Shown: piece by piece, positions 1 through 54,503 of the stretch
Layout of the letters: each line of letters starts with the position of its first letter
Numbering within the stretch: the first letter of the stretch is position 1
Source: an uncultured Candidatus Saccharibacteria bacterium
GTDB taxonomy: Bacteria > Patescibacteriota > Minisyncoccia > Phycocordibacterales > UBA9973
DNA: 54,503 nt
Direction of reading: 5' to 3'
NCBI GenBank assembly: GCA_964606295.1
Contig: CAZSFR010000001.1
Span: forward strand, 1-54,503
Notes under the pieces: model-generated
What the model was told of the DNA's origin: nothing
What the model saw: only the letters and a program-made list of their open reading frames with translations
Databases searched by the model: none
Made by a program: the position numbers and the translations under genes

Positions 1-561
1 GCTATAACAAGAGACAATGTCTCTGTCAGGGTAAATGCAGTTATTTACTACAAAGTAAGTGAAGCCGATAAAGCTATTATCGAAGTGGAAGATTTCAGAT
101 ATGCCATATCGCAATACGCTCAAACTACTATGAGGAATATCGTGGGAGAGGTTACCCTAGATGAATTGCTCTCGAGTAGAGACAAGATAGCTGATCGAAT
201 AAGAGAAATAGTAGATAAAGAAACAGATGCATGGGGTTTAAAAGTGCAGAACGTAGAACTCAAAGATGTCAGTTTGCCACCAGAAATGGAAAGAACCATA
301 GGTAAACAAGCAGAAGCTGAAAGGGAGAAACGAGCTGTCATCATCAATTCTGAAGGGGAGCTAGCTGCTTCTGAAAATATTTCCAAAGCTGCCGAAATGC
401 TTTCTCGAACTCCTGGCGCATTGCACCTAAGAACCTTGCAATCTATCAATGACATGTCTTCAGATCAAAGTAATACCGTGGTCTATATGGTTCCCTTAGA
501 GGTCCTTAAGGCCTTCGAAGGGTTTACGAAGAAAGTAGATGTCTCTACCGATTTTACTTAA
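1..561 (+). CDS. SPFH/band-7 (stomatin/prohibitin-like) protein, 5' end cut by window edge
   Basis: Frame 1 is open from nt 1 (AITRDNVSVRVNAVIYYKV...) into the 85..561 ORF. The ...ELKDVSLPPEMERTIGKQAEAEREKRAVIINSEGE... segment is typical of SPFH-domain proteins. Confidence 0.8.
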   Translation, partial: AITRDNVSVRVNAVIYYKVSEADKAIIEVEDFRYAISQYAQTTMRNIVGEVTLDELLSSRDKIADRIREIVDKETDAWGLKVQNVELKDVSLPPEMERTIGKQAEAEREKRAVIINSEGELAASENISKAAEMLSRTPGALHLRTLQSINDMSSDQSNTVVYMVPLEVLKAFEGFTKKVDVSTDFT

Positions 562-594
562 TTGCTGAGTTTTTATTAACGAAGTCTTAAAAAT

Positions 595-879
595 ATGAGA
601 GAAAGCATAAAACCTGAATCAGAGAATAAAAAAGTGGAAACTGAAGAGTACGTTAAATCATCCGCCTTGAGATATCGCGATCGAGTTTTTACTGGTGCGA
701 CTCATTTAGATGCGAGCATAGAAATAAAAAAAGCATTTGAGGGTGAGGCTATGAATTGGGACACTGTCGAAGAAGGCTTCGTTACCTCGACTGGCAGGTT
801 TATCAATCGACAAGAAGGCGATAATATGATGGATAAGTATTACGAAGAAAAAATTAATTTACCAAAAGACGATAAATAA
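595..879 (+). CDS. hypothetical protein (94 aa)
   Basis: ORF only. It fills the gap between flanking genes and I recognise no motif. Confidence 0.4.
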   Translation: MRESIKPESENKKVETEEYVKSSALRYRDRVFTGATHLDASIEIKKAFEGEAMNWDTVEEGFVTSTGRFINRQEGDNMMDKYYEEKINLPKDDK

Positions 880-884
880 AATAT

Positions 885-1409
885 TTACTCCATTTTTTCA
901 TGGTTATATTTTGATATTTTTGAACTGATAATTTTTAGCCATTCCGTATATATTTCCGGATTTTTAAAAATTAAATTTTCTAAAACTTTTAGGTCAACCC
1001 AACGAAAATCCTGAGCTTCTTCGAGATTCAAAATTGGATCCTGATTGTAGCGCCCTACAAGGACATGGTCATATTCATGCTCTATCAAACCATTTTCGAA
1101 ATGCACTTTGTATGTAAAAGTAAAAGCTTCTTTCAGCTCACAATCAAATCCCATTTCTTCTTTTAGTCTGCGGTGGGCAGCATTCACAACTTGCTCATCT
1201 GGTCTCGGGTGGCTACAGCAGGTGTTTGTCCACAAGTCTCCGGAGTGGTATTTACTCGTAGATCTTTGTTGAAGCAAAAGTTGATTGGTTGAATTAAAAA
1301 TAAAAATAGAAAATGCTCTGTGCATTTTGCCATCCTGATGAGCTTTCAGCTTTTCTTCGAATCCCAACGGGTTGTCATTTTCATCTACAAGTATTACAAG
1401 GTCTGACAT
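885..1409 (-). CDS. idi: isopentenyl-diphosphate delta-isomerase, type 1 (Nudix fold)
   Basis: HRAFSIFIFN...LLLQQRS..K....LWTNTCCSHP and EHEYDHVLVG motifs are characteristic of IDI-1. An extended -10 (TGTTAGAAT) lies 6 nt before the ATG. Confidence 0.85.
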   Translation of the reverse strand: MSDLVILVDENDNPLGFEEKLKAHQDGKMHRAFSIFIFNSTNQLLLQQRSTSKYHSGDLWTNTCCSHPRPDEQVVNAAHRRLKEEMGFDCELKEAFTFTYKVHFENGLIEHEYDHVLVGRYNQDPILNLEEAQDFRWVDLKVLENLIFKNPEIYTEWLKIISSKISKYNHEKME

Positions 1410-1458
1410 AGAAAAATTCTAACATGAAAATAATCTGGTTCATACAGGAAGTGCGCAG

Positions 1459-1530
1459 TGACCCTACAGAGAATCGAACTCTGATTCCATCCTTGAGAAG
1501 GATGTGTCCTAACCGTTAGACGATAGGGCC
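1459..1530 (-). tRNA. tRNA-Glu (anticodon CUC), CCA not encoded
   Basis: The reverse complement is GGCCCTATCGTCTAACGGTTAGGACACATCCTTCTCAAGGATGGAATCAGAGTTCGATTCTCTGTAGGGTCA. It folds as a cloverleaf with a 7-bp acceptor stem, anticodon loop TTCTCAA and a GTTCGATTC T-loop. Confidence 0.85.
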
Positions 1531-1646
1531 AAGATAAGTAGAAAGTTAAAAGTTGAAAGCCAACAAGGACTTCGGCACTTTTAACATCGAAAATATAGCA
1601 ATTATTTGTTCTTTCGGCAATCGAGGATTCATACTATACTTCATAT

Positions 1647-2201
1647 ATGACCAAACAAGCAAAAGTGTGGCGCAATGCATTGTTCGTTATCGGTGTGTTG
1701 TTTGTCGCGGGAGCATTTCTCATCTCAGACAACGTGAGTCCAAAGACGCAAGCCAAAGATCAGGCGCAGGCGGAAGCATTTTTCAAATTTAATATTCTGA
1801 CGCATGAGAATATGGCACTTGGAAGTGTTGTGCCGACTTTCAAATCTAGGGATGAAGTGTGGAGCGCAGGTGTGAGCGAGCAGATGAATCGATTTCTGGC
1901 TGGCTCACCATTTGTAAGCAAAATGCCAAGCCAGCCATTCGTTTTCGCCTACAAGCTCGAATATCCTGCAAGGAACACTGCGTGGATCCTCTGGTATGAC
2001 GATGGAAGTACTGGGCCGAGAGTGGGGGAAGATGTGACTGTTGTTATCCCGATTGACGACCCAACCAACGATATGATGCTTTCAGAGAGAATCTTGCAAG
2101 GGACTGAGACAGAGGCGTTGGTGCGAGGCTATCTTGTTGAAGGAGGTGTAGCTAAAATACTCATTACCAAGACTCCAGTATACCTCTATCCACAACCTTA
2201 A
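1647..2201 (+). CDS. hypothetical protein with N-terminal membrane anchor or signal
   Basis: ORF with a hydrophobic N-terminus (ALFVIGVLFVAGAFLI). TATACT lies 6 nt before the ATG. Confidence 0.5.
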   Translation: MTKQAKVWRNALFVIGVLFVAGAFLISDNVSPKTQAKDQAQAEAFFKFNILTHENMALGSVVPTFKSRDEVWSAGVSEQMNRFLAGSPFVSKMPSQPFVFAYKLEYPARNTAWILWYDDGSTGPRVGEDVTVVIPIDDPTNDMMLSERILQGTETEALVRGYLVEGGVAKILITKTPVYLYPQP

Positions 2202-2284
2202 TTCCTTCACACCCCCTCATTCCAAATTTTGTACTCGAGGTCGGACCTCGAGTATAGAGGGATATCCACAGGTTTGACTTGCAG

Positions 2285-2300
2285 GTGAACGTTTGTTCAC
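2285..2300. promoter_or_regulatory. LexA (SOS) operator GTGAACGTTTGTTCAC in the lexA promoter spacer
   Basis: It has the GAAC-N4-GTTC core of the Gram-positive-type SOS box. It lies between TTGCAG (-35) and TATACT (-10, 2302-2307), and an identical 16-mer occurs at 6223-6238. Confidence 0.7.
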
Positions 2301-2313
2301 ATATACTTAGAAT

Positions 2314-2880
2314 ATGTTAGATCCACGACAAAAGAAGATAGTGAACTTTTATCAGAAGCATAGGCGCATGCCGACCTACGAGGAGATGACCAAGCTCTGT
2401 GGAGTCGCATCCAAGAATGCTGTCGCGCGGTCTGTGTCTCGCTGGATTGACGAAGGATTCGTGCAGAAGGACGATACTCGCCACCTCATTCCGGGACCAA
2501 TCTTTTATCGCATCAGATTGCTCGGCATCGTCGAAGCAGGTTTCCCGACGCCGTCAGAAGAAGACACAACAGAAACTCTCTCGCTCGATGACTTCCTGAT
2601 TGATCACAAAGAATCAAGTTACATGCTCAAGGTCAAGGGGGATTCTATGATTGAAGCAGGTATCAACGAAGGGGATTATGTCATCGTCGAGCGCACAGAG
2701 AATGCAAAGGTGGGGCAGATTGTCATCGCTGACGTCGACGGAGGCTTCACGATGAAATATCTTCGCCAAGGCAAAGACGGATATTATCTCGAACCTGCCA
2801 ACAAAAAGTATAAGCCGATTTATCCAGAAGTAGATCTCGCTATCGTCGCGACAGTCAAAGCTGTAGTGAGAAAATACTAG
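2314..2880 (+). CDS. lexA: LexA repressor (S24 peptidase)
   Basis: It has an N-terminal wHTH, an Ala-Gly cleavage site (VEAGFP), catalytic Ser (KGDSM) and Lys (FTMKYL). Confidence 0.9.
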   Translation: MLDPRQKKIVNFYQKHRRMPTYEEMTKLCGVASKNAVARSVSRWIDEGFVQKDDTRHLIPGPIFYRIRLLGIVEAGFPTPSEEDTTETLSLDDFLIDHKESSYMLKVKGDSMIEAGINEGDYVIVERTENAKVGQIVIADVDGGFTMKYLRQGKDGYYLEPANKKYKPIYPEVDLAIVATVKAVVRKY

Positions 2881-2915
2881 CCCGCAGGCAACTTACTGTA
2901 TAATAGAAGTGTTTT

Positions 2916-3593
2916 ATGAAAACAATCGTCATTCTCCACGGCTGGAGACATAGCAAAGAACTTTGGGAAGATTTTGCACGGGCGCTCGAAGAAGAAGCTC
3001 ATGTGATTGTGTTTGATTTGCCGGGATTTGGCTCTGAACTGAAACCGTCTTCTGTTTGGAATATTCCCGAATATGCGACATGGGTGAAGAAGAGAATAAC
3101 AGAGACGACAGATGCAGAAGATATCATTTTGCTTGGACATTCATTTGGCGGACGCATAGCAAGTTTGATAGCTTCAGAGCGACCAGTATGGCTCCGAGGA
3201 CTCATTCTCTATGGTTCGCCATCGCTTCGCCGACCTCCAATTCGCATCAAGTTCAAAATCAAAATCGCCAAAATATGCAAAGCGCTCGGGCTTCGTGCTA
3301 AAGTTATCAGACCGCATTCGGATTTGCGTCTAGCAGATGAGAGTGGTATGGGAGATATACTGCGCAAGATTATCGAATTTGATATGACGAAAGAACTTCC
3401 GCTTATCAGTGCGCCGACATTACTCGTCTGGGGCAAACACGACCAACCTGTCCCACTCAGAATTGCCCGAGAAATGCACTCATTGATTTCGGGAAGCAAG
3501 CTTATCGTGATGGAGAACGAAGGACACAATGCGCACCTCGAGAATCCAACATTATTTTATGGCATCATCAAAAAGTTTATCAAAAGCCTTTAA
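2916..3593 (+). CDS. alpha/beta-fold hydrolase
   Basis: It carries the GHSFGG nucleophile elbow, an HG start (ILHGW) and a C-terminal His (EGHNAHLE). Confidence 0.75.
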   Translation: MKTIVILHGWRHSKELWEDFARALEEEAHVIVFDLPGFGSELKPSSVWNIPEYATWVKKRITETTDAEDIILLGHSFGGRIASLIASERPVWLRGLILYGSPSLRRPPIRIKFKIKIAKICKALGLRAKVIRPHSDLRLADESGMGDILRKIIEFDMTKELPLISAPTLLVWGKHDQPVPLRIAREMHSLISGSKLIVMENEGHNAHLENPTLFYGIIKKFIKSL

Positions 3594-4944
3594 TATCGTT
3601 TTCCCTTTTCGGGATTTTCTGTACATCCTCCAACAAGAGGAATACGACACAGGGCGCTACATGAGATGGTTGCCGAGGTTTTTCTTCAGGCGCAACATCG
3701 AGAAACGCGAGCATGTGAAATTCACTCACAGAGCAAGGACCACAATTGTCATAGCATATGTACTTTTTGTATTGGACGTTGTCGGTATCATCTTCTGGCA
3801 CGAAAGCCTTTTCGTGGGTTTGCTTTTCATAGCAGTCGCTACCATCTTGATCCCATTTTATATATTTGTCGCCAATATCATCGCAAAGCCCTTTTATGAA
3901 CATTTCAAAAGGAAAATCCGTGCGCAGGCAGAAGAAGCTTTTCACTCACGTGGCAAAAATACCAAAGTCGTCGCAATCACTGGAAGTTACGGGAAGACAA
4001 CAGTCAAAAATTTCTTGCTTGAACTACTCAAATATAATTACAAAGTGCAGATGGTTCCCGGCAATATCAACTCGACAATGGGCATCTCTCGATGGATCAC
4101 AGATTATTTCTTGGAAGGTAACGACATACTAATCGTCGAGATGGACGCATTTGCGAAAGGGCGTATCGCAAAGTCAGCAAAGATTCTCCCGCCAGACATC
4201 GCTATTATCACAAACATCGGCGATCAGCATATAGAAAGGTTCGGGACAGAAGACAACCTCAGAGATGCATTAGGAGAACTTTTCGTGAAGGCAAAACCTG
4301 ACGCACATCTTATTTTCCCAGAGAGCGAGGAAGCATGGGTCAATCACATTGCAAAGGAGCAGAATCAGATTCTTCATGAAATTCCAACTAATAGCGAAAA
4401 AATTTATTACAGAGGAAAAGAAATACTTGATGTGCCGTTATCACAATCAAACAAAATCAATCTTCGCTTCGCTCTCGAAGTCGCAGATATTCTCGACATA
4501 CCCGAAGATTATGTTTCTCGCATTGTAAAATTGCTCCAGCCTCCGGAGAGACGGCAGAAAGTTGGGAATATTTTTGGCTATCAAGGAATAGACGATTCGT
4601 ACAACATCAGCTACACCACAGCGCTTGCGGGAATACGCGAAGCGAAATTGCAGGCAGGAGCGCAAGGCCAAAAGCTTCTCGTCATTACTGCCGGCATTCC
4701 AGAGCTCGGGCGTGACAATCTCGACAAGAACGAAATGCTGGGGCGTGAGCTTTCAGGATTGGCCGACCACACATTTCTACTAAAGAGTATCTTTGCTACT
4801 GATGTACAGAAAGGTTTTGCAGAGGAAGGGAAGTATTCTCTCGTCCCAGATCTTCATACTGCAATCGAATCACTTCGTATGAAGTTCTCACAAGATGAGT
4901 GGTTTTTACTCCAACAGCCAGAGTTGACTGACTTGTATTACTAA
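3529..4944 (+). CDS. murF: Mur-ligase family protein, MurF-like, with N-terminal transmembrane region
   Basis: Motifs are the P-loop AITGSYGKTT, NIGDQHIERFG, DDSYN and a C-terminal ITAGIPELG. Two hydrophobic helices precede the ligase core. The start is uncertain (3529, 3559 or 3661) because 3529 overlaps the hydrolase gene by 65 nt. Confidence 0.75.
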   Translation: MRTSRIQHYFMASSKSLSKAFNIVFPFRDFLYILQQEEYDTGRYMRWLPRFFFRRNIEKREHVKFTHRARTTIVIAYVLFVLDVVGIIFWHESLFVGLLFIAVATILIPFYIFVANIIAKPFYEHFKRKIRAQAEEAFHSRGKNTKVVAITGSYGKTTVKNFLLELLKYNYKVQMVPGNINSTMGISRWITDYFLEGNDILIVEMDAFAKGRIAKSAKILPPDIAIITNIGDQHIERFGTEDNLRDALGELFVKAKPDAHLIFPESEEAWVNHIAKEQNQILHEIPTNSEKIYYRGKEILDVPLSQSNKINLRFALEVADILDIPEDYVSRIVKLLQPPERRQKVGNIFGYQGIDDSYNISYTTALAGIREAKLQAGAQGQKLLVITAGIPELGRDNLDKNEMLGRELSGLADHTFLLKSIFATDVQKGFAEEGKYSLVPDLHTAIESLRMKFSQDEWFLLQQPELTDLYY

Positions 4945-4964
4945 AATTATCTGTTTTCAGAAGG

Positions 4965-6113
4965 TTAAGAATTTTTCTTACCTCCAACAAATTTCTCTAC
5001 AATATCAGTGTGATAATCGTATATGAAAGATTTGGATTCTTCGTGTGCTCGGACTGCTTCTTCGAGTAATTCTGTGATTTGATCTTTGAAAAGTTCACCA
5101 GATGCTTCCCAGAGGTAGAACGCCATTGAGCCGGGGATTGGATTAACCTCGTTGAGATACAGCGTATCTGATTTTGCGGAATAGAGGAAATCAATCCGAA
5201 CCATGCCCTTGAGACGGCACGCCCTATACACCTCTTTGGCAGTCGCTCGGATCCTTTCTTTGAGTTCCATAGGAAGCTTGGCAGGAAGTTCGCGAGAAAG
5301 TGTCGCCATGCCTTCGCCACCGCTTTTCTTGCCCCCCTTTTTATACTTGTCAGCAAATGAGAGCACTTCGTCATCAGTGAGTGGTCGTTCTATTTCGCTC
5401 ACGACAATCTCGCCATTTATTTTCTTGATAGCGCTGTTGTAGTCAACCTTGTCTCCTATGTACTCTTCGACAAGGATTTCTCGGTCTACATGAGCACTCT
5501 CGAGAAGTTTCATTTCTAGCTCAGTTTCGCTTTTTGCAATTCCGATGCCGATAGAAGAACCGAAGTGTGCAGGTTTGATGATAAGAGGGAATTGGTGTTT
5601 TGCCAAAATCTTCTTGACGATTTCTTTCGGATCTTTCTTGATATCATTTGCAAAATATGATTCACCACTGACTGTCTTGATTCCGAATTTTTCTGCGAGC
5701 GCTTTTGTAATCTCTTTGTTCATTGCAATGACAGATGCTTCCATTGAGGGAGATGTGAAAGGTATAGCGAGTGCTTCCATGACGCCTTGCCACGGACCAG
5801 CCTCGCCTGTGCCTCCATGAAATGCAAAATAAGATGCATACGGATACACCTTTTTCTCAGGAAACCCTCCGAGTGAAACATAGCCACCATCTTTGTCTTT
5901 TCCAAATGAAGCCTTCTTGCGGGGCGCTGTTATCCAATCTTTTCGTGAGACGAGATTGTGTAGGTACTGCAGTTCACCATCTTTCGATACGTAAATGACA
6001 TATGTCTCGTAGGCACTTCTGTCTATTGCCTCCACAACTTGAAGTCCTGTGATAATAGAGACTTCGTGTTCCGCAGACACTCCTCCGAACATAATAAGCA
6101 CTTTTTTCTTCAT
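4965..6113 (-). CDS. ddl: D-alanine--D-alanine ligase
   Basis: It has the KKVLIMFGGVSAEHEVS N-terminus and an ATP-grasp body. The ORF is open to 6164, but the ATG at 6113 is preceded by TATACT + 6 nt and matches the canonical Ddl N-terminus. Confidence 0.9.
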   Translation of the reverse strand: MKKKVLIMFGGVSAEHEVSIITGLQVVEAIDRSAYETYVIYVSKDGELQYLHNLVSRKDWITAPRKKASFGKDKDGGYVSLGGFPEKKVYPYASYFAFHGGTGEAGPWQGVMEALAIPFTSPSMEASVIAMNKEITKALAEKFGIKTVSGESYFANDIKKDPKEIVKKILAKHQFPLIIKPAHFGSSIGIGIAKSETELEMKLLESAHVDREILVEEYIGDKVDYNSAIKKINGEIVVSEIERPLTDDEVLSFADKYKKGGKKSGGEGMATLSRELPAKLPMELKERIRATAKEVYRACRLKGMVRIDFLYSAKSDTLYLNEVNPIPGSMAFYLWEASGELFKDQITELLEEAVRAHEESKSFIYDYHTDIVEKFVGGKKNS

Positions 6114-6164
6114 AGTCCGAGTATAACAGAAACGATTGTATGCAAACAAATCTGCTCCATACAA

Positions 6165-6204
6165 TATCTACCTTTTTGCGACGACCGTCGCAAAAAGGTA
6201 GATA
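6165..6204. repeat. perfect inverted repeat with 19-bp arms and a 2-nt centre
   Basis: The arms are TATCTACCTTTTTGCGACG-ac-CGTCGCAAAAAGGTAGATA. It lies between the divergent ddl and Y-family polymerase promoters. Confidence 0.8.
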
Positions 6205-6222
6205 GTAAGAAATTCTTGCTAA

Positions 6223-6238
6223 GTGAACGTTTGTTCAC
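6223..6238. promoter_or_regulatory. LexA (SOS) operator GTGAACGTTTGTTCAC in the polymerase promoter spacer
   Basis: It is identical to the 16-mer at 2285-2300. It is flanked by TTGCTA (-35) and TATACT (-10, 6239-6244), and the ATG follows 6 nt later. Confidence 0.7.
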
Positions 6239-6250
6239 TATACTGATGTC

Positions 6251-7495
6251 ATGAGCAAAGAAGAGAAGGCCATCATTCATATAGACGGGGACAGCTTCTT
6301 CGTCGCATGTGAGATGCTCTCACGGCCTGATCTGAAGGGTAAAGCCGTAGTGACAGGGCAAGAACGCGGGATTGCGAGTGCTATGAATACAGAGGCCAAG
6401 AAGGTCGGCATAACACGTGGTATGCCCGTCTTCAAAATTCGCAAAGAGTTTCCTCAGGTCATCATTCTCCCGTCACATTATGGACTCTATGAACAATACA
6501 ACCAAAAGATGCTTGCAGTAGCGAGAGAATTTTCTTCGGTCGTCGAGGACTATAGTATCGATGAATGTTTCCTTGATATCACGAACCAAGGGAAGACGTG
6601 GGAAGATAAGGTAGCTATCGCAAAAAGATTGAAGCATACATTGCAGATCAAACTTGGGCTCACTTTTTCTCTCGGGCTTGCGCAGACAAAAGTGCTTGCA
6701 AAAGTCGCTTCGAAAAATAATAAGCCAAATGGATTCACAGCAATGAAGTACGGCGAAAGCGAAAAGTTTCTCGCGACACTCGATGTGGAGGATATCTGGG
6801 GCATTGGACGCAGGATGGCACCCAAGCTCCGTTCGGCAGGTGTGCGCACCGCACTAGATTTCGTAGGCAAAGATGCCCTGTGGATAGAACACCACCTCGC
6901 AACTCCTTATCAAACGCTTTGGCACGAGCTTCGAGGCACATCTCTCTTGGAAGTCGGCAATCATCATGAAGATCTCAAATCACTCCAATCAACACGCACG
7001 TTTCCCAAAGCCTCAAGTGACAAGGAATATATTTTCTCTCACCTTTCACGTAATATTGAGATTGCATGCGAAAGGCTTCGCAATAACAAACTCTATACCA
7101 AGCACGTTTCGTTCTTTCTCAAGGATCACAAGACGCACAAACGCTCGTGGATAGAGCAGGAGCTCAAAGAGAATACAAATCTCGCACACGAGATTGTCTC
7201 GGCGGCGCGAGAGCCGTTTGATCAACTTTTCAAAAAGGGAATTGTCTACCGTGCAACGGGCATCACCTGTCATGCCCTCGTACGCAAAGAGAATATTCCA
7301 CAATCATTGTTTCCACTGTCGTCGGAAAAAGATAGCTTGTATGAAGCTATGGATCACATCACAGAGAAATTCGGGGATTACTCAATAGTGCTCGCGTCCA
7401 GCATGAATGCAGTGAAGTCGTTTCAAGGAGACACTTCGCGCATCGTCACTCGGCAAAAGCTGTTTGCTATTCCGTTTTTGGGCGAAGTTTATTAG
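6251..7495 (+). CDS. dinB: Y-family (translesion) DNA polymerase, DinB/UmuC-like
   Basis: The IIHIDGDSFFVACE N-terminal motif, SIDECFLD and the overall length are typical of Y-family polymerases. Confidence 0.85.
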   Translation: MSKEEKAIIHIDGDSFFVACEMLSRPDLKGKAVVTGQERGIASAMNTEAKKVGITRGMPVFKIRKEFPQVIILPSHYGLYEQYNQKMLAVAREFSSVVEDYSIDECFLDITNQGKTWEDKVAIAKRLKHTLQIKLGLTFSLGLAQTKVLAKVASKNNKPNGFTAMKYGESEKFLATLDVEDIWGIGRRMAPKLRSAGVRTALDFVGKDALWIEHHLATPYQTLWHELRGTSLLEVGNHHEDLKSLQSTRTFPKASSDKEYIFSHLSRNIEIACERLRNNKLYTKHVSFFLKDHKTHKRSWIEQELKENTNLAHEIVSAAREPFDQLFKKGIVYRATGITCHALVRKENIPQSLFPLSSEKDSLYEAMDHITEKFGDYSIVLASSMNAVKSFQGDTSRIVTRQKLFAIPFLGEVY

Positions 7496-7500
7496 TATTA

Positions 7501-8595
7501 CTATTCATCTTTTTCAAATCTGTCCAACAGCATCGGTTCAATCTCGCTCGAGACGCCAGTGATGCGGAGCACGTCTTTGTCCACCTTTTTGAGCTCTTTT
7601 CCCGAAAGGGAATATTGGTTCACGGCAGTTGAGAGTGTGTTGCCGAGTTTGTTGTGATACTCCTCATACGCTTTCAAATGTTTCCCGAGCTCTTCGACGC
7701 GTTTCATGATATCCTTTGCAGTTTCTTCGATATGAAGAGCTCGGAGACCCTGCAAAACTGTTTGGAGATATGCAAGGAATGATGTCGGAGAGACAATGAT
7801 GACTTTGTATTTTGACGCTGCGCGTTGGATAAGGTTCTCATCATCAGCGAGACCGACCTTCCCAACCAAAAGATCGTAGTAGATTGCTTCGTGAGGAATG
7901 AACATGAATGCAAAATCCATTGTGTTGTTTTCAGGGCGAACATATTTGGCAGTTTCAACAATACGATTTTTGAGATCGTTCACGAATACTTTTTCCAAAC
8001 GGCTTTTCTCTGTTGCATCACTTGTTTCGGAAATACGGTTGTAGTTTTCGAGTGAGAATTTGGAATCTATTGGAATTATTTTGTCGTTCACAAAGACGAC
8101 TGCATCCGGTATCAAATCTCTGCCGTCGTCAGTTTTCGCAAGGTGATATTGCATTTCAAACGAGCCTGGAGGGAGGACGTTTTTGAGAAGAGTTTCCAAA
8201 TAGTATTCACCAAGCACGCCACGCTGTTTTGGGTTCTTCAAGATATCCTGCAGACTTTGAAGTTGATCCGCAAATCCCATGACCTGTTTGCCAGTTTCTT
8301 TGACCTCTGTGAGCTCACGCGTAATCTCCTTGATGAGACGATTGGATTCAGTAGATTGAAAACGAATTGATTCGTTGACTTGGCGTTCAGTCGAAGAGAG
8401 CTTCTCGTCGACAGTTTTGCGGAGCTCGTTTAGTTGCTGAAGCAAAATCTGAGTGTTTGCTGTGCCAGTCTCAGAATCACCAGAACTATGGCTTTTCTTT
8501 ACAAAAAGGTATGCGACAAATCCTCCGATAGCGAGTCCCACAATTACGAGTAATATTTCCATGGGTTTATTGTAGCCTTTTTCTGCGTGCATCAA
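7501..8595 (-). CDS. rmuC: DNA recombination protein RmuC
   Basis: It has an N-terminal TM segment, a long coiled coil and a C-terminal nuclease-like core (GVLGEYYLETLL...IPIDSKFSL). The start may be the internal Met at about 8562. Confidence 0.8.
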   Translation of the reverse strand: MMHAEKGYNKPMEILLVIVGLAIGGFVAYLFVKKSHSSGDSETGTANTQILLQQLNELRKTVDEKLSSTERQVNESIRFQSTESNRLIKEITRELTEVKETGKQVMGFADQLQSLQDILKNPKQRGVLGEYYLETLLKNVLPPGSFEMQYHLAKTDDGRDLIPDAVVFVNDKIIPIDSKFSLENYNRISETSDATEKSRLEKVFVNDLKNRIVETAKYVRPENNTMDFAFMFIPHEAIYYDLLVGKVGLADDENLIQRAASKYKVIIVSPTSFLAYLQTVLQGLRALHIEETAKDIMKRVEELGKHLKAYEEYHNKLGNTLSTAVNQYSLSGKELKKVDKDVLRITGVSSEIEPMLLDRFEKDE

Positions 8596-8707
8596 AAGGG
8601 GATTGACGCTTGTCAGAGAACAAGGTAGAGTAAAATTAAGTAAAAAACGTCCTGTATTTGTTTGGCCGTTTGAGTTACGACATACTATTTTTTCATTAAA
8701 AAAAACT

Positions 8708-8920
8708 ATGATAAAAGAAACAAGTAAAAATCTATTTGCTCAAACAGCAAATGCGATTCACAGGAACTTTTCAGCAATGAGTGCTTTTTCGGGCCATTTT
8801 GACCCTTTTATCAATAAAGGCAATTTCGATCGGCAAATTATTGAAATGCGTCGATTGTATTCCTCAGAATATGTTGATGCATACTTGCACCAACAACAAT
8901 ATATTGATTATGTTTTTTAA
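8708..8920 (+). CDS. hypothetical small protein (about 70 aa; ORF open from 8603)
   Basis: ORF only. A TTGACG-17-TAGAGT promoter lies upstream at about 8615-8643 and a strong terminator lies downstream. Confidence 0.35.
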   Translation: MIKETSKNLFAQTANAIHRNFSAMSAFSGHFDPFINKGNFDRQIIEMRRLYSSEYVDAYLHQQQYIDYVF

Positions 8921-8938
8921 TGTATATCTTGCAGTTCA

Positions 8939-8968
8939 AGCGCTCTTCGAGAGGAGGGCGCTTTTTTT
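8939..8968 (+). terminator. intrinsic terminator
   Basis: AGCGCTCTTC-GAGA-GGAGGGCGCT forms a 10-bp stem with a GNRA-like loop and is followed by TTTTTTT. Confidence 0.7.
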
Positions 8969-8986
8969 GTACTCAGACGTTTAGTA

Positions 8987-9908
8987 TTCAATAGCTTGGA
9001 ATCACTTTGTTAATTGTATTGGCGTTTTAAACAGAATTCAACCATGAAGCCGTTCATAGTTGTAATATCTAAAATATTTCTTTAAAGCGCAATTAATCTT
9101 TCTCACATCGTATGGTAGCTTGCCTAAACACTATTCCTGCACAGTTCCGTTTAACCTCTCAATGTCTGCATTGTCGTTCGGTTTCCCGATCCGTGTATAC
9201 CGATGATTCTTTTTGATGCGTAACACAAACAACGAACTAAATTTCGGCCCATGATCGGATTGGATCATTTTGAATTGAAATGGTGCATATTTTTGTGCTT
9301 CTTGCAAAAAGCGGGCACTCGTTCTGCCATTCATCCGGGCATATGCTTTAGCGTATGCCCATCGTGAGTAGGTATCAAATATCACAAATACATACAATCT
9401 TCTCCTTTGGGATATCATTCGGTGAATAGTATCAATCTCCATTAAATCACCTGAGTGCAAGGGATATGGACGCTCTTGATGCGGATGGTACCGCTTTCAA
9501 GGACTTCGTTTATTGACTAAGTAATGTCGTTTGAGAGTTCTCTTTACAAAAGACAACGAAACTCTGATTCCATCATTGAGTAACTTTTGATGCACCACTT
9601 CTGAATATCGATTGTATTTCAAATATTTTTCAACAGTCTTCCTGACTGTGTCTCTCGGAAATTCTTTTGGGGTGATGTCTTAGTCTTGATGAACGAGTAA
9701 GCATGGGATGATCTCCAATGACTCATGATCGAGCAACCCATTCAATGATGACACTTTGAGAGTATCCGAAGTGTCGAGGAAGCTTTCCTGTACTCCACCA
9801 TCAGTGTACTAGGCGAGCTGCTTCGCGACGTATCTTTGGAATGTGTTTATTTGTTGTGTAGGGCGCATGGATTCATCCTAAATGGTTAGCTGATTCCAAG
9901 TCATTGAA
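8987..9908 (-). mobile_element. decayed IS element (rve/DDE transposase, IS481/IS3-like) with terminal inverted repeats
   Basis: TTCAATAGCTTGGAATCAC (8987-9005) matches the reverse complement of 9890-9908 (TTCAATGACTTGGAATCAG) at 17 of 19 positions. The repeats bracket the transposase pseudogene. Confidence 0.7.
9032..9868 (-). pseudogene. transposase pseudogene (HTH + integrase-core DDE domain)
   Basis: The 109-aa ORF (9131-9460) holds the DDE core (...IDT..., SDHGPKF, NADIERLNGTVQE). The same frame continues past a TAG into ...YFRYYNYERLHG. The N-terminal part has several in-frame stops, and the HTH (GKLPRHFGYSQSVIIEWV, SSRLRHHP) lies in another frame. Confidence 0.75.
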
Positions 9909-9969
9909 CCAATATGCAGTTATTGACAAATTTATACTATATTGTATTATGTGATCAAATCTAACGAAA

Positions 9970-10266
9970 ATGAAAACTATAGAATTTTTCTGCCAGAAAT
10001 TACTGGTGAAATCTGCAAGCAACCAACTGCTAGAAAGTAAAGCGATAAAAAGGATACAATCGTTTCTAAAGGAACATAATTTGAAAACACACAGAAAAGA
10101 AATAAACCTTGAAGAGCTCGTGTGTCTTGCTCTAAAAAAAGTAAAAAACACAGAGCAAAAAAATAAACTAAAAAAAGTGGTCGTAGATACTCTGCGACTT
10201 CAGCAAAATAGAAATAAAGACAACAAACAAAGAACCGTAAGCGGATACTTTGATCATATTGTCTGA
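9970..10266 (+). CDS. hypothetical Lys-rich small protein
   Basis: The ORF is preceded by TTGACA-16-TATTAT (about 9924-9951). I recognise no motif. Confidence 0.4.
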   Translation: MKTIEFFCQKLLVKSASNQLLESKAIKRIQSFLKEHNLKTHRKEINLEELVCLALKKVKNTEQKNKLKKVVVDTLRLQQNRNKDNKQRTVSGYFDHIV

Positions 10267-10290
10267 TATTTACTAAGTCACTACGGTGGC

Positions 10291-11007
10291 TTATTTTTTT
10301 TGCAGATTCTTCTCGAGAGTGAATATCCAGTCTTCTTCATCGCCTTCACTTTTTCTCTTTTCTGTGAGTAGCCACATCAAATAGCCAGGATCTTCGCGAG
10401 CGAGGTCTGCTATTTTGCGACCAGCGTATTTGCCAAAAGTAATCACAGGGATAAGGGAGGGGGTGTTAGACACCTCGATCATTTTTGAGAGCGCCTTTTT
10501 TTCGTCACCTTCTTCCTCAGTAACTTTTTTCAACAATCGTTCAAACAATTTTTCAAGGACAAGTACGTCGCCCGCAGCATCGTGTGCGGTTGCATCTATT
10601 TCTATTTCCAAATAGTAACGGAGATACTGCAGATTGTGTCGAGGTATGACGCCATCACGGTCTAGGTACCGTGCTACGCGGAGTGTACAAATATGGTGTG
10701 GTGGGGCAATGCCTTCTTTTTCTAGCATGCCGAGATCAAACTTGGCATTGTGTGCGACGAGAACTGCGTTTTCGTCTTCAAGTAGTTTTTTTATATGAGA
10801 GTAATCTTTTGAATCAGAGAAAGTCGGTTTATCCGCGACCATTTTGTTGGTGATGTGGCAAACTGCGCTCGATTCGATAGAAATAGGAAGCGACGGTTTG
10901 TAGAGTTCAGAAAAACTCGTTTCGCCGTCTTTGTACGCAAGCTGACAGAGACGATCCTTTTCTTCATTTCCAGTTGTTTCTGTGTCGAGATAGATGATTT
11001 TTTTCAT
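10291..11007 (-). CDS. DEDDh 3'-5' exonuclease (DnaQ/ExoX-like) with ExoX-type C-terminal domain
   Basis: Motifs are Exo I YLDTETTG, Exo II VAHNAKFDLGML and Exo III HDAAGDV, plus a C-terminal FGKYAGRKIADLAREDPGYLMWLL. Confidence 0.8.
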   Translation of the reverse strand: MKKIIYLDTETTGNEEKDRLCQLAYKDGETSFSELYKPSLPISIESSAVCHITNKMVADKPTFSDSKDYSHIKKLLEDENAVLVAHNAKFDLGMLEKEGIAPPHHICTLRVARYLDRDGVIPRHNLQYLRYYLEIEIDATAHDAAGDVLVLEKLFERLLKKVTEEEGDEKKALSKMIEVSNTPSLIPVITFGKYAGRKIADLAREDPGYLMWLLTEKRKSEGDEEDWIFTLEKNLQKK

Positions 11008-11054
11008 AGTTTTATAAGCTTCATTATAACACGTTCATGTGCTAAAATAGCTTT

Positions 11055-11507
11055 ATGTTACACGATGACATCAAGAATCAAATAAAGGAGGCAATGCTCG
11101 CCAAGGACGCTGTGAAGCTCGACGTTCTGCGTGGCCTCGTGACGGCATTTACCAACGAACTCGTTGCTAAAGGACGAACTCCACAAGACAGGCTTACTGA
11201 CGAGGAATCACTCGCCGTCATCGGAAGAACAGCAAAGCAAAGAAAAGATGCTATCGGGCAGTTTGAATCTGCAGGCAGACAAGATCTCGCAGATGAAGAC
11301 AAGGCGCAACTCGCAATTCTCGAAACATATTTGCCGGCGATGATGAGTGAAGAAGATGTGATGAAAATAGTGAGCGCAAAGAAAGACGCACTTGGTATTA
11401 CAGATCCGACGAAGAAAGGCATGCTCATGGCGGAAGCGATGAAGGAGCTCAAGGGCAAGGCAGACGGAAATATGGTTAAACAAATTGTCGATTCATTATT
11501 CAGTTAA
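11055..11507 (+). CDS. GatB/YqeY-domain protein
   Basis: IKEAMLAKDAVKLDVLRGL...ILETYLP is typical of YqeY. TAAAAT lies 6 nt before the ATG. Confidence 0.8.
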   Translation: MLHDDIKNQIKEAMLAKDAVKLDVLRGLVTAFTNELVAKGRTPQDRLTDEESLAVIGRTAKQRKDAIGQFESAGRQDLADEDKAQLAILETYLPAMMSEEDVMKIVSAKKDALGITDPTKKGMLMAEAMKELKGKADGNMVKQIVDSLFS

Positions 11508-11519
11508 TCTCTATAAATT

Positions 11520-11858
11520 ATGAAAGTAGTTATCCATTGGCTCATACTGACACTCGCGGTTCTCGCCGTACCTTATTTTATTGATGGCATTCAGGTTTCC
11601 TCGATCGGGGTTGCGGTCATTGTCGGCGCAGTGTTGGCGTTCATCAATCTCATTGTGAAGCCTGTCATTACTATACTTACTCTCCCGATCAATATTCTTA
11701 CACTCGGATTTTTCTCGTTGATTGTCAATGCGGCACTTTTCTATTTTGTTGGACAAGTGGTTGCAGGATTTACGATTGACAGTCTCATGGCAGCGTTCTG
11801 GGGCGCGCTCATTATCTCGATTATCAACTGGTTTGCGAATAAGGTAGTACGCGACTAA
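11520..11858 (+). CDS. small integral membrane protein (holin family IV / DUF360-like)
   Basis: A 112-aa protein with 3-4 TM helices and a YvlD/DUF360-like pattern. Confidence 0.6.
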   Translation: MKVVIHWLILTLAVLAVPYFIDGIQVSSIGVAVIVGAVLAFINLIVKPVITILTLPINILTLGFFSLIVNAALFYFVGQVVAGFTIDSLMAAFWGALIISIINWFANKVVRD

Positions 11859-12751
11859 TGAAAGATCCAGTTGCCATCGTTACACATAGCGACAAATTTC
11901 ACGCTGATGATATTTTCGCATGTGCGATTGCTGAATTGTGGCTGGAGAAAGAGAAAAAGGCATACACTGTGACACGTACTCGTGATCCTAAGATTATTGA
12001 AAATGCTGATATAGTGTTCGATGTCGGCGGAGTATATGACCCATCTATAAACCGTTTTGATCACCACCAAAAAGGAGGTGCGGGTGCTAGGGAGAACGGT
12101 ATTTTGTATGCTGGATGCGGACTCGTCTGGAAGGCATACGGGGAAATGCTCGCGGAAAGTTCCGATATTGCGCGCATTCTCGATGAAAAATTGATTCAAC
12201 CGATTGATGCTGATGACAATGGTATGGATCTTGTCGAACAAAATGGCGCGGTGTCGCCGTACTTTCTTCAGGATTTTCTCTATGCGTACCGGCCGACGTG
12301 GAAGGAGGACCATACTATGTATGATGAAATGTTTATATCTCTCGTCGAATTGGCAAAGCGTCACATTCTTCGCGAAATAAAAGTTATTTCTGATGCACAG
12401 GAGGCAAGGAGATTTATTGAAGAAGCTTATATGAACGCAGAAGACAAACGTCTCATTATCTTTGATCGCTTGTATCCGTTTGAACAAGTGCTTCCGAATT
12501 TCCCTGAGCCACTATTTGTTGTCGCACCTCGAGCGAATGGTTCATGGAAGGTTGAGACAGTAAGAAAAACAGTATTTGGATTTGAAAATAGAAAAGATTT
12601 ACCAAAAGAGTGGGCGGGATTGCGAGATAGCGAATTAGCAAATATCAGCGGTGTTGATGATGCAATTTTCTGTCACAATGGACTATTCCTTGTCGTAGCA
12701 AATTCACGCCAAGGAGCATTAGAACTCGCGCAGATTGCGCTTAATAAATAA
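11858..12751 (+). CDS. MYG1/UPF0160 family metal-dependent hydrolase
   Basis: Motifs are THSDKFHADDIFA and DVGGVYDP...RFDHHQ. Confidence 0.85.
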   Translation: MKDPVAIVTHSDKFHADDIFACAIAELWLEKEKKAYTVTRTRDPKIIENADIVFDVGGVYDPSINRFDHHQKGGAGARENGILYAGCGLVWKAYGEMLAESSDIARILDEKLIQPIDADDNGMDLVEQNGAVSPYFLQDFLYAYRPTWKEDHTMYDEMFISLVELAKRHILREIKVISDAQEARRFIEEAYMNAEDKRLIIFDRLYPFEQVLPNFPEPLFVVAPRANGSWKVETVRKTVFGFENRKDLPKEWAGLRDSELANISGVDDAIFCHNGLFLVVANSRQGALELAQIALNK

Positions 12752-12755
12752 AATT

Positions 12756-13787
12756 ATGCAACTCATCGATGAAATTACTATCAAAGCAAAAGCAGGACAC
12801 GGTGGTGACGGTGTTGTCCGTTGGCGTCAAGAAAAGTTCATTCCCAAAGGCGGTCCTGCGGGTGGAGACGGTGGAAAAGGAGGCGACGTGTACCTCCGTG
12901 CTATCCGCGACCCATTCGCATTAGCACGTTACAAAAGAGCGATAGTGCACGAAGCTGGGCGCGGAGATGATGGTGGAGAAGCAAAGCGTCATGGCGCAAA
13001 CGGCAAAGATATAATCCTTGATATTCCTATCGGTTCTGTTGTCACCAATGTTGAGAATGGAATGAAGTGGGAACTCACACAAGAGGGAGAACAAGTCCTC
13101 GTTCTTTATGGTGGTCACGGAGGTTTGGGAAATGAGCACTTCAAAAGTTCTCTCAATACGACACCCCTCAAAGCGACGCCAGGCAAAAGCGGTGAACGTG
13201 CAGAATTTTTCATTGAATTGTCGCTCTTTGCAGACATTGGATTTGTAGGACTTCCAAATGCGGGTAAGTCATCGCTTCTCAATTCGCTCACAAATGCCAA
13301 AGCAAAAATAGGTGAGTACGCTTTCACGACACTCGATCCCAACCTAGGTGATTTCCATGGGTACATACTCGCAGATATTCCCGGATTAATCGAAGGAGCA
13401 AGTGAAGGGAAAGGCTTGGGAACCAAATTTCTTCGCCATATCACTCACACACGTATCCTTGCTCATCTAGTATCGTGTGAGCTCGGAGTGAATAAGATTC
13501 TTACAAAAAAAGGGGAGACTTCCAAAAAGTCTGCTAGCTCTGATGGGATGATGAAAGCGTACAAAGATATCCGTGCGGAACTAGAAAGTTACGGGCACGG
13601 GCTTGCAGAAAAGGATGAAGTGATTGTCCTGACAAAAACAGACGTATTTTCTGATAGTAAAGAACTAGAAGCAAGAATCAAAGAATTCAAGAAATTGAAA
13701 AAGCCAGTTTTTACCATTTCGCTTTTTGATGAAAAGTCTGTGAAGATGCTTGCTGACGAGATTATAAAACTCTTGAAAAAGAAGTAA
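12756..13787 (+). CDS. obg: GTPase Obg/CgtA
   Basis: It has the Obg fold KAGHGGDGVVRWRQEKFIPKGGPAGGDGGKGGDV and the G-motifs GLPNAGKSS and DIPGLIEGA. The start is moved to the ATG just after the MYG1 stop; the ORF is open from 12735. Confidence 0.9.
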   Translation: MQLIDEITIKAKAGHGGDGVVRWRQEKFIPKGGPAGGDGGKGGDVYLRAIRDPFALARYKRAIVHEAGRGDDGGEAKRHGANGKDIILDIPIGSVVTNVENGMKWELTQEGEQVLVLYGGHGGLGNEHFKSSLNTTPLKATPGKSGERAEFFIELSLFADIGFVGLPNAGKSSLLNSLTNAKAKIGEYAFTTLDPNLGDFHGYILADIPGLIEGASEGKGLGTKFLRHITHTRILAHLVSCELGVNKILTKKGETSKKSASSDGMMKAYKDIRAELESYGHGLAEKDEVIVLTKTDVFSDSKELEARIKEFKKLKKPVFTISLFDEKSVKMLADEIIKLLKKK

Positions 13788-13791
13788 TAGT

Positions 13792-15228
13792 ATGGAGAAG
13801 AAATACTATTCAACTGTCGGACTCGAAGTGCATGCTGAATTGAAAACTGCAAGTAAGATGTTTTGTTCATGCAAGAATGATCCAGACGAAATAGAACCGA
13901 ACAAAAATGTCTGCCCAACATGCCTCGCGCATCCGGGAAGTCTGCCAGTACCCAACAAAAAAGCGATAGAAGACGTCATCAAGGTCGGGCTTGCTCTTGG
14001 AGGTGAGATTGCAAACTTCAGTGAATTCGACCGTAAGAATTATTTTTACCCTGATATCCCAAAGGGCTATCAAATCAGTCAGTACAAGCATCCGATTGTC
14101 TCTGGTGGAGAGCTTGCTGGTATGAAAGTCACACGAGTTCATCTCGAAGAGGATACGGGGACTTCAAAGCATGACAAAGGCGACTACTCTGTCGTTGATT
14201 TCAACCGCGCAGGTGTGCCACTTATGGAGCTTGTCACAGAACCACATACGTTTGATACGCCAGAGGAAGCAGCAAAGGCCGCATCTGTCTTTGCCAAAGA
14301 GCTCCAGCTTTTGTACATATATCTAGGCGTGTCAGAAGCAAATATGGACAAGGGAGAGTTCCGTGTTGAAGCAAATATATCTATTTCTCCAGAGAAAGAT
14401 GTTCTCAACAAAAATCGCGTTGAAGTCAAAAACCTCAATTCGTTCAAAAGCGTTGAACGTGCAATGATTTTTGAGTTAAACAGAATGAAGGGTTTGTTTG
14501 AAGAGGGAAGAGAGAACGAGATTGTGCAGGAGACACGTGGTTGGGATGAAATGAAAATGAATACATATTCTCAACGAACAAAGGAAAATGCCGAAGATTA
14601 TAGATATTTTCCAGATCCTGATATTCCCAAATTCAAACTGCATGAGATGTTTGATATTGGAGAGCTACACAGAAATCTTCCCGAGCTTCCGAAAGCGAAA
14701 AGGGAAAGGTACAAAAAGGATTTTGGAATTAAGGATGAGGATATTGATAGCTATGTCAGCGACACAATTCTTGGCGAGTTCTTTGAGAATGTTGCAAAAC
14801 TACTCGGTCAAGAAGAGGAGTATGTAGCAACTGCTTCAAATTTCATAACATCTGACCTCTTGGGATTGATGGCAAAGGACGAGACGCTGACGTTTCCGAG
14901 TCCAGAAACTTTCGCAAAACTTATCAAGATGTTCAAAGAGTCGAAACTCTCTTCACGAGCAACAAAGGACATACTACTTTTGATAGCGGAAAATGATAAA
15001 GATCCAGAAGCGATAGCAAATGAAAAAGGAATGATGCAAAGCAACGATTTGGAAGGATTGAAACTTGTTGTTCAAACGATTATTACATTAAACGAAAAGA
15101 TTGTTGCAGATTATAAGGCTGGCAAGGAAGCCGCATTGCAAGGTTTGGTTGGACAAGTAATGAAAGAGACGAAGGGATCGGCCAATCCACAAGTTGCACT
15201 CAAACTCATAAAAGATGCTCTACAGTAA
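13792..15228 (+). CDS. gatB: Asp-tRNA(Asn)/Glu-tRNA(Gln) amidotransferase subunit B
   Basis: GLEVHAEL, a Cys cluster (CSC...CPTCLAHPG), RVHLEEDTGK-like and a C-terminal YqeY-like tail. Confidence 0.92.
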   Translation: MEKKYYSTVGLEVHAELKTASKMFCSCKNDPDEIEPNKNVCPTCLAHPGSLPVPNKKAIEDVIKVGLALGGEIANFSEFDRKNYFYPDIPKGYQISQYKHPIVSGGELAGMKVTRVHLEEDTGTSKHDKGDYSVVDFNRAGVPLMELVTEPHTFDTPEEAAKAASVFAKELQLLYIYLGVSEANMDKGEFRVEANISISPEKDVLNKNRVEVKNLNSFKSVERAMIFELNRMKGLFEEGRENEIVQETRGWDEMKMNTYSQRTKENAEDYRYFPDPDIPKFKLHEMFDIGELHRNLPELPKAKRERYKKDFGIKDEDIDSYVSDTILGEFFENVAKLLGQEEEYVATASNFITSDLLGLMAKDETLTFPSPETFAKLIKMFKESKLSSRATKDILLLIAENDKDPEAIANEKGMMQSNDLEGLKLVVQTIITLNEKIVADYKAGKEAALQGLVGQVMKETKGSANPQVALKLIKDALQ

Positions 15229-15261
15229 GATCGTTACAAATATAAATAGACAAACTTTGTT

Positions 15262-15876
15262 ATGACTATAAAATGTGAAAAATGCTCAATGGACGCGACT
15301 CATCTGACGGTTGATGCGGGAGGACTTGTCCACCATTATTGTGAACATCATGCACCGAAAGGAGCAACAAGAATCGGAGAAGTGACCAAAAAGAATTTCT
15401 TTAAAACATATAAGGTTCTTTTTGTTGTATTGTTTGTGATACTTATATACATGCTTCTGCGGATTTCTGTTCGGCCTGGTAATGGATGGGAGGTGCTAAT
15501 GAATGATTTTATGGCTGGATTCTTCCTTGTTTTTGGGGCACTTGAGCTTTATACCTACAAATCATTTCAAGTAGTACTCAAGAAGTACGATCCCATTGCA
15601 AAGAGATTTGAGGTCTATGCGCAAATCTATCCTTTCCTATTTTTACTTCTCGGAATCATTCTCCATATGCAGAAAGGAGCCTTCGTAGTGAGTGTGGTGA
15701 CTATCATCATTCTTGGGATACAAACATATGGCATAATTAAAGTACTCAGGCGAGGAGAGAAGATTGAGTGTGCCTGTGTTGGGACAGCATTTGCGTTACC
15801 ACTTTCGTGGGTGACGGTTGGTGAAAATATTTTGATGATATTCATGGCATTACTAATGATTATAAATAGTTTATAA
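15262..15876 (+). CDS. membrane protein, MauE/DoxX-like, with N-terminal Cys/His cluster
   Basis: CEKC...HHYCEHH is followed by about 4 TM helices and a CACVG motif. The assignment is tentative. Confidence 0.45.
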   Translation: MTIKCEKCSMDATHLTVDAGGLVHHYCEHHAPKGATRIGEVTKKNFFKTYKVLFVVLFVILIYMLLRISVRPGNGWEVLMNDFMAGFFLVFGALELYTYKSFQVVLKKYDPIAKRFEVYAQIYPFLFLLLGIILHMQKGAFVVSVVTIIILGIQTYGIIKVLRRGEKIECACVGTAFALPLSWVTVGENILMIFMALLMIINSL

Positions 15877-15883
15877 AATACGT

Positions 15884-16381
15884 ATGAAAAATCTTTTAAT
15901 CGTTTTAGGAATTAGCGTCGTTTTGGTTTTTGGAATCATTTTTCTTACAAGTAAAAAAGAAGAAACTAAGGTAAAAAGCTATGAAGTGATGACGAGCAGA
16001 GAAGCTGCATTACTTTGTACCACAGACATGGCAACAGAATTCCATATACATCCAGAACTCAAAATCGTTGTTGATGGAGAAGAGATTATTTTACCTGAGG
16101 ATATTGGTATTACCTCGACATGTATGAATTCAATCCATACACACACTGACCTTCCTATTATCCACGTAGAATCACCTGTACAAAAGGATTTCACTCTTGG
16201 AGATTTCTTTGCAGTATGGGATAAACCTTTTGACAGTATGCATGTCGCAGACTTCGCAGCAGATACTGCGGGGCAGGTACGTGTTAGTATCAATGGTGTG
16301 GAAGTGGATACATATGAGAATACAATTTTCTACGATAAGGACAAAATTGTTATTGAAGCACAATCTGTTGCATCAATATGA
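15884..16381 (+). CDS. hypothetical membrane-anchored or exported protein
   Basis: It has an N-terminal TM segment and His-rich patches (FHIHPE, IHTHTD). It lies 8 nt after the previous gene. Confidence 0.45.
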   Translation: MKNLLIVLGISVVLVFGIIFLTSKKEETKVKSYEVMTSREAALLCTTDMATEFHIHPELKIVVDGEEIILPEDIGITSTCMNSIHTHTDLPIIHVESPVQKDFTLGDFFAVWDKPFDSMHVADFAADTAGQVRVSINGVEVDTYENTIFYDKDKIVIEAQSVASI

Positions 16382-16401
16382 TGCAAAGATAAGGAAAATT
16401 C

Positions 16402-16437
16402 AAAGCAAAAACCAGCTCAAAGGCTGGTTTTTGCTTT
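16402..16437 (+). terminator. intrinsic terminator (bidirectional shape)
   Basis: AAAGCAAAAACCAGC-tcaaag-GCTGGTTTTTGCTTT forms a 15-bp stem. Confidence 0.8.
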
Positions 16438-16462
16438 GTAATAGTAGTGGTATACTAGATAT

Positions 16463-17485
16463 ATGAAAATAACAAAAATAGCTATAAACGGCTTTGGTCG
16501 TATAGGTCGAGCATTTCTCAAAATTGCATGGGAGAGGGAGGATATAGAAATAGTCGCAGTCAATGATTTGGGAACGATCGATTCGCTAGCGTACCTCCTG
16601 AAATACGACACTGTCTACCGCACATGGGGACATGAGATCACGCACGACGGGACTCATATCATTGTTGATGGCAAGAAAGTACTTTTCATTCAAGAGAGGG
16701 ACACTACAAAGCTTCCATGGAAGGAGCTCGGTATTGACGTTGTCGTCGAATCTACCGGTCTTTTCACAACATTTGAAAGTGCAAAATTTCATCTCGACCA
16801 AGGTGCGCGCAAGGTTGTGATCTCTGCTCCTTCAAAAGGTGATGGCTCTGTCCAGGGCGAGACGATACTTCTTGGGGTCAACGAAGAGAAATTTGGAACA
16901 TGCGATATCACATCAAATGCTTCATGCACGACGAATGCTGCGTCACCGCTCATTGCAATTTTGCATGAAAAGATCGGTATCGAAAAAGCAATTCTTAATA
17001 CTGTCCATGGATATACAGCATCACAGTCATTGGTTGATGGTCCAAGCAAAAAAGATTTACGCGAAGGGCGCGCTGCCGCACAAAATATCGTGCCGTCTTC
17101 TACTGGCGCAGCGATCGCTGTGACAAAAGCATTTCCTGAGTTGGAAAATAAATTTGACGGTATTTCTGTCCGCGTGCCCGTGCCTGCTGGATCTATCGTG
17201 GACATTAGTTTCATAGCAAAGAGAGATACTTCTGCCGAAGAAGTGAATCAAATTCTCACAGAAGCATCGACGGATCCGAGATGGGAGAAGATTTTTGCTG
17301 TCACAACAGAGCCTCTCGTCTCAAGCGACATACTTGGCAATTCTCATGCTTCTATCGCAGACCTTGCGCTGACTCGCGTTGTCGGCGGGAATTTGGTAAA
17401 AGTGATGGGCTGGTATGATAATGAGTATGGGTATACTTATACTTTAGTCGAGCATGTGATAAAGACGGGGAAGACAATAAAATAA
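16463..17485 (+). CDS. gap: glyceraldehyde-3-phosphate dehydrogenase, type I
   Basis: INGFGRIGR, SNASCTTN and WYDNEYGY motifs. An extended -10 (TGGTATACT) lies 6 nt before the ATG. Confidence 0.92.
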   Translation: MKITKIAINGFGRIGRAFLKIAWEREDIEIVAVNDLGTIDSLAYLLKYDTVYRTWGHEITHDGTHIIVDGKKVLFIQERDTTKLPWKELGIDVVVESTGLFTTFESAKFHLDQGARKVVISAPSKGDGSVQGETILLGVNEEKFGTCDITSNASCTTNAASPLIAILHEKIGIEKAILNTVHGYTASQSLVDGPSKKDLREGRAAAQNIVPSSTGAAIAVTKAFPELENKFDGISVRVPVPAGSIVDISFIAKRDTSAEEVNQILTEASTDPRWEKIFAVTTEPLVSSDILGNSHASIADLALTRVVGGNLVKVMGWYDNEYGYTYTLVEHVIKTGKTIK

Positions 17486-17488
17486 GTA
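17429..17488 (+). repeat. direct repeat copy 1 (last 19 codons and stop of gap)
   Basis: This 60-nt stretch is identical to 18842-18901. Confidence 0.9.
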
Positions 17489-17493
17489 AAATT

Positions 17494-18063
17494 ATGAAAA
17501 ATATAAATTTGGAAAAAAATAGTATTACCGATACAAATAAAACTCAAGAAGGATTATTACATTCATGTTTTTTAGAAGGAGAAAAATACTCTGAACTTAA
17601 AACAGAATTAATGAATAAGGGTTATAATTTTTTAGAACACGGAGCTGTTTTAGCGCGTTTTGGAGAAAAAGGTTTTACTGGTGACGGCTCGTCACTATTC
17701 ACCGTTGCTTCGGAAGAAAATAATAATAAACTACTTAAATTAGCTTATCGAGAATTTAGTCATGAAACATTTGGAGATAGTCCTAAAACTTATCCAGAAA
17801 ATGCTTTAAAATTACAGGATTTACCAACACCACTGTTTGTTGTGAATCAAACAGATAGTTATTTTGATATTGAAGAAAATTTGAAATTAACCAATGGAGA
17901 TATTTTAGAATACTTAAAAGAATATGCGAATTTTAGTTTTATTGATGGAGTATTACATCAACATCGGGCTTATGGAGAGAATAATCAAAAAAAAGAAGAA
18001 TTAGGTGATTTTAAGATAAATTCAATCAAAGAATTAATATCAGCAATAAAAAATTTGAAATAA
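17494..18063 (+). CDS. hypothetical protein (189 aa), AT-rich orphan
   Basis: A long ORF in visibly more AT-rich DNA than its neighbours. I recognise no motif. Confidence 0.5.
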   Translation: MKNINLEKNSITDTNKTQEGLLHSCFLEGEKYSELKTELMNKGYNFLEHGAVLARFGEKGFTGDGSSLFTVASEENNNKLLKLAYREFSHETFGDSPKTYPENALKLQDLPTPLFVVNQTDSYFDIEENLKLTNGDILEYLKEYANFSFIDGVLHQHRAYGENNQKKEELGDFKINSIKELISAIKNLK

Positions 18064-18073
18064 TTTTATAAAA

Positions 18074-18160
18074 ATGTATTTAGGAAGTGATCATGTTGGC
18101 TATATGTTTAAAGAATAACTTAAGACTTATTTTAGTGAAGATTTTGTTGATTACGAAATT
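18074..18160 (+). pseudogene. decayed 5' fragment of an rpiB-like gene
   Basis: It translates as MYLGSDHVGYMFKE*LKTYFSEDFVDYEI, compared with the real RpiB MKIYIGSDHTGFELKEKLKVFLTERGDECVD. GGAAGTGATCAT is identical in both, and an in-frame TAA interrupts the fragment. Confidence 0.55.
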
Positions 18161-18267
18161 GCAGACAAAAGTGCATTTATAACGGCGGAAGCAATTCTTT
18201 ATCCTTTTAAAGCTAGATTAACTATTAAGACAAGTAAGAATATTACTAATCAATTTGTAACAATAGA

Positions 18268-18651
18268 ATGCAAAACAATAAAGATACATATATAGCGAGA
18301 CCTAGTTATACATTAGAAAAACTCAATAGTCTTTTTTTTGGTCTATTTATCAAGTATGCAGACAAAGACGATGATGATATAAAAAATGTTGAAAACGGGA
18401 CTGATTTCACAACATTTTATTGGAATATTCACCATTCAAGTTTTATTCTCGATGATACATCTAAAGAGAGCATACAAAATGATGTAAACACGCTGTGCAG
18501 TTTTGAGAGAGACTACAAAATTCATTTAAAGGATCACCATTCAATGCCTGAAATAATTTCAGAAAGACTTGTTCAAATTGAAAACATATTTACAGCTATT
18601 AAAAAAGTATATCCAGATATCAAAATACCAGACAATATAAGAAAAATCTAA
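18268..18651 (+). CDS. hypothetical protein (127 aa), AT-rich orphan
   Basis: ORF only. Confidence 0.45.
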   Translation: MQNNKDTYIARPSYTLEKLNSLFFGLFIKYADKDDDDIKNVENGTDFTTFYWNIHHSSFILDDTSKESIQNDVNTLCSFERDYKIHLKDHHSMPEIISERLVQIENIFTAIKKVYPDIKIPDNIRKI

Positions 18652-18841
18652 TAGAGACGGAGGAAACAAAGTGACGCGATGCATGCGCTTACTAAAAAAT
18701 AGAAAAGCAAGTATCATTGCTGTATAAAACCTGTCTTGGCATCATGTACATAAGGTGAGCCAGCGAGATTTTATACTCGAGAAAGTGATATAATAAGTGC
18801 ATGAAAACGTCGAATCAGCTGACATACTTCAGCAATGAATG

Positions 18842-18901
18842 GGGTATACTTATACTTTAGTCGAGCATGTGATAAAGACGGGGAAGACAATAAAATAAGT
18901 A
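18842..18901 (+). repeat. direct repeat copy 2 (orphan gap 3' end)
   Basis: It matches 17429-17488 at 60 of 60 positions. Upstream, weaker protein-level similarity continues (YFSNEWG vs WYDNEYG), with a 1-nt frame break. Confidence 0.9.
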
Positions 18902-19368
18902 TGAGTAACGAACAACTGCCACAAAAAAATAGCATACCAGGGGACCTTGCCCAAGCTCTGTTGAGTCTAGGGAACGGAGATGAAGGGAGTTTAAGACTTT
19001 TTGTCCAAAAGTACGGTATACAGCAAACACCTTTTGATTTAAATAGTTATCTACGGAAACATATTAGACAAACTGTTGAAGGTGGTGTTAGGCGGATTGA
19101 AAAGGAGCTTTCTTATGATCGTACCTTCGATACTTGGAAACTTTTTATAGATTCGGGTTTGTTGACCAAGGAAATTCTGGAAGAAGGCATTAATAATTCT
19201 ATTGAAGAAAACCTGAACAACTCGCCAGACGAAATTGAAAGAATCAATAAGATTGTAGTGAAAAGTGAGCAATTAACGTATTATGGACCGGATTTTGTTA
19301 CCGAATTCAAAAAGGATTTAGTAGAGCGAATTAAAGAAAAATTGGGTTGGGATATAAATTTGAAATAG
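18901..19368 (+). CDS. hypothetical protein (155 aa)
   Basis: The tracked ORF starts at 18835, but its first 22 codons are an out-of-frame reading of the gap remnant. The ATG at 18901 (MSNEQLPQ...) follows the copied gap stop, as the next gene does after the real gap. Confidence 0.5.
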   Translation: MSNEQLPQKNSIPGDLAQALLSLGNGDEGSLRLFVQKYGIQQTPFDLNSYLRKHIRQTVEGGVRRIEKELSYDRTFDTWKLFIDSGLLTKEILEEGINNSIEENLNNSPDEIERINKIVVKSEQLTYYGPDFVTEFKKDLVERIKEKLGWDINLK

Positions 19369-19403
19369 TATAAAAATACATTACAATTGAATGGTGACTA
19401 TAC

Positions 19404-19643
19404 ATGTCGAATGAAAACTTTATATGGAGGGGAATTCAATTCTGGAGTTCTGAAATAGAAAAAGCAGGAGCAGGAGACAACCTCCGATTCTTTAACGATG
19501 TTGTTACAGAAACCAGATCGCCTCATCCAGATGCTGGATATCAAGAGCCAGTTTTGACAGATGTTGTGTTGGGCGGAAGGCAAGCAAGCAACCGATTTCC
19601 CTGTACACGGATATTATGTTACTGTTTTAGAAGAGTAAATTAG
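19404..19643 (+). CDS. hypothetical protein (79 aa), weak
   Basis: ORF only. Its composition (W/R/C-rich tail) is not very protein-like. Confidence 0.3.
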   Translation: MSNENFIWRGIQFWSSEIEKAGAGDNLRFFNDVVTETRSPHPDAGYQEPVLTDVVLGGRQASNRFPCTRILCYCFRRVN

Positions 19644-19644
19644 T

Positions 19645-19917
19645 ATGAACAGCACAGAAAACCCTATTCCAGAATTAAATAAAAGATCAGCACCAGTCTA
19701 CAGTGTCGATGAAGATGGCAACAAATTCCGGACGGTTTTTATTCGGAAGCAAAAGGCGGGAATAGAGTACACTCTTGAAGTGAAATATGACACATATGGC
19801 AATGTTGTTATGACCTCTATTGGTGGCGCGTCACCGGCTAATCAGCAGAGACTATTGAGTACGGGACCTTTGTATGATGAAACAGATTTGTTAGATGATA
19901 GCGACGTTGCAGCATGA
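19645..19917 (+). CDS. hypothetical protein (90 aa)
   Basis: The ORF stop overlaps the rpiB start (ATGA), which suggests co-translation with rpiB. Confidence 0.45.
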   Translation: MNSTENPIPELNKRSAPVYSVDEDGNKFRTVFIRKQKAGIEYTLEVKYDTYGNVVMTSIGGASPANQQRLLSTGPLYDETDLLDDSDVAA

Positions 19918-20396
19918 AAATATACATAGGAAGTGATCATACTGGATTTGAACTCAAAGAGAAGCTAAAGGTCTTTTTGACTGAACGTGGAGATGAATGC
20001 GTAGACAAGGGAGCAACATCGTACAATCCAGATGACGACTACCCAGATTTTGTCGTGCCAGTTGCAGAGTCTGTCGTCGCAGAAGACGGATCAATAGGAA
20101 TCGTGATTGGAGGCAACGGCGAAGGTGAGGCAATAGCATGCAACAGAGTTATAGGTGCTCGAGCGATTGTCTTTTACGGTCCGGTCCTCCCAAAGCAGGC
20201 AATCGATATCACCGGCGCAACGAGCGATGATGAATATGAAATCGTGAGGCTTGGACGTGCGCACGACAATGCAAATATTCTCTCGCTTGGGGCACGATTT
20301 ATAAGCGATGAAGAAGCAATGAATGCAGTTCGCGTTTTCCTTGAGACATCATTTTCAGAGGAAGAAAGACACATAAGAAGAATAGCAAAATACTAA
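19914..20396 (+). CDS. rpiB: ribose-5-phosphate isomerase B
   Basis: It has the MKIYIGSDHTGFELKEKLK N-terminus, GEGEAIACNR and the RpiB length. Confidence 0.9.
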   Translation: MKIYIGSDHTGFELKEKLKVFLTERGDECVDKGATSYNPDDDYPDFVVPVAESVVAEDGSIGIVIGGNGEGEAIACNRVIGARAIVFYGPVLPKQAIDITGATSDDEYEIVRLGRAHDNANILSLGARFISDEEAMNAVRVFLETSFSEEERHIRRIAKY

Positions 20397-20397
20397 T

Positions 20398-20943
20398 ATG
20401 CAAGAATCATACGGCGAAGAAAAAGGTAAAAATATAGCTTTGAGCAAACTCATTTCACGGAGTAACTACTTCGAGCATGTTGATGATCATCTTGTTGATG
20501 CGGAAAATACATTTAAGTGGAAATGTGATGTATTGGATGACTTCTCTGAGGTCATTCAGAGAAAAGAAGATACACAGGCAGTCTATGACATAGTACTTAA
20601 CATTTCTTCATCACATGTCACAACTTATAACATGCAAATCGAGAATCTATCAAAAGATATTGACGACACGAAAGAAGAGAATGTTCGTTCTGAATTGAAA
20701 AATGGTATGAACGTCCTCGTGGAACAAAGAAAGTTTTATAATAAAATCAGTGAAGAGCTGTACAACATTGTTTTGAATGCCGATGTTACAAGAGATGTCA
20801 TGATGGGTGTTATAAGAAAAATTCAAAATGAAATCAGAGATACGCGAGACATATCGCGAAAGAAAGATATCATTGCAACACAAATAGACAGCGCAAGCAT
20901 GCCCGACTTTTCTGGTGGCAGTAAAGATATTCACCTCAACTAA
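20398..20943 (+). CDS. hypothetical protein (181 aa)
   Basis: The ORF is tightly packed between rpiB and the CYTH gene. I recognise no motif. Confidence 0.5.
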   Translation: MQESYGEEKGKNIALSKLISRSNYFEHVDDHLVDAENTFKWKCDVLDDFSEVIQRKEDTQAVYDIVLNISSSHVTTYNMQIENLSKDIDDTKEENVRSELKNGMNVLVEQRKFYNKISEELYNIVLNADVTRDVMMGVIRKIQNEIRDTRDISRKKDIIATQIDSASMPDFSGGSKDIHLN

Positions 20944-20944
20944 T

Positions 20945-21508
20945 ATGCGTGAAATAGAAGTCAAAGCAAAAGTCAAAAACGAAGAGACTCTTTTGTCGGC
21001 ACTCAAAAATGCAGGCTGTGAGCTCGGAAGTCCGGTGGTTCAAAAAGATACTGTCTATGTAGAAAACACAGGCAATCTCGAAACATTTCTATCAAATCGC
21101 TGTTTTATGCGTATTCGTGAAAGTGATGATGGAAGCATCCACTTCACCTATAAACGTCCTAAGAGTAATAGATTGCACAAAGAAGATAGTTTGGACAAAG
21201 TTGAGCATGAGCTTATAGTTGATAGCAAGGAGGCGTGTGAAGGAATGCTGGAGGAGCTTGGTTTCAAAAAGGCCGTCTATACAGAGAAGACTAGGCGAAA
21301 AGCAAAGTGGAAAGATTATGAGATTTGTTTTGACCAAATCGAAGGTCTTGGAAGCTTTATTGAAATAGAAAAGATGGCTGGCGAAAATGAAACGGCTGAA
21401 GATGTGGAGAGTGAATTGCTTGGTCACTTAATTTCCTTTGGTATTGATTCTCAAGAAAGAATTACGCAGGGATATGATATATTAACGATACTAAACGAAC
21501 AAAAATAA
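20945..21508 (+). CDS. CYTH-domain protein (class IV adenylate cyclase / triphosphatase family)
   Basis: It starts MREIEVKAKV (ExExK signature) and has a beta-barrel-like alternation. The ORF is open from 20915. Confidence 0.75.
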   Translation: MREIEVKAKVKNEETLLSALKNAGCELGSPVVQKDTVYVENTGNLETFLSNRCFMRIRESDDGSIHFTYKRPKSNRLHKEDSLDKVEHELIVDSKEACEGMLEELGFKKAVYTEKTRRKAKWKDYEICFDQIEGLGSFIEIEKMAGENETAEDVESELLGHLISFGIDSQERITQGYDILTILNEQK

Positions 21509-21510
21509 GT

Positions 21511-22197
21511 ATGGAAATAATTCCCGCAATCTTGCCAGAAGACGTACAGGAAATCCGTGAGAAGCTCACGGAGCTTATGGATCTCGTATCATATGTGCAA
21601 CTAGATTTTTGCGATGGCATCTATGTGCAGTCGAAGACATGGCCGTTCAATCATTCAGATGACTATGTGTTTGAACAGATCATGAACGAAGATGAAGGAT
21701 TGCCGTACTGGGACCGCTTCAATTTTGAGTTTGATTTGATGGTGAACGAAGCACACAAATCTTTTGATACATTTATAAAACTTGGCGCGTCGCGCATCGT
21801 CTTTCATCTTGAAGCAGAGGGAGATGAAGGAGAGTTTCTAGAATTCCTCGAAGGTATTGATTTGTTTGTCCGTGAAAATGTAGAAATAGGAGTTGCTATA
21901 AGGCAAACGACATCTGTCGAGAAGCTTGATCCGCTTATTTCACATGTCGATTTTGTCCAACTTATGGGAATCAAGGAAATAGGGAAGCAGGGTGAAGAAT
22001 TCGATGATGCCGTCCTTGAACAAATCACATCACTCCGAGCAAAATATCCTGACCTTGTCATGTCTGTAGACGGAGGCGTCAATGAGGGCACTGTGACAAA
22101 GCTTCGTGAGGCAGGGGCGACACGATTGATTGCTGGATCAGGGATTTGGAAAGCGACAGACATCCCTAGCGAAATCCGGCACCTCGAAAGTCTTTAA
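21511..22197 (+). CDS. ribulose-phosphate-binding TIM-barrel protein, ribulose-5-phosphate 3-epimerase-like (divergent)
   Basis: IIPAILPED...VQLDFCDG...FHLE...MSVDGGVN resembles the Rpe family. Its position between rpiB and transketolase supports the call. Confidence 0.6.
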   Translation: MEIIPAILPEDVQEIREKLTELMDLVSYVQLDFCDGIYVQSKTWPFNHSDDYVFEQIMNEDEGLPYWDRFNFEFDLMVNEAHKSFDTFIKLGASRIVFHLEAEGDEGEFLEFLEGIDLFVRENVEIGVAIRQTTSVEKLDPLISHVDFVQLMGIKEIGKQGEEFDDAVLEQITSLRAKYPDLVMSVDGGVNEGTVTKLREAGATRLIAGSGIWKATDIPSEIRHLESL

Positions 22198-22224
22198 TCG
22201 TTTCTTTTCTGCTATACTATATCT

Positions 22225-23115
22225 ATGAGTATCACTGAGGAAAAAGTAGGAGAGATCGAACTCAAGGCAAACGATATTCGTGTTTCAATCATTGAAATGC
22301 TTATGGCCGCGGGGTCTGGTCACACAGCAGGACCTCTTGGCATGAGCGATATTTTAGCAACACTTTATTTTCATATTCTCAAACACGATCCCAAAAAGCC
22401 TGATTGGGCAGAGCGGGACCGACTCGTACTTTCAAACGGACACATTTGTCCAGTTCTTTATGCAACCATGGCGCATGCAGGATATTTTCCAGTTGAAGAA
22501 CTCAAAACTCTTCGTAAATTTGGTTCTCGACTTCAAGGACATCCACATCGAGAGTATTTACCGATGGTTGAAAATTCTTCTGGACCACTCGGGTCAGGGC
22601 TTTCGCAAGCAGTAGGAATGGCACTTGCAGATAGGATTGATAAGAAAGACGGGGAGAGGATGATATTTTGTCTCATGTCTGACGGCGAGCACGATGAAGG
22701 CAATACATGGGAGGGAATGATGCTTGCTGGTAAGGAGAGACTTCGCAATCTGATCGCTATTGTTGATCGCAACAACATCCAGATAGACGGAAATACTGAA
22801 GACATCATGCCACTCGAGCCACTTATCGACAAATGGGAAGCATTCAACTGGCATGTACAAGAAATCGATGGACACAATATCGTAGAAATAATCGATGCAG
22901 TCAATCGCGCAAGGGCGGTCTATGAAAAACCATCTGTGATCATCGCTCGCACAATCCCGGGCAAAGGCGTGAAGGAATTCGAACGCGACTTCCGGTGGCA
23001 TGGCAATCCTCCCGGCAAAGGACCAGAGGATAAGATTCCGAAAGACAAGCAAGGAGAAGTTGCACTCAAGGAACTGCGGACGTTAGGGGGAAAGATAAAG
23101 AGTGAGCACCAATAA
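22225..23115 (+). CDS. transketolase, N-terminal (TPP-binding) subunit
   Basis: GSGHTAGPLGMSD, LSNGH and GPLGSGLSQAVGMA motifs. TATACT lies 6 nt before the ATG. Confidence 0.9.
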   Translation: MSITEEKVGEIELKANDIRVSIIEMLMAAGSGHTAGPLGMSDILATLYFHILKHDPKKPDWAERDRLVLSNGHICPVLYATMAHAGYFPVEELKTLRKFGSRLQGHPHREYLPMVENSSGPLGSGLSQAVGMALADRIDKKDGERMIFCLMSDGEHDEGNTWEGMMLAGKERLRNLIAIVDRNNIQIDGNTEDIMPLEPLIDKWEAFNWHVQEIDGHNIVEIIDAVNRARAVYEKPSVIIARTIPGKGVKEFERDFRWHGNPPGKGPEDKIPKDKQGEVALKELRTLGGKIKSEHQ

Positions 23116-23139
23116 AAATATAGGCACTACCATATCAAA

Positions 23140-24129
23140 ATGCTAAATCCTAAACTAAAACTCAATCCAAAAGTATGGAACGACGACGTGAAGCAAATTC
23201 CAATTCGCGAAGGATTTGGTGATGGCTTGGTAATGCTTGGTGAAAGCGATGAAAGAGTAGTTGCACTCTGTGCAGATCTCACAGAGAGTACCAAAATGGA
23301 AAGCTTCGCGAAGAAATATCCTGAACGCTACATCGAAATAGGTGTTGCAGAGCAAAATCTCGTAACAGTGTCATCAGGAATGGCTGCGATGGGGAAGATT
23401 CCGTTTTGCTCGAGCTATGCGATGTTTTCTCCCGGACGAAACTGGGAGCAGATCAGGACGACTATTGCTTACAATGACCGTCCTGTCATCATCGTTGGGA
23501 GTCATGCAGGTATCTCTGTCGGCCCAGATGGTGGTACACATCAAGCAATCGAAGATATAGCCCTCATGCGCGTCATGCCAAACATGATGGTGATTTCTCC
23601 ATGTGATGCAATAGAAGCAAGGAAAGCCACGCGTGCACTTGCAAAGCTCGGCAAACCTGCGTACTTGCGTCTTGCGCGCGAAAAAACTGGCATCATCACA
23701 ACAGATGAGACACCATTTGAAATAGGGAAGGCGCAAGTCTTTTACTCGCCAGACGGTATTGCAAATGTGGGCATCGTTGCCACAGGAGCACTGGTGAGAA
23801 ATACCATGCTAGCTGCTCGAGATTTAGAAAAAAAAGGAATACGATGCAAAGTTCTCAATCTCGCGACAATCAAACCGCTCGACAAAGACGCAATCATTGC
23901 ACTTGCCAAAGAAACAAAGCATATAGTTACTGTCGAAGAACACCAGAAAATCGGGGGCATGGGTAGTGCCGTTGCGGAAGTGTTGGCACAAGAATTCCCC
24001 GTGCCGATAGAATTTGTCGGAGTTGATGACAAATTTGGTCAGTCAGGAACACCAGATGAATTGATAGAGCACTACGGCATGGGGCGTGAGGCAATCAAGG
24101 AGGCAGTGATGCGAGTTATCAATCGATGA
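23140..24129 (+). CDS. transketolase, C-terminal (pyrimidine-binding) subunit
   Basis: GVAEQNLV and GSHAGISVGPDGGTHQAIEDIALMR motifs. Confidence 0.9.
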   Translation: MLNPKLKLNPKVWNDDVKQIPIREGFGDGLVMLGESDERVVALCADLTESTKMESFAKKYPERYIEIGVAEQNLVTVSSGMAAMGKIPFCSSYAMFSPGRNWEQIRTTIAYNDRPVIIVGSHAGISVGPDGGTHQAIEDIALMRVMPNMMVISPCDAIEARKATRALAKLGKPAYLRLAREKTGIITTDETPFEIGKAQVFYSPDGIANVGIVATGALVRNTMLAARDLEKKGIRCKVLNLATIKPLDKDAIIALAKETKHIVTVEEHQKIGGMGSAVAEVLAQEFPVPIEFVGVDDKFGQSGTPDELIEHYGMGREAIKEAVMRVINR

Positions 24130-24365
24130 AAATGAAATTTTTTGAAATCGCAGGCTGGTATGGAGCAATTGCCATCCTCGTTGCATTTTTTTTGATAAGT
24201 TTCAGCTACGTCACAGGCCAATCTGTGTTTTATCAAGTCGTCATTTTGACCGGCGCGCTCGGACTCATGTTCAATGCTTACAAAAATAGTGCATACCCGA
24301 ACGCTACACTCAATATTATTTATGCGCTTATCGCAGTTGTTGCACTCGTGCGTATTATTATATAG
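24126..24365 (+). CDS. small membrane protein (79 aa)
   Basis: It has 2-3 TM helices and its start overlaps the transketolase stop (ATGA). Confidence 0.5.
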   Translation: MKMKFFEIAGWYGAIAILVAFFLISFSYVTGQSVFYQVVILTGALGLMFNAYKNSAYPNATLNIIYALIAVVALVRIII

Positions 24366-24373
24366 AAAATAAC

Positions 24374-24682
24374 CTAGTGAATTGCGTTTGTGTTGATTTT
24401 TGCAAGATGATCTCTGATCATCTCGGAATACGTTTTCAAAGCAGTTTCTCTGTAAGGACTCAGACCCTTTTCTTCAATTTCTTTTGTTATTTTTGAATAC
24501 TCCAAATATATTTCAGTCATCGATGAGCTCATATCAGGACTACTCTCTTTGATTGAGGTAATGTAATTGCTAAATCGAAATAATTCATCGTTGCTGACCT
24601 TGCTTGCTGTAACAATAACAGGAGTGATCTCAGGGTTGTAGCGATTTTTGAATTGATCTGAATTTATTTGATCTAGTGGCAT
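24374..24682 (-). CDS. hypothetical protein (about 102 aa)
   Basis: The tracked ORF (to 24853) overlaps the PfkB kinase. An internal ATG at 24682 lies 2 nt after the kinase stop. Confidence 0.4.
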   Translation of the reverse strand: MPLDQINSDQFKNRYNPEITPVIVTASKVSNDELFRFSNYITSIKESSPDMSSSMTEIYLEYSKITKEIEEKGLSPYRETALKTYSEMIRDHLAKINTNAIH

Positions 24683-24684
24683 AA

Positions 24685-25683
24685 TTATAATAGTGGAACT
24701 GGTTTGTAATCTATTGGAGCTTTCTCCAAAAATTCCATTATTTGCGCCTCTGTAAGAAGTCCCTTTTGTGCACCAACATGCTGTGTCACTGACATGGCAT
24801 TGATCGGCGCCCAAAGAAGTGCTTCTTCCATAGATTTGCCCTTCATTAGACATGATGTGATGGTCGAGCAGAATGCGTCACCTGCGCCTGTACGTTCATA
24901 TGGATCGTGTGGGTACACCTGCATAAACCAATAATTCTCGCCATCAAATGCATATGCGCCATCGATGCCGTCAGTCACTACAACTTTCTTTGGTCCAAGG
25001 TCTCGAAGTTTGTCCATCAAAATTCTTGGCTCATGGCTTTCAATGGAGAGTATGCGCTGAGCTTCTTCAACATTGCAAAAGAAGACTTCAGTATGTTGAT
25101 AAATATCTTTCAAGACATCAATACCAAGCTTCATTTGGAAAGTTCCTGGCTGAAAAGCCAATTTCACATCTGGATTCTTCACCAGATATCGTGAAATTTC
25201 ATGGTGGTATTGTTCTGAGTTGGACGCTAGTGACGAAAGATACATCCACTTTGGAGCGGAGATGTTTTCGGGAAATGAATACGGGTAAAAAATATGATTT
25301 ACTAGTATTGTTCGCTCAACATCGTACCAAATCACATAGTGATAATTGGATTTGAATCCGGGGACTTTTTGAATAAAGTTTGTACCAACATTGTTGTGAA
25401 GCAGTTCCTCCAAATTACCCTTTGCAATATCGTCCTCACCCATGTATGCCATCAGATGTGATGTGACGCCGAGGCGCGCTGCACAAACTGCCGCATTTGC
25501 ACTATTGCCGACCGCACGGATGATTTCTGCGCTTTCATAAGGCACTTTGTCTCCAAAACGAAGGCAGAGCTCGCAGGCATCATGATTAAGCTTGCAATGA
25601 ACAGAAGCGTCTTTTATACGAATAAATGGCTCCGTGACGATGTCGCCTACAGCTAAAAAGTCGATTTTATCCTTATTTTCCAT
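24685..25683 (-). CDS. PfkB-family carbohydrate kinase
   Basis: It has the ribokinase-like fold and the C-terminal TGAGDAF anion-hole motif. Confidence 0.85.
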   Translation of the reverse strand: MENKDKIDFLAVGDIVTEPFIRIKDASVHCKLNHDACELCLRFGDKVPYESAEIIRAVGNSANAAVCAARLGVTSHLMAYMGEDDIAKGNLEELLHNNVGTNFIQKVPGFKSNYHYVIWYDVERTILVNHIFYPYSFPENISAPKWMYLSSLASNSEQYHHEISRYLVKNPDVKLAFQPGTFQMKLGIDVLKDIYQHTEVFFCNVEEAQRILSIESHEPRILMDKLRDLGPKKVVVTDGIDGAYAFDGENYWFMQVYPHDPYERTGAGDAFCSTITSCLMKGKSMEEALLWAPINAMSVTQHVGAQKGLLTEAQIMEFLEKAPIDYKPVPLL

Positions 25684-25690
25684 ATGCAGA

Positions 25691-25715
25691 AATTATATCA
25701 CAATGTGATATAATT
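25691..25715. promoter_or_regulatory. 25-bp perfect palindrome containing both divergent -10 boxes
   Basis: AATTATATCACA-a-TGTGATATAATT has a TATAAT on each strand. The distance to the ATG is 6 nt for fba and about 8 nt for the kinase. Confidence 0.7.
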
Positions 25716-25720
25716 GGGCT

Positions 25721-26602
25721 ATGAAAACGCTTCGAGAGTATATTTTAGAGGCTGATGAGAAGGGGATAGCTATTGGGCATTTTAACATATCAAATTCAGA
25801 TATTTTGATGGGTATATTTTCTGCTGCAAAAAAGCTTGACGTGCCAGTCATTATTGGAGTTTCTGAAGGTGAGGAAAATTTTATAGGTACGGATGAAGCA
25901 CGAGCATTGGTAACAAGTCTACGTGAGACATATGATTATCCGATCTTCCTCAACGCAGACCATCACTATTCATTTGAGAGCGTCAAGAAAGCGATAGATG
26001 CGGGATTTGATGCTGTCATAATCGATGCAGTCAAATTGCCGATGGAGGAAAATATAGCTCTGACAAAAAAATGTGTAGACTACGCACGAGAGGTTTCGAA
26101 AGCAACAGGCAGGGATATTCTTGTGGAAGGTGAACTCGGATTTATTGGTACATCATCAAAAATGTTAGATAAGATTCCCGACGGTGTCAGCGAAGATACT
26201 ATGACAACACCAGAAGAGGCGAAGATGTTTGTTGAAAGAACTGGTATTGATTTGCTTGCCCCGTCTATTGGTAACATCCACGGCATGGTCAAAAGCGGAA
26301 ATCCTAGATTACACCCAGAGAGAGTAATGGCAATCCGTGATGCATGCAAAATCCCGTTGGTGCTCCATGGTGGATCAGGAACAATGAGTGGGGATTTTAC
26401 AGAATGTATAAAAGCTGGTATCGATATCGTCCATATAAACACAGAAATTCGCGTCGCGTACCGTGATGGATTGAAGCAATCATTCAAAGATAATCCTGAC
26501 GAAGTCGCACCGTATAGATTCTTGGAGCCGGGAATTGATGCAGTTGAAAAAGTGGTTGAAGAAAAGTTAAAAATATTTTGTCGATTGACCGATGGAAAGT
26601 GA
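25721..26602 (+). CDS. fba: class II fructose-1,6-bisphosphate aldolase
   Basis: IAIGHFN, LNADHH, LHGGSG and HINTE motifs. Confidence 0.9.
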   Translation: MKTLREYILEADEKGIAIGHFNISNSDILMGIFSAAKKLDVPVIIGVSEGEENFIGTDEARALVTSLRETYDYPIFLNADHHYSFESVKKAIDAGFDAVIIDAVKLPMEENIALTKKCVDYAREVSKATGRDILVEGELGFIGTSSKMLDKIPDGVSEDTMTTPEEAKMFVERTGIDLLAPSIGNIHGMVKSGNPRLHPERVMAIRDACKIPLVLHGGSGTMSGDFTECIKAGIDIVHINTEIRVAYRDGLKQSFKDNPDEVAPYRFLEPGIDAVEKVVEEKLKIFCRLTDGK

Positions 26603-28046
26603 TAATAGAAAAATAGTAACACGCTTTGCTCCGAGCCCGACAGGATTTATGCATGTGGGCAATGTACGCACAGCTCTCTATGCGTGGCTTTTTGCACGTA
26701 AAAACAAAGGAACATTCATTCTTCGTATTGAAGATACTGACAAAGTGCGCGAAGTAGAAGGTTCGGCCGAGCATATTATTGAATCTTTGAAATGGCTAGG
26801 TCTCGACTGGGATGAAGGAGTAGATATAGGAGGACCGAGCGCTCCGTACAAGCAATCTATGCGAATAGAAACGTATGTGAAGTACGCGACAATATTATTG
26901 GAAAAAGGTTTTGCTTATCCCGATCCATATAGCGAAGAGGAGTTGGAGGCATTTCGAAAAACAGCAGACGAAGAAAAGCGTCCATTTTTGTTTCGTGAGC
27001 ACAGGCCAGAAACTTTCGAATCGTGGGACGGAAAAAGACCACTTCGCTTCAAGGTTCCTACTGTAAAACGCTATGAATGGCATGATGTAGTCTATGGCGA
27101 TCTCTCAGCCGGACCTGAAGCGCTTGATGATTTCGTTTTGATCAAAGGAGATGGGTATCCAACATATAATTTTGCTCACATTATAGATGATGTGCTCATG
27201 GGAGTCACACATGTTATGCGTGGGCAGGAATTTATTTCGTCAACACCCAAATTTTTATCGCTTTACGATGCACTAGATATCCCATGGCCGACATTTGCTA
27301 CATTGCCACCCATCATGGCAGAAGATGGCAAAAAGAAGCTCGGCAAGAGAGATGGAGCAAAAGATATGCTCGCATACAGAGACGAAGGCTATTTGCCAGA
27401 AGCGATGATGAATTTCCTCGCATATCTCGGATGGAATCCGGGAGATGAAAGAGAAATTATGGCTCCGAGCGAACTCATTACATCATTTTCCCTTGAACGT
27501 ATTGGTCACAGTGGGGCAAAGTTGAATGATGAAAAACTCGACTGGGTAAACAAAGAGCATATGAAACTTCTTACTCCTCTGGAATTTGAATCAAATGCTA
27601 GAATGTTTGTGCCCGAAGATTTCAAGGAAAGAATGAATTCAACACGAATTAGTACACAAATATTTGAAGTCTTACGAGAACGAATTGCAAAATTTGGAGA
27701 CATAAAAAATGTTTTTGAAAGTGGGGAATTCGACTTCTTTTTTAATACACCACAATACGATCCCGCAATACTTATTCCCAAGAAGAGCACAAGTGATATC
27801 ACAAAAGGTCATCTTGATACATTAGCCAAAATGCTCGAGATACTCTCAGAAGAGAAGTGGACCGCTGAAGGTATAAAAAATGCTCTCTGGGGCTACGCAA
27901 CGGAAAACGGCAAGGGAGAGGTCCTAGCACCTATGCGCATTGCACTTTCAGGACGTCTTTCGTCGCCAGATCCGTTCTCTATAGCGACTGCTGTCGGAAA
28001 GCAAATAACATTGTTACGACTTATTCATGCAAAAGATTCACTCTAA
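26592..28046 (+). CDS. gltX: glutamyl-tRNA synthetase
   Basis: RFAPSPTGFMHVGNVRTAL (HIGH) and KLGKRDG (KMSKS). Confidence 0.92.
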   Translation: MESDNRKIVTRFAPSPTGFMHVGNVRTALYAWLFARKNKGTFILRIEDTDKVREVEGSAEHIIESLKWLGLDWDEGVDIGGPSAPYKQSMRIETYVKYATILLEKGFAYPDPYSEEELEAFRKTADEEKRPFLFREHRPETFESWDGKRPLRFKVPTVKRYEWHDVVYGDLSAGPEALDDFVLIKGDGYPTYNFAHIIDDVLMGVTHVMRGQEFISSTPKFLSLYDALDIPWPTFATLPPIMAEDGKKKLGKRDGAKDMLAYRDEGYLPEAMMNFLAYLGWNPGDEREIMAPSELITSFSLERIGHSGAKLNDEKLDWVNKEHMKLLTPLEFESNARMFVPEDFKERMNSTRISTQIFEVLRERIAKFGDIKNVFESGEFDFFFNTPQYDPAILIPKKSTSDITKGHLDTLAKMLEILSEEKWTAEGIKNALWGYATENGKGEVLAPMRIALSGRLSSPDPFSIATAVGKQITLLRLIHAKDSL

Positions 28047-29340
28047 AAGTTTCATAACGATTTTTCTTTTCATAGGCATTTTTGCCGTCTCTTTTGGTAT
28101 GCTTACAGCTTCCGCAGAGAACGTTGCAGAGAATCTACAGTCGCAAATTAGTTCCCATGGCGCAGAGATTGAAAGACTCAATCAGGAAATTGCGACATAT
28201 CAAATCGAGCTCAACACTCTAGGAAAACAATCCAATACTCTTGCAAATCAAGTCAAGGAACTTGATACCAATAAGAAAAAGTTGTTAACGAATATCAAGC
28301 TGATAGAGGCCAAGATAAAACAGGCCGAAGAAGATATTGTCAGTCTTGGCGGTGAAATCAAAAGCAAAGAAGTTACGATCACTCATCGTGGTGAGTTGAT
28401 TGCAGAGAACATCAGACGACTCAACGAATCGAGCGAGACAACAATCCTCGAGATGCTTTTGACTGAAGAATCTTTTACAGACGCATGGACGACTGTCGAT
28501 GGAGTGAGGTCATTTCAAGACGCTATAAGAAATGATGTAAAAGAACTTTCAAAAGCAAAAACAATCCTTATAAATGAGCAGACATCTGTTACTGAAAAAA
28601 GACAAGAACTCGTCGTCCTCCGAACATCGCTCGATGATCAAAAAAAAATAGTTGATCAGAGTGTCAAAGAGAAAAATGATCTTTTGACTTCAACCAAAAA
28701 TCAAGAGGGTGCATATGCCAAGCTTGTTGCTAGCCGCAAAGCACTTGTCCTTGCGTTTGAAGCAGAACTTCGCTCGTATGAGGAACAACTCAAGTACCAT
28801 CTCGACCCCAATTCTTTGCCACAAATCGGTTCTGCGCCACTTTCATGGCCACTTGATGCGATTCTTATTACACAACAATTCGGAAAAACTGTTGATTCTA
28901 TAAGACTCTACGCATCGGGTTCACACTCAGGAACAGACTTCAGGGCCGCGCTTGGAACACCCGTTTATGCCATGGCTACAGGAACTGTTGGTGGAGTGGG
29001 AGATACGGACCTCTCATGCAAAGGTGCATCCTTTGGTAAGTGGGTGCTTATCCGTTATGACAATAATTTAGCATCAACGTATGGACACTTATCTCTTGTG
29101 AAAGCAGTAAACGGACAGAGAGTAAACAGGGGAGACATCGTTGCGTACAGTGGCAACAGTGGTCACTCCACGGCTCCGCACCTCCATATAAGCCTTTATG
29201 TCTCTGATGCAGTTGCTGTGACTCCACTACCATCGCTTTCTTGTGCTGGAAAAACTCTCACACAACCGCGTGCTGCCATCAACGCATATCTGGATCCTCT
29301 AATGTATATGCCGAGAACAACTCCAAGTATGTATAAATAG
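28027..29340 (+). CDS. M23 peptidase with N-terminal coiled coil (EnvC-like)
   Basis: It has a signal or TM segment, a long coiled coil, and then HSGTDFRA...GNSGHSTAPHLH. Confidence 0.85.
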   Translation: MQKIHSKSFITIFLFIGIFAVSFGMLTASAENVAENLQSQISSHGAEIERLNQEIATYQIELNTLGKQSNTLANQVKELDTNKKKLLTNIKLIEAKIKQAEEDIVSLGGEIKSKEVTITHRGELIAENIRRLNESSETTILEMLLTEESFTDAWTTVDGVRSFQDAIRNDVKELSKAKTILINEQTSVTEKRQELVVLRTSLDDQKKIVDQSVKEKNDLLTSTKNQEGAYAKLVASRKALVLAFEAELRSYEEQLKYHLDPNSLPQIGSAPLSWPLDAILITQQFGKTVDSIRLYASGSHSGTDFRAALGTPVYAMATGTVGGVGDTDLSCKGASFGKWVLIRYDNNLASTYGHLSLVKAVNGQRVNRGDIVAYSGNSGHSTAPHLHISLYVSDAVAVTPLPSLSCAGKTLTQPRAAINAYLDPLMYMPRTTPSMYK

Positions 29341-29481
29341 AAAGTCAGAAAATATTTGTCAGGTGTAGTAGTACTGGACTGGCTCTTGCAAATTAAAGCA
29401 ATTAATAGACGTAAAAGATATATTGTGCGACTATGTCACAATAAAGAGCTTTAGCAATGAAGGTTGTTTGGCACTTATCCC

Positions 29482-30372
29482 CTAGTGACCACTTTGTACA
29501 CAAGTGTTAAATGAATTGACTTGCGCATTATATGTCGTAATGCTGTTTTTTAGTTTGTCAGCAAGTAGGTTGTAGTCAGAAACTTCCTGATTGTAGGAAT
29601 CAATTCTTGATTCGTAGCCCGGCTCATTGTCGTCCATGGATTCTATCACCTCTTTGTCAGCGATGATGTTTGCTTCTTTGGTCACAAGATCTCCTTTTTC
29701 TGCATCGATAGTTGCCTTCAGTCTACTATCGATGGATCCGCACACCGAAAGTGGTTCACCAAAATGTTGAACACCAATCCAAACTTCTTGTCCTTGATAT
29801 ATTCCATTTTTTACTGAAACACCTATCTCGATGTAGCGAGTATTCATTATGTTTGCTCGGTGACCTGGACTGTTCATCCACGCAGTCACTATATCTGCGC
29901 TGTCAGTAAAGTTGCCAAGTGCGAGGTTTTCTCCAACGAAGACATATGCATAGTCAGCTTCTTTTGCGAGATCGCTAATATCTTGTCCGTCTGGAGACAT
30001 GTGCTCAAAATATTGATTGGTAAACATATCGTCTACTTTTCTTTCTGCGGACGTACTGAGTTCTACATTCATCGTAAGCGCAGGCAATCCTTCTGAAGCT
30101 CGCTCAAGGTTTGTACGGTCTATTACTTCATCACGGGTCAGCTCTGTCTCTTCTTGCTTCGACGGATCAATACGGGAAAGAGGTCCCGGTAAGAAATTAT
30201 CTGTTAGAGAATATCCACTAAGAACTTGATTGAATCGCTCTCGTAAAGTCTTTGCGATGTCATCCTCCTTAAGTGTCCTCACTATACTTATAGTCGAAAT
30301 AATAACTGCAAAAATACTTATCAGAGTTACAATAAGTTCTATAATAAATTTTTTTCTGGGATTGAGGTTCAT
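29482..30372 (-). CDS. CAP/SCP (YkwD-like) domain protein, membrane anchored
   Basis: SPGHRANIM motif. The start is set at MNLNPRKKF, 7 nt after the upstream gene's stop; the ORF is open to 30474. Confidence 0.7.
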   Translation of the reverse strand: MNLNPRKKFIIELIVTLISIFAVIISTISIVRTLKEDDIAKTLRERFNQVLSGYSLTDNFLPGPLSRIDPSKQEETELTRDEVIDRTNLERASEGLPALTMNVELSTSAERKVDDMFTNQYFEHMSPDGQDISDLAKEADYAYVFVGENLALGNFTDSADIVTAWMNSPGHRANIMNTRYIEIGVSVKNGIYQGQEVWIGVQHFGEPLSVCGSIDSRLKATIDAEKGDLVTKEANIIADKEVIESMDDNEPGYESRIDSYNQEVSDYNLLADKLKNSITTYNAQVNSFNTCVQSGH

Positions 30373-30379
30373 TTTTGAC

Positions 30380-30730
30380 TTAGTTGCAAGAACTTGACGC
30401 TTCATAACCTGCAAGAATAGCTTCTTGGCTAGACTGGAAGTATACCCTGTTTTCGTCATGGATTCTATTAGCACTTGAGCATGAAACGGGATAGTATTTC
30501 GTGCCGTTTCGGGAGGCTACGTACTTCCCTTTTGATTCATCCTCTGCTCGTACAGCATATGCGTCCATTTCAAGGACGTTTCCAACAATTTGGACACTTG
30601 ATGAGGTCGTGGTCTCTTGTTGAGTCGAGAGTCTTCCCAAGCCAAAAGCGCCAGCTCCAACAAGGACGATAATGGCTATTATGGCTATGTCGTAATGATT
30701 GCTTAAACACCAAAGCTTGATTTTTCTCAT
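30380..30730 (-). CDS. small membrane-anchored protein with Cys-containing C-terminal domain
   Basis: A TM segment is followed by YVASRNGTKYYPVSCSSANRI...NRVYFQSSQEAILAGYEASSSC. The start is set at MRKIKLW; the ORF is open to 30820. Confidence 0.5.
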   Translation of the reverse strand: MRKIKLWCLSNHYDIAIIAIIVLVGAGAFGLGRLSTQQETTTSSSVQIVGNVLEMDAYAVRAEDESKGKYVASRNGTKYYPVSCSSANRIHDENRVYFQSSQEAILAGYEASSSCN

Positions 30731-30811
30731 AGATTCTGCTATAGTAGCTCTCATATTATAGAAGAAATTAATACTTTTTGCGAGCCGAAAAGGCAGCAGA
30801 ATTAGAACATT

Positions 30812-31084
30812 ATGGCACATCGAAAAGCAGGCGGTTCCGCAAAAAACCTCAAAGATTCAAATCCAAAGTACCTCGGTACTAAGTTATACGAAGGACAGTC
30901 AGCAAAAGCTGGCAATATCATCATAAGGCAGCGTGGCACAAAGATTTTGGCCGGCAAGAACGTCGGTACTGGTAAGGACCACACTCTTTTCGCGCTTGTC
31001 CCTGGTAAGATCAAGTTTGGAACGAAGAGAAAGATTGCAATTGATGGAAAAACTGAAGTCAAAAAAGTAGTTCACGTTATATAA
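30812..31084 (+). CDS. rpmA: 50S ribosomal protein L27
   Basis: [12 protein letters not shown]...IIIRQRGTK is nearly invariant in L27. Confidence 0.95.
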
Positions 31085-31086
31085 AT

Positions 31087-31119
31087 AAAAAAAACATCCT
31101 AGTTTGGGATGTTTTTTTT
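31087..31119. terminator. bidirectional intrinsic terminator (rpmA / prfA)
   Basis: AAAAAAAACATCC-tagtttg-GGATGTTTTTTTT lies between convergent genes. Confidence 0.8.
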
Positions 31120-31124
31120 ATTTC

Positions 31125-32099
31125 TTAACTCTCCTCATCTTCATTGCCGAGAGTACCGAGACTCAATGCTTCTAGCATGTTATCTATTTGGCCAAGCATA
31201 GAAAGTGGAATGTTGTGCCATGATTGTTTGATACGGTGGTCAGTGATGCGATCTTGCGGAAAGTTATACGTGCGGATTTTCTCGGATCTATCCCCTGTTC
31301 CAATTTGGTTCTTGCGTGTCTCAGAATATTTCTTCGCATCCTCTTCGTCTTGCTTCATTTGAAGTTTTGACATGAGGATCATCATCGCTTTTTGACGGTT
31401 GTTTTGCTGACTTCTCTCTGACGTACAGCGAACATCGATGCCTGTCGGTATATGTATGAGACGCACCGCTGTTTCAACTTTGTTGACATTTTGTCCACCT
31501 TTGCCACCTGAGCGCGAGTATTCCATTTCGATGTCTCCAGGAGGGATATCAATTTTTGAATTTTTGCGAAGTGGTAGTATAGCCACAGACGCGGTCGAAG
31601 TGTGGACACGGCCGTTTTTCTCCGTGGCAGGGATACGCTGTACCCTGTGTACTCCTGTCTCGTACTGAAGCATTTTGTAGACATCTTCCCCTTTGATTTC
31701 AAATGACGCCTCCTTGTAACCACCAACATCGTTGATTGACTCGTCGACAACTTTCCATGTCCATTTTTTGCGTTCAGTGTAGCGCTCATACATGCGTGCA
31801 AGTTCCCAGGCAAATAATGATGCTTCGTCCCCTCCTGCTCCTGCGCGTACTTCGAGTATGATTTCATTAGGAAATTCCTCCTCCTCCTTCTCACTTTCTA
31901 CAATCTTCTCAATTTCAGAAAGTGTTCCTTCTTTTTGGATACGAATATTTGAGAGATCTTCTTCTGCCAGCTCCTTCATTGTTGGGTCACTTTCGATAAG
32001 TAAAAGAAGGCTCGCTTCTTCAGCTTCGAGCTTTTCAAGTGATTCTATAAGAAAGCTGGTTTTGTAACTTTTTTTTAGTTCTGTTCTATCGAGTTCCAT
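31125..32099 (-). CDS. prfA: peptide chain release factor 1
   Basis: It has the PAT tripeptide ([15 protein letters not shown]) and GGQ ([17 protein letters not shown]). The start is set at MELDRTE; the ORF is open to 32126. Confidence 0.9.
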
Positions 32100-32110
32100 A
32101 CATTTGGAAA

Positions 32111-32141
32111 GCAAAAAGCAAACCATACCAGTTTGCTTTGC
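32111..32141 (-). terminator. intrinsic terminator after rpmE
   Basis: The minus strand reads AAAGCAAAC-tggtatg-GTTTGCTTTTTGC. Confidence 0.7.
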
Positions 32142-32159
32142 TTTGTGAATTTTCAGTTG

Positions 32160-32420
32160 TTAACGCTTTGCAGCAGCTTGACGTTTCTTGAACTTATCAA
32201 CGCGTCCGGCGACATCGAGCATAGTGTCACGTTTACCTGTATAAAAAGGATGTGACGAACTCGAGATTTCAACACGATAAAGCGGATACTCCTTTCCATC
32301 GTCCTTGAACTTTCCGGTTTCCTTTTTAGCAATAGTTGACAAAATCAAATACTGTGCTCCAGTGGCACTGTCTTCAAATATGACTTTTCTGAGATTGCTT
32401 GGGTGTGTATCTTTTTTCAT
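32160..32420 (-). CDS. rpmE: 50S ribosomal protein L31 (type B, no CxxC)
   Basis: MKKDTHP...HPFYTGK. The ORF is open to 32438. Confidence 0.9.
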   Translation of the reverse strand: MKKDTHPSNLRKVIFEDSATGAQYLILSTIAKKETGKFKDDGKEYPLYRVEISSSSHPFYTGKRDTMLDVAGRVDKFKKRQAAAKR

Positions 32421-32441
32421 GCCTGTAGAGTATATCACAAC

Positions 32442-33809
32442 TTAAAAGCTGTGTAAAATGTCGATATTAGCCTGAATGCGGGCTGCGCGCGTCATTACTT
32501 GAGTTCCGTAGACAGTCGTAATGCTGGTGCAACCAGAGCCACCACCGTAGTAACGGCAAGCTGCATTGAGTTCAGCTGTATAGCCTCCCTTCCCTGCCCC
32601 AAGGTCGCCAAGGTACATTGAACTTGCCATGATCCCGTGTTCTGGTACCCACGGACTTACAGAAGAGACTCCGAGAGTTACAGATATTCTGTTCTCGAAG
32701 ATTACCCATGTTGACGGTATAAACTGCGCCAAACCGAGTGCGCCTCCGTAACCAAATGATAGAGGGCAAGAGACGGGGGTCGTAAAGGGATCAAGATTGA
32801 GCTTTTTTGTAATAGCCAAAAATGGTGTGACATCTCGTGTTGGCTTCATAACATTAGAAAATGGCGTTCCTGTATTTTTTCCAACACCAGCACCAGTCAC
32901 AGTATTTTTTAAGTAGCATGAACCAACGTTTGCACCATAATTTGATTCTTGTTCGAGTACTGCCAGAACTACTGCTGGACGGACGCCAGTCTTTTTTTGA
33001 GCAGATTCAGCATATGTCAATGCAGTTCCAAATGGAATTGCGCCAGAGTCGCGAAGCTGGAAAAGTGCTGCGCGTATTGACGATGCTTTCTTCTGTCTTT
33101 CAGCTAGCACTTTTTGGTATTCCGTTTCCTTTCCTTTGCTTACACTCAGTAATTTTTTCTTCTCTTGTTCGTTGAGCTCAACTTTTTTCTTGCTGTCTTC
33201 GAGAGAGACTTTCGTGTCTACTTCAGCATTTTTTTTGTCCTCAAGTGCTTGCTTTTCCTCAGTAGTCTTTCCTTGAACTTGTTCTATTTCCGCGACCGAG
33301 AGCCTGATGTCTTCCTTGATGGATTGGAATGAATCGAGGTCGACGTAAAATTCTGAAAGTGACTGTTTGCCAAGCACAATGTGTATCAATGATGTATCGT
33401 TTATTTCATTGGTTTTTCGCAAAAGTTGAGCGAGAGATTCTTTCTCACGTTCTATTTTTTGATCGAGTGTTTCGATGACATCTTGTTTGTTTACAATTTC
33501 TTCAGATAGTTTAGTGATTTGAAGGTTTTTTGCCTTGATGTTCAATTTTGCTTGTGCAATTTGGTTAGTGAGTATTGAAACATCTCGAGATATCGAACCC
33601 GTCTGCTTCTTTTGGCCCGCTAGAAGTTTCTCCTTTTCAGAAATTTCCGCTTCGAGTACCACTAATTCTGCCACTAAAGCCGCTCGCTCTTGCTCGGTTA
33701 GCGCAAGTACTGTGAGTACGGGTGTCATCATGAAAATGAATGCGAAAAGAACCGCTATGATATGTTTGCGGTTTATTTCGGAATAAATTTGTTTTGAAGA
33801 TATTTTCAT
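32442..33809 (-). CDS. coiled-coil protein with C-terminal lytic transglycosylase (MltB/SLT_2-like) domain
   Basis: It has an N-terminal TM segment, a long coiled coil, and then VLAVLEQESNYG...GLAQFIPSTW. Confidence 0.7.
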   Translation of the reverse strand: MKISSKQIYSEINRKHIIAVLFAFIFMMTPVLTVLALTEQERAALVAELVVLEAEISEKEKLLAGQKKQTGSISRDVSILTNQIAQAKLNIKAKNLQITKLSEEIVNKQDVIETLDQKIEREKESLAQLLRKTNEINDTSLIHIVLGKQSLSEFYVDLDSFQSIKEDIRLSVAEIEQVQGKTTEEKQALEDKKNAEVDTKVSLEDSKKKVELNEQEKKKLLSVSKGKETEYQKVLAERQKKASSIRAALFQLRDSGAIPFGTALTYAESAQKKTGVRPAVVLAVLEQESNYGANVGSCYLKNTVTGAGVGKNTGTPFSNVMKPTRDVTPFLAITKKLNLDPFTTPVSCPLSFGYGGALGLAQFIPSTWVIFENRISVTLGVSSVSPWVPEHGIMASSMYLGDLGAGKGGYTAELNAACRYYGGGSGCTSITTVYGTQVMTRAARIQANIDILHSF

Positions 33810-33842
33810 ATCAAGTACCTGCTGCCTTGGTGCTCAATAGCT

Positions 33843-34481
33843 TTATGAAGCTGGAGCTTCTTCGGCGTCCTCTTTCTTGCCTTTCTTCTCAACTTCGATT
33901 GCATTTAAATCAACAACCTCGTTAACAACCTCTTCCTCCTTTTCTTTTTCAATAAGAGCAACTAAGTCTTCCGCCCTGCCGATAAGTGTAATGTTTGCAG
34001 GAAGAATAATGTCGCCAGAAGTTATGTGGTCCTCGAGTGTTGCAAGCTTAGAAATATCTGCTTCAACTGAGTGTGGAAGCGATTTAGGAAGTCCTTCGAC
34101 GCGAATTTCGTGAAGTACCTTTACGAGCATACCCAAGCCAGATTTGACCGCAGGAGACTCACCAATGAATTCAATCGGAATATTTACCTCAATAGGCTTT
34201 GATGTGTCGATGGCCAAGAAATCGGCGTGTATAGGCTCATCAGTGACAGGATTAACCTGTACATCGTGGATAAGTGCATCAAACTCGCCTGCCTCAGTCC
34301 TAACACTTATTGTTCCAGATTCCCCTGCTTCTTTCCATACTTTTTTAAAATCTATCAAACCAATAGCTAATGATGTTGATGGGGTATTAAAACCGTATAT
34401 TACAGCCGGTATTTTGCCGTTTCCTAGTAATGTCTCGCGTGTCGCGCTGGAGTCTCTTTTGGTAGCTTCTATTGTAGTCAT
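33843..34481 (-). CDS. rplY: 50S ribosomal protein L25 / Ctc form
   Basis: GKIPAVIYG...VQVNPVTDEPIHADF with an acidic tail. The ORF is open to 34511. Confidence 0.85.
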   Translation of the reverse strand: MTTIEATKRDSSATRETLLGNGKIPAVIYGFNTPSTSLAIGLIDFKKVWKEAGESGTISVRTEAGEFDALIHDVQVNPVTDEPIHADFLAIDTSKPIEVNIPIEFIGESPAVKSGLGMLVKVLHEIRVEGLPKSLPHSVEADISKLATLEDHITSGDIILPANITLIGRAEDLVALIEKEKEEEVVNEVVDLNAIEVEKKGKKEDAEEAPAS

Positions 34482-34553
34482 ATTGTCAAATTCTATGCGA
34501 AATAACGCCAAAAGTCAACGTTTTGTGACAAAGAAGTAATTGTATGCAGATTT

Positions 34554-36227
34554 CTACTCTTTTATGAAGTAGCGCTTTATGTCTTCCTTTGTACCACCAA
34601 CTTTTTTGCGAGGATTGAAAATGTGTTTAGGGTCAAAAATTTCCTTTGTCTGTGAAAAATAGGAAAGGATTGTCGGCGAGAACATCTTTTCGAGATATGG
34701 CGTGCGGATAATGCCGTCGTTATGTTCTGCTGTGATGGAACCACCGAGCTCGGCGACAAGGTTGTATACTTTGTCTGAGACAGAAAGAATAATCTCCATG
34801 TTCGTTGACTCCTTTGGATCGAGAAGCGTGTAAATATGCATATTACCATCACCTGAATGTCCACCGACAGCAAAAGTCATTTTGTCTTTGTGTTCGTCAA
34901 GAATTTTATATAAGGCTGGATAGAATACAGATAATTTATCTGGTGTAACTATGACATCATCTATAAACGGCTCAGATTTCTTCTTTTTGAGATGATAACG
35001 GATGAGATTGAACGCTTGATGTCGTATGGTCCAATACTTTCTCGCTTCGAATTCGCTTTTTGTCAAATGAATTCCAATTTTCCTAAAATCTTCGAGCGTT
35101 TTTGTTGCTTCTAGTGCTTGTGCATTTAGAGCATCTTCGGAGTCACCGGTATATTCCACTAGCATTATTAAGTGCGGAAACCCATACCTGAGGGTCATGA
35201 GTGTCTCTGGGCCGAAACTAAAAATAAGTCTAAAAAAGTTCTTTATTCCCAGAAGTTTCGCAAAGCTGTAAATGTAGCGTAATACAATCAAAAATGTTTT
35301 GTCGTCGTAACACTCCATGCTTTCAGGTCGTGTCTTCAGAATTTTATTTACTAAATCGGGCAAGATATCCAAATCACGCAAGAAAAGTACAATGAGTCTC
35401 GAGTACTTTTTGGGTTGGACAAGACGAAAAGTAATTTCAGTAATAATACCAAGCGTTCCTTGTGAACCAACAATAAGAGCGCAAAGATCAAACGTGCCAG
35501 CGCTTTTGTCATAGACATTCCATAAGTAATATCCAGCAGAATTTTTTGAAACTTTCGGTTTTGCTGAAATGATTTCCTCGTAGTTTGTACTGATAAGTTC
35601 AAAAAGAGCACTATAAATATTTCCCTCTCTTCCTGCACCAGACACTTTCCCTTTTAGTTCAGAGAGCGTTAATGGCTTCATCTCGTACACATTACCATCA
35701 TCGAAAACAACGCGAAGACTAGTTACGAAGTTTTCTGTTTTTCCGTATACAAGAGACTTTTCGCCACCAGCATTGTTTCCCACCATTCCACCCACAGTAC
35801 ATATATCGCGGGACGCACTATATGTCGGCATTACTAAGCCAAGCTTTTTAGTTTCAATGTCGAAATCCCTGTAATACGTTCCTGGCAGAACTCTTGCTAT
35901 GCCACCATCATCTATTTTTTCGACAGAAAGTGTGCCGTACATGTATTTGGTAACATCGATAATAATTGAATTATTAATAGCCCCACCCGACATACAGGTT
36001 CCAGCACTTCGTACTGTCAGAGAAAGTTCTGGATTTTCTATCTTGTTCTCGCTAACAAATCTTACGAGCGCAGAAATATCCTTTTCGTGCTTTGGATATA
36101 CGACGCATGTCGGCATGATTTCGAAAATACTCGCATCGCGACTTGCAATTTTGCGGACAGCATCATCAAATACTACATCTCCCTCAATGATTTCTTCCAG
36201 ACTCTTTTTTAAGATTTCAGATGTCAT
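34554..36227 (-). CDS. FAD-linked oxidase (PCMH / FAD_binding_4 family, GlcD-like)
   Basis: VRSAGTCMSGGA, GTLGIITE and a C-terminal HGDGNMH-like segment. Its ATG lies 1 nt after the murG stop. Confidence 0.8.
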   Translation of the reverse strand: MTSEILKKSLEEIIEGDVVFDDAVRKIASRDASIFEIMPTCVVYPKHEKDISALVRFVSENKIENPELSLTVRSAGTCMSGGAINNSIIIDVTKYMYGTLSVEKIDDGGIARVLPGTYYRDFDIETKKLGLVMPTYSASRDICTVGGMVGNNAGGEKSLVYGKTENFVTSLRVVFDDGNVYEMKPLTLSELKGKVSGAGREGNIYSALFELISTNYEEIISAKPKVSKNSAGYYLWNVYDKSAGTFDLCALIVGSQGTLGIITEITFRLVQPKKYSRLIVLFLRDLDILPDLVNKILKTRPESMECYDDKTFLIVLRYIYSFAKLLGIKNFFRLIFSFGPETLMTLRYGFPHLIMLVEYTGDSEDALNAQALEATKTLEDFRKIGIHLTKSEFEARKYWTIRHQAFNLIRYHLKKKKSEPFIDDVIVTPDKLSVFYPALYKILDEHKDKMTFAVGGHSGDGNMHIYTLLDPKESTNMEIILSVSDKVYNLVAELGGSITAEHNDGIIRTPYLEKMFSPTILSYFSQTKEIFDPKHIFNPRKKVGGTKEDIKRYFIKE

Positions 36228-36228
36228 A

Positions 36229-37365
36229 TTATTTTTCGTGCGAAAGTCCGATTGCTAAAACTTCTTTTGCCATTATACGAGCGGCGTCAGTCACTGCTGT
36301 ACTTTTGGCGCTAGTAGACATTTTTTGCCAAAGAGCTTGATCGCTTAGTATTCTATCAATTTCTGCAAATAAAATAGTGTGGGAGAGATTTGGTTGCTCC
36401 ATAACTATCGCTCCCCCGTGTCGGGCATAGCTATATGCATTTGTTCTTTGGTGCCCAGCATGGTCAACCGCTTCTGGAAGCGGTATTAAGATTGATGGTA
36501 TTCCCCATGCCGAAATCTCGCCAATAGAAGTTCCGCCAGCACGCGATATATATAATTTGGCAACACCTGCACACATTTTCGTCGCGAGTGGATTGAAAAA
36601 TCCAAACACTTTATAACGTTCTTTATTCGGACTATTTTCAAGAACTATATCTGCCGCAGCGGTTATCTCCTTTTCATTTTTCTTTCCAACCTGATGTATG
36701 ACTTGATATTTCGTTAGGAGTTGTGGAAGTGTCTCAATGATAACATCGTTGATTGTTTCGGCGCCTGTAGATCCTCCAACAATAACGATGGTTGGTATTG
36801 TTGGGTTGAGCTTGAGATATTCATAGGCTCCTTCTTTTGCAGGAACCAAAATGTCACCCCGAATTGGTTGACCAACAAGCGCTGTTCTATCTTTTGGGAA
36901 AAACTCAGCTGCCTCAGGGAATGCTATACCAATACGCTTTGCAAATTTGCTTGCCCATAGGTTTACACGACCTGGATGCGTATCTGACTCATGTAAGACG
37001 ACAGGTATTCGAAGAATACGAGCTGCAACAAGTGTTGGAAAACTTGCAAAACCTCCCTTTGACACAACGACATCAGGATAGATGACATACAATACTAAAA
37101 GCGCTAAAACTATACCAGAGAGCGTTTTAAATTTATCAAAAAAATTTAGCAGTGAAGTGTATGTGCGTACCTTTCCCGCATTTATTTTCTTGAATGTTAT
37201 TCCATTCTCAAAAAGAGCGACCTTGTCATATGGATCGTTTGAAACATAATATAGTTTCAATTCTATAATTTTTTCCATTTCAGCAATCTTTCGGAGTTCT
37301 TCGGCAATAGCTATCAAAGGGAAAAAATGTCCTCCTGTGCCACCACCTGCTAATACAATTTTCAT
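36229..37365 (-). CDS. murG: undecaprenyldiphospho-muramoylpentapeptide beta-N-acetylglucosaminyltransferase
   Basis: GGGTGGHFFPLIAIAEEL and the GT28 architecture. Confidence 0.9.
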   Translation of the reverse strand: MKIVLAGGGTGGHFFPLIAIAEELRKIAEMEKIIELKLYYVSNDPYDKVALFENGITFKKINAGKVRTYTSLLNFFDKFKTLSGIVLALLVLYVIYPDVVVSKGGFASFPTLVAARILRIPVVLHESDTHPGRVNLWASKFAKRIGIAFPEAAEFFPKDRTALVGQPIRGDILVPAKEGAYEYLKLNPTIPTIVIVGGSTGAETINDVIIETLPQLLTKYQVIHQVGKKNEKEITAAADIVLENSPNKERYKVFGFFNPLATKMCAGVAKLYISRAGGTSIGEISAWGIPSILIPLPEAVDHAGHQRTNAYSYARHGGAIVMEQPNLSHTILFAEIDRILSDQALWQKMSTSAKSTAVTDAARIMAKEVLAIGLSHEK

Positions 37366-37397
37366 ATATTCATTATAAAATAGGACTAAAAATTATC

Positions 37398-38498
37398 CTA
37401 ACGTCCCATTTGCGCCGTTTTCGAGATGCTCAATACAAGAGCAGTAATGCCCAACGAAAGGGCCAACGCAGTTCCACCGTGGCTTACGAAAACAAGAGGA
37501 ACACCTGTTAATGGAAAAAGTCCTATAATTGACGCAATGTTCATGAGTGACTGAATAATGATAAGTGTAATGAATCCAACAATAAGAAGTTTTCCAAATA
37601 GATCTGGAGTTTTTGATGCGATACGATAACCACGCATTGCAAAAGATATAAAAAGAAAAATAAGTATCGACGTCCCAATAAATCCAAATTCCTCTCCGAC
37701 AACAGCGAAGACAGAGTCACCTTGTGGCTCTGGAAGATAGCTGAATTTTTGAATACTTTGTCCCGGCCCACGACCGAAGATACCGCCGGACCCTATTGCA
37801 ATTAAAGATTGTTTGAGCTGATAAGATGATCCTTGGGGATCGCTTGCTGGGTTTATGAATGTAGTAACACGATCCATAAGATACGGACGTGTCGTCACAA
37901 GGAATGTTCCTGCGGCAAGTCCTACAAACATAATAATGATGACGTATTTCAGTTTAAGTCCTGCAACAAAATACATTGCAAGTACTGAGGCTATTATGAG
38001 AAGAAGACTCTTCGTGTCTGGTTGTGGGATAAGAAGTCCAGCGCAAACACCAGTAATCGCTAGAAATGGCAATAAGCCGTACCTGATTGTGTTGACTCTC
38101 CCCTTTACCCAAGATAGCCAGCCGGCCATATAGAGAACGACAGCAATTTTCAAAAATTCTGCAGGCTGAAATGATACAGGACCTAAAGATACCCACCTAT
38201 TTGCTCCCCCGTGGCTAAGCGCAAGGCTAGGGATATAGACAAGCAAAGTCACCATGATTGACCCGATGAGAATGAAGAATGCCAAGTTCTTCCATTTTTG
38301 GTATTGAGTTTTAAGAACAATAATAAAAAGAATGGTTCCACAACCGAGTCCTAAAAGAAGTTGATTGGTGATGACTCCCCAAAATTTTGCTTCATTTTTA
38401 GCCAGTATTCCCATTGATGCTGAAATGAAAATAATAATCCCCAAAATAGTAAGGATTGTCGTAAGCACAAGGAAAACTTTGTCTACTTTTGCAAACAT
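37398..38498 (-). CDS. ftsW: SEDS-family peptidoglycan polymerase FtsW/RodA
   Basis: It has about 10 TM helices and PEPQGDSVFAVVGEEFGFIG. The start is set at MFAKVDK, just after the mraY stop; the ORF is open to 38588. Confidence 0.85.
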   Translation of the reverse strand: MFAKVDKVFLVLTTILTILGIIIFISASMGILAKNEAKFWGVITNQLLLGLGCGTILFIIVLKTQYQKWKNLAFFILIGSIMVTLLVYIPSLALSHGGANRWVSLGPVSFQPAEFLKIAVVLYMAGWLSWVKGRVNTIRYGLLPFLAITGVCAGLLIPQPDTKSLLLIIASVLAMYFVAGLKLKYVIIIMFVGLAAGTFLVTTRPYLMDRVTTFINPASDPQGSSYQLKQSLIAIGSGGIFGRGPGQSIQKFSYLPEPQGDSVFAVVGEEFGFIGTSILIFLFISFAMRGYRIASKTPDLFGKLLIVGFITLIIIQSLMNIASIIGLFPLTGVPLVFVSHGGTALALSLGITALVLSISKTAQMGR

Positions 38499-38500
38499 AC

Positions 38501-39562
38501 TCAGCCTAATATTGCTAGAACCATGCCGACTGTTGCTGAAACGAGAGCGACAATCCAGTAGCGCATAGTCACTTTTGCTTTCGACCAACCACGTAATTCA
38601 AACTGATGATGCAAAAGTGCCACAGTAAAAACTTTTTTTCCAAAAAATGTTTTTGAAACCATTTGAATAATCGCAATGAGTGATGTGATGAAAAGTGGAA
38701 ATGCAATGATTGGTAGTAGTAATACTGAATCTGTCAAAAATGCGATTGTCGAGATTGTGAGTGTGAGTGCCATCATACCTGTTTCCCCCATGTAGAATCG
38801 TGCCGGTGGAATATTGAACCAAAGAAATGAAAGTAGTGCGCCAATTATAACGGAACAAAAAGCGGCGAGGTCTATTTGGTTGTTGAAAAATGTGATACCG
38901 GCAAATGATGCGAAGACCGTAGCTAACAATCCGCCAGAGAGGCCGTCGATGCCATCCACAATGCTCGTTGAGAAAACACCAAGCGTCACAATAATAAAAA
39001 ATGGGATTATCAGAATACCAAGATAGAGTGTGCCGTCAAACGGAACGTGGATAGACGTCATTCCAAGCTTGTAGTAGAACCACGAACCGACGATGAATGC
39101 AAGGATCGAAATAAGCAACACTTTCACATATCGCACAAAAATAGGATCTCCGACAAGCTTCTTTGGTGGAAAGACTTGCAAGAGGTCATCAGCTAATCCC
39201 ATAAGTGCCCCAATGAAAAGTGTTGCAATAGGGACAAAGGTTTGATTTCGACTCAGAAACTCTAACTTAGACGTTATGGAGTTTGGAAAGATGATGTATA
39301 TAACGAAAAAAAGTCCTATTGTAAGAAATACAGCTATCCACACTATCATGCCACCAACACGAGGTGTCTCTGTCTCAATGCTGTCATTTGCTATTTCCTC
39401 CATATGATTTATTGCTGGCAGACTCTGACTCCTCCCGTGTCTTCTCCAAAGTCTCCACTTATAAAAGTAGTGCGAAAAAAGTGGAGTTATGCCAATACCT
39501 ATCAGAAAGGCTAAAGTCGCAGGAAGAAATATTTTGACTGCATTTATGTAAGCGAGATCCAT
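38501..39562 (-). CDS. mraY: phospho-N-acetylmuramoyl-pentapeptide transferase
   Basis: A polytopic protein with DDLLQV, DGIDGL and HHQFEL motifs. Confidence 0.92.
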   Translation of the reverse strand: MDLAYINAVKIFLPATLAFLIGIGITPLFSHYFYKWRLWRRHGRSQSLPAINHMEEIANDSIETETPRVGGMIVWIAVFLTIGLFFVIYIIFPNSITSKLEFLSRNQTFVPIATLFIGALMGLADDLLQVFPPKKLVGDPIFVRYVKVLLISILAFIVGSWFYYKLGMTSIHVPFDGTLYLGILIIPFFIIVTLGVFSTSIVDGIDGLSGGLLATVFASFAGITFFNNQIDLAAFCSVIIGALLSFLWFNIPPARFYMGETGMMALTLTISTIAFLTDSVLLLPIIAFPLFITSLIAIIQMVSKTFFGKKVFTVALLHHQFELRGWSKAKVTMRYWIVALVSATVGMVLAILG

Positions 39563-39592
39563 ATACTGATATTATAATCTTTAATTTGAATT

Positions 39593-40480
39593 TTAAAAAG
39601 GCGCGAGTTCCTTTTCCATAATACTTTCTACCAAAAGATGCATGTCAGCAAATCTGCCATCCTTAGTTGACCCAAGCACGACAGCAACAACTGGTGAGAG
39701 AATACCCCTATCAAAAATGAAAGCGAGATTTCCTCCAGCGATATCCGTGAGACCTGTTTTAGAACCCAAACGTCCTGGAAATGTGTTGATGTCTTTGTTG
39801 GTATTTTCGACATTGTGAACTATACCTGAAAGTGATGTGAATTTTCGTGACTCTAAGCCAGTTCCTGAGAGTGCCTCAGGAAACTTCTTTGAGAACGCAT
39901 CAAGTAATATTGCGACATCCAAAGCCGTGCCATATGCACCCGCAGTTTCTTCTGCGTCAAGACCGCTTTCGTTATAAAATATTGTCTTCATCATACCTAG
40001 CTCTACTGCCGTCACGTTCATGCTTGCGATGAAAGAGTTGGAGTGAATATTCTCGTACGTTTCTCGAATTGAACGCGCAGCATCGTTCGATGAGACAAGT
40101 AACATAAATTCAATAATATTTGAAAGTTGCCACTTCTCATCTACTAAAAGTCCGTGATCGTCAGGCATCATGAGTGATTGTTTGCTTATAGTTACTACTG
40201 TCTCCTTTGGAAGAGACGAAAGTGCAACATAAGCCGTCATGAGTTTGGTGATTGATGCAAGCGGAAGAACAGTCTCTTCATTTTTTTTGAACAGTACTTT
40301 TTCTGTGTTTGGGTCATAGGCAAAAAGAGATTCAGCAAGAAAAATTTCATTAGAGGACTCTTCTGCTCTGGTATCAACGATTTGTTCTGGCTGAGGTGCC
40401 TTCTCGAGAAAAAACGCTCCAATGAGCACGAGAACAAAGAAAGATGCTACGTACAAATCTTTTATATTAAAGCCCAGCAT
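39593..40480 (-). CDS. D-alanyl-D-alanine carboxypeptidase (S11, PBP5-like)
   Basis: SxxK (ASITKLM), SxN (SSND) and KTG (SKTGLT). Confidence 0.8.
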   Translation of the reverse strand: MLGFNIKDLYVASFFVLVLIGAFFLEKAPQPEQIVDTRAEESSNEIFLAESLFAYDPNTEKVLFKKNEETVLPLASITKLMTAYVALSSLPKETVVTISKQSLMMPDDHGLLVDEKWQLSNIIEFMLLVSSNDAARSIRETYENIHSNSFIASMNVTAVELGMMKTIFYNESGLDAEETAGAYGTALDVAILLDAFSKKFPEALSGTGLESRKFTSLSGIVHNVENTNKDINTFPGRLGSKTGLTDIAGGNLAFIFDRGILSPVVAVVLGSTKDGRFADMHLLVESIMEKELAPF

Positions 40481-40483
40481 AGG

Positions 40484-41035
40484 TTAGGATGCTGGCTCAT
40501 TAACTGCCGATTCTGAGGCGTTGTTCATGAGAGTTTTGTAATACTCAGCAAAGTTTGGCAAGGCTTCGACAGTATTAACGCCAAGATATTGTAGTAAATC
40601 AAAAGATGGTTTGTACATATACGCACGAGCGTCATTGGAATCTTGTTCTCGTTCTATCAATCCTCGAACAAGTAGATTTCGTATAATGAAACTTGAATTC
40701 ACACCGCGGATGTAGTCGATAGTCCCACGAGTCGCCCGTTTTCTATAAAGTATTATAGCAATTGTTTCAAGGGACGCTTTTGAAAGTTCCTTTGATAATT
40801 CCTCCTTCCGGATAGCTTCAAAAAATATTCCGAGCTCTGGATGAGTTCCGAGAGAGTAGTCATCGTCACGTTTTAGAAGCACAATCCCCCGTTCCGATAG
40901 ACATGCCTCCAGTTCACGAATACCATCGTCGCATTCAGTGCTCGTTATCTTTAGTAATTTTACAATATCGTTCTTTGATATTGGCTCTCCTCTAAAGAAC
41001 AGAAGTGATTCAATTTTTGCGCTTGTTGAAATCAT
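40484..41035 (-). CDS. scpB: segregation and condensation protein B
   Basis: IESLLFFRGEPIS and tandem wHTH. It lies adjacent to scpA. Confidence 0.85.
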   Translation of the reverse strand: MISTSAKIESLLFFRGEPISKNDIVKLLKITSTECDDGIRELEACLSERGIVLLKRDDDYSLGTHPELGIFFEAIRKEELSKELSKASLETIAIILYRKRATRGTIDYIRGVNSSFIIRNLLVRGLIEREQDSNDARAYMYKPSFDLLQYLGVNTVEALPNFAEYYKTLMNNASESAVNEPAS

Positions 41036-41037
41036 AA

Positions 41038-41799
41038 TTAATCTTGAGAGATGTCGCTGATAATTTCTGTTTTGATAAATGTTATGTCGCCAAACTCACT
41101 TTGTTGTAAGACATCCATGAGGCCAAGTCTGACGACTTCCAGCATAGCAAGGAATGACACTATAACAAAGACTTTTGCTTCAGCAGGACTCTTCGTACCA
41201 GCTTCGGTAAGAGATTTGAATGAGAGTTCTGTCGCTTTCGACAGTCTCTCCGTCAGATTATTAATCGCATCCTCAATGCTCATCATCTTTTGAATTTCGA
41301 CTTCTGGTTTTGCTATCTCTGGTTGCGGTAGTGCTGAGATAACACTTGTTATCGATGCCAGCATTCTCTCCTTTGTTAGAGATTGGTCAGGGCTAAATAC
41401 TGGAGTTGCAAAATCTCTTTCAGGTGCAGGGTAAATAATGCGGACGCCATACAAATTTGCAAGTGGCTCTAGAGATTCTTTGATTACTTGATACATCCGC
41501 AAACGGTTTTCGAGTACTTGTATATCCGTTTCCTCCTCGCGAGTCAACGAAAGGTTTGGGAGTAGAGATTTTGATTTGATGAGAATGAGAGTAGAAGCAA
41601 TTGAAAGGAATTGTGTCATAAGTCCCAAGTTCTCACTTGACAAATTTTTCATGTACGCCAAATACTCTTCCGTAACGAGCGCCAAAGATATATCGTTGAT
41701 ATGAAGTTTGCGCGACTCAACAAGCTCGAGTAGAAGCTCGAGTGGTCCCTCGAAAACAGTGCTTTTGACTTTAAATTCGTGCAAAGTTGTCTCTGACAT
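41038..41799 (-). CDS. scpA: segregation and condensation protein A
   Basis: VFEGPLELLLELVESRKLHINDISLA. TACAAT lies 6 nt before the ATG at 41799; the ORF is open to 41898. Confidence 0.85.
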   Translation of the reverse strand: MSETTLHEFKVKSTVFEGPLELLLELVESRKLHINDISLALVTEEYLAYMKNLSSENLGLMTQFLSIASTLILIKSKSLLPNLSLTREEETDIQVLENRLRMYQVIKESLEPLANLYGVRIIYPAPERDFATPVFSPDQSLTKERMLASITSVISALPQPEIAKPEVEIQKMMSIEDAINNLTERLSKATELSFKSLTEAGTKSPAEAKVFVIVSFLAMLEVVRLGLMDVLQQSEFGDITFIKTEIISDISQD

Positions 41800-42315
41800 G
41801 GATCCATTGTAACTTTTTGTGAGGATTTGTGCCACACTACGCGGGGCTGTTATACTACAAATTAGTATATAAAAATCAAATTCATGCCTGAATTTCAACC
41901 TGACAACTCGCTACATTTTTCTCCGGCGCTGGAAGTAGCACCTGCGCTTCCGACTAACGTCATGTTTTTTGGACAACTTCAATCTGCGAATCAAGTAGAT
42001 AGAAAAATTACACAGTGCACATTTAAAGTTGTTCAAGGTAGCAAGGACAAAAGCTCTTATTGTATTCAGGTTCACATTGAAAACGAAAAGACTCCTTTTG
42101 CGGTGAAGGACAGAATGTTTCTTACCGCTGAGCATTAGGGTAAGAATGTGCGATTGAAATCCGAGGTGGTCAATTCTTACAGTCCGTTCTTCACTGGCAC
42201 CACATCTCATTTTGAAGGAGACATGGGTGTAAAAATACTCACTTTTTACCAAATAAAAATAGACGCATAAACTAAAATAAAATTTCGCAATTTGCTCAAT
42301 TATACGAGGGAATTT

Positions 42316-43710
42316 TTATTGCTTTTTTCGTAGATCAATACCCAACTCTCGGAGTTGCTTTTCTGGAATTTCAGACGGAGAGCCCATCATAAGGTCCTTG
42401 CCTTCTCCAGTTTTTGGGAATGCGATTACCTCGCGAATGTTTGGTTCGTTTTGAAGAATCATGACAATGCGATCTATACCCGGTGCAAACCCACCGTGTG
42501 GCGGTGCGCCGTAGGTGAATGCTTCGAGCATGTGACCAAATTTCATCTGCTGTGTTTCTTCTGGTATTTTGAGAAGATCGAATACCTGCTTCTGGATATC
42601 TCGCTCATGGATACGAATGGAACCAGAAGAAAGCTCGTAACCGTTTAACACAAGATCATACGCATTTGCGCGGATGCTGAACATATCTTCTCCACTCATA
42701 AATCTTTCCTTATCTTCTGGTTTAATAGAACAAAATGGATGGTGGACGGCCTGAAGTTCTCCATCATCGGTCTTTTCAAACATTGGAAAATCAAGAATCC
42801 AACAAAACGCAAGTTCGTTCGGATCATTTCTATCCTCGCGCAAATCTGGCTTGTCAGAGCCATGTTTCTCAACACTTTCAGCGTAGGTAAGCCGTGGAAA
42901 CGGAAGTGATGTTATTTTCTTTTCTGGATATAGATTTGTAACAAGCTTGATAAACATTTCTTCCGTATACGCCAGCACATCTTCTTGTTCAACAAATGAC
43001 ATCTCGAAATCGAGTTGTGTGAACTCTGGTTGTCTGTCTCCGCGCGTGTCTTCGTCACGCATACATCGTGCAATTTGGAAGTAACGCTCAAATCCCGCGA
43101 CCATTGAGAGTTGTTTGAACTGTTGTGGAGATTGTGGAAGTGCATAGAATTTTCCATTCTCAAGTCGCGAAGGAACGAGGTATTCGCGTGAACCCTCCGG
43201 TGTTCCCTTCATCAAAATTGGTGTCTCGATTTCAACAAAATCATTTTTGTGCATGTAATCGCGGAAGAAAGTGATGATTTTGTCGCGCATGCGGATGTTC
43301 TTTTGCATTCGTTTACTTCGGAGATCAAGATAACGATATTTGAGTCTAACTTCCTCTCCAACTTCCATCGTGTCACCAGAGGGGTCAAAGGGTGGTGTTT
43401 CAGCCTTGTTCAAAACCTTTATTCCTAATATTTCAAGCTCTATGTCTCCGTTTTGTTTGTCAGCTTGTTTGTTCCGCTCTGGTCGTTCGTTTACCTTGCC
43501 GGTGACCTCTACAACCCACTCTGGTCGTAGCGTCTTTCCTACTTCCATAGCCTCCGTGCTGTTTGGAAGGATCACACCTTGGACATAGCCTGACATATCT
43601 CGAAAATCGAGAAATATCATTTTCCCTTGGTCGCGACGCACGTCCACCCAGCCCATGATCGTCACCTCTTCTCCTTTTTTCGCACTCAAGTCTCGTATGT
43701 ATGTTCTCAT
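42316..43710 (-). CDS. aspS: aspartyl-tRNA synthetase, short type (about 464 aa, no room for a GAD insertion domain)
   Basis: An OB-fold N-terminus (GWVDVRRDQGKMIFLDFRD) and class II motifs (FQIARCMRDED, GGFAPGIDR). The start is set at MRTYIRDL; upstream codons of the ORF belong to the T-box leader. Confidence 0.9.
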   Translation of the reverse strand: MRTYIRDLSAKKGEEVTIMGWVDVRRDQGKMIFLDFRDMSGYVQGVILPNSTEAMEVGKTLRPEWVVEVTGKVNERPERNKQADKQNGDIELEILGIKVLNKAETPPFDPSGDTMEVGEEVRLKYRYLDLRSKRMQKNIRMRDKIITFFRDYMHKNDFVEIETPILMKGTPEGSREYLVPSRLENGKFYALPQSPQQFKQLSMVAGFERYFQIARCMRDEDTRGDRQPEFTQLDFEMSFVEQEDVLAYTEEMFIKLVTNLYPEKKITSLPFPRLTYAESVEKHGSDKPDLREDRNDPNELAFCWILDFPMFEKTDDGELQAVHHPFCSIKPEDKERFMSGEDMFSIRANAYDLVLNGYELSSGSIRIHERDIQKQVFDLLKIPEETQQMKFGHMLEAFTYGAPPHGGFAPGIDRIVMILQNEPNIREVIAFPKTGEGKDLMMGSPSEIPEKQLRELGIDLRKKQ

Positions 43711-43925
43711 ATATGTGTAGCCGGGAAACAAAAATCGCCTCCACGAACTATGAATTATTTCATAATTACGCAGGGGCGATTCTTGCGAAACGCGGTGCCA
43801 CCCTACTTTGTTCTCCTCAATCCGACCGATTGCAAGAACCTCATTGTATGTACTACAAGCTATCACTTATAAGCTGTATTTGTTCCTCCCCTTTTGTCAA
43901 AAGGATCAAAGGTAACAACACTATA
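43711..43925 (-). promoter_or_regulatory. T-box leader (riboswitch) of aspS with extended -10 promoter and terminator
   Basis: The minus strand carries TGGTATAGT (-10, 43920-43925), a stem III-like hairpin, the T-box AGUAGGGUGGCACCGCG (43791-43807) and a terminator (43726-43782) ending in UUUUUGUUU. Confidence 0.75.
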
Positions 43926-43940
43926 CCACAGCTTTTCAAA

Positions 43941-43973
43941 TAAAAAAACCGGTAGAAATATTCCACCGGTTTG
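43941..43973 (-). terminator. intrinsic terminator after the 229-aa gene
   Basis: The minus strand reads AAACCGGT-ggaatatttct-ACCGGTTTTTTTATTT. Confidence 0.75.
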
Positions 43974-43989
43974 GACCTTGCAAGCGTAC

Positions 43990-44679
43990 TTATGAAATAA
44001 GACTTTTGGAAGATGCGCCTATGGCAATATCCAAAGGATACATAGATGATAGAACTACATTATTCATTTCTTCCATGATTTCCGAAGTATATTCTTCCGA
44101 TTCAGCTATAATTTGCTCAACCGATTCTTGCATCCAAATCGCATGTTCATCGGCATCTACTTCAATATGTTCATCGATGTAGTTCATGATTGCTTTTGGA
44201 TAGTGATCGAGTACGGCCGGTCGAATTACCTGAAGCATTTTTGGGAATATATGCTCTGTGGCAAGCATGAAACCTGCTTTTTGCGGTTCAGTTGCCTTCT
44301 TCAGCATAAGATTTTCCTGCTGAGCGCGCTTTGTCGCATCCCTGTAGATTGGATCGTTCATATCGATTTTAAGACAGATACTTTCGATAAAGTCATCAAG
44401 AAGCACCATGTGCGCACTACCTCCGCTATATCCTGTCTCACATGCAAGATTGTCAGAGAGCGCTTGTATAAAGCGTTTATTTCTGGCACGTTTGAGCATG
44501 TACCTGAGTCCCGATACCCACCATACACCGTCGGCATAGAGACACTTGATGATCATATCAAGGCCGGCTTTGGAAAGCGTTCGCGCGCTTATCTCATGGT
44601 TAATACGATGGTCCGCCAAACTTTGTTCAGCCGCTACCAGAATTTGCATTACTGCAATCATTGATTCATTTTTTTTCAT
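43990..44679 (-). CDS. heme-oxygenase-like fold protein (CADD/PqqC/TenA-like, possible diiron enzyme)
   Basis: An all-helical composition with candidate ligand pattern E..(8)..H (ACETGYSGGSAH), EH (LATEHIF) and H-x3-D-x3-H (DEHIEVDADEH). Assigned by motif resemblance only. Confidence 0.5.
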   Translation of the reverse strand: MKKNESMIAVMQILVAAEQSLADHRINHEISARTLSKAGLDMIIKCLYADGVWWVSGLRYMLKRARNKRFIQALSDNLACETGYSGGSAHMVLLDDFIESICLKIDMNDPIYRDATKRAQQENLMLKKATEPQKAGFMLATEHIFPKMLQVIRPAVLDHYPKAIMNYIDEHIEVDADEHAIWMQESVEQIIAESEEYTSEIMEEMNNVVLSSMYPLDIAIGASSKSLIS

Positions 44680-44872
44680 TTTTGTTATTTAGTGAATGTA
44701 CTATAAAAAAAATTTTGTGCATCATGATAAGAAGAATTGCTGTTGATCCTAGAATTACAACTGCAAGAAATATATCAGATCGACATAGTGAAAAAATTGA
44801 TTGAAGAATAGTCAGAATCAGTAGCCCTAGTACTATGAATAGAGATACTTTTTGAGTTAAAGTCTTTTTCAT
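44666..44872 (-). CDS. small membrane protein (68 aa, 2 TM)
   Basis: A hydrophobic ORF that overlaps the next gene by 14 nt. TATAAA lies 7 nt before the ATG. Confidence 0.45.
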   Translation of the reverse strand: MKKTLTQKVSLFIVLGLLILTILQSIFSLCRSDIFLAVVILGSTAILLIMMHKIFFIVHSLNNKNEKK

Positions 44873-44976
44873 ATCATTATTTATAATTTTTTAAAGAATA
44901 TTTCTAAATCCATCAGGACTTTGAGGCGAGCGCTATCCGTTCTGATCAGTGCCCACCTGTAAGGCCACATGGTACA

Positions 44977-45004
44977 AACAAAAAACCGGCTGATTGGCCG
45001 ATTG
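44977..45004 (-). terminator. candidate attenuator terminator
   Basis: The minus strand reads AATCGGC-caatca-GCCGGTT followed by TTTTGTTTG. Its 5' arm overlaps CGGCCAAT, which can instead pair with ATTGGCCG at 45043-45050. Confidence 0.5.
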
Positions 45005-45029
45005 CTTCAATGAGAAGTGTATACTACGT

Positions 45030-45101
45030 CAAAAGACGCTCCGGCCAATGAATCTGAGCCACCATGATAAATTATTTAGTATTTTCCCGTTTTCTTTCAT
45101 A
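45030..45101 (-). CDS. 23-codon ORF MKENGKILNNLSWWLRFIGRSVF (candidate leader peptide, tandem Trp codons)
   Basis: TTGACC-17 nt-TACACT lies 7 nt before the ATG, the same geometry as real genes here. TGG TGG is at 45060-45065 and the ORF overlaps alternative RNA helices. Confidence 0.4.
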
Positions 45102-45159
45102 TGTAGCAGTGTACTAGTACGGTGGTAAATGGTCAAGCAGGTTCGCTAAAATGTGTGGA

Positions 45160-45192
45160 TAACTAAAAAACTGCCTATTTAGCAGTTTTTTT
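45160..45192 (-). terminator. intrinsic terminator closing the trpS operon
   Basis: AAAAAACTGC-taaatag-GCAGTTTTTT; the stop codon sits in the loop. Confidence 0.7.
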
Positions 45193-45465
45193 GAATATCT
45201 TTGAGAAGGAACCGTGTGGGTCGTCAAGTTCCTTTACTCCCCTTTCCACCGTTGCAACACCTACGCCAAGAGAGCGCGAGATGTAGCGATGCGTTTTCCC
45301 TTGCGCAAGCATTTTGACGATTTGAATACGGATGATCATTTCGCGATATTCGTTCTCAGTTAGTAAGTCCTTAAGGAATTCATCCAACTCGTTAGCAGAT
45401 TTCATTTTTTTGAAAAGTGCTATTAATTCGTTATGCCACTCTTTTTTCATGGTCTTTTTGCGCAT
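45175..45465 (-). CDS. TrpR-family (YerC/YecD-like) DNA-binding protein
   Basis: LFKKMKSANELDEFLKDLLTENEYREM..RIQIVKMLAQGKTHRYISRSLGVGVATVERG matches the Trp-repressor-like YerC/YecD pattern. The ORF is open to 45510 (TTG); the ATG at 45465 follows the upstream stop. Confidence 0.75.
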   Translation of the reverse strand: MRKKTMKKEWHNELIALFKKMKSANELDEFLKDLLTENEYREMIIRIQIVKMLAQGKTHRYISRSLGVGVATVERGVKELDDPHGSFSKIFKKTAK

Positions 45466-45466
45466 A

Positions 45467-45676
45467 TTAGTGGCTGTGCATGCTTTCGAATGCGTTGCAG
45501 ATAGGTCCAAAAGGGAGAGAGATTGCTATCAAGAATATTTCGAGTGGTTTGGTGTAAGGATGATTTTTCTTGCGCAGATATTCAATGCATTTCTCTAGAC
45601 CCAAGTGAATGGCAAAAAAGACAGCAACGATGATGCCGAGAATGAGTTTGATGATGAACATAATAACTTCTCCCAT
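45467..45676 (-). CDS. small membrane protein (69 aa)
   Basis: A hydrophobic ORF between trpS and the TrpR-like gene. Confidence 0.45.
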   Translation of the reverse strand: MGEVIMFIIKLILGIIVAVFFAIHLGLEKCIEYLRKKNHPYTKPLEIFLIAISLPFGPICNAFESMHSH

Positions 45677-45702
45677 AATTTTGATATTATACCATATACA
45701 AA

Positions 45703-46659
45703 CTAATTGTCAATCAACGAAACGCCGACTGCATTTCTGACCTTCACCATCTTCTCCTCTGCGAGTACTTTTGCTATCGCACTTCCATCATTGAGTATTT
45801 TGATAATAGCTTTTTTGTCGTTGAGCAACTCCTCCCGTCTTTGTCGTATTGGAGAAATAAACACGTCGATGTCTTCTATCAAAGCCTCTTTGAGAATTTT
45901 GTACTTCCCTTTGTTTTCTTCATACAAAGATTTCAATTCACTTTCGGATTTGAAAAGTTTATGAATTGCATAAACATTTGTCGGAACATCAGTTTCTGAA
46001 TCTGTGACGATACTCATAACAGCCTTCTCTATTTCTTCACGAGTTGCAAAAAGTTCTATTGTGTTCCTGTAGCTCTTTGACATCTTTCTCCCATCAATAC
46101 CTGGAACTATTGCGACGTTTTCGATGATGAGAGCTTCGGGTAGTTTGAAAAGCTCAGTGTAGGTGCTGTTGAATTTTCCAGCGGTGTCACGAGTAATTTC
46201 AATATGTTGCTTTTGGTCTTGTCCTACTGGAACTATTTCTGGATCATACAGCAAAATGTCAGAGGCCATAAGCATCGGGTAGTTGAATGTTCCGACACTG
46301 ATATCCTTGTTCTTTGCTTCTGCATCTTTAAACGCGTGTGCCCGCATAAGATACGGCATCGACGTTATGGTGTCAAAAATCCATGCGAGCTCAGTATGCT
46401 CGCTCACTTGTGATTGCTGAAATATCGTCACCTTGGCAGGATCGAGTCCGATAGCGAGGTAATCAATGGCAGTGTTGAGGATATTCTCTCGTAACTCTTC
46501 TCTCGAGTTGACTGAGTGAAGTGCATGATAGTCAGCAATCATAAAGTAACACTCGTATTTGTCTTGCAAATCAACAAATTGCTTTAGTGCGCCGAAATAA
46601 TTTCCAATATGGAGCCGTCCGCTTGGTTGTATTCCCGATAGTAATCTTTTGTGTAACAT
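45703..46659 (-). CDS. trpS: tryptophanyl-tRNA synthetase
   Basis: SGIQPSGRLHIGNYFGA (HIGH) and KMSKS. An extended -10 (TGGTATACT) lies 7 nt before the ATG. Confidence 0.92.
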   Translation of the reverse strand: MLHKRLLSGIQPSGRLHIGNYFGALKQFVDLQDKYECYFMIADYHALHSVNSREELRENILNTAIDYLAIGLDPAKVTIFQQSQVSEHTELAWIFDTITSMPYLMRAHAFKDAEAKNKDISVGTFNYPMLMASDILLYDPEIVPVGQDQKQHIEITRDTAGKFNSTYTELFKLPEALIIENVAIVPGIDGRKMSKSYRNTIELFATREEIEKAVMSIVTDSETDVPTNVYAIHKLFKSESELKSLYEENKGKYKILKEALIEDIDVFISPIRQRREELLNDKKAIIKILNDGSAIAKVLAEEKMVKVRNAVGVSLIDN

Positions 46660-46778
46660 AACCTAAAGTATACCAAAATGCGCTTTATTTTTAAAGGTGA
46701 AATTTATTCACATGTTACAAACACATTTGAGTGTATTAGAGCTTTGAGAGGACTGTTTGGACTGGTACAATCAGACCT

Positions 46779-48173
46779 ATGAAAGAAAAAGAAGTACACG
46801 GACGTATTCCCCCGCAAGATCTTGATGCCGAAAAGGCTGTATTGGGAGCTATCATGCTTCGTCCCGAATCTTTGTTTGAGGTTGACGATGTACTTTCTCA
46901 GGACATTTTCTACAGCGACAGACATAAAGCTATTTTCAAAGCAATGGAAACACTTTCAGCAAAAAGTGAACCAATCGACTTGCTTTCTGTGTCTGCAAAA
47001 CTCAAAGAAGATAAATCGTTAGAGAGGATAGGTGGTGCGACATACCTTACTGAAATCGTACAGTCGGTTCCTTCAAGCGCAAACATACGTTTTTATGCAG
47101 ATCACATCTACCACAAATTCCAGCTAAGGAATCTCATTACTGCATCTGATGCAATCTCTCAGCTTGCATACGCGGAAGATGGAACTGAAATATCAGAAGT
47201 ACTTGATAATGCAGAGAAAAGAATCTTTTCAATTACTGGACTTATAAAGGGAAACGGCGGAACATCTTTCAAAGACACACTCAAAAGTACTTGGGAAGAA
47301 CTCGAGAAGCTCCAAGAAAGTGACGGAGCAATGCGTGGTGTACCAACCGGCTATCACGATTTGGATTTGAAGCTATCAGGACTTCAAAAATCTGATCTCA
47401 TTATTTTAGCTGCACGTCCTTCTATGGGTAAGACGACACTTGCGCTTGATATTGCAAGACACGCTGCTGTACGTGAAAATGTCCCCGTTGTTGTATTCTC
47501 TCTCGAAATGAGTTCATCTCAACTCGTTACCCGTATGCTTGCGACGGAAGCTCGCGTTGATGCATGGAAACTTCGCACAGGTAAGCTAGATAACAGCGAT
47601 GATTTCCTTCGTATTCGTGACGCTCTCGACCGTTTGTCAAATGCCCCAATATATATTGACGACCAAGCTGCAAATACTGTCAACAAGATGAAATCTTTTG
47701 CTCGGAGAATCAAAAGCGAGCATGGTCTAGGACTTATAGTAGTCGACTATCTCCAGCTCATGGCAACCAACAAAAACCATGATTCCATGGTAAACCAAGT
47801 AACAGAGATATCACGCTCTCTCAAAGCACTGGCACGCGAGCTCGAAGTACCTGTTGTCGCTCTCTCACAGCTTTCTCGTGCAGTTGAAACACGCGGTGGA
47901 CGTCCCAAACTCTCTGACTTGCGTGATTCAGGTTCTATTGAGCAGGACGCTGACATAGTCATGTTCATTCATCGCGACGAAATGGATAGACAGGGAGGTG
48001 GAAATGTCGATGGCGTTACCCAACTCATTGTGGCGAAGCACAGAAATGGCCCAACAGGCGAAGTCGACCTCATGTTCGATTCAGCAACGACCACATTTCA
48101 CAGCGTAGCAAAAAACATAGACGCACCGCAGTATGCACGACGGGGGGCGTCACTTGATGAAGCGTTTGGATAA
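46779..48173 (+). CDS. dnaB: replicative DNA helicase
   Basis: PPQDLDAEKAVLGAIM, Walker A ARPSMGKTT, and SLEM...SQLSR. Confidence 0.92.
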   Translation: MKEKEVHGRIPPQDLDAEKAVLGAIMLRPESLFEVDDVLSQDIFYSDRHKAIFKAMETLSAKSEPIDLLSVSAKLKEDKSLERIGGATYLTEIVQSVPSSANIRFYADHIYHKFQLRNLITASDAISQLAYAEDGTEISEVLDNAEKRIFSITGLIKGNGGTSFKDTLKSTWEELEKLQESDGAMRGVPTGYHDLDLKLSGLQKSDLIILAARPSMGKTTLALDIARHAAVRENVPVVVFSLEMSSSQLVTRMLATEARVDAWKLRTGKLDNSDDFLRIRDALDRLSNAPIYIDDQAANTVNKMKSFARRIKSEHGLGLIVVDYLQLMATNKNHDSMVNQVTEISRSLKALARELEVPVVALSQLSRAVETRGGRPKLSDLRDSGSIEQDADIVMFIHRDEMDRQGGGNVDGVTQLIVAKHRNGPTGEVDLMFDSATTTFHSVAKNIDAPQYARRGASLDEAFG

Positions 48174-48185
48174 CAAATTTATACA

Positions 48186-48791
48186 ATGAATCCTATTGAT
48201 GACTTAGCAAAAGTATTCGCTCAATTCCCAGGAATTGGAGAAAGACAATCGAAACGATTTGTCTATTATTTGTTGCGTCAAAGTTCTCAATCAATAAAGG
48301 ATATTGCGCAAAAAATGGAAATGCTACACAAGAGAATTGCTGAGTGTGTAGAATGCCACCGCTACTTCATCGAACAGAATGCATTGAAGGTCTGCACTAC
48401 ATGCGACGACAGAAAATCTGCGACGACTCTTCTCCTTATTGAAAAGGATGCGGATTATGACTCAATCATGCGTAGTGGTGTATATGACGGATTGTTTTTT
48501 GTTCTCGGTGGACTTATACCAATACTTGAAAAAAATCCAGAAAGACGTGTTCGCTTGGGTGAGTTGAAGTCTAAGCTTCTAAAAGAAAAAATGCAATTGA
48601 AGGAAATAATTTTGGCTATGTCTGCTACACGCGAAGGTGAATACACGGATGAGTATCTGCGAAAATTTGTTTCAGAGATTATTGGCGACGCTATCCCCGT
48701 TCACAGCTTGGGTCGAGGACTTTCGACTGGTACTGAGCTTGAATATTCGGATTCAGAAACTATCATATCTGCTCTTAAGAACAGAGCTTAA
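48186..48791 (+). CDS. recR: recombination protein RecR
   Basis: LAKVFAQFPGIGERQSKRF (HhH), a C4 zinc finger (CVECHRY...CTTC) and a Toprim domain. Confidence 0.9.
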   Translation: MNPIDDLAKVFAQFPGIGERQSKRFVYYLLRQSSQSIKDIAQKMEMLHKRIAECVECHRYFIEQNALKVCTTCDDRKSATTLLLIEKDADYDSIMRSGVYDGLFFVLGGLIPILEKNPERRVRLGELKSKLLKEKMQLKEIILAMSATREGEYTDEYLRKFVSEIIGDAIPVHSLGRGLSTGTELEYSDSETIISALKNRA

Positions 48792-48888
48792 ACAACCCAA
48801 CTTCTCCACCTAAGCAAGCTCATGGCTATTTTCTGTCAGCACCACGTTCCTCTCAGGTCTATACATAACTCTTAAACTAATAAACAGC

Positions 48889-48912
48889 AAAAAATCCCCG
48901 AAGGGATTTTTA
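48889..48912. terminator. bidirectional intrinsic terminator (recR / rplU)
   Basis: AAAAATCCC-cgaa-GGGATTTTT. Confidence 0.75.
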
Positions 48913-49227
48913 TGCAATATTTGTAATTTCTACTTCTGTGAAAGGCTGTCTGTGGCCGTTTCTCTTAAGGTAGCGAGATTTTGCTTTATACTTCGTCACC
49001 AAAACCTTAGCGTGACGTCCTTGCTGTACAACTACTCCAGAAACTGCCTTTCCAGCCAAATCTGATGCTTCAAACGCTGTCTTCTTGCCGTCGTCAACTA
49101 GTAAGACAGAGTCAAAAGTTACTTTGTCTCCTGCCTTCAAATCGCCAGCTAGCTTCTCTATCTTTAGTTTTTGACCTTTTGAGACCTTATATTGCTTGCC
49201 TCCAGTCATAATGATTGCAAATGTCAT
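48910..49227 (-). CDS. rplU: 50S ribosomal protein L21
   Basis: FAIIMTGGKQYKV...KVLVTKYKAKSRYLKRNGHRQPFTEV. Confidence 0.92.
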   Translation of the reverse strand: MTFAIIMTGGKQYKVSKGQKLKIEKLAGDLKAGDKVTFDSVLLVDDGKKTAFEASDLAGKAVSGVVVQQGRHAKVLVTKYKAKSRYLKRNGHRQPFTEVEITNIA

Positions 49228-49307
49228 AGCGGTACTACTTTAACTTTTTTTGTTCAAAATGTCAAATATGTATTGAAATATAAAGGATTTTGGAGTAAAA
49301 TAGGAGA

Positions 49308-50219
49308 ATGATAAGCAAGTATAAACTCGGAGAGATAACATGGGTAGATGTGGCGTCTCCAACCAGAGAAGAAATACGCGACTTAAAAGAATCATACTCA
49401 CTTCCGGATTTGCTCTGCGAAGAATTATTGAAAAGAACACCTCGGTCGAAAGCAGATCGGTACAAAGATCAAATATATCTGGTTCTTCACTTTCCTGTAC
49501 GTACAGACAAATCAATTCGTGAACATGAGATTGATTTTGTTATTGGAAAATCATATGTGATTACAGTACATTATGAACCATGTTTTGCTCTCGAACGTTT
49601 GACTCATTCGATTGAGGAGAAACAGCTCATCAAGAAATCAAGCATTGCAGAACACCCAGGATTTCTTTTTCATAACATAATACGCGAAATCTACCTCGAC
49701 GTAATGAATGACTTGGAGAAGATAAATACAAAAATTCGAAAAATTGAATCAAGAATATTTGATAGTGAAGAAATAAAAATAGTTGAAGCAATTTCACATG
49801 TCAACCGCGACTTGGTAGAGTTCAAGCAAGCACTTCGATTTCACGCTGACGTACTTCGGTCTTTTTCTGAAGCAGGCGCAACATTTTTTGGCTCGTCGTT
49901 TGTCTATCACCAGAGTCTCATCAATGATGAGTACAACAAGATCAGAACAGTGCTTGAGGGCCACAAAGAAATTCTCTCTGATATACGTGTGACAAATGAT
50001 TCTCTTATTTCTGTGAAGACAAGCAAGACTATTAGATTTCTCACTTCCCTTACTTTCATCATTCTTTTGTTGACTCTCGTGACAGGATTTTTTGCTATGA
50101 ATACAAGCCCCCAACTTCTTCTTATCAAAACGAAAGCTAATCTTGTGTTTGTTGGCGGTGCGATGGTCCTGCTGGTCGTTGTACTTATAGTATATTTCAA
50201 AAAAAAGAAATGGCTCTAA
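49308..50219 (+). CDS. corA: CorA-family divalent cation transporter (variant AMN motif)
   Basis: A cytoplasmic domain plus two C-terminal TM helices, with GFFAMNT in place of the usual GMN. Confidence 0.7.
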   Translation: MISKYKLGEITWVDVASPTREEIRDLKESYSLPDLLCEELLKRTPRSKADRYKDQIYLVLHFPVRTDKSIREHEIDFVIGKSYVITVHYEPCFALERLTHSIEEKQLIKKSSIAEHPGFLFHNIIREIYLDVMNDLEKINTKIRKIESRIFDSEEIKIVEAISHVNRDLVEFKQALRFHADVLRSFSEAGATFFGSSFVYHQSLINDEYNKIRTVLEGHKEILSDIRVTNDSLISVKTSKTIRFLTSLTFIILLLTLVTGFFAMNTSPQLLLIKTKANLVFVGGAMVLLVVVLIVYFKKKKWL

Positions 50220-51577
50220 AGATTCACAATTCACTGTCGCAAGAACTTGAAGTGTTCACGCCAATTAATGCGCACAGAACGACTTTTTACTCTTGCGGAC
50301 CGACTGTGTACAATTTTGCTCATATTGGAAATTTCCGAGCATTTATTTTCGCAGATACGGTAAAGCGTGTTTTGACTTACCTAGGGTATCCCGTTTTTCA
50401 TGTTATGAACTTCACTGATGTGGAAGATAAGATTATTCGTGCACACCAAGAGTCAGGTCAATCACTTAGAGAACTTACAGATCCCTATATCCAAGCGTTT
50501 GTGGAGGATATAGGATCGCTCAACATAATTCCAGCAGATAAATACACAAAAGCGACAGACTACATAGAGGAAATGGTGGTCATTATTGAAAGACTTTTGA
50601 ACCAGGGCTATGCGTACAAAACAGCTGACGGCAGTGTCTACTTTGATCTATCAAAAGATGAAAACTATGGCAAACTTGTGCGTATTGATCATGACGCTAT
50701 GAAAGAAAATGCAAAAGGCCGAATGAAAAATGATGAATACGACAAGGACAACGTTCAAGACTTTTCACTTTGGAAGGCATGGGATGAGGCAGACGGATCT
50801 ATTTTTTGGGAGACACGTCTCGGTAAAGGACGACCGGGGTGGCACATCGAATGTTCTGCTATGGCGATGAAAACACTTGGGGAAACTATCGATATTCATA
50901 CGGGAGGTGTTGATAACAAATTTCCTCATCATGAAAATGAGATTGCTCAGTCAGAATGTGCGACGGGAAAAGAATATGCTCGTTACTTCATGCACAATGA
51001 ATGGGTTCTGGTAGAAGGCAAGAAAATGTCGAAGAGCTTCAACAATTTCTACACACTTCGAGATATAGCTATCATGGGACACAACCCGATCGCATTCCGT
51101 TATCTTCTCTTGACTGCACACTATCGGACGTCTATCAATTTTAGTTTTGATGCACTAACGGCCAGTTCAACCGCTCTGGAAAAACTTTTGGATATAGTAG
51201 AGGGACTTCCTAACGACGGCATCGTTGACCAAGGGTATGAAAAGAAATTCGCTGCTATTATCGAAAATGATTTTGATACTGCAGGGGCGATTGCTCTTAT
51301 TTGGATATTGCTGAAAGATGATTCAGTTGGTGACGCAGACAAAAAGGCTACAATTTTGGATTGTGATCGTGTCCTTGGCTTGGGTCTTGAGAAAAAGGAC
51401 GAGTTTGTCGTTCCTCTTGGTATACAAAATCTTATAAAGGAAAGAGATACTGCTAGAAAAAATGAGGATTGGACCACGTCGGATGCGTTGCGAAATGAAA
51501 TAAAAAAATTGGGCTATAAAATCAAAGATACAGAAGGAGGTGTACACATAAAAAGGATCACAAAGCCTCAATCGTAA
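50210..51577 (+). CDS. cysS: cysteinyl-tRNA synthetase
   Basis: CGPTVYNFAHIGN (HIGH), GRPGWHIEC and KMSKS. Confidence 0.92.
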   Translation: MALKIHNSLSQELEVFTPINAHRTTFYSCGPTVYNFAHIGNFRAFIFADTVKRVLTYLGYPVFHVMNFTDVEDKIIRAHQESGQSLRELTDPYIQAFVEDIGSLNIIPADKYTKATDYIEEMVVIIERLLNQGYAYKTADGSVYFDLSKDENYGKLVRIDHDAMKENAKGRMKNDEYDKDNVQDFSLWKAWDEADGSIFWETRLGKGRPGWHIECSAMAMKTLGETIDIHTGGVDNKFPHHENEIAQSECATGKEYARYFMHNEWVLVEGKKMSKSFNNFYTLRDIAIMGHNPIAFRYLLLTAHYRTSINFSFDALTASSTALEKLLDIVEGLPNDGIVDQGYEKKFAAIIENDFDTAGAIALIWILLKDDSVGDADKKATILDCDRVLGLGLEKKDEFVVPLGIQNLIKERDTARKNEDWTTSDALRNEIKKLGYKIKDTEGGVHIKRITKPQS

Positions 51578-52001
51578 GCAAAAAGTGCCCCTTTAGTCCA
51601 CCTGCGACAATGGGAATTTGAAAGTCCCCTACTTCCTTTACCGGATGTTCGAGTTCGATCATTTTCTCCTCTATGCTGATGTTAAGTTTTTCTTTCAAGG
51701 CGAATACTATTTCTTTTACATGAATACTTTTGAATAGGTTTCCTTTTTCGTTAGCATTTGCTTTGATTATCAACTGGACGCTTCCCAATTCTTTTAGATT
51801 TTTTCTTACTGTCTCGTCTGCCTGACTTTTCTCCAGTCTTATTTTCTCCTTATTGCTTTCAGCAAGTTTAATATTCTCAGGTGTTGCGGAGAGTGCTTGC
51901 TTTTTTGGAATCAGGACATTTTGAGCAAATCCCGCTGGGACTTCCTTAATGTCATATCTTTTTCCGACACGAGCTATGTCTTGAAGTAGTATTACTTTCA
52001 T
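51558..52001 (-). CDS. rplI: 50S ribosomal protein L9
   Basis: MKVILLQDIARVGKRYDIKEVPAGFAQNVLIPKK. Confidence 0.9.
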   Translation of the reverse strand: MKVILLQDIARVGKRYDIKEVPAGFAQNVLIPKKQALSATPENIKLAESNKEKIRLEKSQADETVRKNLKELGSVQLIIKANANEKGNLFKSIHVKEIVFALKEKLNISIEEKMIELEHPVKEVGDFQIPIVAGGLKGHFLLTIEAL

Positions 52002-52004
52002 AAA

Positions 52005-53225
52005 TTATATTTCATTTAAAATCTCAATTGCCTTCTGTAATTGTAAATCCTCTCCATTTTCTAGTGATTCCTTTGTCAGCTCGATTGTATAGTCAGGGAG
52101 AAGTCCTTGGTCCGAAATGGATATGCCGTTGGGTGTAAACCATTTTGCCACAGTGATCTTCAGTGAGGTGTCAGGTGTTACGGGAACCAGTTCTTGCACT
52201 GAACCTTTGCCATATGTTTTTTGACCCACGAGAGTTGCGATATTATTTTCCTTAAGTGCGCCAGCTACAATCTCCGACGCAGATGCTGAGCCACCATCGA
52301 CAAGCACTACCATACGGAGGCCAGAATTCTTGAAAACGTCGTAGCCTCTACTTTTGTAAACTTTTTCAGGTTCACCATCTCCAAAATCTTCCCTCACCAC
52401 TGTTTGATTTGATGACAAAAACCAGCTTGAAATATCTACTGCACCGTCAAGATAACCGCCTGGATTGCCACGCAAATCTAAGATAAGATTTTTGCTTTTC
52501 GTGTTTAGGAATTCGCGTAAAGCACCCTGAAACATGACTGGCGCATTGGCGCTGAAGTCGTACAAACTAATTATGAAAACATCATCTTCCTCCCTATATT
52601 CACTGTCGAGGATTGGAACTGTAATCGTGTCACGCACAATGGTAAACTCGAGTGGCGAGTCCTGACCTTCTCTTAGTACCGTTATGACAACTTTTGTACC
52701 CTTCTCTCCCTTTACAACACTTGCAACCTCGTCTATCGACATATTAGTTGTTGAGATACCGTCAATCTTCACAAGTATATCTGCAGTCTTAATGCCAGCT
52801 TTCTCGGCAGGAGAATCTTTCAGTGGAGCTATGACAGAAATATATCCATCCTTCATTCCCATTTCGATTCCTATACCGCCAAATTCACCATCTATCTCAT
52901 CTCTAAACTGTGAGGCTTCCTCTGGTGGCATAAACACAGTGTATGGATCACCAACTGAATCTGCCAACCCCTTGATTGCTCCCCATACTTTGTCTTGATT
53001 CGAAACAGTTGTTGGATATTTTTCATCAATGAGGTTCCACACCTTCCAAAATGGCTCAAAGTCAACAGGTGAAGCAAAAGCAGGTTCTTTGTTCAAAACA
53101 GATGCTATCTTAGAAATTTCTGGTCGTCCTGCATAGCCTACATAGATTCCTACAAGAAAAAAGAGCGCTATGAGCGCGAAGATCTTAAAAATTCGTATAC
53201 TTCTTTTCTTTAAATCAGTATTCAT
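52005..53225 (-). CDS. carboxy-terminal processing protease (S41)
   Basis: GGIGIEM, a PDZ domain, DLRGNPGGYL and GSASASEI. Confidence 0.88.
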   Translation of the reverse strand: MNTDLKKRSIRIFKIFALIALFFLVGIYVGYAGRPEISKIASVLNKEPAFASPVDFEPFWKVWNLIDEKYPTTVSNQDKVWGAIKGLADSVGDPYTVFMPPEEASQFRDEIDGEFGGIGIEMGMKDGYISVIAPLKDSPAEKAGIKTADILVKIDGISTTNMSIDEVASVVKGEKGTKVVITVLREGQDSPLEFTIVRDTITVPILDSEYREEDDVFIISLYDFSANAPVMFQGALREFLNTKSKNLILDLRGNPGGYLDGAVDISSWFLSSNQTVVREDFGDGEPEKVYKSRGYDVFKNSGLRMVVLVDGGSASASEIVAGALKENNIATLVGQKTYGKGSVQELVPVTPDTSLKITVAKWFTPNGISISDQGLLPDYTIELTKESLENGEDLQLQKAIEILNEI

Positions 53226-53267
53226 ACGCTGATTATCTCAAATTTAATGAATCGGGTCAATTTTGAA

Positions 53268-54491
53268 TCATAAGGACAAACCAGCCTTGGTGTTTGTGTA
53301 CTTGTTGCTTGCATCCCAGAGGAACCATGAATCAAGTCCTACGTCATGTGTCGCTTTGATTTGTCCCGCTATCTCATTTGCTCCATAAGGAGGTTGTCCC
53401 AATGAGAAATTTTGAAGCCATGGGCGTAGCTGGTCGGGACTTACCTTTTCTCGAAGCCATTCTGGTTGTGTCACATCATTCTTGAGAGCCGTTGTCCTTT
53501 CTACTGCACTTTGCATGACAAAGCGTATCAGCTCGTATGGCACACTATTTGGGTTACTCCAGCCGTTAAATCCCTTTGGGTAGTGTGATGGATAAACCAT
53601 TGGTGCCACATAATCAAAGTAAGGCAGAGTCCGCTCGAGAACTTGCCCAATACCTAGATCGTCTCGATTTGTTGTTGTCATGCCGAAGAGATCAGCTGAC
53701 GTGACCATGCCAGTGTCCTTTAGTCTGCTATTAAGATATGAGAAAAAGTTTTCTATGATATCAGCTTTCGTGAGGCCACTAGCGGCAGGTACTGCCATGT
53801 TTTTGATATCTCCGTCAGACGGGAAACGAATGTAATCGAAGTTTATTTCATCAAATCCCATCGCATAGGATTCTTCAGCAATTGCTACTATGTAATTCCA
53901 AACAGATTCAGATCCCGGATATAGGTAGTTGAGGCCGTTTTTGTCTGCCCATAACTTGCCGTCACTAATGCGCTTTATTGCCTCGTTAGGGTGAAGTGTT
54001 GCATAAAGGGGATCCTGAAACACTGTAACTCGTGCAATAACATATACATCTTTTGCATGCAATGTTGCAACAAAATCCTTCATATCTTTGACTTTGCATC
54101 CTTTGCCTCCTACAGCACTGGCCAGAAGTGGATTTTCGCTTGGTATGGAAAGTGTCCCACTAAAGTCTTTGACATCAATGATGACTGCATTAAGTTCTGT
54201 TTGGTCGAGAAGACTTACGATGTTTGTTCGGAATGACGGAGTGCCAGCTGCACATGCAGTCATATATATAGCTTTCACACTTTCAGGTGTTTCAATGTGC
54301 TCGACTGGAGCTACAATGGGCGCTTCTGCAATGATTTCTTTATTGACAGTGTCAGTGATACTTTCGTCAGCTTTGACTGCAGATGAATATGATTGTGAAA
54401 AGATGGCAGGGAGTGTAACGTATCCCAAAAGCAGTAGGCATGCTATTACGCCTAAGAATAATATAGTTTTAAATTTGTGTTTTGTTTTCAT
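53268..54491 (-). CDS. putative TIM-barrel glycoside-hydrolase-like protein (DUF4015-type), exported
   Basis: An N-terminal TM or signal segment, then AVIIDVKDFSGTLS, FDEINFDYIRFP and PMVYPSHY. The family resemblance is from memory only. Confidence 0.55.
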   Translation of the reverse strand: MKTKHKFKTILFLGVIACLLLLGYVTLPAIFSQSYSSAVKADESITDTVNKEIIAEAPIVAPVEHIETPESVKAIYMTACAAGTPSFRTNIVSLLDQTELNAVIIDVKDFSGTLSIPSENPLLASAVGGKGCKVKDMKDFVATLHAKDVYVIARVTVFQDPLYATLHPNEAIKRISDGKLWADKNGLNYLYPGSESVWNYIVAIAEESYAMGFDEINFDYIRFPSDGDIKNMAVPAASGLTKADIIENFFSYLNSRLKDTGMVTSADLFGMTTTNRDDLGIGQVLERTLPYFDYVAPMVYPSHYPKGFNGWSNPNSVPYELIRFVMQSAVERTTALKNDVTQPEWLREKVSPDQLRPWLQNFSLGQPPYGANEIAGQIKATHDVGLDSWFLWDASNKYTNTKAGLSL

Positions 54492-54503
54492 TGACGTCGA
54501 CTG

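Follow-up and report, generated by a model that had tools for sequence, protein, structure and literature searches.

The question raised by this locus is why the 3′ end of gap recurs downstream of the intact gene, before rpiB, in the 54,503-nt stretch of DNA that was analyzed (hereafter, the window). The 60-nt direct repeat contains gap codons 323–340 (about the last 19), the stop codon, and 3 nt, and it is the sole repeat of at least 24 nt within the whole 54.5-kb window. The earlier note on this DNA, made from the letters alone, had described a perfect repeat, had reported gap similarity with a 1-nt frame break upstream of copy 2, and had regarded copy 2 as a gap stump; all three points were borne out by alignment. 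As shown in Table 1, copy 2 belongs to a displaced gap tail. It is perfect from position 18842, and the sequence 5′ of that point is decayed and frameshifted; there, the similarity to gap is weak and continues across a 1-nt indel (AATGAAT-GGGG vs AATGAGTATGGG). The left part of the stump is similar to a phage gap-tail mimic in L182, where L-numbers denote the loci or contigs compared. The product of the intact gap shares 75–85% amino acid identity with homologues in CPR MAGs.

Table 1. Coordinates of the features between gap and rpiB, given as positions of the window.
Feature	Position	Strand	Basis
gap (GAPDH), intact, 340 aa	16463..17485	+	Pfam Gp_dh_N 4e-37, Gp_dh_C 3e-53
Repeat copy 1, live gap tail, attL-type copy	17429..17488	+	60/60 identity to 18842-18901
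ORF189, cargo gene, 27% GC	17494..18063	+	uncharacterized conserved family
Foreign rpiB 5′ end, pseudogenized, about 37 codons	18068..18179	+	nhmmer, L014 identity
Third gap-tail remnant, decayed, last ~30 nt of a foreign gap, stop mutated	18224..18253	+	L171 match
ORF127, cargo gene	18268..18651	+	homologues adjoining gap in L171/L172, L070
Relic of integrase-proximal phage arm (P arm), adjoins stump	18753..18832	+	L182 homology
Displaced gap tail (stump), attR-type copy 2	18833..18901	+	nhmmer E 1e-11 and alignment
ORF155, older resident cargo	18901..19368	+	homologues in L066, L173
ORF79, orphan	19404..19643	+	open frame alone
ORF90, orphan, stop overlaps rpiB start	19645..19917	+	open frame alone
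rpiB, intact	19914..20396	+	Pfam LacAB_rpiB 4.6e-37

A third gap-tail remnant, which the earlier note had overlooked, is located directly 5′ of ORF127. The window at 18224-18651 is 81% identical to L171 at 5958-6384, and this match begins 30 nt inside the gap gene of L171 and extends through its ORF127 homologue. Two candidates for the origin of the repeats were tried and rejected. For an integron cassette array, the repeat region has neither a fold (z −0.44) nor inverted repeats, and no integrase was matched by tblastn, where the query was the L182 integrase and not IntI. For a diversity-generating retroelement, the repeats are identical, with no adenine-specific mismatches, and the neighboring ORFs contain no RT domain.

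The gap-rpiB interval was compared across 161 related CPR (Paceibacteria/Nomurabacteria-like) loci. The order gap-rpiB-rpe is conserved, and the interval between gap and rpiB ranges from 0 to 3934 nt in 72 species-level genomes, in which the cargo falls into 92 clusters, 79 of them singletons. The earlier proposal of an insertion hotspot inside a conserved operon is borne out by this spread. Most of the 161 loci have one gap tail, and gap abuts rpiB in at least 10 of them, all from other species, which corresponds to an unoccupied site. Gap-tail stumps are present in 15 of the 161 loci, all on the + strand and downstream of gap; 13 lie demonstrably inside the gap-rpiB interval, and the other two are on contigs too short to reach rpiB. 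No gap-tail stump was found in the other ~1.3 Mb scanned.

The left boundaries of the stumps are grouped in two clusters, the first at profile positions 38-46 (the Trp317 codon, n = 9) and the second at 54-67 (n = 6), where five are at 62-67 (GGGTAYAC) and that of the window is at 54. Five stumps or att sites have the triplet ACA in front of TGGTAY, and none of the 161 live gap genes does; the stump of the window, a sixth bearer of ACA, keeps the triplet in front of a TGGTAY decayed to TACTTC. The stumps are also asymmetric, since the 126 complete loci contain 13 gap-tail stumps vs one rpiB-head stump, and no rpiB-tail, rpe-head, or rpe-tail stump. In L075, L026, and L031, the stump corresponds to the live tail of the nearest relative, the locus's own live tail corresponds to that of other lineages, and the gap body is relative-like up to about −60 to −30 nt from the stop. 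This pattern indicates that the stump is the displaced ancestral tail.

A temperate tailed phage family is located directly 3′ of gap in at least eight contigs. The left ends of prophages adjoin gap in L042, L048, and L129 and in the IMG/VR contigs L176, L177, L180, L197, and L200. In L042 and L176, phage genes begin at the gap stop, with Pfam matches to AAA_24, Phage_rep_O, and methylases, and L176 additionally encodes a portal, Mu F, and a prohead protease. L048 and L129 were assigned as prophages by homology to the early ORFs of L182, and L177, L180, L197, and L200 by an AAA_24 homologue together with the gap flank. At the opposite side, a tyrosine integrase is found beside one att copy in both L182 and L212. 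The right end of L212 reads integrase, about 370 nt, stump, 129-aa cargo, and rpiB, where the integrase is 65% identical to that of L182; in L182, where two prophages lie in tandem, the stump between them has the PF00589 integrase 470 nt to its 5′ side. In the L200/L182 contig, about 37 kb separates the gap tail from the stump.

The window retains a trace of the same phage arm. Positions 18753-18873, which cover the arm and part of the stump, are 78% identical over 123 nt (E 1e-18) to L182 8723-8844, located about 400 nt 3′ of the PF00589 integrase gene. This arm matches one phage arm only (L182/L181) and is unrelated to those at the other loci with a stump. On the inner side of the repeats, the right copy thus has an L182-homologous arm and the left copy has none, as ORF189 begins 6 nt beyond it. 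The window lacks the conserved left-arm motif of the phages, AAAGGTCGAAATTAYTARCCAA, so that the left junction is not a canonical attL. The arm and stump homology to L182, the prophage layouts, and the stump pattern together suggest that copy 2 and about 80 nt upstream of it are an attR relic and that the phages use the gap 3′ end as their attB.

We therefore consider it likely that the gap-tail duplication is the scar of a phage that integrated into the last 20-25 codons of gap; the phage genes have disappeared, and a 1.4-kb patchwork of foreign genes is all that is left at the site. Site-specific integration is indicated by the stump asymmetry, the fixed boundaries, the ACA signature, and the arm homology. 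According to this mechanism, tyrosine-integrase temperate tailed phages of this CPR clade would use as attB the terminal ~75 nt of gap, which run from the Trp317 codon (in WYDNE) up to the stop, and their attP would bear a gap-tail mimic. The crossover is probably near GGGTAYAC (Gly323-Tyr-Thr), a position suggested by sequence patterns only. The phage-borne tail would join the gap body, which leaves GAPDH intact, and the original host tail would be shifted to the far end of the insert, beside the integrase-proximal arm. In the window, 17429-17488 would then be the live tail, 18753-18901 the attR relic, and ORF155, ORF79, and ORF90 older cargo that was already between gap and rpiB.

The sequence between the repeats differs in composition from the core genes. 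The GC content is 26-29% over 17489-18651 vs 45% in gap and rpiB, and 39-40% over 18652-18832, which comprises the spacer and the arm. The AT-rich block that had been noted earlier was thus confirmed, and its end was moved from ~18700 to 18651. A decayed rpiB 5′ end with an in-frame stop had also been noted, and it was recovered with a profile of 150-nt rpiB heads (18070-18179, E 2.9e-12). Over 18058-18179, the window shares 80% identity with the start of the L014 rpiB (E 6e-27), a match that has a sharp end at 18179, and this stump is much nearer to the rpiB of L014 than to that of the window (alignment score 148 vs 53). The stump has a mutated start codon, ATA in place of ATG, at about 18068, and its in-frame stop is TAA.

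The earlier note had regarded all five ORFs as orphans, which holds for ORF79 and ORF90; homologues were found for ORF189, ORF127, and ORF155. ORF189 has 30 relatives sharing the motifs GFSGDAASLYTLV, GWGEFS, and QxDSYF (HMMER, 1.8 G representatives) and no match in Pfam or PDB; its predicted fold is confident (AF2 pLDDT 89) and has no Foldseek match in PDB or BFVD. Homologues of ORF127 are located directly 3′ of gap in L171/L172 (72% aa identity) and 3′ of gap in L070 (45%). The dN/dS of ORF127 is 0.22 with a dS of 0.62, while for the same genome pair gap and rpiB have reached saturation. These values point to purifying selection, and since the dS is far below that of the core genes, ORF127 appears to be foreign and recently transferred. 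The low GC content, the similarity of the rpiB stump to L014 and of the tail remnant with ORF127 to L171, and the low dS of ORF127 indicate that the interior (ORF189, rpiB stump, tail remnant, and ORF127) is, as judged from sequence comparison, a mosaic of DNA from AT-rich relatives.

The interior would thus be made of two joined pieces, one with ORF189 and 37 codons from the start of a foreign rpiB, the other with the final 30 nt of a foreign gap and ORF127. The 1.4-kb unit may most likely have arrived as a circularized or transduced donor fragment that recombined with the resident tail, where the donor layout would be gap, ORF127, arm and stump, ORF189, and rpiB. Alternatively, it may represent the remains of successive integration, import, and deletion events. 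Several observations weigh against a phage scar, including the absent left-arm motif, the single phage arm that matches that of the window, and the failure to find an empty site or excised circle for this species. In addition, the interior ORFs have no Pfam match, and the window contains no recognizable phage gene and no integrase (tblastn with the L182 integrase gave no match anywhere in it). Moreover, if the live tail was derived from an AT-rich foreign donor, the perfect agreement of the two copies (60/60) has no explanation unless the tail of the phage or donor was the same or gene conversion followed.

On the rpiB side of the scar, the A of the ORF155 start codon is the last base of repeat copy 2. 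A homologue of ORF155 (40% aa identity) is located directly 3′ of gap in L066, and a 99% identical variant is present in L173. ORF79 and ORF90 have no Pfam, PADLOC, or PHROG match, and ORF79 has no homologue among the interval ORFs of the 72 loci having both gap and rpiB. The reported ATGA overlap of ORF90 and rpiB was found at 19914-19917. We infer that the cargo ORFs are real genes, and they are probably co-transcribed with the operon.

A broader interpretation, which we regard as rather unlikely, is that the gap-rpiB interval is a phage-driven cassette array, in which phage integrases that act on gap-tail att sites, aided by aberrant excision or transduction, would repeatedly carry small integrase-less units of gap tail and cargo from one species to another, and the unit of the window would still be mobilizable. 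If true, the array would be an integron-like exchange on the 3′ end of a glycolytic gene, in hosts with few other known routes of gene gain. For the window itself, it is unlikely that the 1413-bp unit still moves, either as a cassette that has no integrase, like the cis-mobilizable elements left by ICEs at the fda 3′ end, or as a mini-satellite, with excision and re-integration performed in trans by the integrase of a helper from this phage family. The perfect 60-nt flanking repeats, which suggest a recent event, the P arm kept beside copy 2, the tandem arrays at the same site (L200/L182), and an interior that reads as a plausible donor locus in circularly permuted order are consistent with such mobility; however, the phage left arm is absent beside copy 1, the helper integrase is missing from the window, and the 1.4-kb unit was not found at another locus or in another genome. 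This interpretation implies a circle junction (..CAATGAATG + 60-mer + AAATTATG..) and an empty site (gap + 60-mer + TGAGTAAC..). Neither an empty site nor an excised circle was found for the species of the window, a 42-mer exact-match scan of metagenome contigs was empty, and all assemblies found have one arrangement.

The earlier note had proposed that two gap-rpiB cassettes from different strains were stacked by recombination through the conserved flanks. Such general recombination (RecA or homology-facilitated illegitimate), with no phage or site-specific recombinase, accounts for the foreign rpiB 5′ stump and gap-tail remnant in the interior, for the ORF127 and ORF155 homologues directly 3′ of gap in other species, and for the recent horizontal transfer of ORF127; the competence gene comEC, reported in Patescibacteria (PMC13059738), also counts for it. 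However, as the main mechanism it is quite unlikely, because the stumps are asymmetric, their left boundaries are fixed and not scattered, the imported part of gap is the last 30-60 nt only, with no long homology anchor, the stump flank is homologous to the integrase-proximal phage arm, and six stumps bear ACA. Parts of the proposal stood: the insertion hotspot, copy 2 as a displaced gap tail, and the presence of foreign gap-rpiB pieces in the interior.

An assembly artefact, in which two strain variants were collapsed or mis-joined to give the repeat, is extremely improbable: although the data are metagenomic and contig ends fall in or close to the repeat in several cases (L001 at 17389, L003 at 18842), the JGI contig L001 from another sample spans both copies with 100% identity, and L002, L008, and L173 each span copy 2 with its upstream arm. 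The breaks in the Logan run SRR6448209, where L003 begins at the first base of copy 2 and L010 stops 30 nt inside it, are what a k=31 graph should give when a 60-nt repeat is genuine. The arrangement was the same in every independent assembly found, with no strain-level variability among them.

Prophages and islands with tyrosine integrases enter the 3′ ends of tRNA or protein genes, where attP carries a replacement 3′ end (P4, P22, and L5-type). As in those systems, the insert is flanked by direct repeats of the target gene 3′ end, the gene would be reconstituted by element-borne sequence with the displaced 3′ end left as a stump, the integrase lies beside one att site (L182, L212), and tandem arrays occur. 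Unlike them, the target is the essential glycolytic gap of CPR bacteria, and the element in the window has lost every phage gene and the left arm. In Streptococcus thermophilus, ICESt1/ICESt3 and cis-mobilizable elements (CIMEs) occupy the fda 3′ end; these are conjugative elements of Firmicutes with repeats of about 27 bp. They share with the present site an attB in the 3′ end of a glycolytic gene, the persistence of integrase-less att-flanked elements, and the capture of genes by accretion into tandem arrays, whereas the agents here are tailed phages (portal, Mu F, prohead protease) and the interior is gap-rpiB DNA of other genomes.

The movement of att-adjacent host DNA (here a gap tail, cargo, and 112 nt from the rpiB start) between genomes at the same att site resembles specialized transduction by aberrant excision, as with lambda dgal/dbio; unlike there, the phage DNA is the arm alone, and the process is read from the junctions. 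As with the displaced orphan C-terminal modules located 3′ of rhs/cdiA toxin genes, an import replaces the 3′ end and pushes the old one with its downstream gene along, giving a layered array, although the tail here is a conserved GAPDH helix and not a variable toxin domain, and the driver would be an integrase att site rather than toxin diversification.

The known principles of site-specific integration are unchanged by these results; the type of event is known, and the target site is apparently new, as no report of the gap 3′ end as an integration site was found in the literature searched. It is apparently the first specific chromosomal attachment site identified for temperate phages of Paceibacteria-like CPR bacteria, and through it about 34 phage contigs of IMG/VR are tied to this host clade. 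A phage attachment site at the gap 3′ end would explain why a core sugar-phosphate operon of reduced genomes contains a hypervariable interval, across which host DNA beside the att site appears to have crossed between species, with cargo that includes the conserved ORF189 family and its confidently predicted fold of a kind without a known match. The pattern ACA-TGGTAY..GGGTAYAC.. downstream of gap provides a simple signature for finding further prophages and scars.

The core process at the gap-rpiB junction is site-specific phage integration into the 3′ end of gap, so that the mechanism proposed in the earlier note, the stacking of cassettes by recombination through their flanks, is wrong, although the insertion hotspot, the displaced tail and the foreign cassettes that it described stand. 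The principle of integration into a gene 3′ end is textbook. In the literature, no report of gap as attB, the chromosomal attachment site, in CPR bacteria was found, and to our knowledge and within the literature searched this site is new; it connects a family of phages with CPR hosts.

The 60-nt direct repeat at 17429-17488 (copy 1, the live gap tail) and 18842-18901 (copy 2) is perfect, as described before, and covers gap codons 323-340 with the stop codon and 3 nt beyond it; the 54.5-kb window has no other repeat of at least 24 nt. The gap similarity 5′ of copy 2 is weak, and the frame break noted there appears in the alignment as a 1-nt indel. Both copies are spanned at 100% identity by an independently assembled JGI contig, and copy 2 with its upstream sequence is spanned by three further contigs from other samples. 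In the Logan run SRR6448209, with k = 31, one contig begins at base 1 of copy 2 and another stops after its first 30 nt, which is what a real 60-nt repeat would give. The source samples include JGI 3300020596 and 3300020180 as well as this run. The spanning contigs and these expected breaks indicate that the arrangement is not an assembly artefact. A GC scan showed that the AT-rich block is real: GC is 26-29% at 17494-18651, whereas gap and rpiB have 45% and the whole window has 41%, and the value returns to 39-40% in the spacer and arm (the integrase-proximal phage sequence) at 18652-18832. The JGI contig L002 and the Logan contig L008 both start at 18096/18097, right after the 12-mer GGAAGTGATCAT, which is common to the rpiB stump and the real rpiB; these starts could reflect lower coverage within the AT-rich block or a fork in the population. 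An empty site would read ...AATGAGTATG + 60-mer + TGAGTAACGAA, and a circle junction would read ...CAGCAATGAATG + 60-mer + AAATTATGAAAAAT. An exact 42-mer scan of metagenome contigs for same-species variants gave 0 matches. The exact gap protein is not on record, and no gap nearer than 84-85% identity was found in the metagenome and genome collections, so that there is no same-species empty site for comparison.

Coordinates of features in the window and of the 22-nt motif in related loci
Feature	Contig or locus	Coordinates	Basis or remark
gap	window	16463-17485	Pfam
ORF189	window	17494-18063	
Foreign rpiB stump	window	18068-18179	profile and match to L014
Foreign gap tail, last 30 nt	window	18224-18253	followed by ORF127
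rpiB	window	19914-20396	Pfam
22-nt motif AAAGGTCGAAATTAYTARCCAA	L042	7099-7120	
22-nt motif AAAGGTCGAAATTAYTARCCAA	L182	8946-8967	
22-nt motif AAAGGTCGAAATTAYTARCCAA	L197	201-222	
22-nt motif AAAGGTCGAAATTAYTARCCAA	L200	294-315	

Displaced gap tails (stumps) were searched for in 161 loci (1.4 Mb) using a profile built on the final 120 nt of gap, with gap masked and E below 0.01. They occur in 15 of the 161 loci, all co-oriented with gap and 3′ of it, and 13 lie demonstrably inside the gap-rpiB interval; the profile scan found none anywhere else in these loci. The left boundaries fall at profile positions 38-46 in nine cases, which is the Trp317 codon of WYDNE, and at 54-67 in six, five of these at 62-67, which is GGGTAYAC. 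No stump reaches farther upstream, though the profile was able to detect such an extension. In the genome-derived loci inspected, the stumps run to the old stop codon, followed by the ATG of the next ORF, usually within ~25 nt. Equivalent scans found an rpiB-head stump in the window only and no rpiB-tail, rpe-head or rpe-tail stumps, which excludes a general process leaving stumps at every operon junction. A tktN-tail duplicate in the CPR contig L174 (28 nt at 82%) was rejected as too weak.

The phage itself is found next to gap. In the MAG locus L042, on contig DATKGV010000012, the gap stop is followed by a terminator-like hairpin and then by AAA_24, Phage_rep_O and two DNA methylase genes. 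This order recurs behind gap in the IMG/VR contig L176, which continues into portal, Mu F-like and prohead-protease genes. With the AAA_24 protein as query, 34 related phage contigs were found among viral contigs, and five (L176, L177, L180, L197 and L200) keep a gap 3′ end as their left flank; the first genes of this type of phage also stand right after gap in L048 and L129. At the right end, the locus L212 shows a tyrosine integrase, ~370 nt, a gap-tail stump (E 2.9e-10), a 129-aa ORF and rpiB. In the 59.9-kb contig that comprises L200 and L182, a gap tail is followed by a ~37 kb prophage, a PF00589 integrase, the arm, a stump and a second prophage. The two prophages on this contig, IMGVR_UViG_3300025323_000513, differ but belong to one family and are integrated in tandem at a single gap tail; their AAA_24 proteins are 49% and 93% identical to that of L176. 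The left prophage ends in L042, L182, L197 and L200 carry a conserved 22-nt motif, 75-190 nt after the gap tail and behind a terminator-like hairpin; this motif may be an operator or a binding site of the arm type. Five stumps or att sites share ACA directly 5′ of TGGTAY; the stump in the window keeps ACA, with TGGTAY decayed. None of the 161 live gap genes has ACA at that place, where they read GGN or GCN, and this indicates that the left part of the stumps is a phage-derived mimic and not a truncated host gene.

The window is linked to this family by the stretch 18753-18873, which over 123 nt shares 78% identity (E 1e-18) with 8723-8844 of L182, that is, with the arm 3′ of the integrase and the tail mimic. 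Because of this match, copy 2 and the 80 nt upstream of it are read as the relic of attR, one of the joints flanking an insert. The decayed 'YFSNEW' stretch corresponds to the phage mimic (CATACTTCAGCAATGAA in the window and CATGGTACAGCAATGAA in L182). The displaced tail described previously stands, but the stretch upstream of it is a phage mimic and not a truncated gap. The perfect identity of the repeat starts at GGGTATAC, which coincides with the second boundary cluster of the stumps and with the switch point in the live tail of L099, and from this we infer that the crossover probably occurs there. An attC-like hairpin was rejected by a folding test of the repeat region, and a DGR by the identity of the repeats and the lack of an RT.

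Three stump loci have a close relative (L075/L071, L026/L034-35 and L031/L130-L074), which shows which tail is the older. In all three pairs, the stump matches the live tail of the relative, and the live tail matches those of other lineages. Up to a point about −60 to −30 nt from the stop, the gap body keeps ~90% identity with that of the relative. The nearest match to the L026 stump is the live tails of L034/L035. In L075, the ORF behind the stump is homologous to the ORF behind the live tail of L071, and the ORF that lies between tail and stump is homologous to one in L019; the L019 tail is likewise nearest to the live tail of L075. The matches of stumps and live tails indicate that a new tail is inserted together with new cargo per event; each event places them at a fixed point and shifts the old tail and old cargo downstream. 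Homology-facilitated illegitimate recombination with a long gap anchor is ruled out because only the last 30-60 nt are imported. A MazG-like NTP pyrophosphohydrolase ORF stands behind the live gap tail in L016 (7025-7330) but behind the stump in L041 (1597-1902), which fits the inheritance of tail and cargo as a unit.

Between the two copies in the window, no phage genes were found, with no integrase and no left-arm motif. The decayed rpiB 5′ end reported earlier was corroborated: an rpiB 5′-end DNA profile matches 18070-18179 (E 2.9e-12), and 18058-18179 shares 80% identity (E 6e-27) with the start of rpiB in L014. The match stops abruptly at 18179, and the stump has a start codon mutated to ATA and an in-frame TAA. 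This stump is separated by 44 nt from the gap-tail remnant, and 18224-18651 has 81% identity with L171, in which the ORF127 homologue stands right behind gap. ORF127 has a dN/dS of 0.22, and its dS of 0.62 is much lower than the values for gap and rpiB in the same genome pair, which indicates that ORF127 was transferred recently. The joint between rpiB +112 and gap tail −30 is what would be expected if a donor segment that starts at −30 in the tail and ends at +112 in rpiB had formed a circle or a tandem-duplication joint. When opened at the stump, the 1.4-kb unit from one repeat copy to the other is a circular permutation of a donor layout gap / ORF127 / arm and stump / ORF189 / rpiB; this kind of layout is seen in L016, L075, L041 and others. 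On account of this permutation, we favour the entry of the unit as a circularised or transduced fragment, which recombined with the resident tail, over its origin in successive integration, import and deletion events. Neither course explains the 60/60 identity of the copies, except with an identical incoming tail or with later gene conversion.

Homologues of the gap protein in Paceibacteria/Nomurabacteria-like CPR MAGs share 75-85% identity with it. The order gap-rpiB-rpe is kept in the 72 species-level genomes that have both gap and rpiB; the interval between these two genes is 0 to 3934 nt long (median 814), with a GC below that of gap in every case. Its 126 non-overlapping ORFs form 92 clusters, 79 of them singletons, and include DapF, a PALP enzyme, a DEAD helicase, an ABC transporter, YceI and MazG-like, small GIY-YIG and HicB-like proteins; no integrase was among the 25 Pfam families listed. 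The range of lengths and the share of singletons indicate that the insertion hotspot in this core operon, suggested from the window, holds across the lineage. In L034/L035, a stand-alone 83-aa GIY-YIG nuclease-domain ORF lies in the interval (7106-7357). The rpiB-rpe junction of the window (20398-21508) contains an insert of ~1.1 kb with ORF181, which has no significant match in Pfam, PADLOC or PHROGs, and a CYTH-domain gene; no rpiB-tail or rpe-head stumps were found there. In 126 relatives, the rpiB-rpe spacing has a median of 7 nt and exceeds 150 nt in only 23.

The five cargo ORFs have no significant match in Pfam, PADLOC or PHROGs, in agreement with the earlier failure to recognise a motif, but ORF189 belongs to a family, and ORF127 and ORF155 have homologues. 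While a protein word-index search with ORF189 returned only itself, full HMMER gave a conserved, uncharacterised family of 30 representatives with the motifs GFSGDAASLYTLV, GWGEFS and QxDSYF and no Pfam or PDB sequence match. Its AF2 model is confident with an MSA (pLDDT 89, pTM 0.84) and useless from the single sequence (pLDDT 32); the MSA model has no structural match in PDB or BFVD. The nearest relative of ORF189 (58%) is a decaying copy with a premature TAA in another CPR genome (L174 1581-2574), beside a PemK-family toxin gene and between the N- and C-terminal transketolase genes, and this insert indicates that other junctions of the same pentose-phosphate operon also take up cargo. ORF155 has a 40% homologue directly after gap in L066. 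ORF79 and ORF90 remain orphans, the similarity of ORF90 to small ORFs upstream of rpiB in relatives being not significant. The tight spacing and the ATGA overlap of ORF90 with rpiB make it likely that the cargo ORFs are co-transcribed with the rpiB operon.

Elsewhere in the window, 30 nt at 9551-9580 are 83% identical to 1468-1497, part of a tRNA-Glu gene (1458-1530, minus strand) 8 kb away, and may be a tRNA fragment or another att-type scar.

Follow-up and report, generated by a model that had tools for sequence, protein, structure and literature searches.

The trp operon of Escherichia coli is controlled by TrpR repression at trpO and by leader-peptide attenuation through TrpL, which has two adjacent Trp codons (WW) and works by the logic of a stalled ribosome (PMC7755916). 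The locus described here has a protein of the Trp-repressor family with the same ligand-contacting residues, a candidate CTAG-centred operator (GTACTAG/CTAGTAC) over the promoter, a short ORF in which two Trp codons are adjacent, and a terminator whose 5' arm can alternatively pair with an upstream segment. In contrast to E. coli, the organism is a patescibacterium, and the genes that appear to be controlled are not trp genes and vary between close relatives. In addition, the leader ORF is at the 5' end of the predicted mRNA with no Shine-Dalgarno sequence, most variants are without the 1:2 pause or anti-antiterminator hairpin, and the operator is a single 10-bp palindrome that is doubled only in the related locus L022.

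Chlamydia trachomatis trpRBA also belongs to a host-dependent organism with a reduced genome and has trpR directly upstream of a Trp-regulated intergenic region. There, however, the targets are the trpBA salvage genes, the TrpL that has been annotated in the intergenic region is putative, is 59 aa long, lacks tandem W, and is rated a poor attenuator, and attenuation is by YtgR (PMC7755916). The trpL element of Sinorhizobium meliloti (rnTrpL, peTrpL) is similar in having a Trp-codon leader and a terminator, and in that the terminated RNA and the peptide could function alone, but it is located upstream of trpE(G) (PMC6614838, PMC7298713). The mycobacterial polycysteine ORFs are Cys-responsive attenuators in which the transcript begins with a leaderless short ORF as its first cistron, and runs of codons for one amino acid sense its supply and control the downstream genes of the operon (bioRxiv 10.1101/834739). 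Those ORFs sense Cys rather than Trp and are from another phylum, and in the locus here the sequence shows both an intrinsic terminator/antiterminator pair and a repressor operator.

We analyzed this locus in silico in a 54.5-kb stretch of DNA, which we refer to as the window. Based on sequence, comparison, and folding, it is likely that the locus is a two-layer tryptophan-starvation switch that combines a TrpR-like repressor with a leader attenuator. The initial annotation of this DNA had read the leader as a trp-type attenuator, and that reading is supported by conservation, covariation, and the folding of leaders with a ribosome footprint.

Relatives of the locus were found through homologues of TrpRS and TrpR, with contig look-ups, and through one DNA-pattern scan. 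The scan gave eight matches, six of which were set aside as chance, judged by the leader ORF alone, because there was no W-containing short ORF at the matched ATG. Among the ten related loci, seven leaders are distinct and TrpR-linked, one type (L002-L006) is TrpR-less, and two versions are distant and come from metagenomes (L022 and L026).

Promoter, short ORF, and TrpR-like repressor

The first part of the locus has the following features:

45175..45465, minus strand: gene for a TrpR-family repressor, 96 aa, from an ATG at 45465 (the listed ORF starts from a TTG at 45510)
45131..45136, minus strand: -35 hexamer TTGACC of the leader promoter (sequence and independent pattern scan)
45111..45120, no strand: palindrome GTACTAGTAC, the proposed TrpR operator
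45108..45113, minus strand: -10 hexamer TACACT, exactly 7 nt from the ATG (sequence and pattern scan)
45029..45100, minus strand: leaderless 23-codon leader ORF MKENGKILNNLSWWLRFIGRSVF plus TGA (ATG at 45100, TGA at 45031-45029)
45059..45064, minus strand: tandem Trp codons TGG TGG, leader codons 13 and 14, the proposed sensing codons (sequence)

The promoter, the ATG ORF with TGG TGG, and the competing helices described below had all been recognized before, and all are present in the sequence; the elements are real, but the positions first given to them were mostly 1 nt too high. The -35 and -10 hexamers are separated by 17 nt, and the 7-nt distance from the -10 to the ATG is constant across all seven TrpR-linked variants. 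The same geometry had been noticed at a dozen conserved genes. By our count, about 15 of the 55 genes in the window, trpS and dnaB among them, have a -10 box 6-7 nt before the ATG and no Shine-Dalgarno sequence. Trp makes up 0.87% of the residues of the window's proteins, WW is found once in 15,280 residues, and the probability of WW by chance in a 22-codon ORF is ~0.0016.

The neighboring gene had been assigned to the TrpR family, and its product matches Pfam Trp_repressor (E = 2.6e-17). It scores 48 bits against NCBIfam TrpR, under the 67-bit cut-off, and an exact look-up of the 111-aa ORF that starts at the TTG gave no match. In an alignment of eight homologues and E. coli TrpR, the E. coli residues T44, R54, A80, T81, R84, and G85 are invariant; the TrpR-like protein thus retains the Trp-binding and the DNA-reading residues.

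We propose that the palindrome in the promoter, which the initial annotation did not notice, is an E. coli-like TrpR operator. GTACTAGTAC is centred on CTAG and runs from the last part of the spacer into the -10, of which it takes in the first 3 nt, so binding of TrpR would block the promoter. Its sequence agrees with that of the E. coli operator TGTACTAGTTAACTAGTACA at the ends (PMC2504314) and resembles the operator DNA of 1tro. There is one exact copy in the window, and one copy in the same place in each of nine fetched TrpR-bearing loci, compared to none in the 12 other loci then fetched. The two metagenome loci with a TrpR-like gene that were found later, L022 and L026, likewise carry a site of the GTACTAGTAC type. 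In L022 this is GTACTAGTACACTAGTAC, identical at 16 of 18 positions to the E. coli symmetric operator, and in L026 the site is at the promoter of the TrpR-like gene itself. TrpR-less loci do not have the operator, and the six other matches of the DNA-pattern scan that gave L022 and L026 are the ones taken as chance above. With an apparent operator in the promoter and the Trp-binding residues kept in the TrpR-like protein, dual control by repressor and attenuator is likely.

Related leaders and competing RNA helices

The short ORF, the Trp codon or codons, the terminator, and the competing helix recur together in every related locus that has the element. All ten versions keep a short ORF that has W or WW in frame (the start of the L026 ORF is putative), and W is the sole residue besides the initiator Met that is common to all of them. 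The homologous ORFs have 18-43 codons. The homologous TGG is 33, 36, 42, or 54 nt from the start codon, and each of these four length classes is divisible by three. A chance ORF was dropped as an explanation since the frame and W are conserved.

The rest of the peptide behaves differently. The conserved GCCGGAGC translates as (S/G)-R-S in four variants and as G-R-S in the window, and is located 3' of the stop codon in L001 and L013. When the window is compared with its relatives, identity is 31-40% over the codons before W, near the 23-45% of fourfold-degenerate sites of the TrpR gene; it is 59-67% from W to the terminator and 62-71% in the promoter. Based on the shifts in how GCCGGAGC is read and the low identity before W, selection appears to act on the RNA and not on the tail of the peptide.

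Three segments of the leader make up the competing structures:

45040..45052, minus strand: region 2, 5' strand of the antiterminator, core ATTGGCCGG at 45049-45041 (folds and comparison)
44990..45002, minus strand: region 3, 3' strand of the antiterminator, core TCGGCCAAT at 45001-44993 (folds and comparison)
44976..45003, minus strand: predicted intrinsic terminator AATCGGC / CAATCA / GCCGGTT followed by TTTTTTGTTTG (sequence and pattern scan)

On the minus strand, ATTGGCCG (45049-45042) and CGGCCAAT (45000-44993) are perfectly complementary, and region 3 overlaps the 5' arm and the loop of the terminator. The two competing helices described earlier are thus present in the sequence, and the minimum-free-energy fold of the window leader includes the proposed antiterminator helix. 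The fold energy of the leader as a whole is unremarkable (z = -1.17).

The antiterminator has a core of 8-9 bp, or 9-13 bp counting the extension made by RNAalifold, which recovered the helix independently. In the alignment of the antiterminator, 90.5% of cells are standard pairs, and shifting the partner strand by 1-3 columns brings this down to 22-43%. Three pairs have pair-preserving changes: two in the 9-bp core that changed on both sides (AU/GC/UA and GC/AU) and one in the extension (UA/CG). In a shuffle control, which ignores kinship among the seven sequences from about four lineages, the observed pairing score was reached in 11 of 500 cases. The helices of L006 and L022 are spelled differently and pair equally well. 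Several of the covarying positions are within the loop of the terminator, which fits a competing helix, unlike a simple terminator. In this small sample of seven, an alternative helix that excludes the terminator appears to have been kept by selection. Comparison of the related intergenic regions, which had been suggested as a check, found W and the reading frame kept and compensatory changes in the antiterminator; no covariation was seen in the terminator among the relatives' leaders.

The terminator hairpin spans 45003-44984, with TTTTTTGTTTG as the T-run. A stem of only 7 bp had been raised as a caveat. The stem is indeed short (7 bp with one G-U pair in the window and a 5-bp core in relatives). 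The CCGGC/GCCGG core is invariant in the relatives, and the window alone has UCGGC with a G-U closing pair. Homologues of the stem and the T-run are also found in the relatives.

On the correct strand, the window leader matched no Rfam family at the gathering score or even at E <= 10, including the Trp leader, with which this element has no sequence match. The leaders of the relatives had no match at the gathering score, nor did the L026 spacer at E <= 1. A covariance model built from the seven variants matched L026 (E = 3e-5) and L022 (E = 0.05) and found no second copy of the attenuator in the window.

Folding with a ribosome footprint agreed with the trp-type logic first suggested for this leader (a stall at WW gives antitermination; a run to the stop codon gives termination) in seven of seven TrpR-linked variants. 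Each of these folded into the antiterminator (-21 to -28 kcal/mol) when a W codon occupied the A site and into the terminator when the stop codon did. In the window, P(terminator) was 0.08 with W14 in the A site and 0.94 two codons on. In these models, then, the Trp codons are positioned such that a stalled ribosome frees the antiterminator and a ribosome at the stop codon blocks it. The stop codons of L006 and L022 are 30-57 nt beyond region 2, so masking of region 2 by a ribosome at the stop codon would not apply there.

Untranslated RNA was predicted to adopt the antiterminator fold in the window (P(terminator) = 0.03 without a ribosome) and in five relatives (0.00-0.03); the value was ~0.94 in L001, L006, and L022 only. 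Folding gave a classical 1:2 anti-antiterminator or pause hairpin in those same three leaders only, and a 1:2 hairpin was dropped for the window, where the options are of 4 bp. Where there is no 1:2 anti-antiterminator, termination would depend on translation.

We suggest that the switch works as follows. In the first layer, the TrpR-like protein encoded just upstream, when loaded with Trp, would bind GTACTAGTAC and shut the promoter. In the second layer, the mRNA would start at or next to the ATG; it would thus be leaderless, and the 23-codon ORF would be translated immediately. When charged tRNA-Trp is ample, the ribosome would reach the TGA and cover region 2 (45052-40), the hairpin at 45003-44984 with its T-run would form, and a transcript of ~120 nt would end. 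When charged tRNA-Trp is scarce, the ribosome would stall at TGG TGG (45064-59) and leave region 2 free. Region 2 could then pair with region 3 (45002-44990), the terminator would not form, and RNA polymerase would read into the downstream genes.

Linker and downstream genes

The DNA beyond the terminator contains:

44901..44978, minus strand: GC-rich structured insertion in this genome only (a 78-column gap in all relatives in the alignment)
44873..44900, minus strand: linker with the conserved ATTCTTTAAAAA; also TATAAA + 7 nt + ATG, a possible weak promoter
44666..44872, minus strand: first downstream gene, a 68-aa protein apparently with two membrane helices, no family match
43990..44679, minus strand: second downstream gene, a 229-aa heme-oxygenase-like dimetal oxidase (Pfam Haem_oxygenas_2 and DUF3050)

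The downstream pair had been described as a 68-aa membrane protein and a heme-oxygenase-like protein, and the Pfam matches bear out the latter. The AlphaFold model of the oxidase has a pLDDT of 92, and its best fold match is Chlamydia CADD/CT610 (TM 0.74-0.78). These two genes, for the membrane protein and the CADD-like oxidase, would be the targets of the switch here, and other, unrelated genes would be the targets in relatives. The downstream genes are unrelated between close relatives, are never trp genes, and mostly have no family match; the exceptions in relatives are a HAD-type hydrolase and a PPDK_N-domain protein. The window contains no trp genes, as had been reported. No gene for making or supplying Trp was found among the putatively regulated genes here or in relatives, family searches gave no known link of the downstream genes to tryptophan, and there was no signal of unusually low Trp content in the downstream proteins.

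The leader is absent from L008-L012 (70% identity in TrpRS), as are the genes for TrpR and the membrane protein. In L007, an aspS leader, unscored by Rfam, is immediately 3' of the small membrane-protein gene. Species-representative genomes had no match to the 229-aa protein or to the alignment of the 69-aa protein, and JGI metagenomes had none to the 69-aa alignment.

It is possible, though unlikely, that the element is a stand-alone TrpR-repressed gene for a micro-protein or a small RNA of ~120 nt. Such a gene would have its own terminator, the helix between regions 2 and 3 would be merely an RNA fold, a separate promoter would drive the downstream genes, and the product could work in trans like rnTrpL/peTrpL. 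The variation of downstream genes among relatives would fit this notion. So would the arrangement in the window, where the 78-nt insertion and a TTTAGA-17-TATAAA-7-ATG sequence precede the 68-aa gene. The TATAAA-7-ATG part, in the linker, is the second candidate promoter that had been pointed out before the ATG at 44872. Together with the insertion, it could make the downstream genes partly independent in the window. The insertion is located between the terminator and the conserved linker, the 146-nt stretch that includes it and the terminator hairpin (44860-45005) has a fold z of -2.6, and no second copy of it was found in the window. In contrast, in the two relatives scanned (L018 and L019), nothing but the leader promoter looks like a promoter in the stretch from TrpR to the downstream genes, and no such site lies between the terminator and those genes. 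In several relatives, ~45 conserved nt join the terminator to the RBS of the first downstream gene. The covarying positions in the terminator loop are as for a competing helix. In addition, both termini of the peptide are unconserved and the stop codon shifts across conserved nucleotides, and a conserved micro-protein was dropped for these reasons. Trans roles are known for attenuator RNAs and leader peptides (PMC6614838, PMC7298713), but such a role would supplement attenuation, not supplant it.

The probable signal and its meaning for Patescibacteria

It is also conceivable that the leader is a general sensor of translation stress or antibiotics, of the erm, bmrB, or vmlR type, in which any stall in the leader induces and the Trp codons are incidental. 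Ribosome-mediated attenuation of resistance genes is known (PMC4191407), and some of the downstream gene types look like enzymes that modify small molecules, such as the oxidase, the HAD hydrolase, and the PPDK_N kinase-like protein. Six of nine variants permit the antiterminator in silico when the ribosome stalls on any codon up to Trp. However, L022 and L006 discriminate: the terminator probability drops only at codons 20-21 in L022, where the Trp codons are 19 and 20, and only at codons 10-13 in L006, where the Trp codon is 12. W or WW is also the one conserved feature of the peptide, and the promoter has a TrpR-type operator and is beside a TrpR gene. We therefore regard a general stress sensor as quite improbable.

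KSWW and NHWF in these leaders locally resemble SKWF, which we take to be the corresponding sequence of TnaC, and TnaC requires a fixed spacing and specific C-terminal residues. An arrest peptide like TnaC, itself a Trp-sensing leader (PMC8429421), in which free Trp in the ribosome tunnel arrests translation at the ORF's end, with induction at high Trp, is highly improbable and was dropped: the spacing between W and the final codon ranges over 5-24 residues and the C-terminus is unconserved, there is an intrinsic terminator with a competing helix instead of a Rho-dependent design, and induction at high Trp would oppose repression by Trp-loaded TrpR.

The two-layer tryptophan-starvation switch is thus our preferred reading. 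The same switch and linker would serve an exchangeable gene slot that is bounded by the aspS leader, a context that the initial annotation had not pointed out. Patescibacteria are thought to depend on a host and not to synthesize amino acids. We suggest, tentatively and with less than even confidence, that TrpR, the operator, the Trp-codon attenuator, and the linker form a conserved "expression socket" in Patescibacteria, into which strain-specific genes are swapped before the aspS leader, with Trp supply as a read-out of provisioning by the host. Under a shortage of tryptophan, each lineage would then turn on functions of its own.

To our knowledge, almost nothing is known about nutritional sensing in Patescibacteria (candidate phyla radiation), and our literature search found no paper that ties TrpR or leader-peptide attenuation to this group. 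The organism is uncultured; the parts of the switch are small enough for in vitro or heterologous work. If our reading is true, the logic of the E. coli operator and attenuator has survived over a very large phylogenetic distance and operates on a leaderless mRNA. The locus would be a sensor, fully defined at the sequence level, by which a probable Trp auxotroph responds to free Trp by way of TrpR and to charged tRNA-Trp by way of the leader, and it would point to genes that Patescibacteria switch on when supply from the host fails.

The leader element and its relatives

The promoter, short ORF, tandem Trp codons and competing helices described in the initial annotation were all present, but their coordinates had been about 1 nt too high. 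Each feature below was read from the sequence; the promoter and the terminator were also found in simple pattern scans.

Features of the leader element in the window
45136-45131, minus strand: -35 box, TTGACC
between TTGACC and TACACT, minus strand: 17-nt spacer
45113-45108, minus strand: -10 box, TACACT, 7 nt before the ATG
45100 (ATG) to 45031-45029 (TGA), minus strand: leader ORF, MKENGKILNNLSWWLRFIGRSVF
45064-45059, minus strand: tandem Trp codons, TGG TGG
45049-45042, minus strand: ATTGGCCG, exact complement of CGGCCAAT at 45000-44993
45003-44984, minus strand: hairpin AATCGGC/CAATCA/GCCGGTT, then TTTTTTGTTTG

CGGCCAAT shares bases with the hairpin's 5' arm and its loop. The minimum-free-energy structure from RNAfold included the proposed antiterminator, but the leader as a whole had an ordinary folding energy (z = -1.17). 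No Rfam model matched the element in a search of the window on the leader strand. Trp accounts for 0.87% of the residues of window proteins, and the WW dipeptide occurs once in the 15,280 residues counted (53 proteins). The spacing between -10 box and ATG does recur, as had been noticed: about 15 of 55 window genes, trpS and dnaB among them, have TAnnnT 6-7 nt ahead of the ATG and no Shine-Dalgarno sequence, and therefore leaderless mRNAs seem to be common in the window. Shine-Dalgarno-like motifs are almost missing from the window, operon-internal genes included.

The best named matches of the window's TrpRS were from Patescibacteria (Nomurabacteria, Paceibacterota, Minisyncoccia). Contigs of the closest relatives (TrpRS 77% identical to that of the window) keep the gene order dnaB / trpS / 69-aa membrane protein / TrpR-like / gap / variable genes / aspS, and every one of them has a homologue of the element in the gap between the TrpR-like gene and the variable genes. 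The lineage of loci L002-L006 has lost the TrpR gene, yet retains MNLAHTYFLNHWFRNIGAVCAIPKEIR followed by a terminator. Two distant versions came from a DNA-pattern scan of metagenomes: L022, with the order murC / TrpR-like / leader MKRADIKKGQNTKTQANAWWNTRL..., and L026 (50% GC), with the same terminator module and linker ahead of a PPDK_N-domain gene and the ORF ...EPRLWWASKEVVFGLTTIF. The whole block was absent from relatives at 70% TrpRS identity; at locus L008, trpS directly adjoins aspS.

Leader peptides in the window and in loci of relatives
Window: MKENGKILNNLSWWLRFIGRSVF
L018: MKKGGLNSISINKSWWLGTLVSRS
L019/L020: MKKEGLSNVSTNKSWWLGTLVGRS
L015/L016: MKKGELNNISITKSWWHGSLVSRS
L021: MKKFGLNNTSIDKSWWHGSLVSRS
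L001: MKNLQNITTTSLWQTPIS
L013/L014: MKNLQNITIANLWQTPIS

The 69-aa membrane protein encoded between trpS and the TrpR gene (45467-45676, minus strand) is 88-93% identical in the relatives with 77% identical TrpRS. Its C-terminus reads ESMHSH, and no family matched it. Just 5' of its gene is a perfect promoter, TTGACA-16-TATAAT (45713-45686).

Reading frame, competing helices and modelled ribosomes

When the homologous gaps of relatives were aligned, they kept the frame and the Trp codon(s) and had pair-preserving changes in the antiterminator, in agreement with the initial annotation. Besides the initiator Met, W was the only residue common to all leader versions; the rest of the peptide was not conserved. 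The homologous TGG lay 33, 36, 42 or 54 nt from the ATG, all multiples of three, and every one of the seven TrpR-linked variants (the window's own among them) had a gap of exactly 7 nt between -10 box and ATG. Compared with relatives, the window was 31-40% identical in codons before the W, near the figure for fourfold-degenerate sites of the neighbouring TrpR gene (23-45%), 59-67% identical from the W to the terminator, and 62-71% identical in the leader promoter. The conserved GCCGGAGC is read as (S/G)-R-S in four variants and as G-R-S in the window, and falls 3' of the stop codon in L001 and L013. Together, the conserved frame and W, the otherwise unconserved peptide and the position of GCCGGAGC past the stop in these two loci argue for selection on reading frame, Trp codon(s) and RNA rather than on the peptide product. 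Such a pattern is the signature of a leader peptide.

The helices were tested in an alignment of the seven variants. The 9-bp antiterminator core was 90.5% paired; sliding its partner strand by 1-3 columns reduced this to 22-43%, and 11 of 500 shuffles reached the observed score. Two pairs had changes on both sides (AU/GC/UA and GC/AU). RNAalifold recovered the same helix unprompted, lengthened it to 12 pairs, among them a third covarying one (UA/CG), and added a 9-bp inner helix. Several covarying positions sit in the loop of the terminator hairpin, which a simple terminator would leave free to vary. The hairpin's CCGGC/GCCGG core does not vary, except that the window has UCGGC with a G-U closing pair, and so is uninformative on covariation. 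The antiterminators of L006 (13 bp) and L022 (~9 bp) are spelled differently. A covariance model trained on these seven leaders recovered L026 (28 bits, E = 3e-5) and L022 (E = 0.05), and found no second copy of the element in the window.

To place a ribosome on each leader, we masked its footprint (P-site -15 to +13) before folding, modelling equilibrium rather than kinetics. A Trp codon in the A site led to the antiterminator in every one of the seven variants (-21 to -28 kcal/mol), and the stop codon there to the terminator, again in all seven. When the window leader was scanned codon by codon, terminator probability stayed at or below 0.08 as far as W14, then rose to 0.31 at codon 15 and to 0.94 from codon 16 onward. 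In five relatives the switch to the terminator came 3-5 codons past the last W. Terminator probability was lowered only by codons 20-21 in L022 (Trp codons 19 and 20), only by codons 10-13 in L006 (Trp codon 12), and by codons 7-16 in L001 (Trp codon 13). Untranslated RNA folded as the antiterminator in the window and five relatives, a departure from the E. coli design, so in this model termination in these leaders would require translation.

A proposed TrpR operator

The palindrome GTACTAGTAC (45120-45111) reaches from the last bases of the spacer into the -10 box, of which it takes in the first three, and we propose that it is a TrpR operator. The window (54.5 kb) contains a single copy; if up to one mismatch is tolerated, 0.45 chance matches are expected. 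One copy was in the same place in all nine TrpR-bearing loci compared, and none was in the other twelve, TrpR-less L002-L006 among them. The E. coli TrpR co-crystal DNA is TGTACTAGTTAACTAGTACA (PMC2504314), and natural trpO is CGAACTAGTTAACTAGTACG (PMC11748629). The L021 site reads TGTACTAGTACA; the L022 site, GTACTAGTACACTAGTAC, matches the symmetric E. coli operator at 16 of 18 positions and has two CTAG centres 8 bp apart. At L026, the same predicted operator, -10 box and 7-nt spacing stand at the TrpR-like gene's own promoter, an arrangement resembling the known autoregulation of E. coli trpR. The 96-aa window protein matches Pfam Trp_repressor, and E. coli T44, R54, A80, T81, R84 and G85 are kept in it and in seven homologues.

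Conservation, covariation and footprint modelling thus back the trp-type attenuator reading of the initial annotation, and the proposed operator strengthens it. Based on these results, which come from a small comparative sample, we infer that the element is probably a trp-type attenuator with a TrpR operator and unusual targets.

The arms around the palindrome vary between loci and remain self-complementary (GACAGcGTACTAGTACaCTGTC vs TAACAGcGTACTAGTACaCTGTTA; L018 775-796, L019 565-588), a possible sign of a hairpin or of a longer symmetric site. In the single-W lineage (L001 6518-6575; equivalent place in L013 and L014), a full promoter, TTGACA-17-TACACT, stands about 22 nt farther upstream and would give the leader ORF a short 5' UTR. 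The operator there is a perfect 16-bp palindrome, AGCGTACTAGTACGCT, at the transcription start predicted from that promoter, and the TrpR protein is only 44% identical to the window's. A further motif, AGTTTTCCACA(G) (window form TTATCCACACA, 45151-45161), is conserved in L001, L013, L015, L018, L019, L021 and L022, right after the TrpR stop codon and ~25-30 nt 5' of the leader promoter's -35 box.

Downstream genes and comparison with known systems

In several relatives, a conserved linker of ~45 nt (AATTCTTTCACAAAACAAAAACAAG...) extends from the terminator T-run to the next gene and leads into its ribosome-binding site and start codon. No promoter-like site was found between terminator and next gene in the two relatives scanned. 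The genes past the element differ among relatives.

Genes downstream of the element in relatives
L001, L018, L021: 284-aa family
L015, L019: 227/250-aa family
L015: 246-aa protein
L014: 155-aa and 81-aa proteins, 369-aa member of the 408/369-aa family
L006: HAD hydrolase, 408-aa member of the 408/369-aa family
L026: PPDK_N-domain protein

Wherever the contig extends that far (window, L001, L006, L018, L019), the slot ends at the aspS promoter and leader, with a conserved flank; a terminator hairpin precedes these in four of the five.

The first downstream gene in the window encodes a 68-aa protein with the appearance of two membrane helices, and the second a 229-aa protein (43990-44679, minus strand). 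The structure model of the latter (pLDDT 92) best matched Chlamydia CADD/CT610, a heme-oxygenase-like dimetal oxidase (TM 0.74-0.78), and on this model we assign the protein to that class. Its invariant residues include E81, H90, E142, H171, D175 and H179, which look like candidate metal ligands. It contains VWWV, probably the only WW among the 53 window proteins, in a count not split by protein.

The window alone has a 78-nt GC-rich structured insertion (44901-44978, minus strand) between the T-run and the linker motif; it is absent from all relatives. Its linker also holds TATAAA + 7 nt + ATG, the second candidate promoter pointed out initially. Therefore, coupling of the switch to the two downstream genes is less certain in the window than in relatives. 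The insertion contains an ORF beginning MWPYRW, and no second copy was found in the window or the loci compared.

The leader 5' of aspS (~230 nt; window 43711-43943, minus strand), conserved in L001, L006, L018 and L019, has a T-box core (UAGGGUGGCACCGCG) and a terminator. It scored 33 bits against the Rfam T-box model (gathering score 93; E = 5e-6), with 67 Stem I model positions missing, and its fold z-score was -5.5. The gene aspS itself starts at the ATG at 43710; the 516-aa ORF listed for it (42316-43866) is therefore over-extended.

In contrast to the classical trp leader family, most variants here have no 1:2 hairpin and the targets are not trp genes. Leaderless sensing ORFs have a parallel in mycobacteria, where polycysteine ORFs serve as attenuators (10.1101/834739). 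In Chlamydia, trpR adjoins its target, but the annotated TrpL there is considered degenerate (PMC7755916). In the literature searched, neither TrpR nor attenuation by a leader peptide had been reported for Patescibacteria. It seems likely that a known logic, a TrpR operator combined with a Trp-codon attenuator, appears here in a new variant form and with unusual targets.
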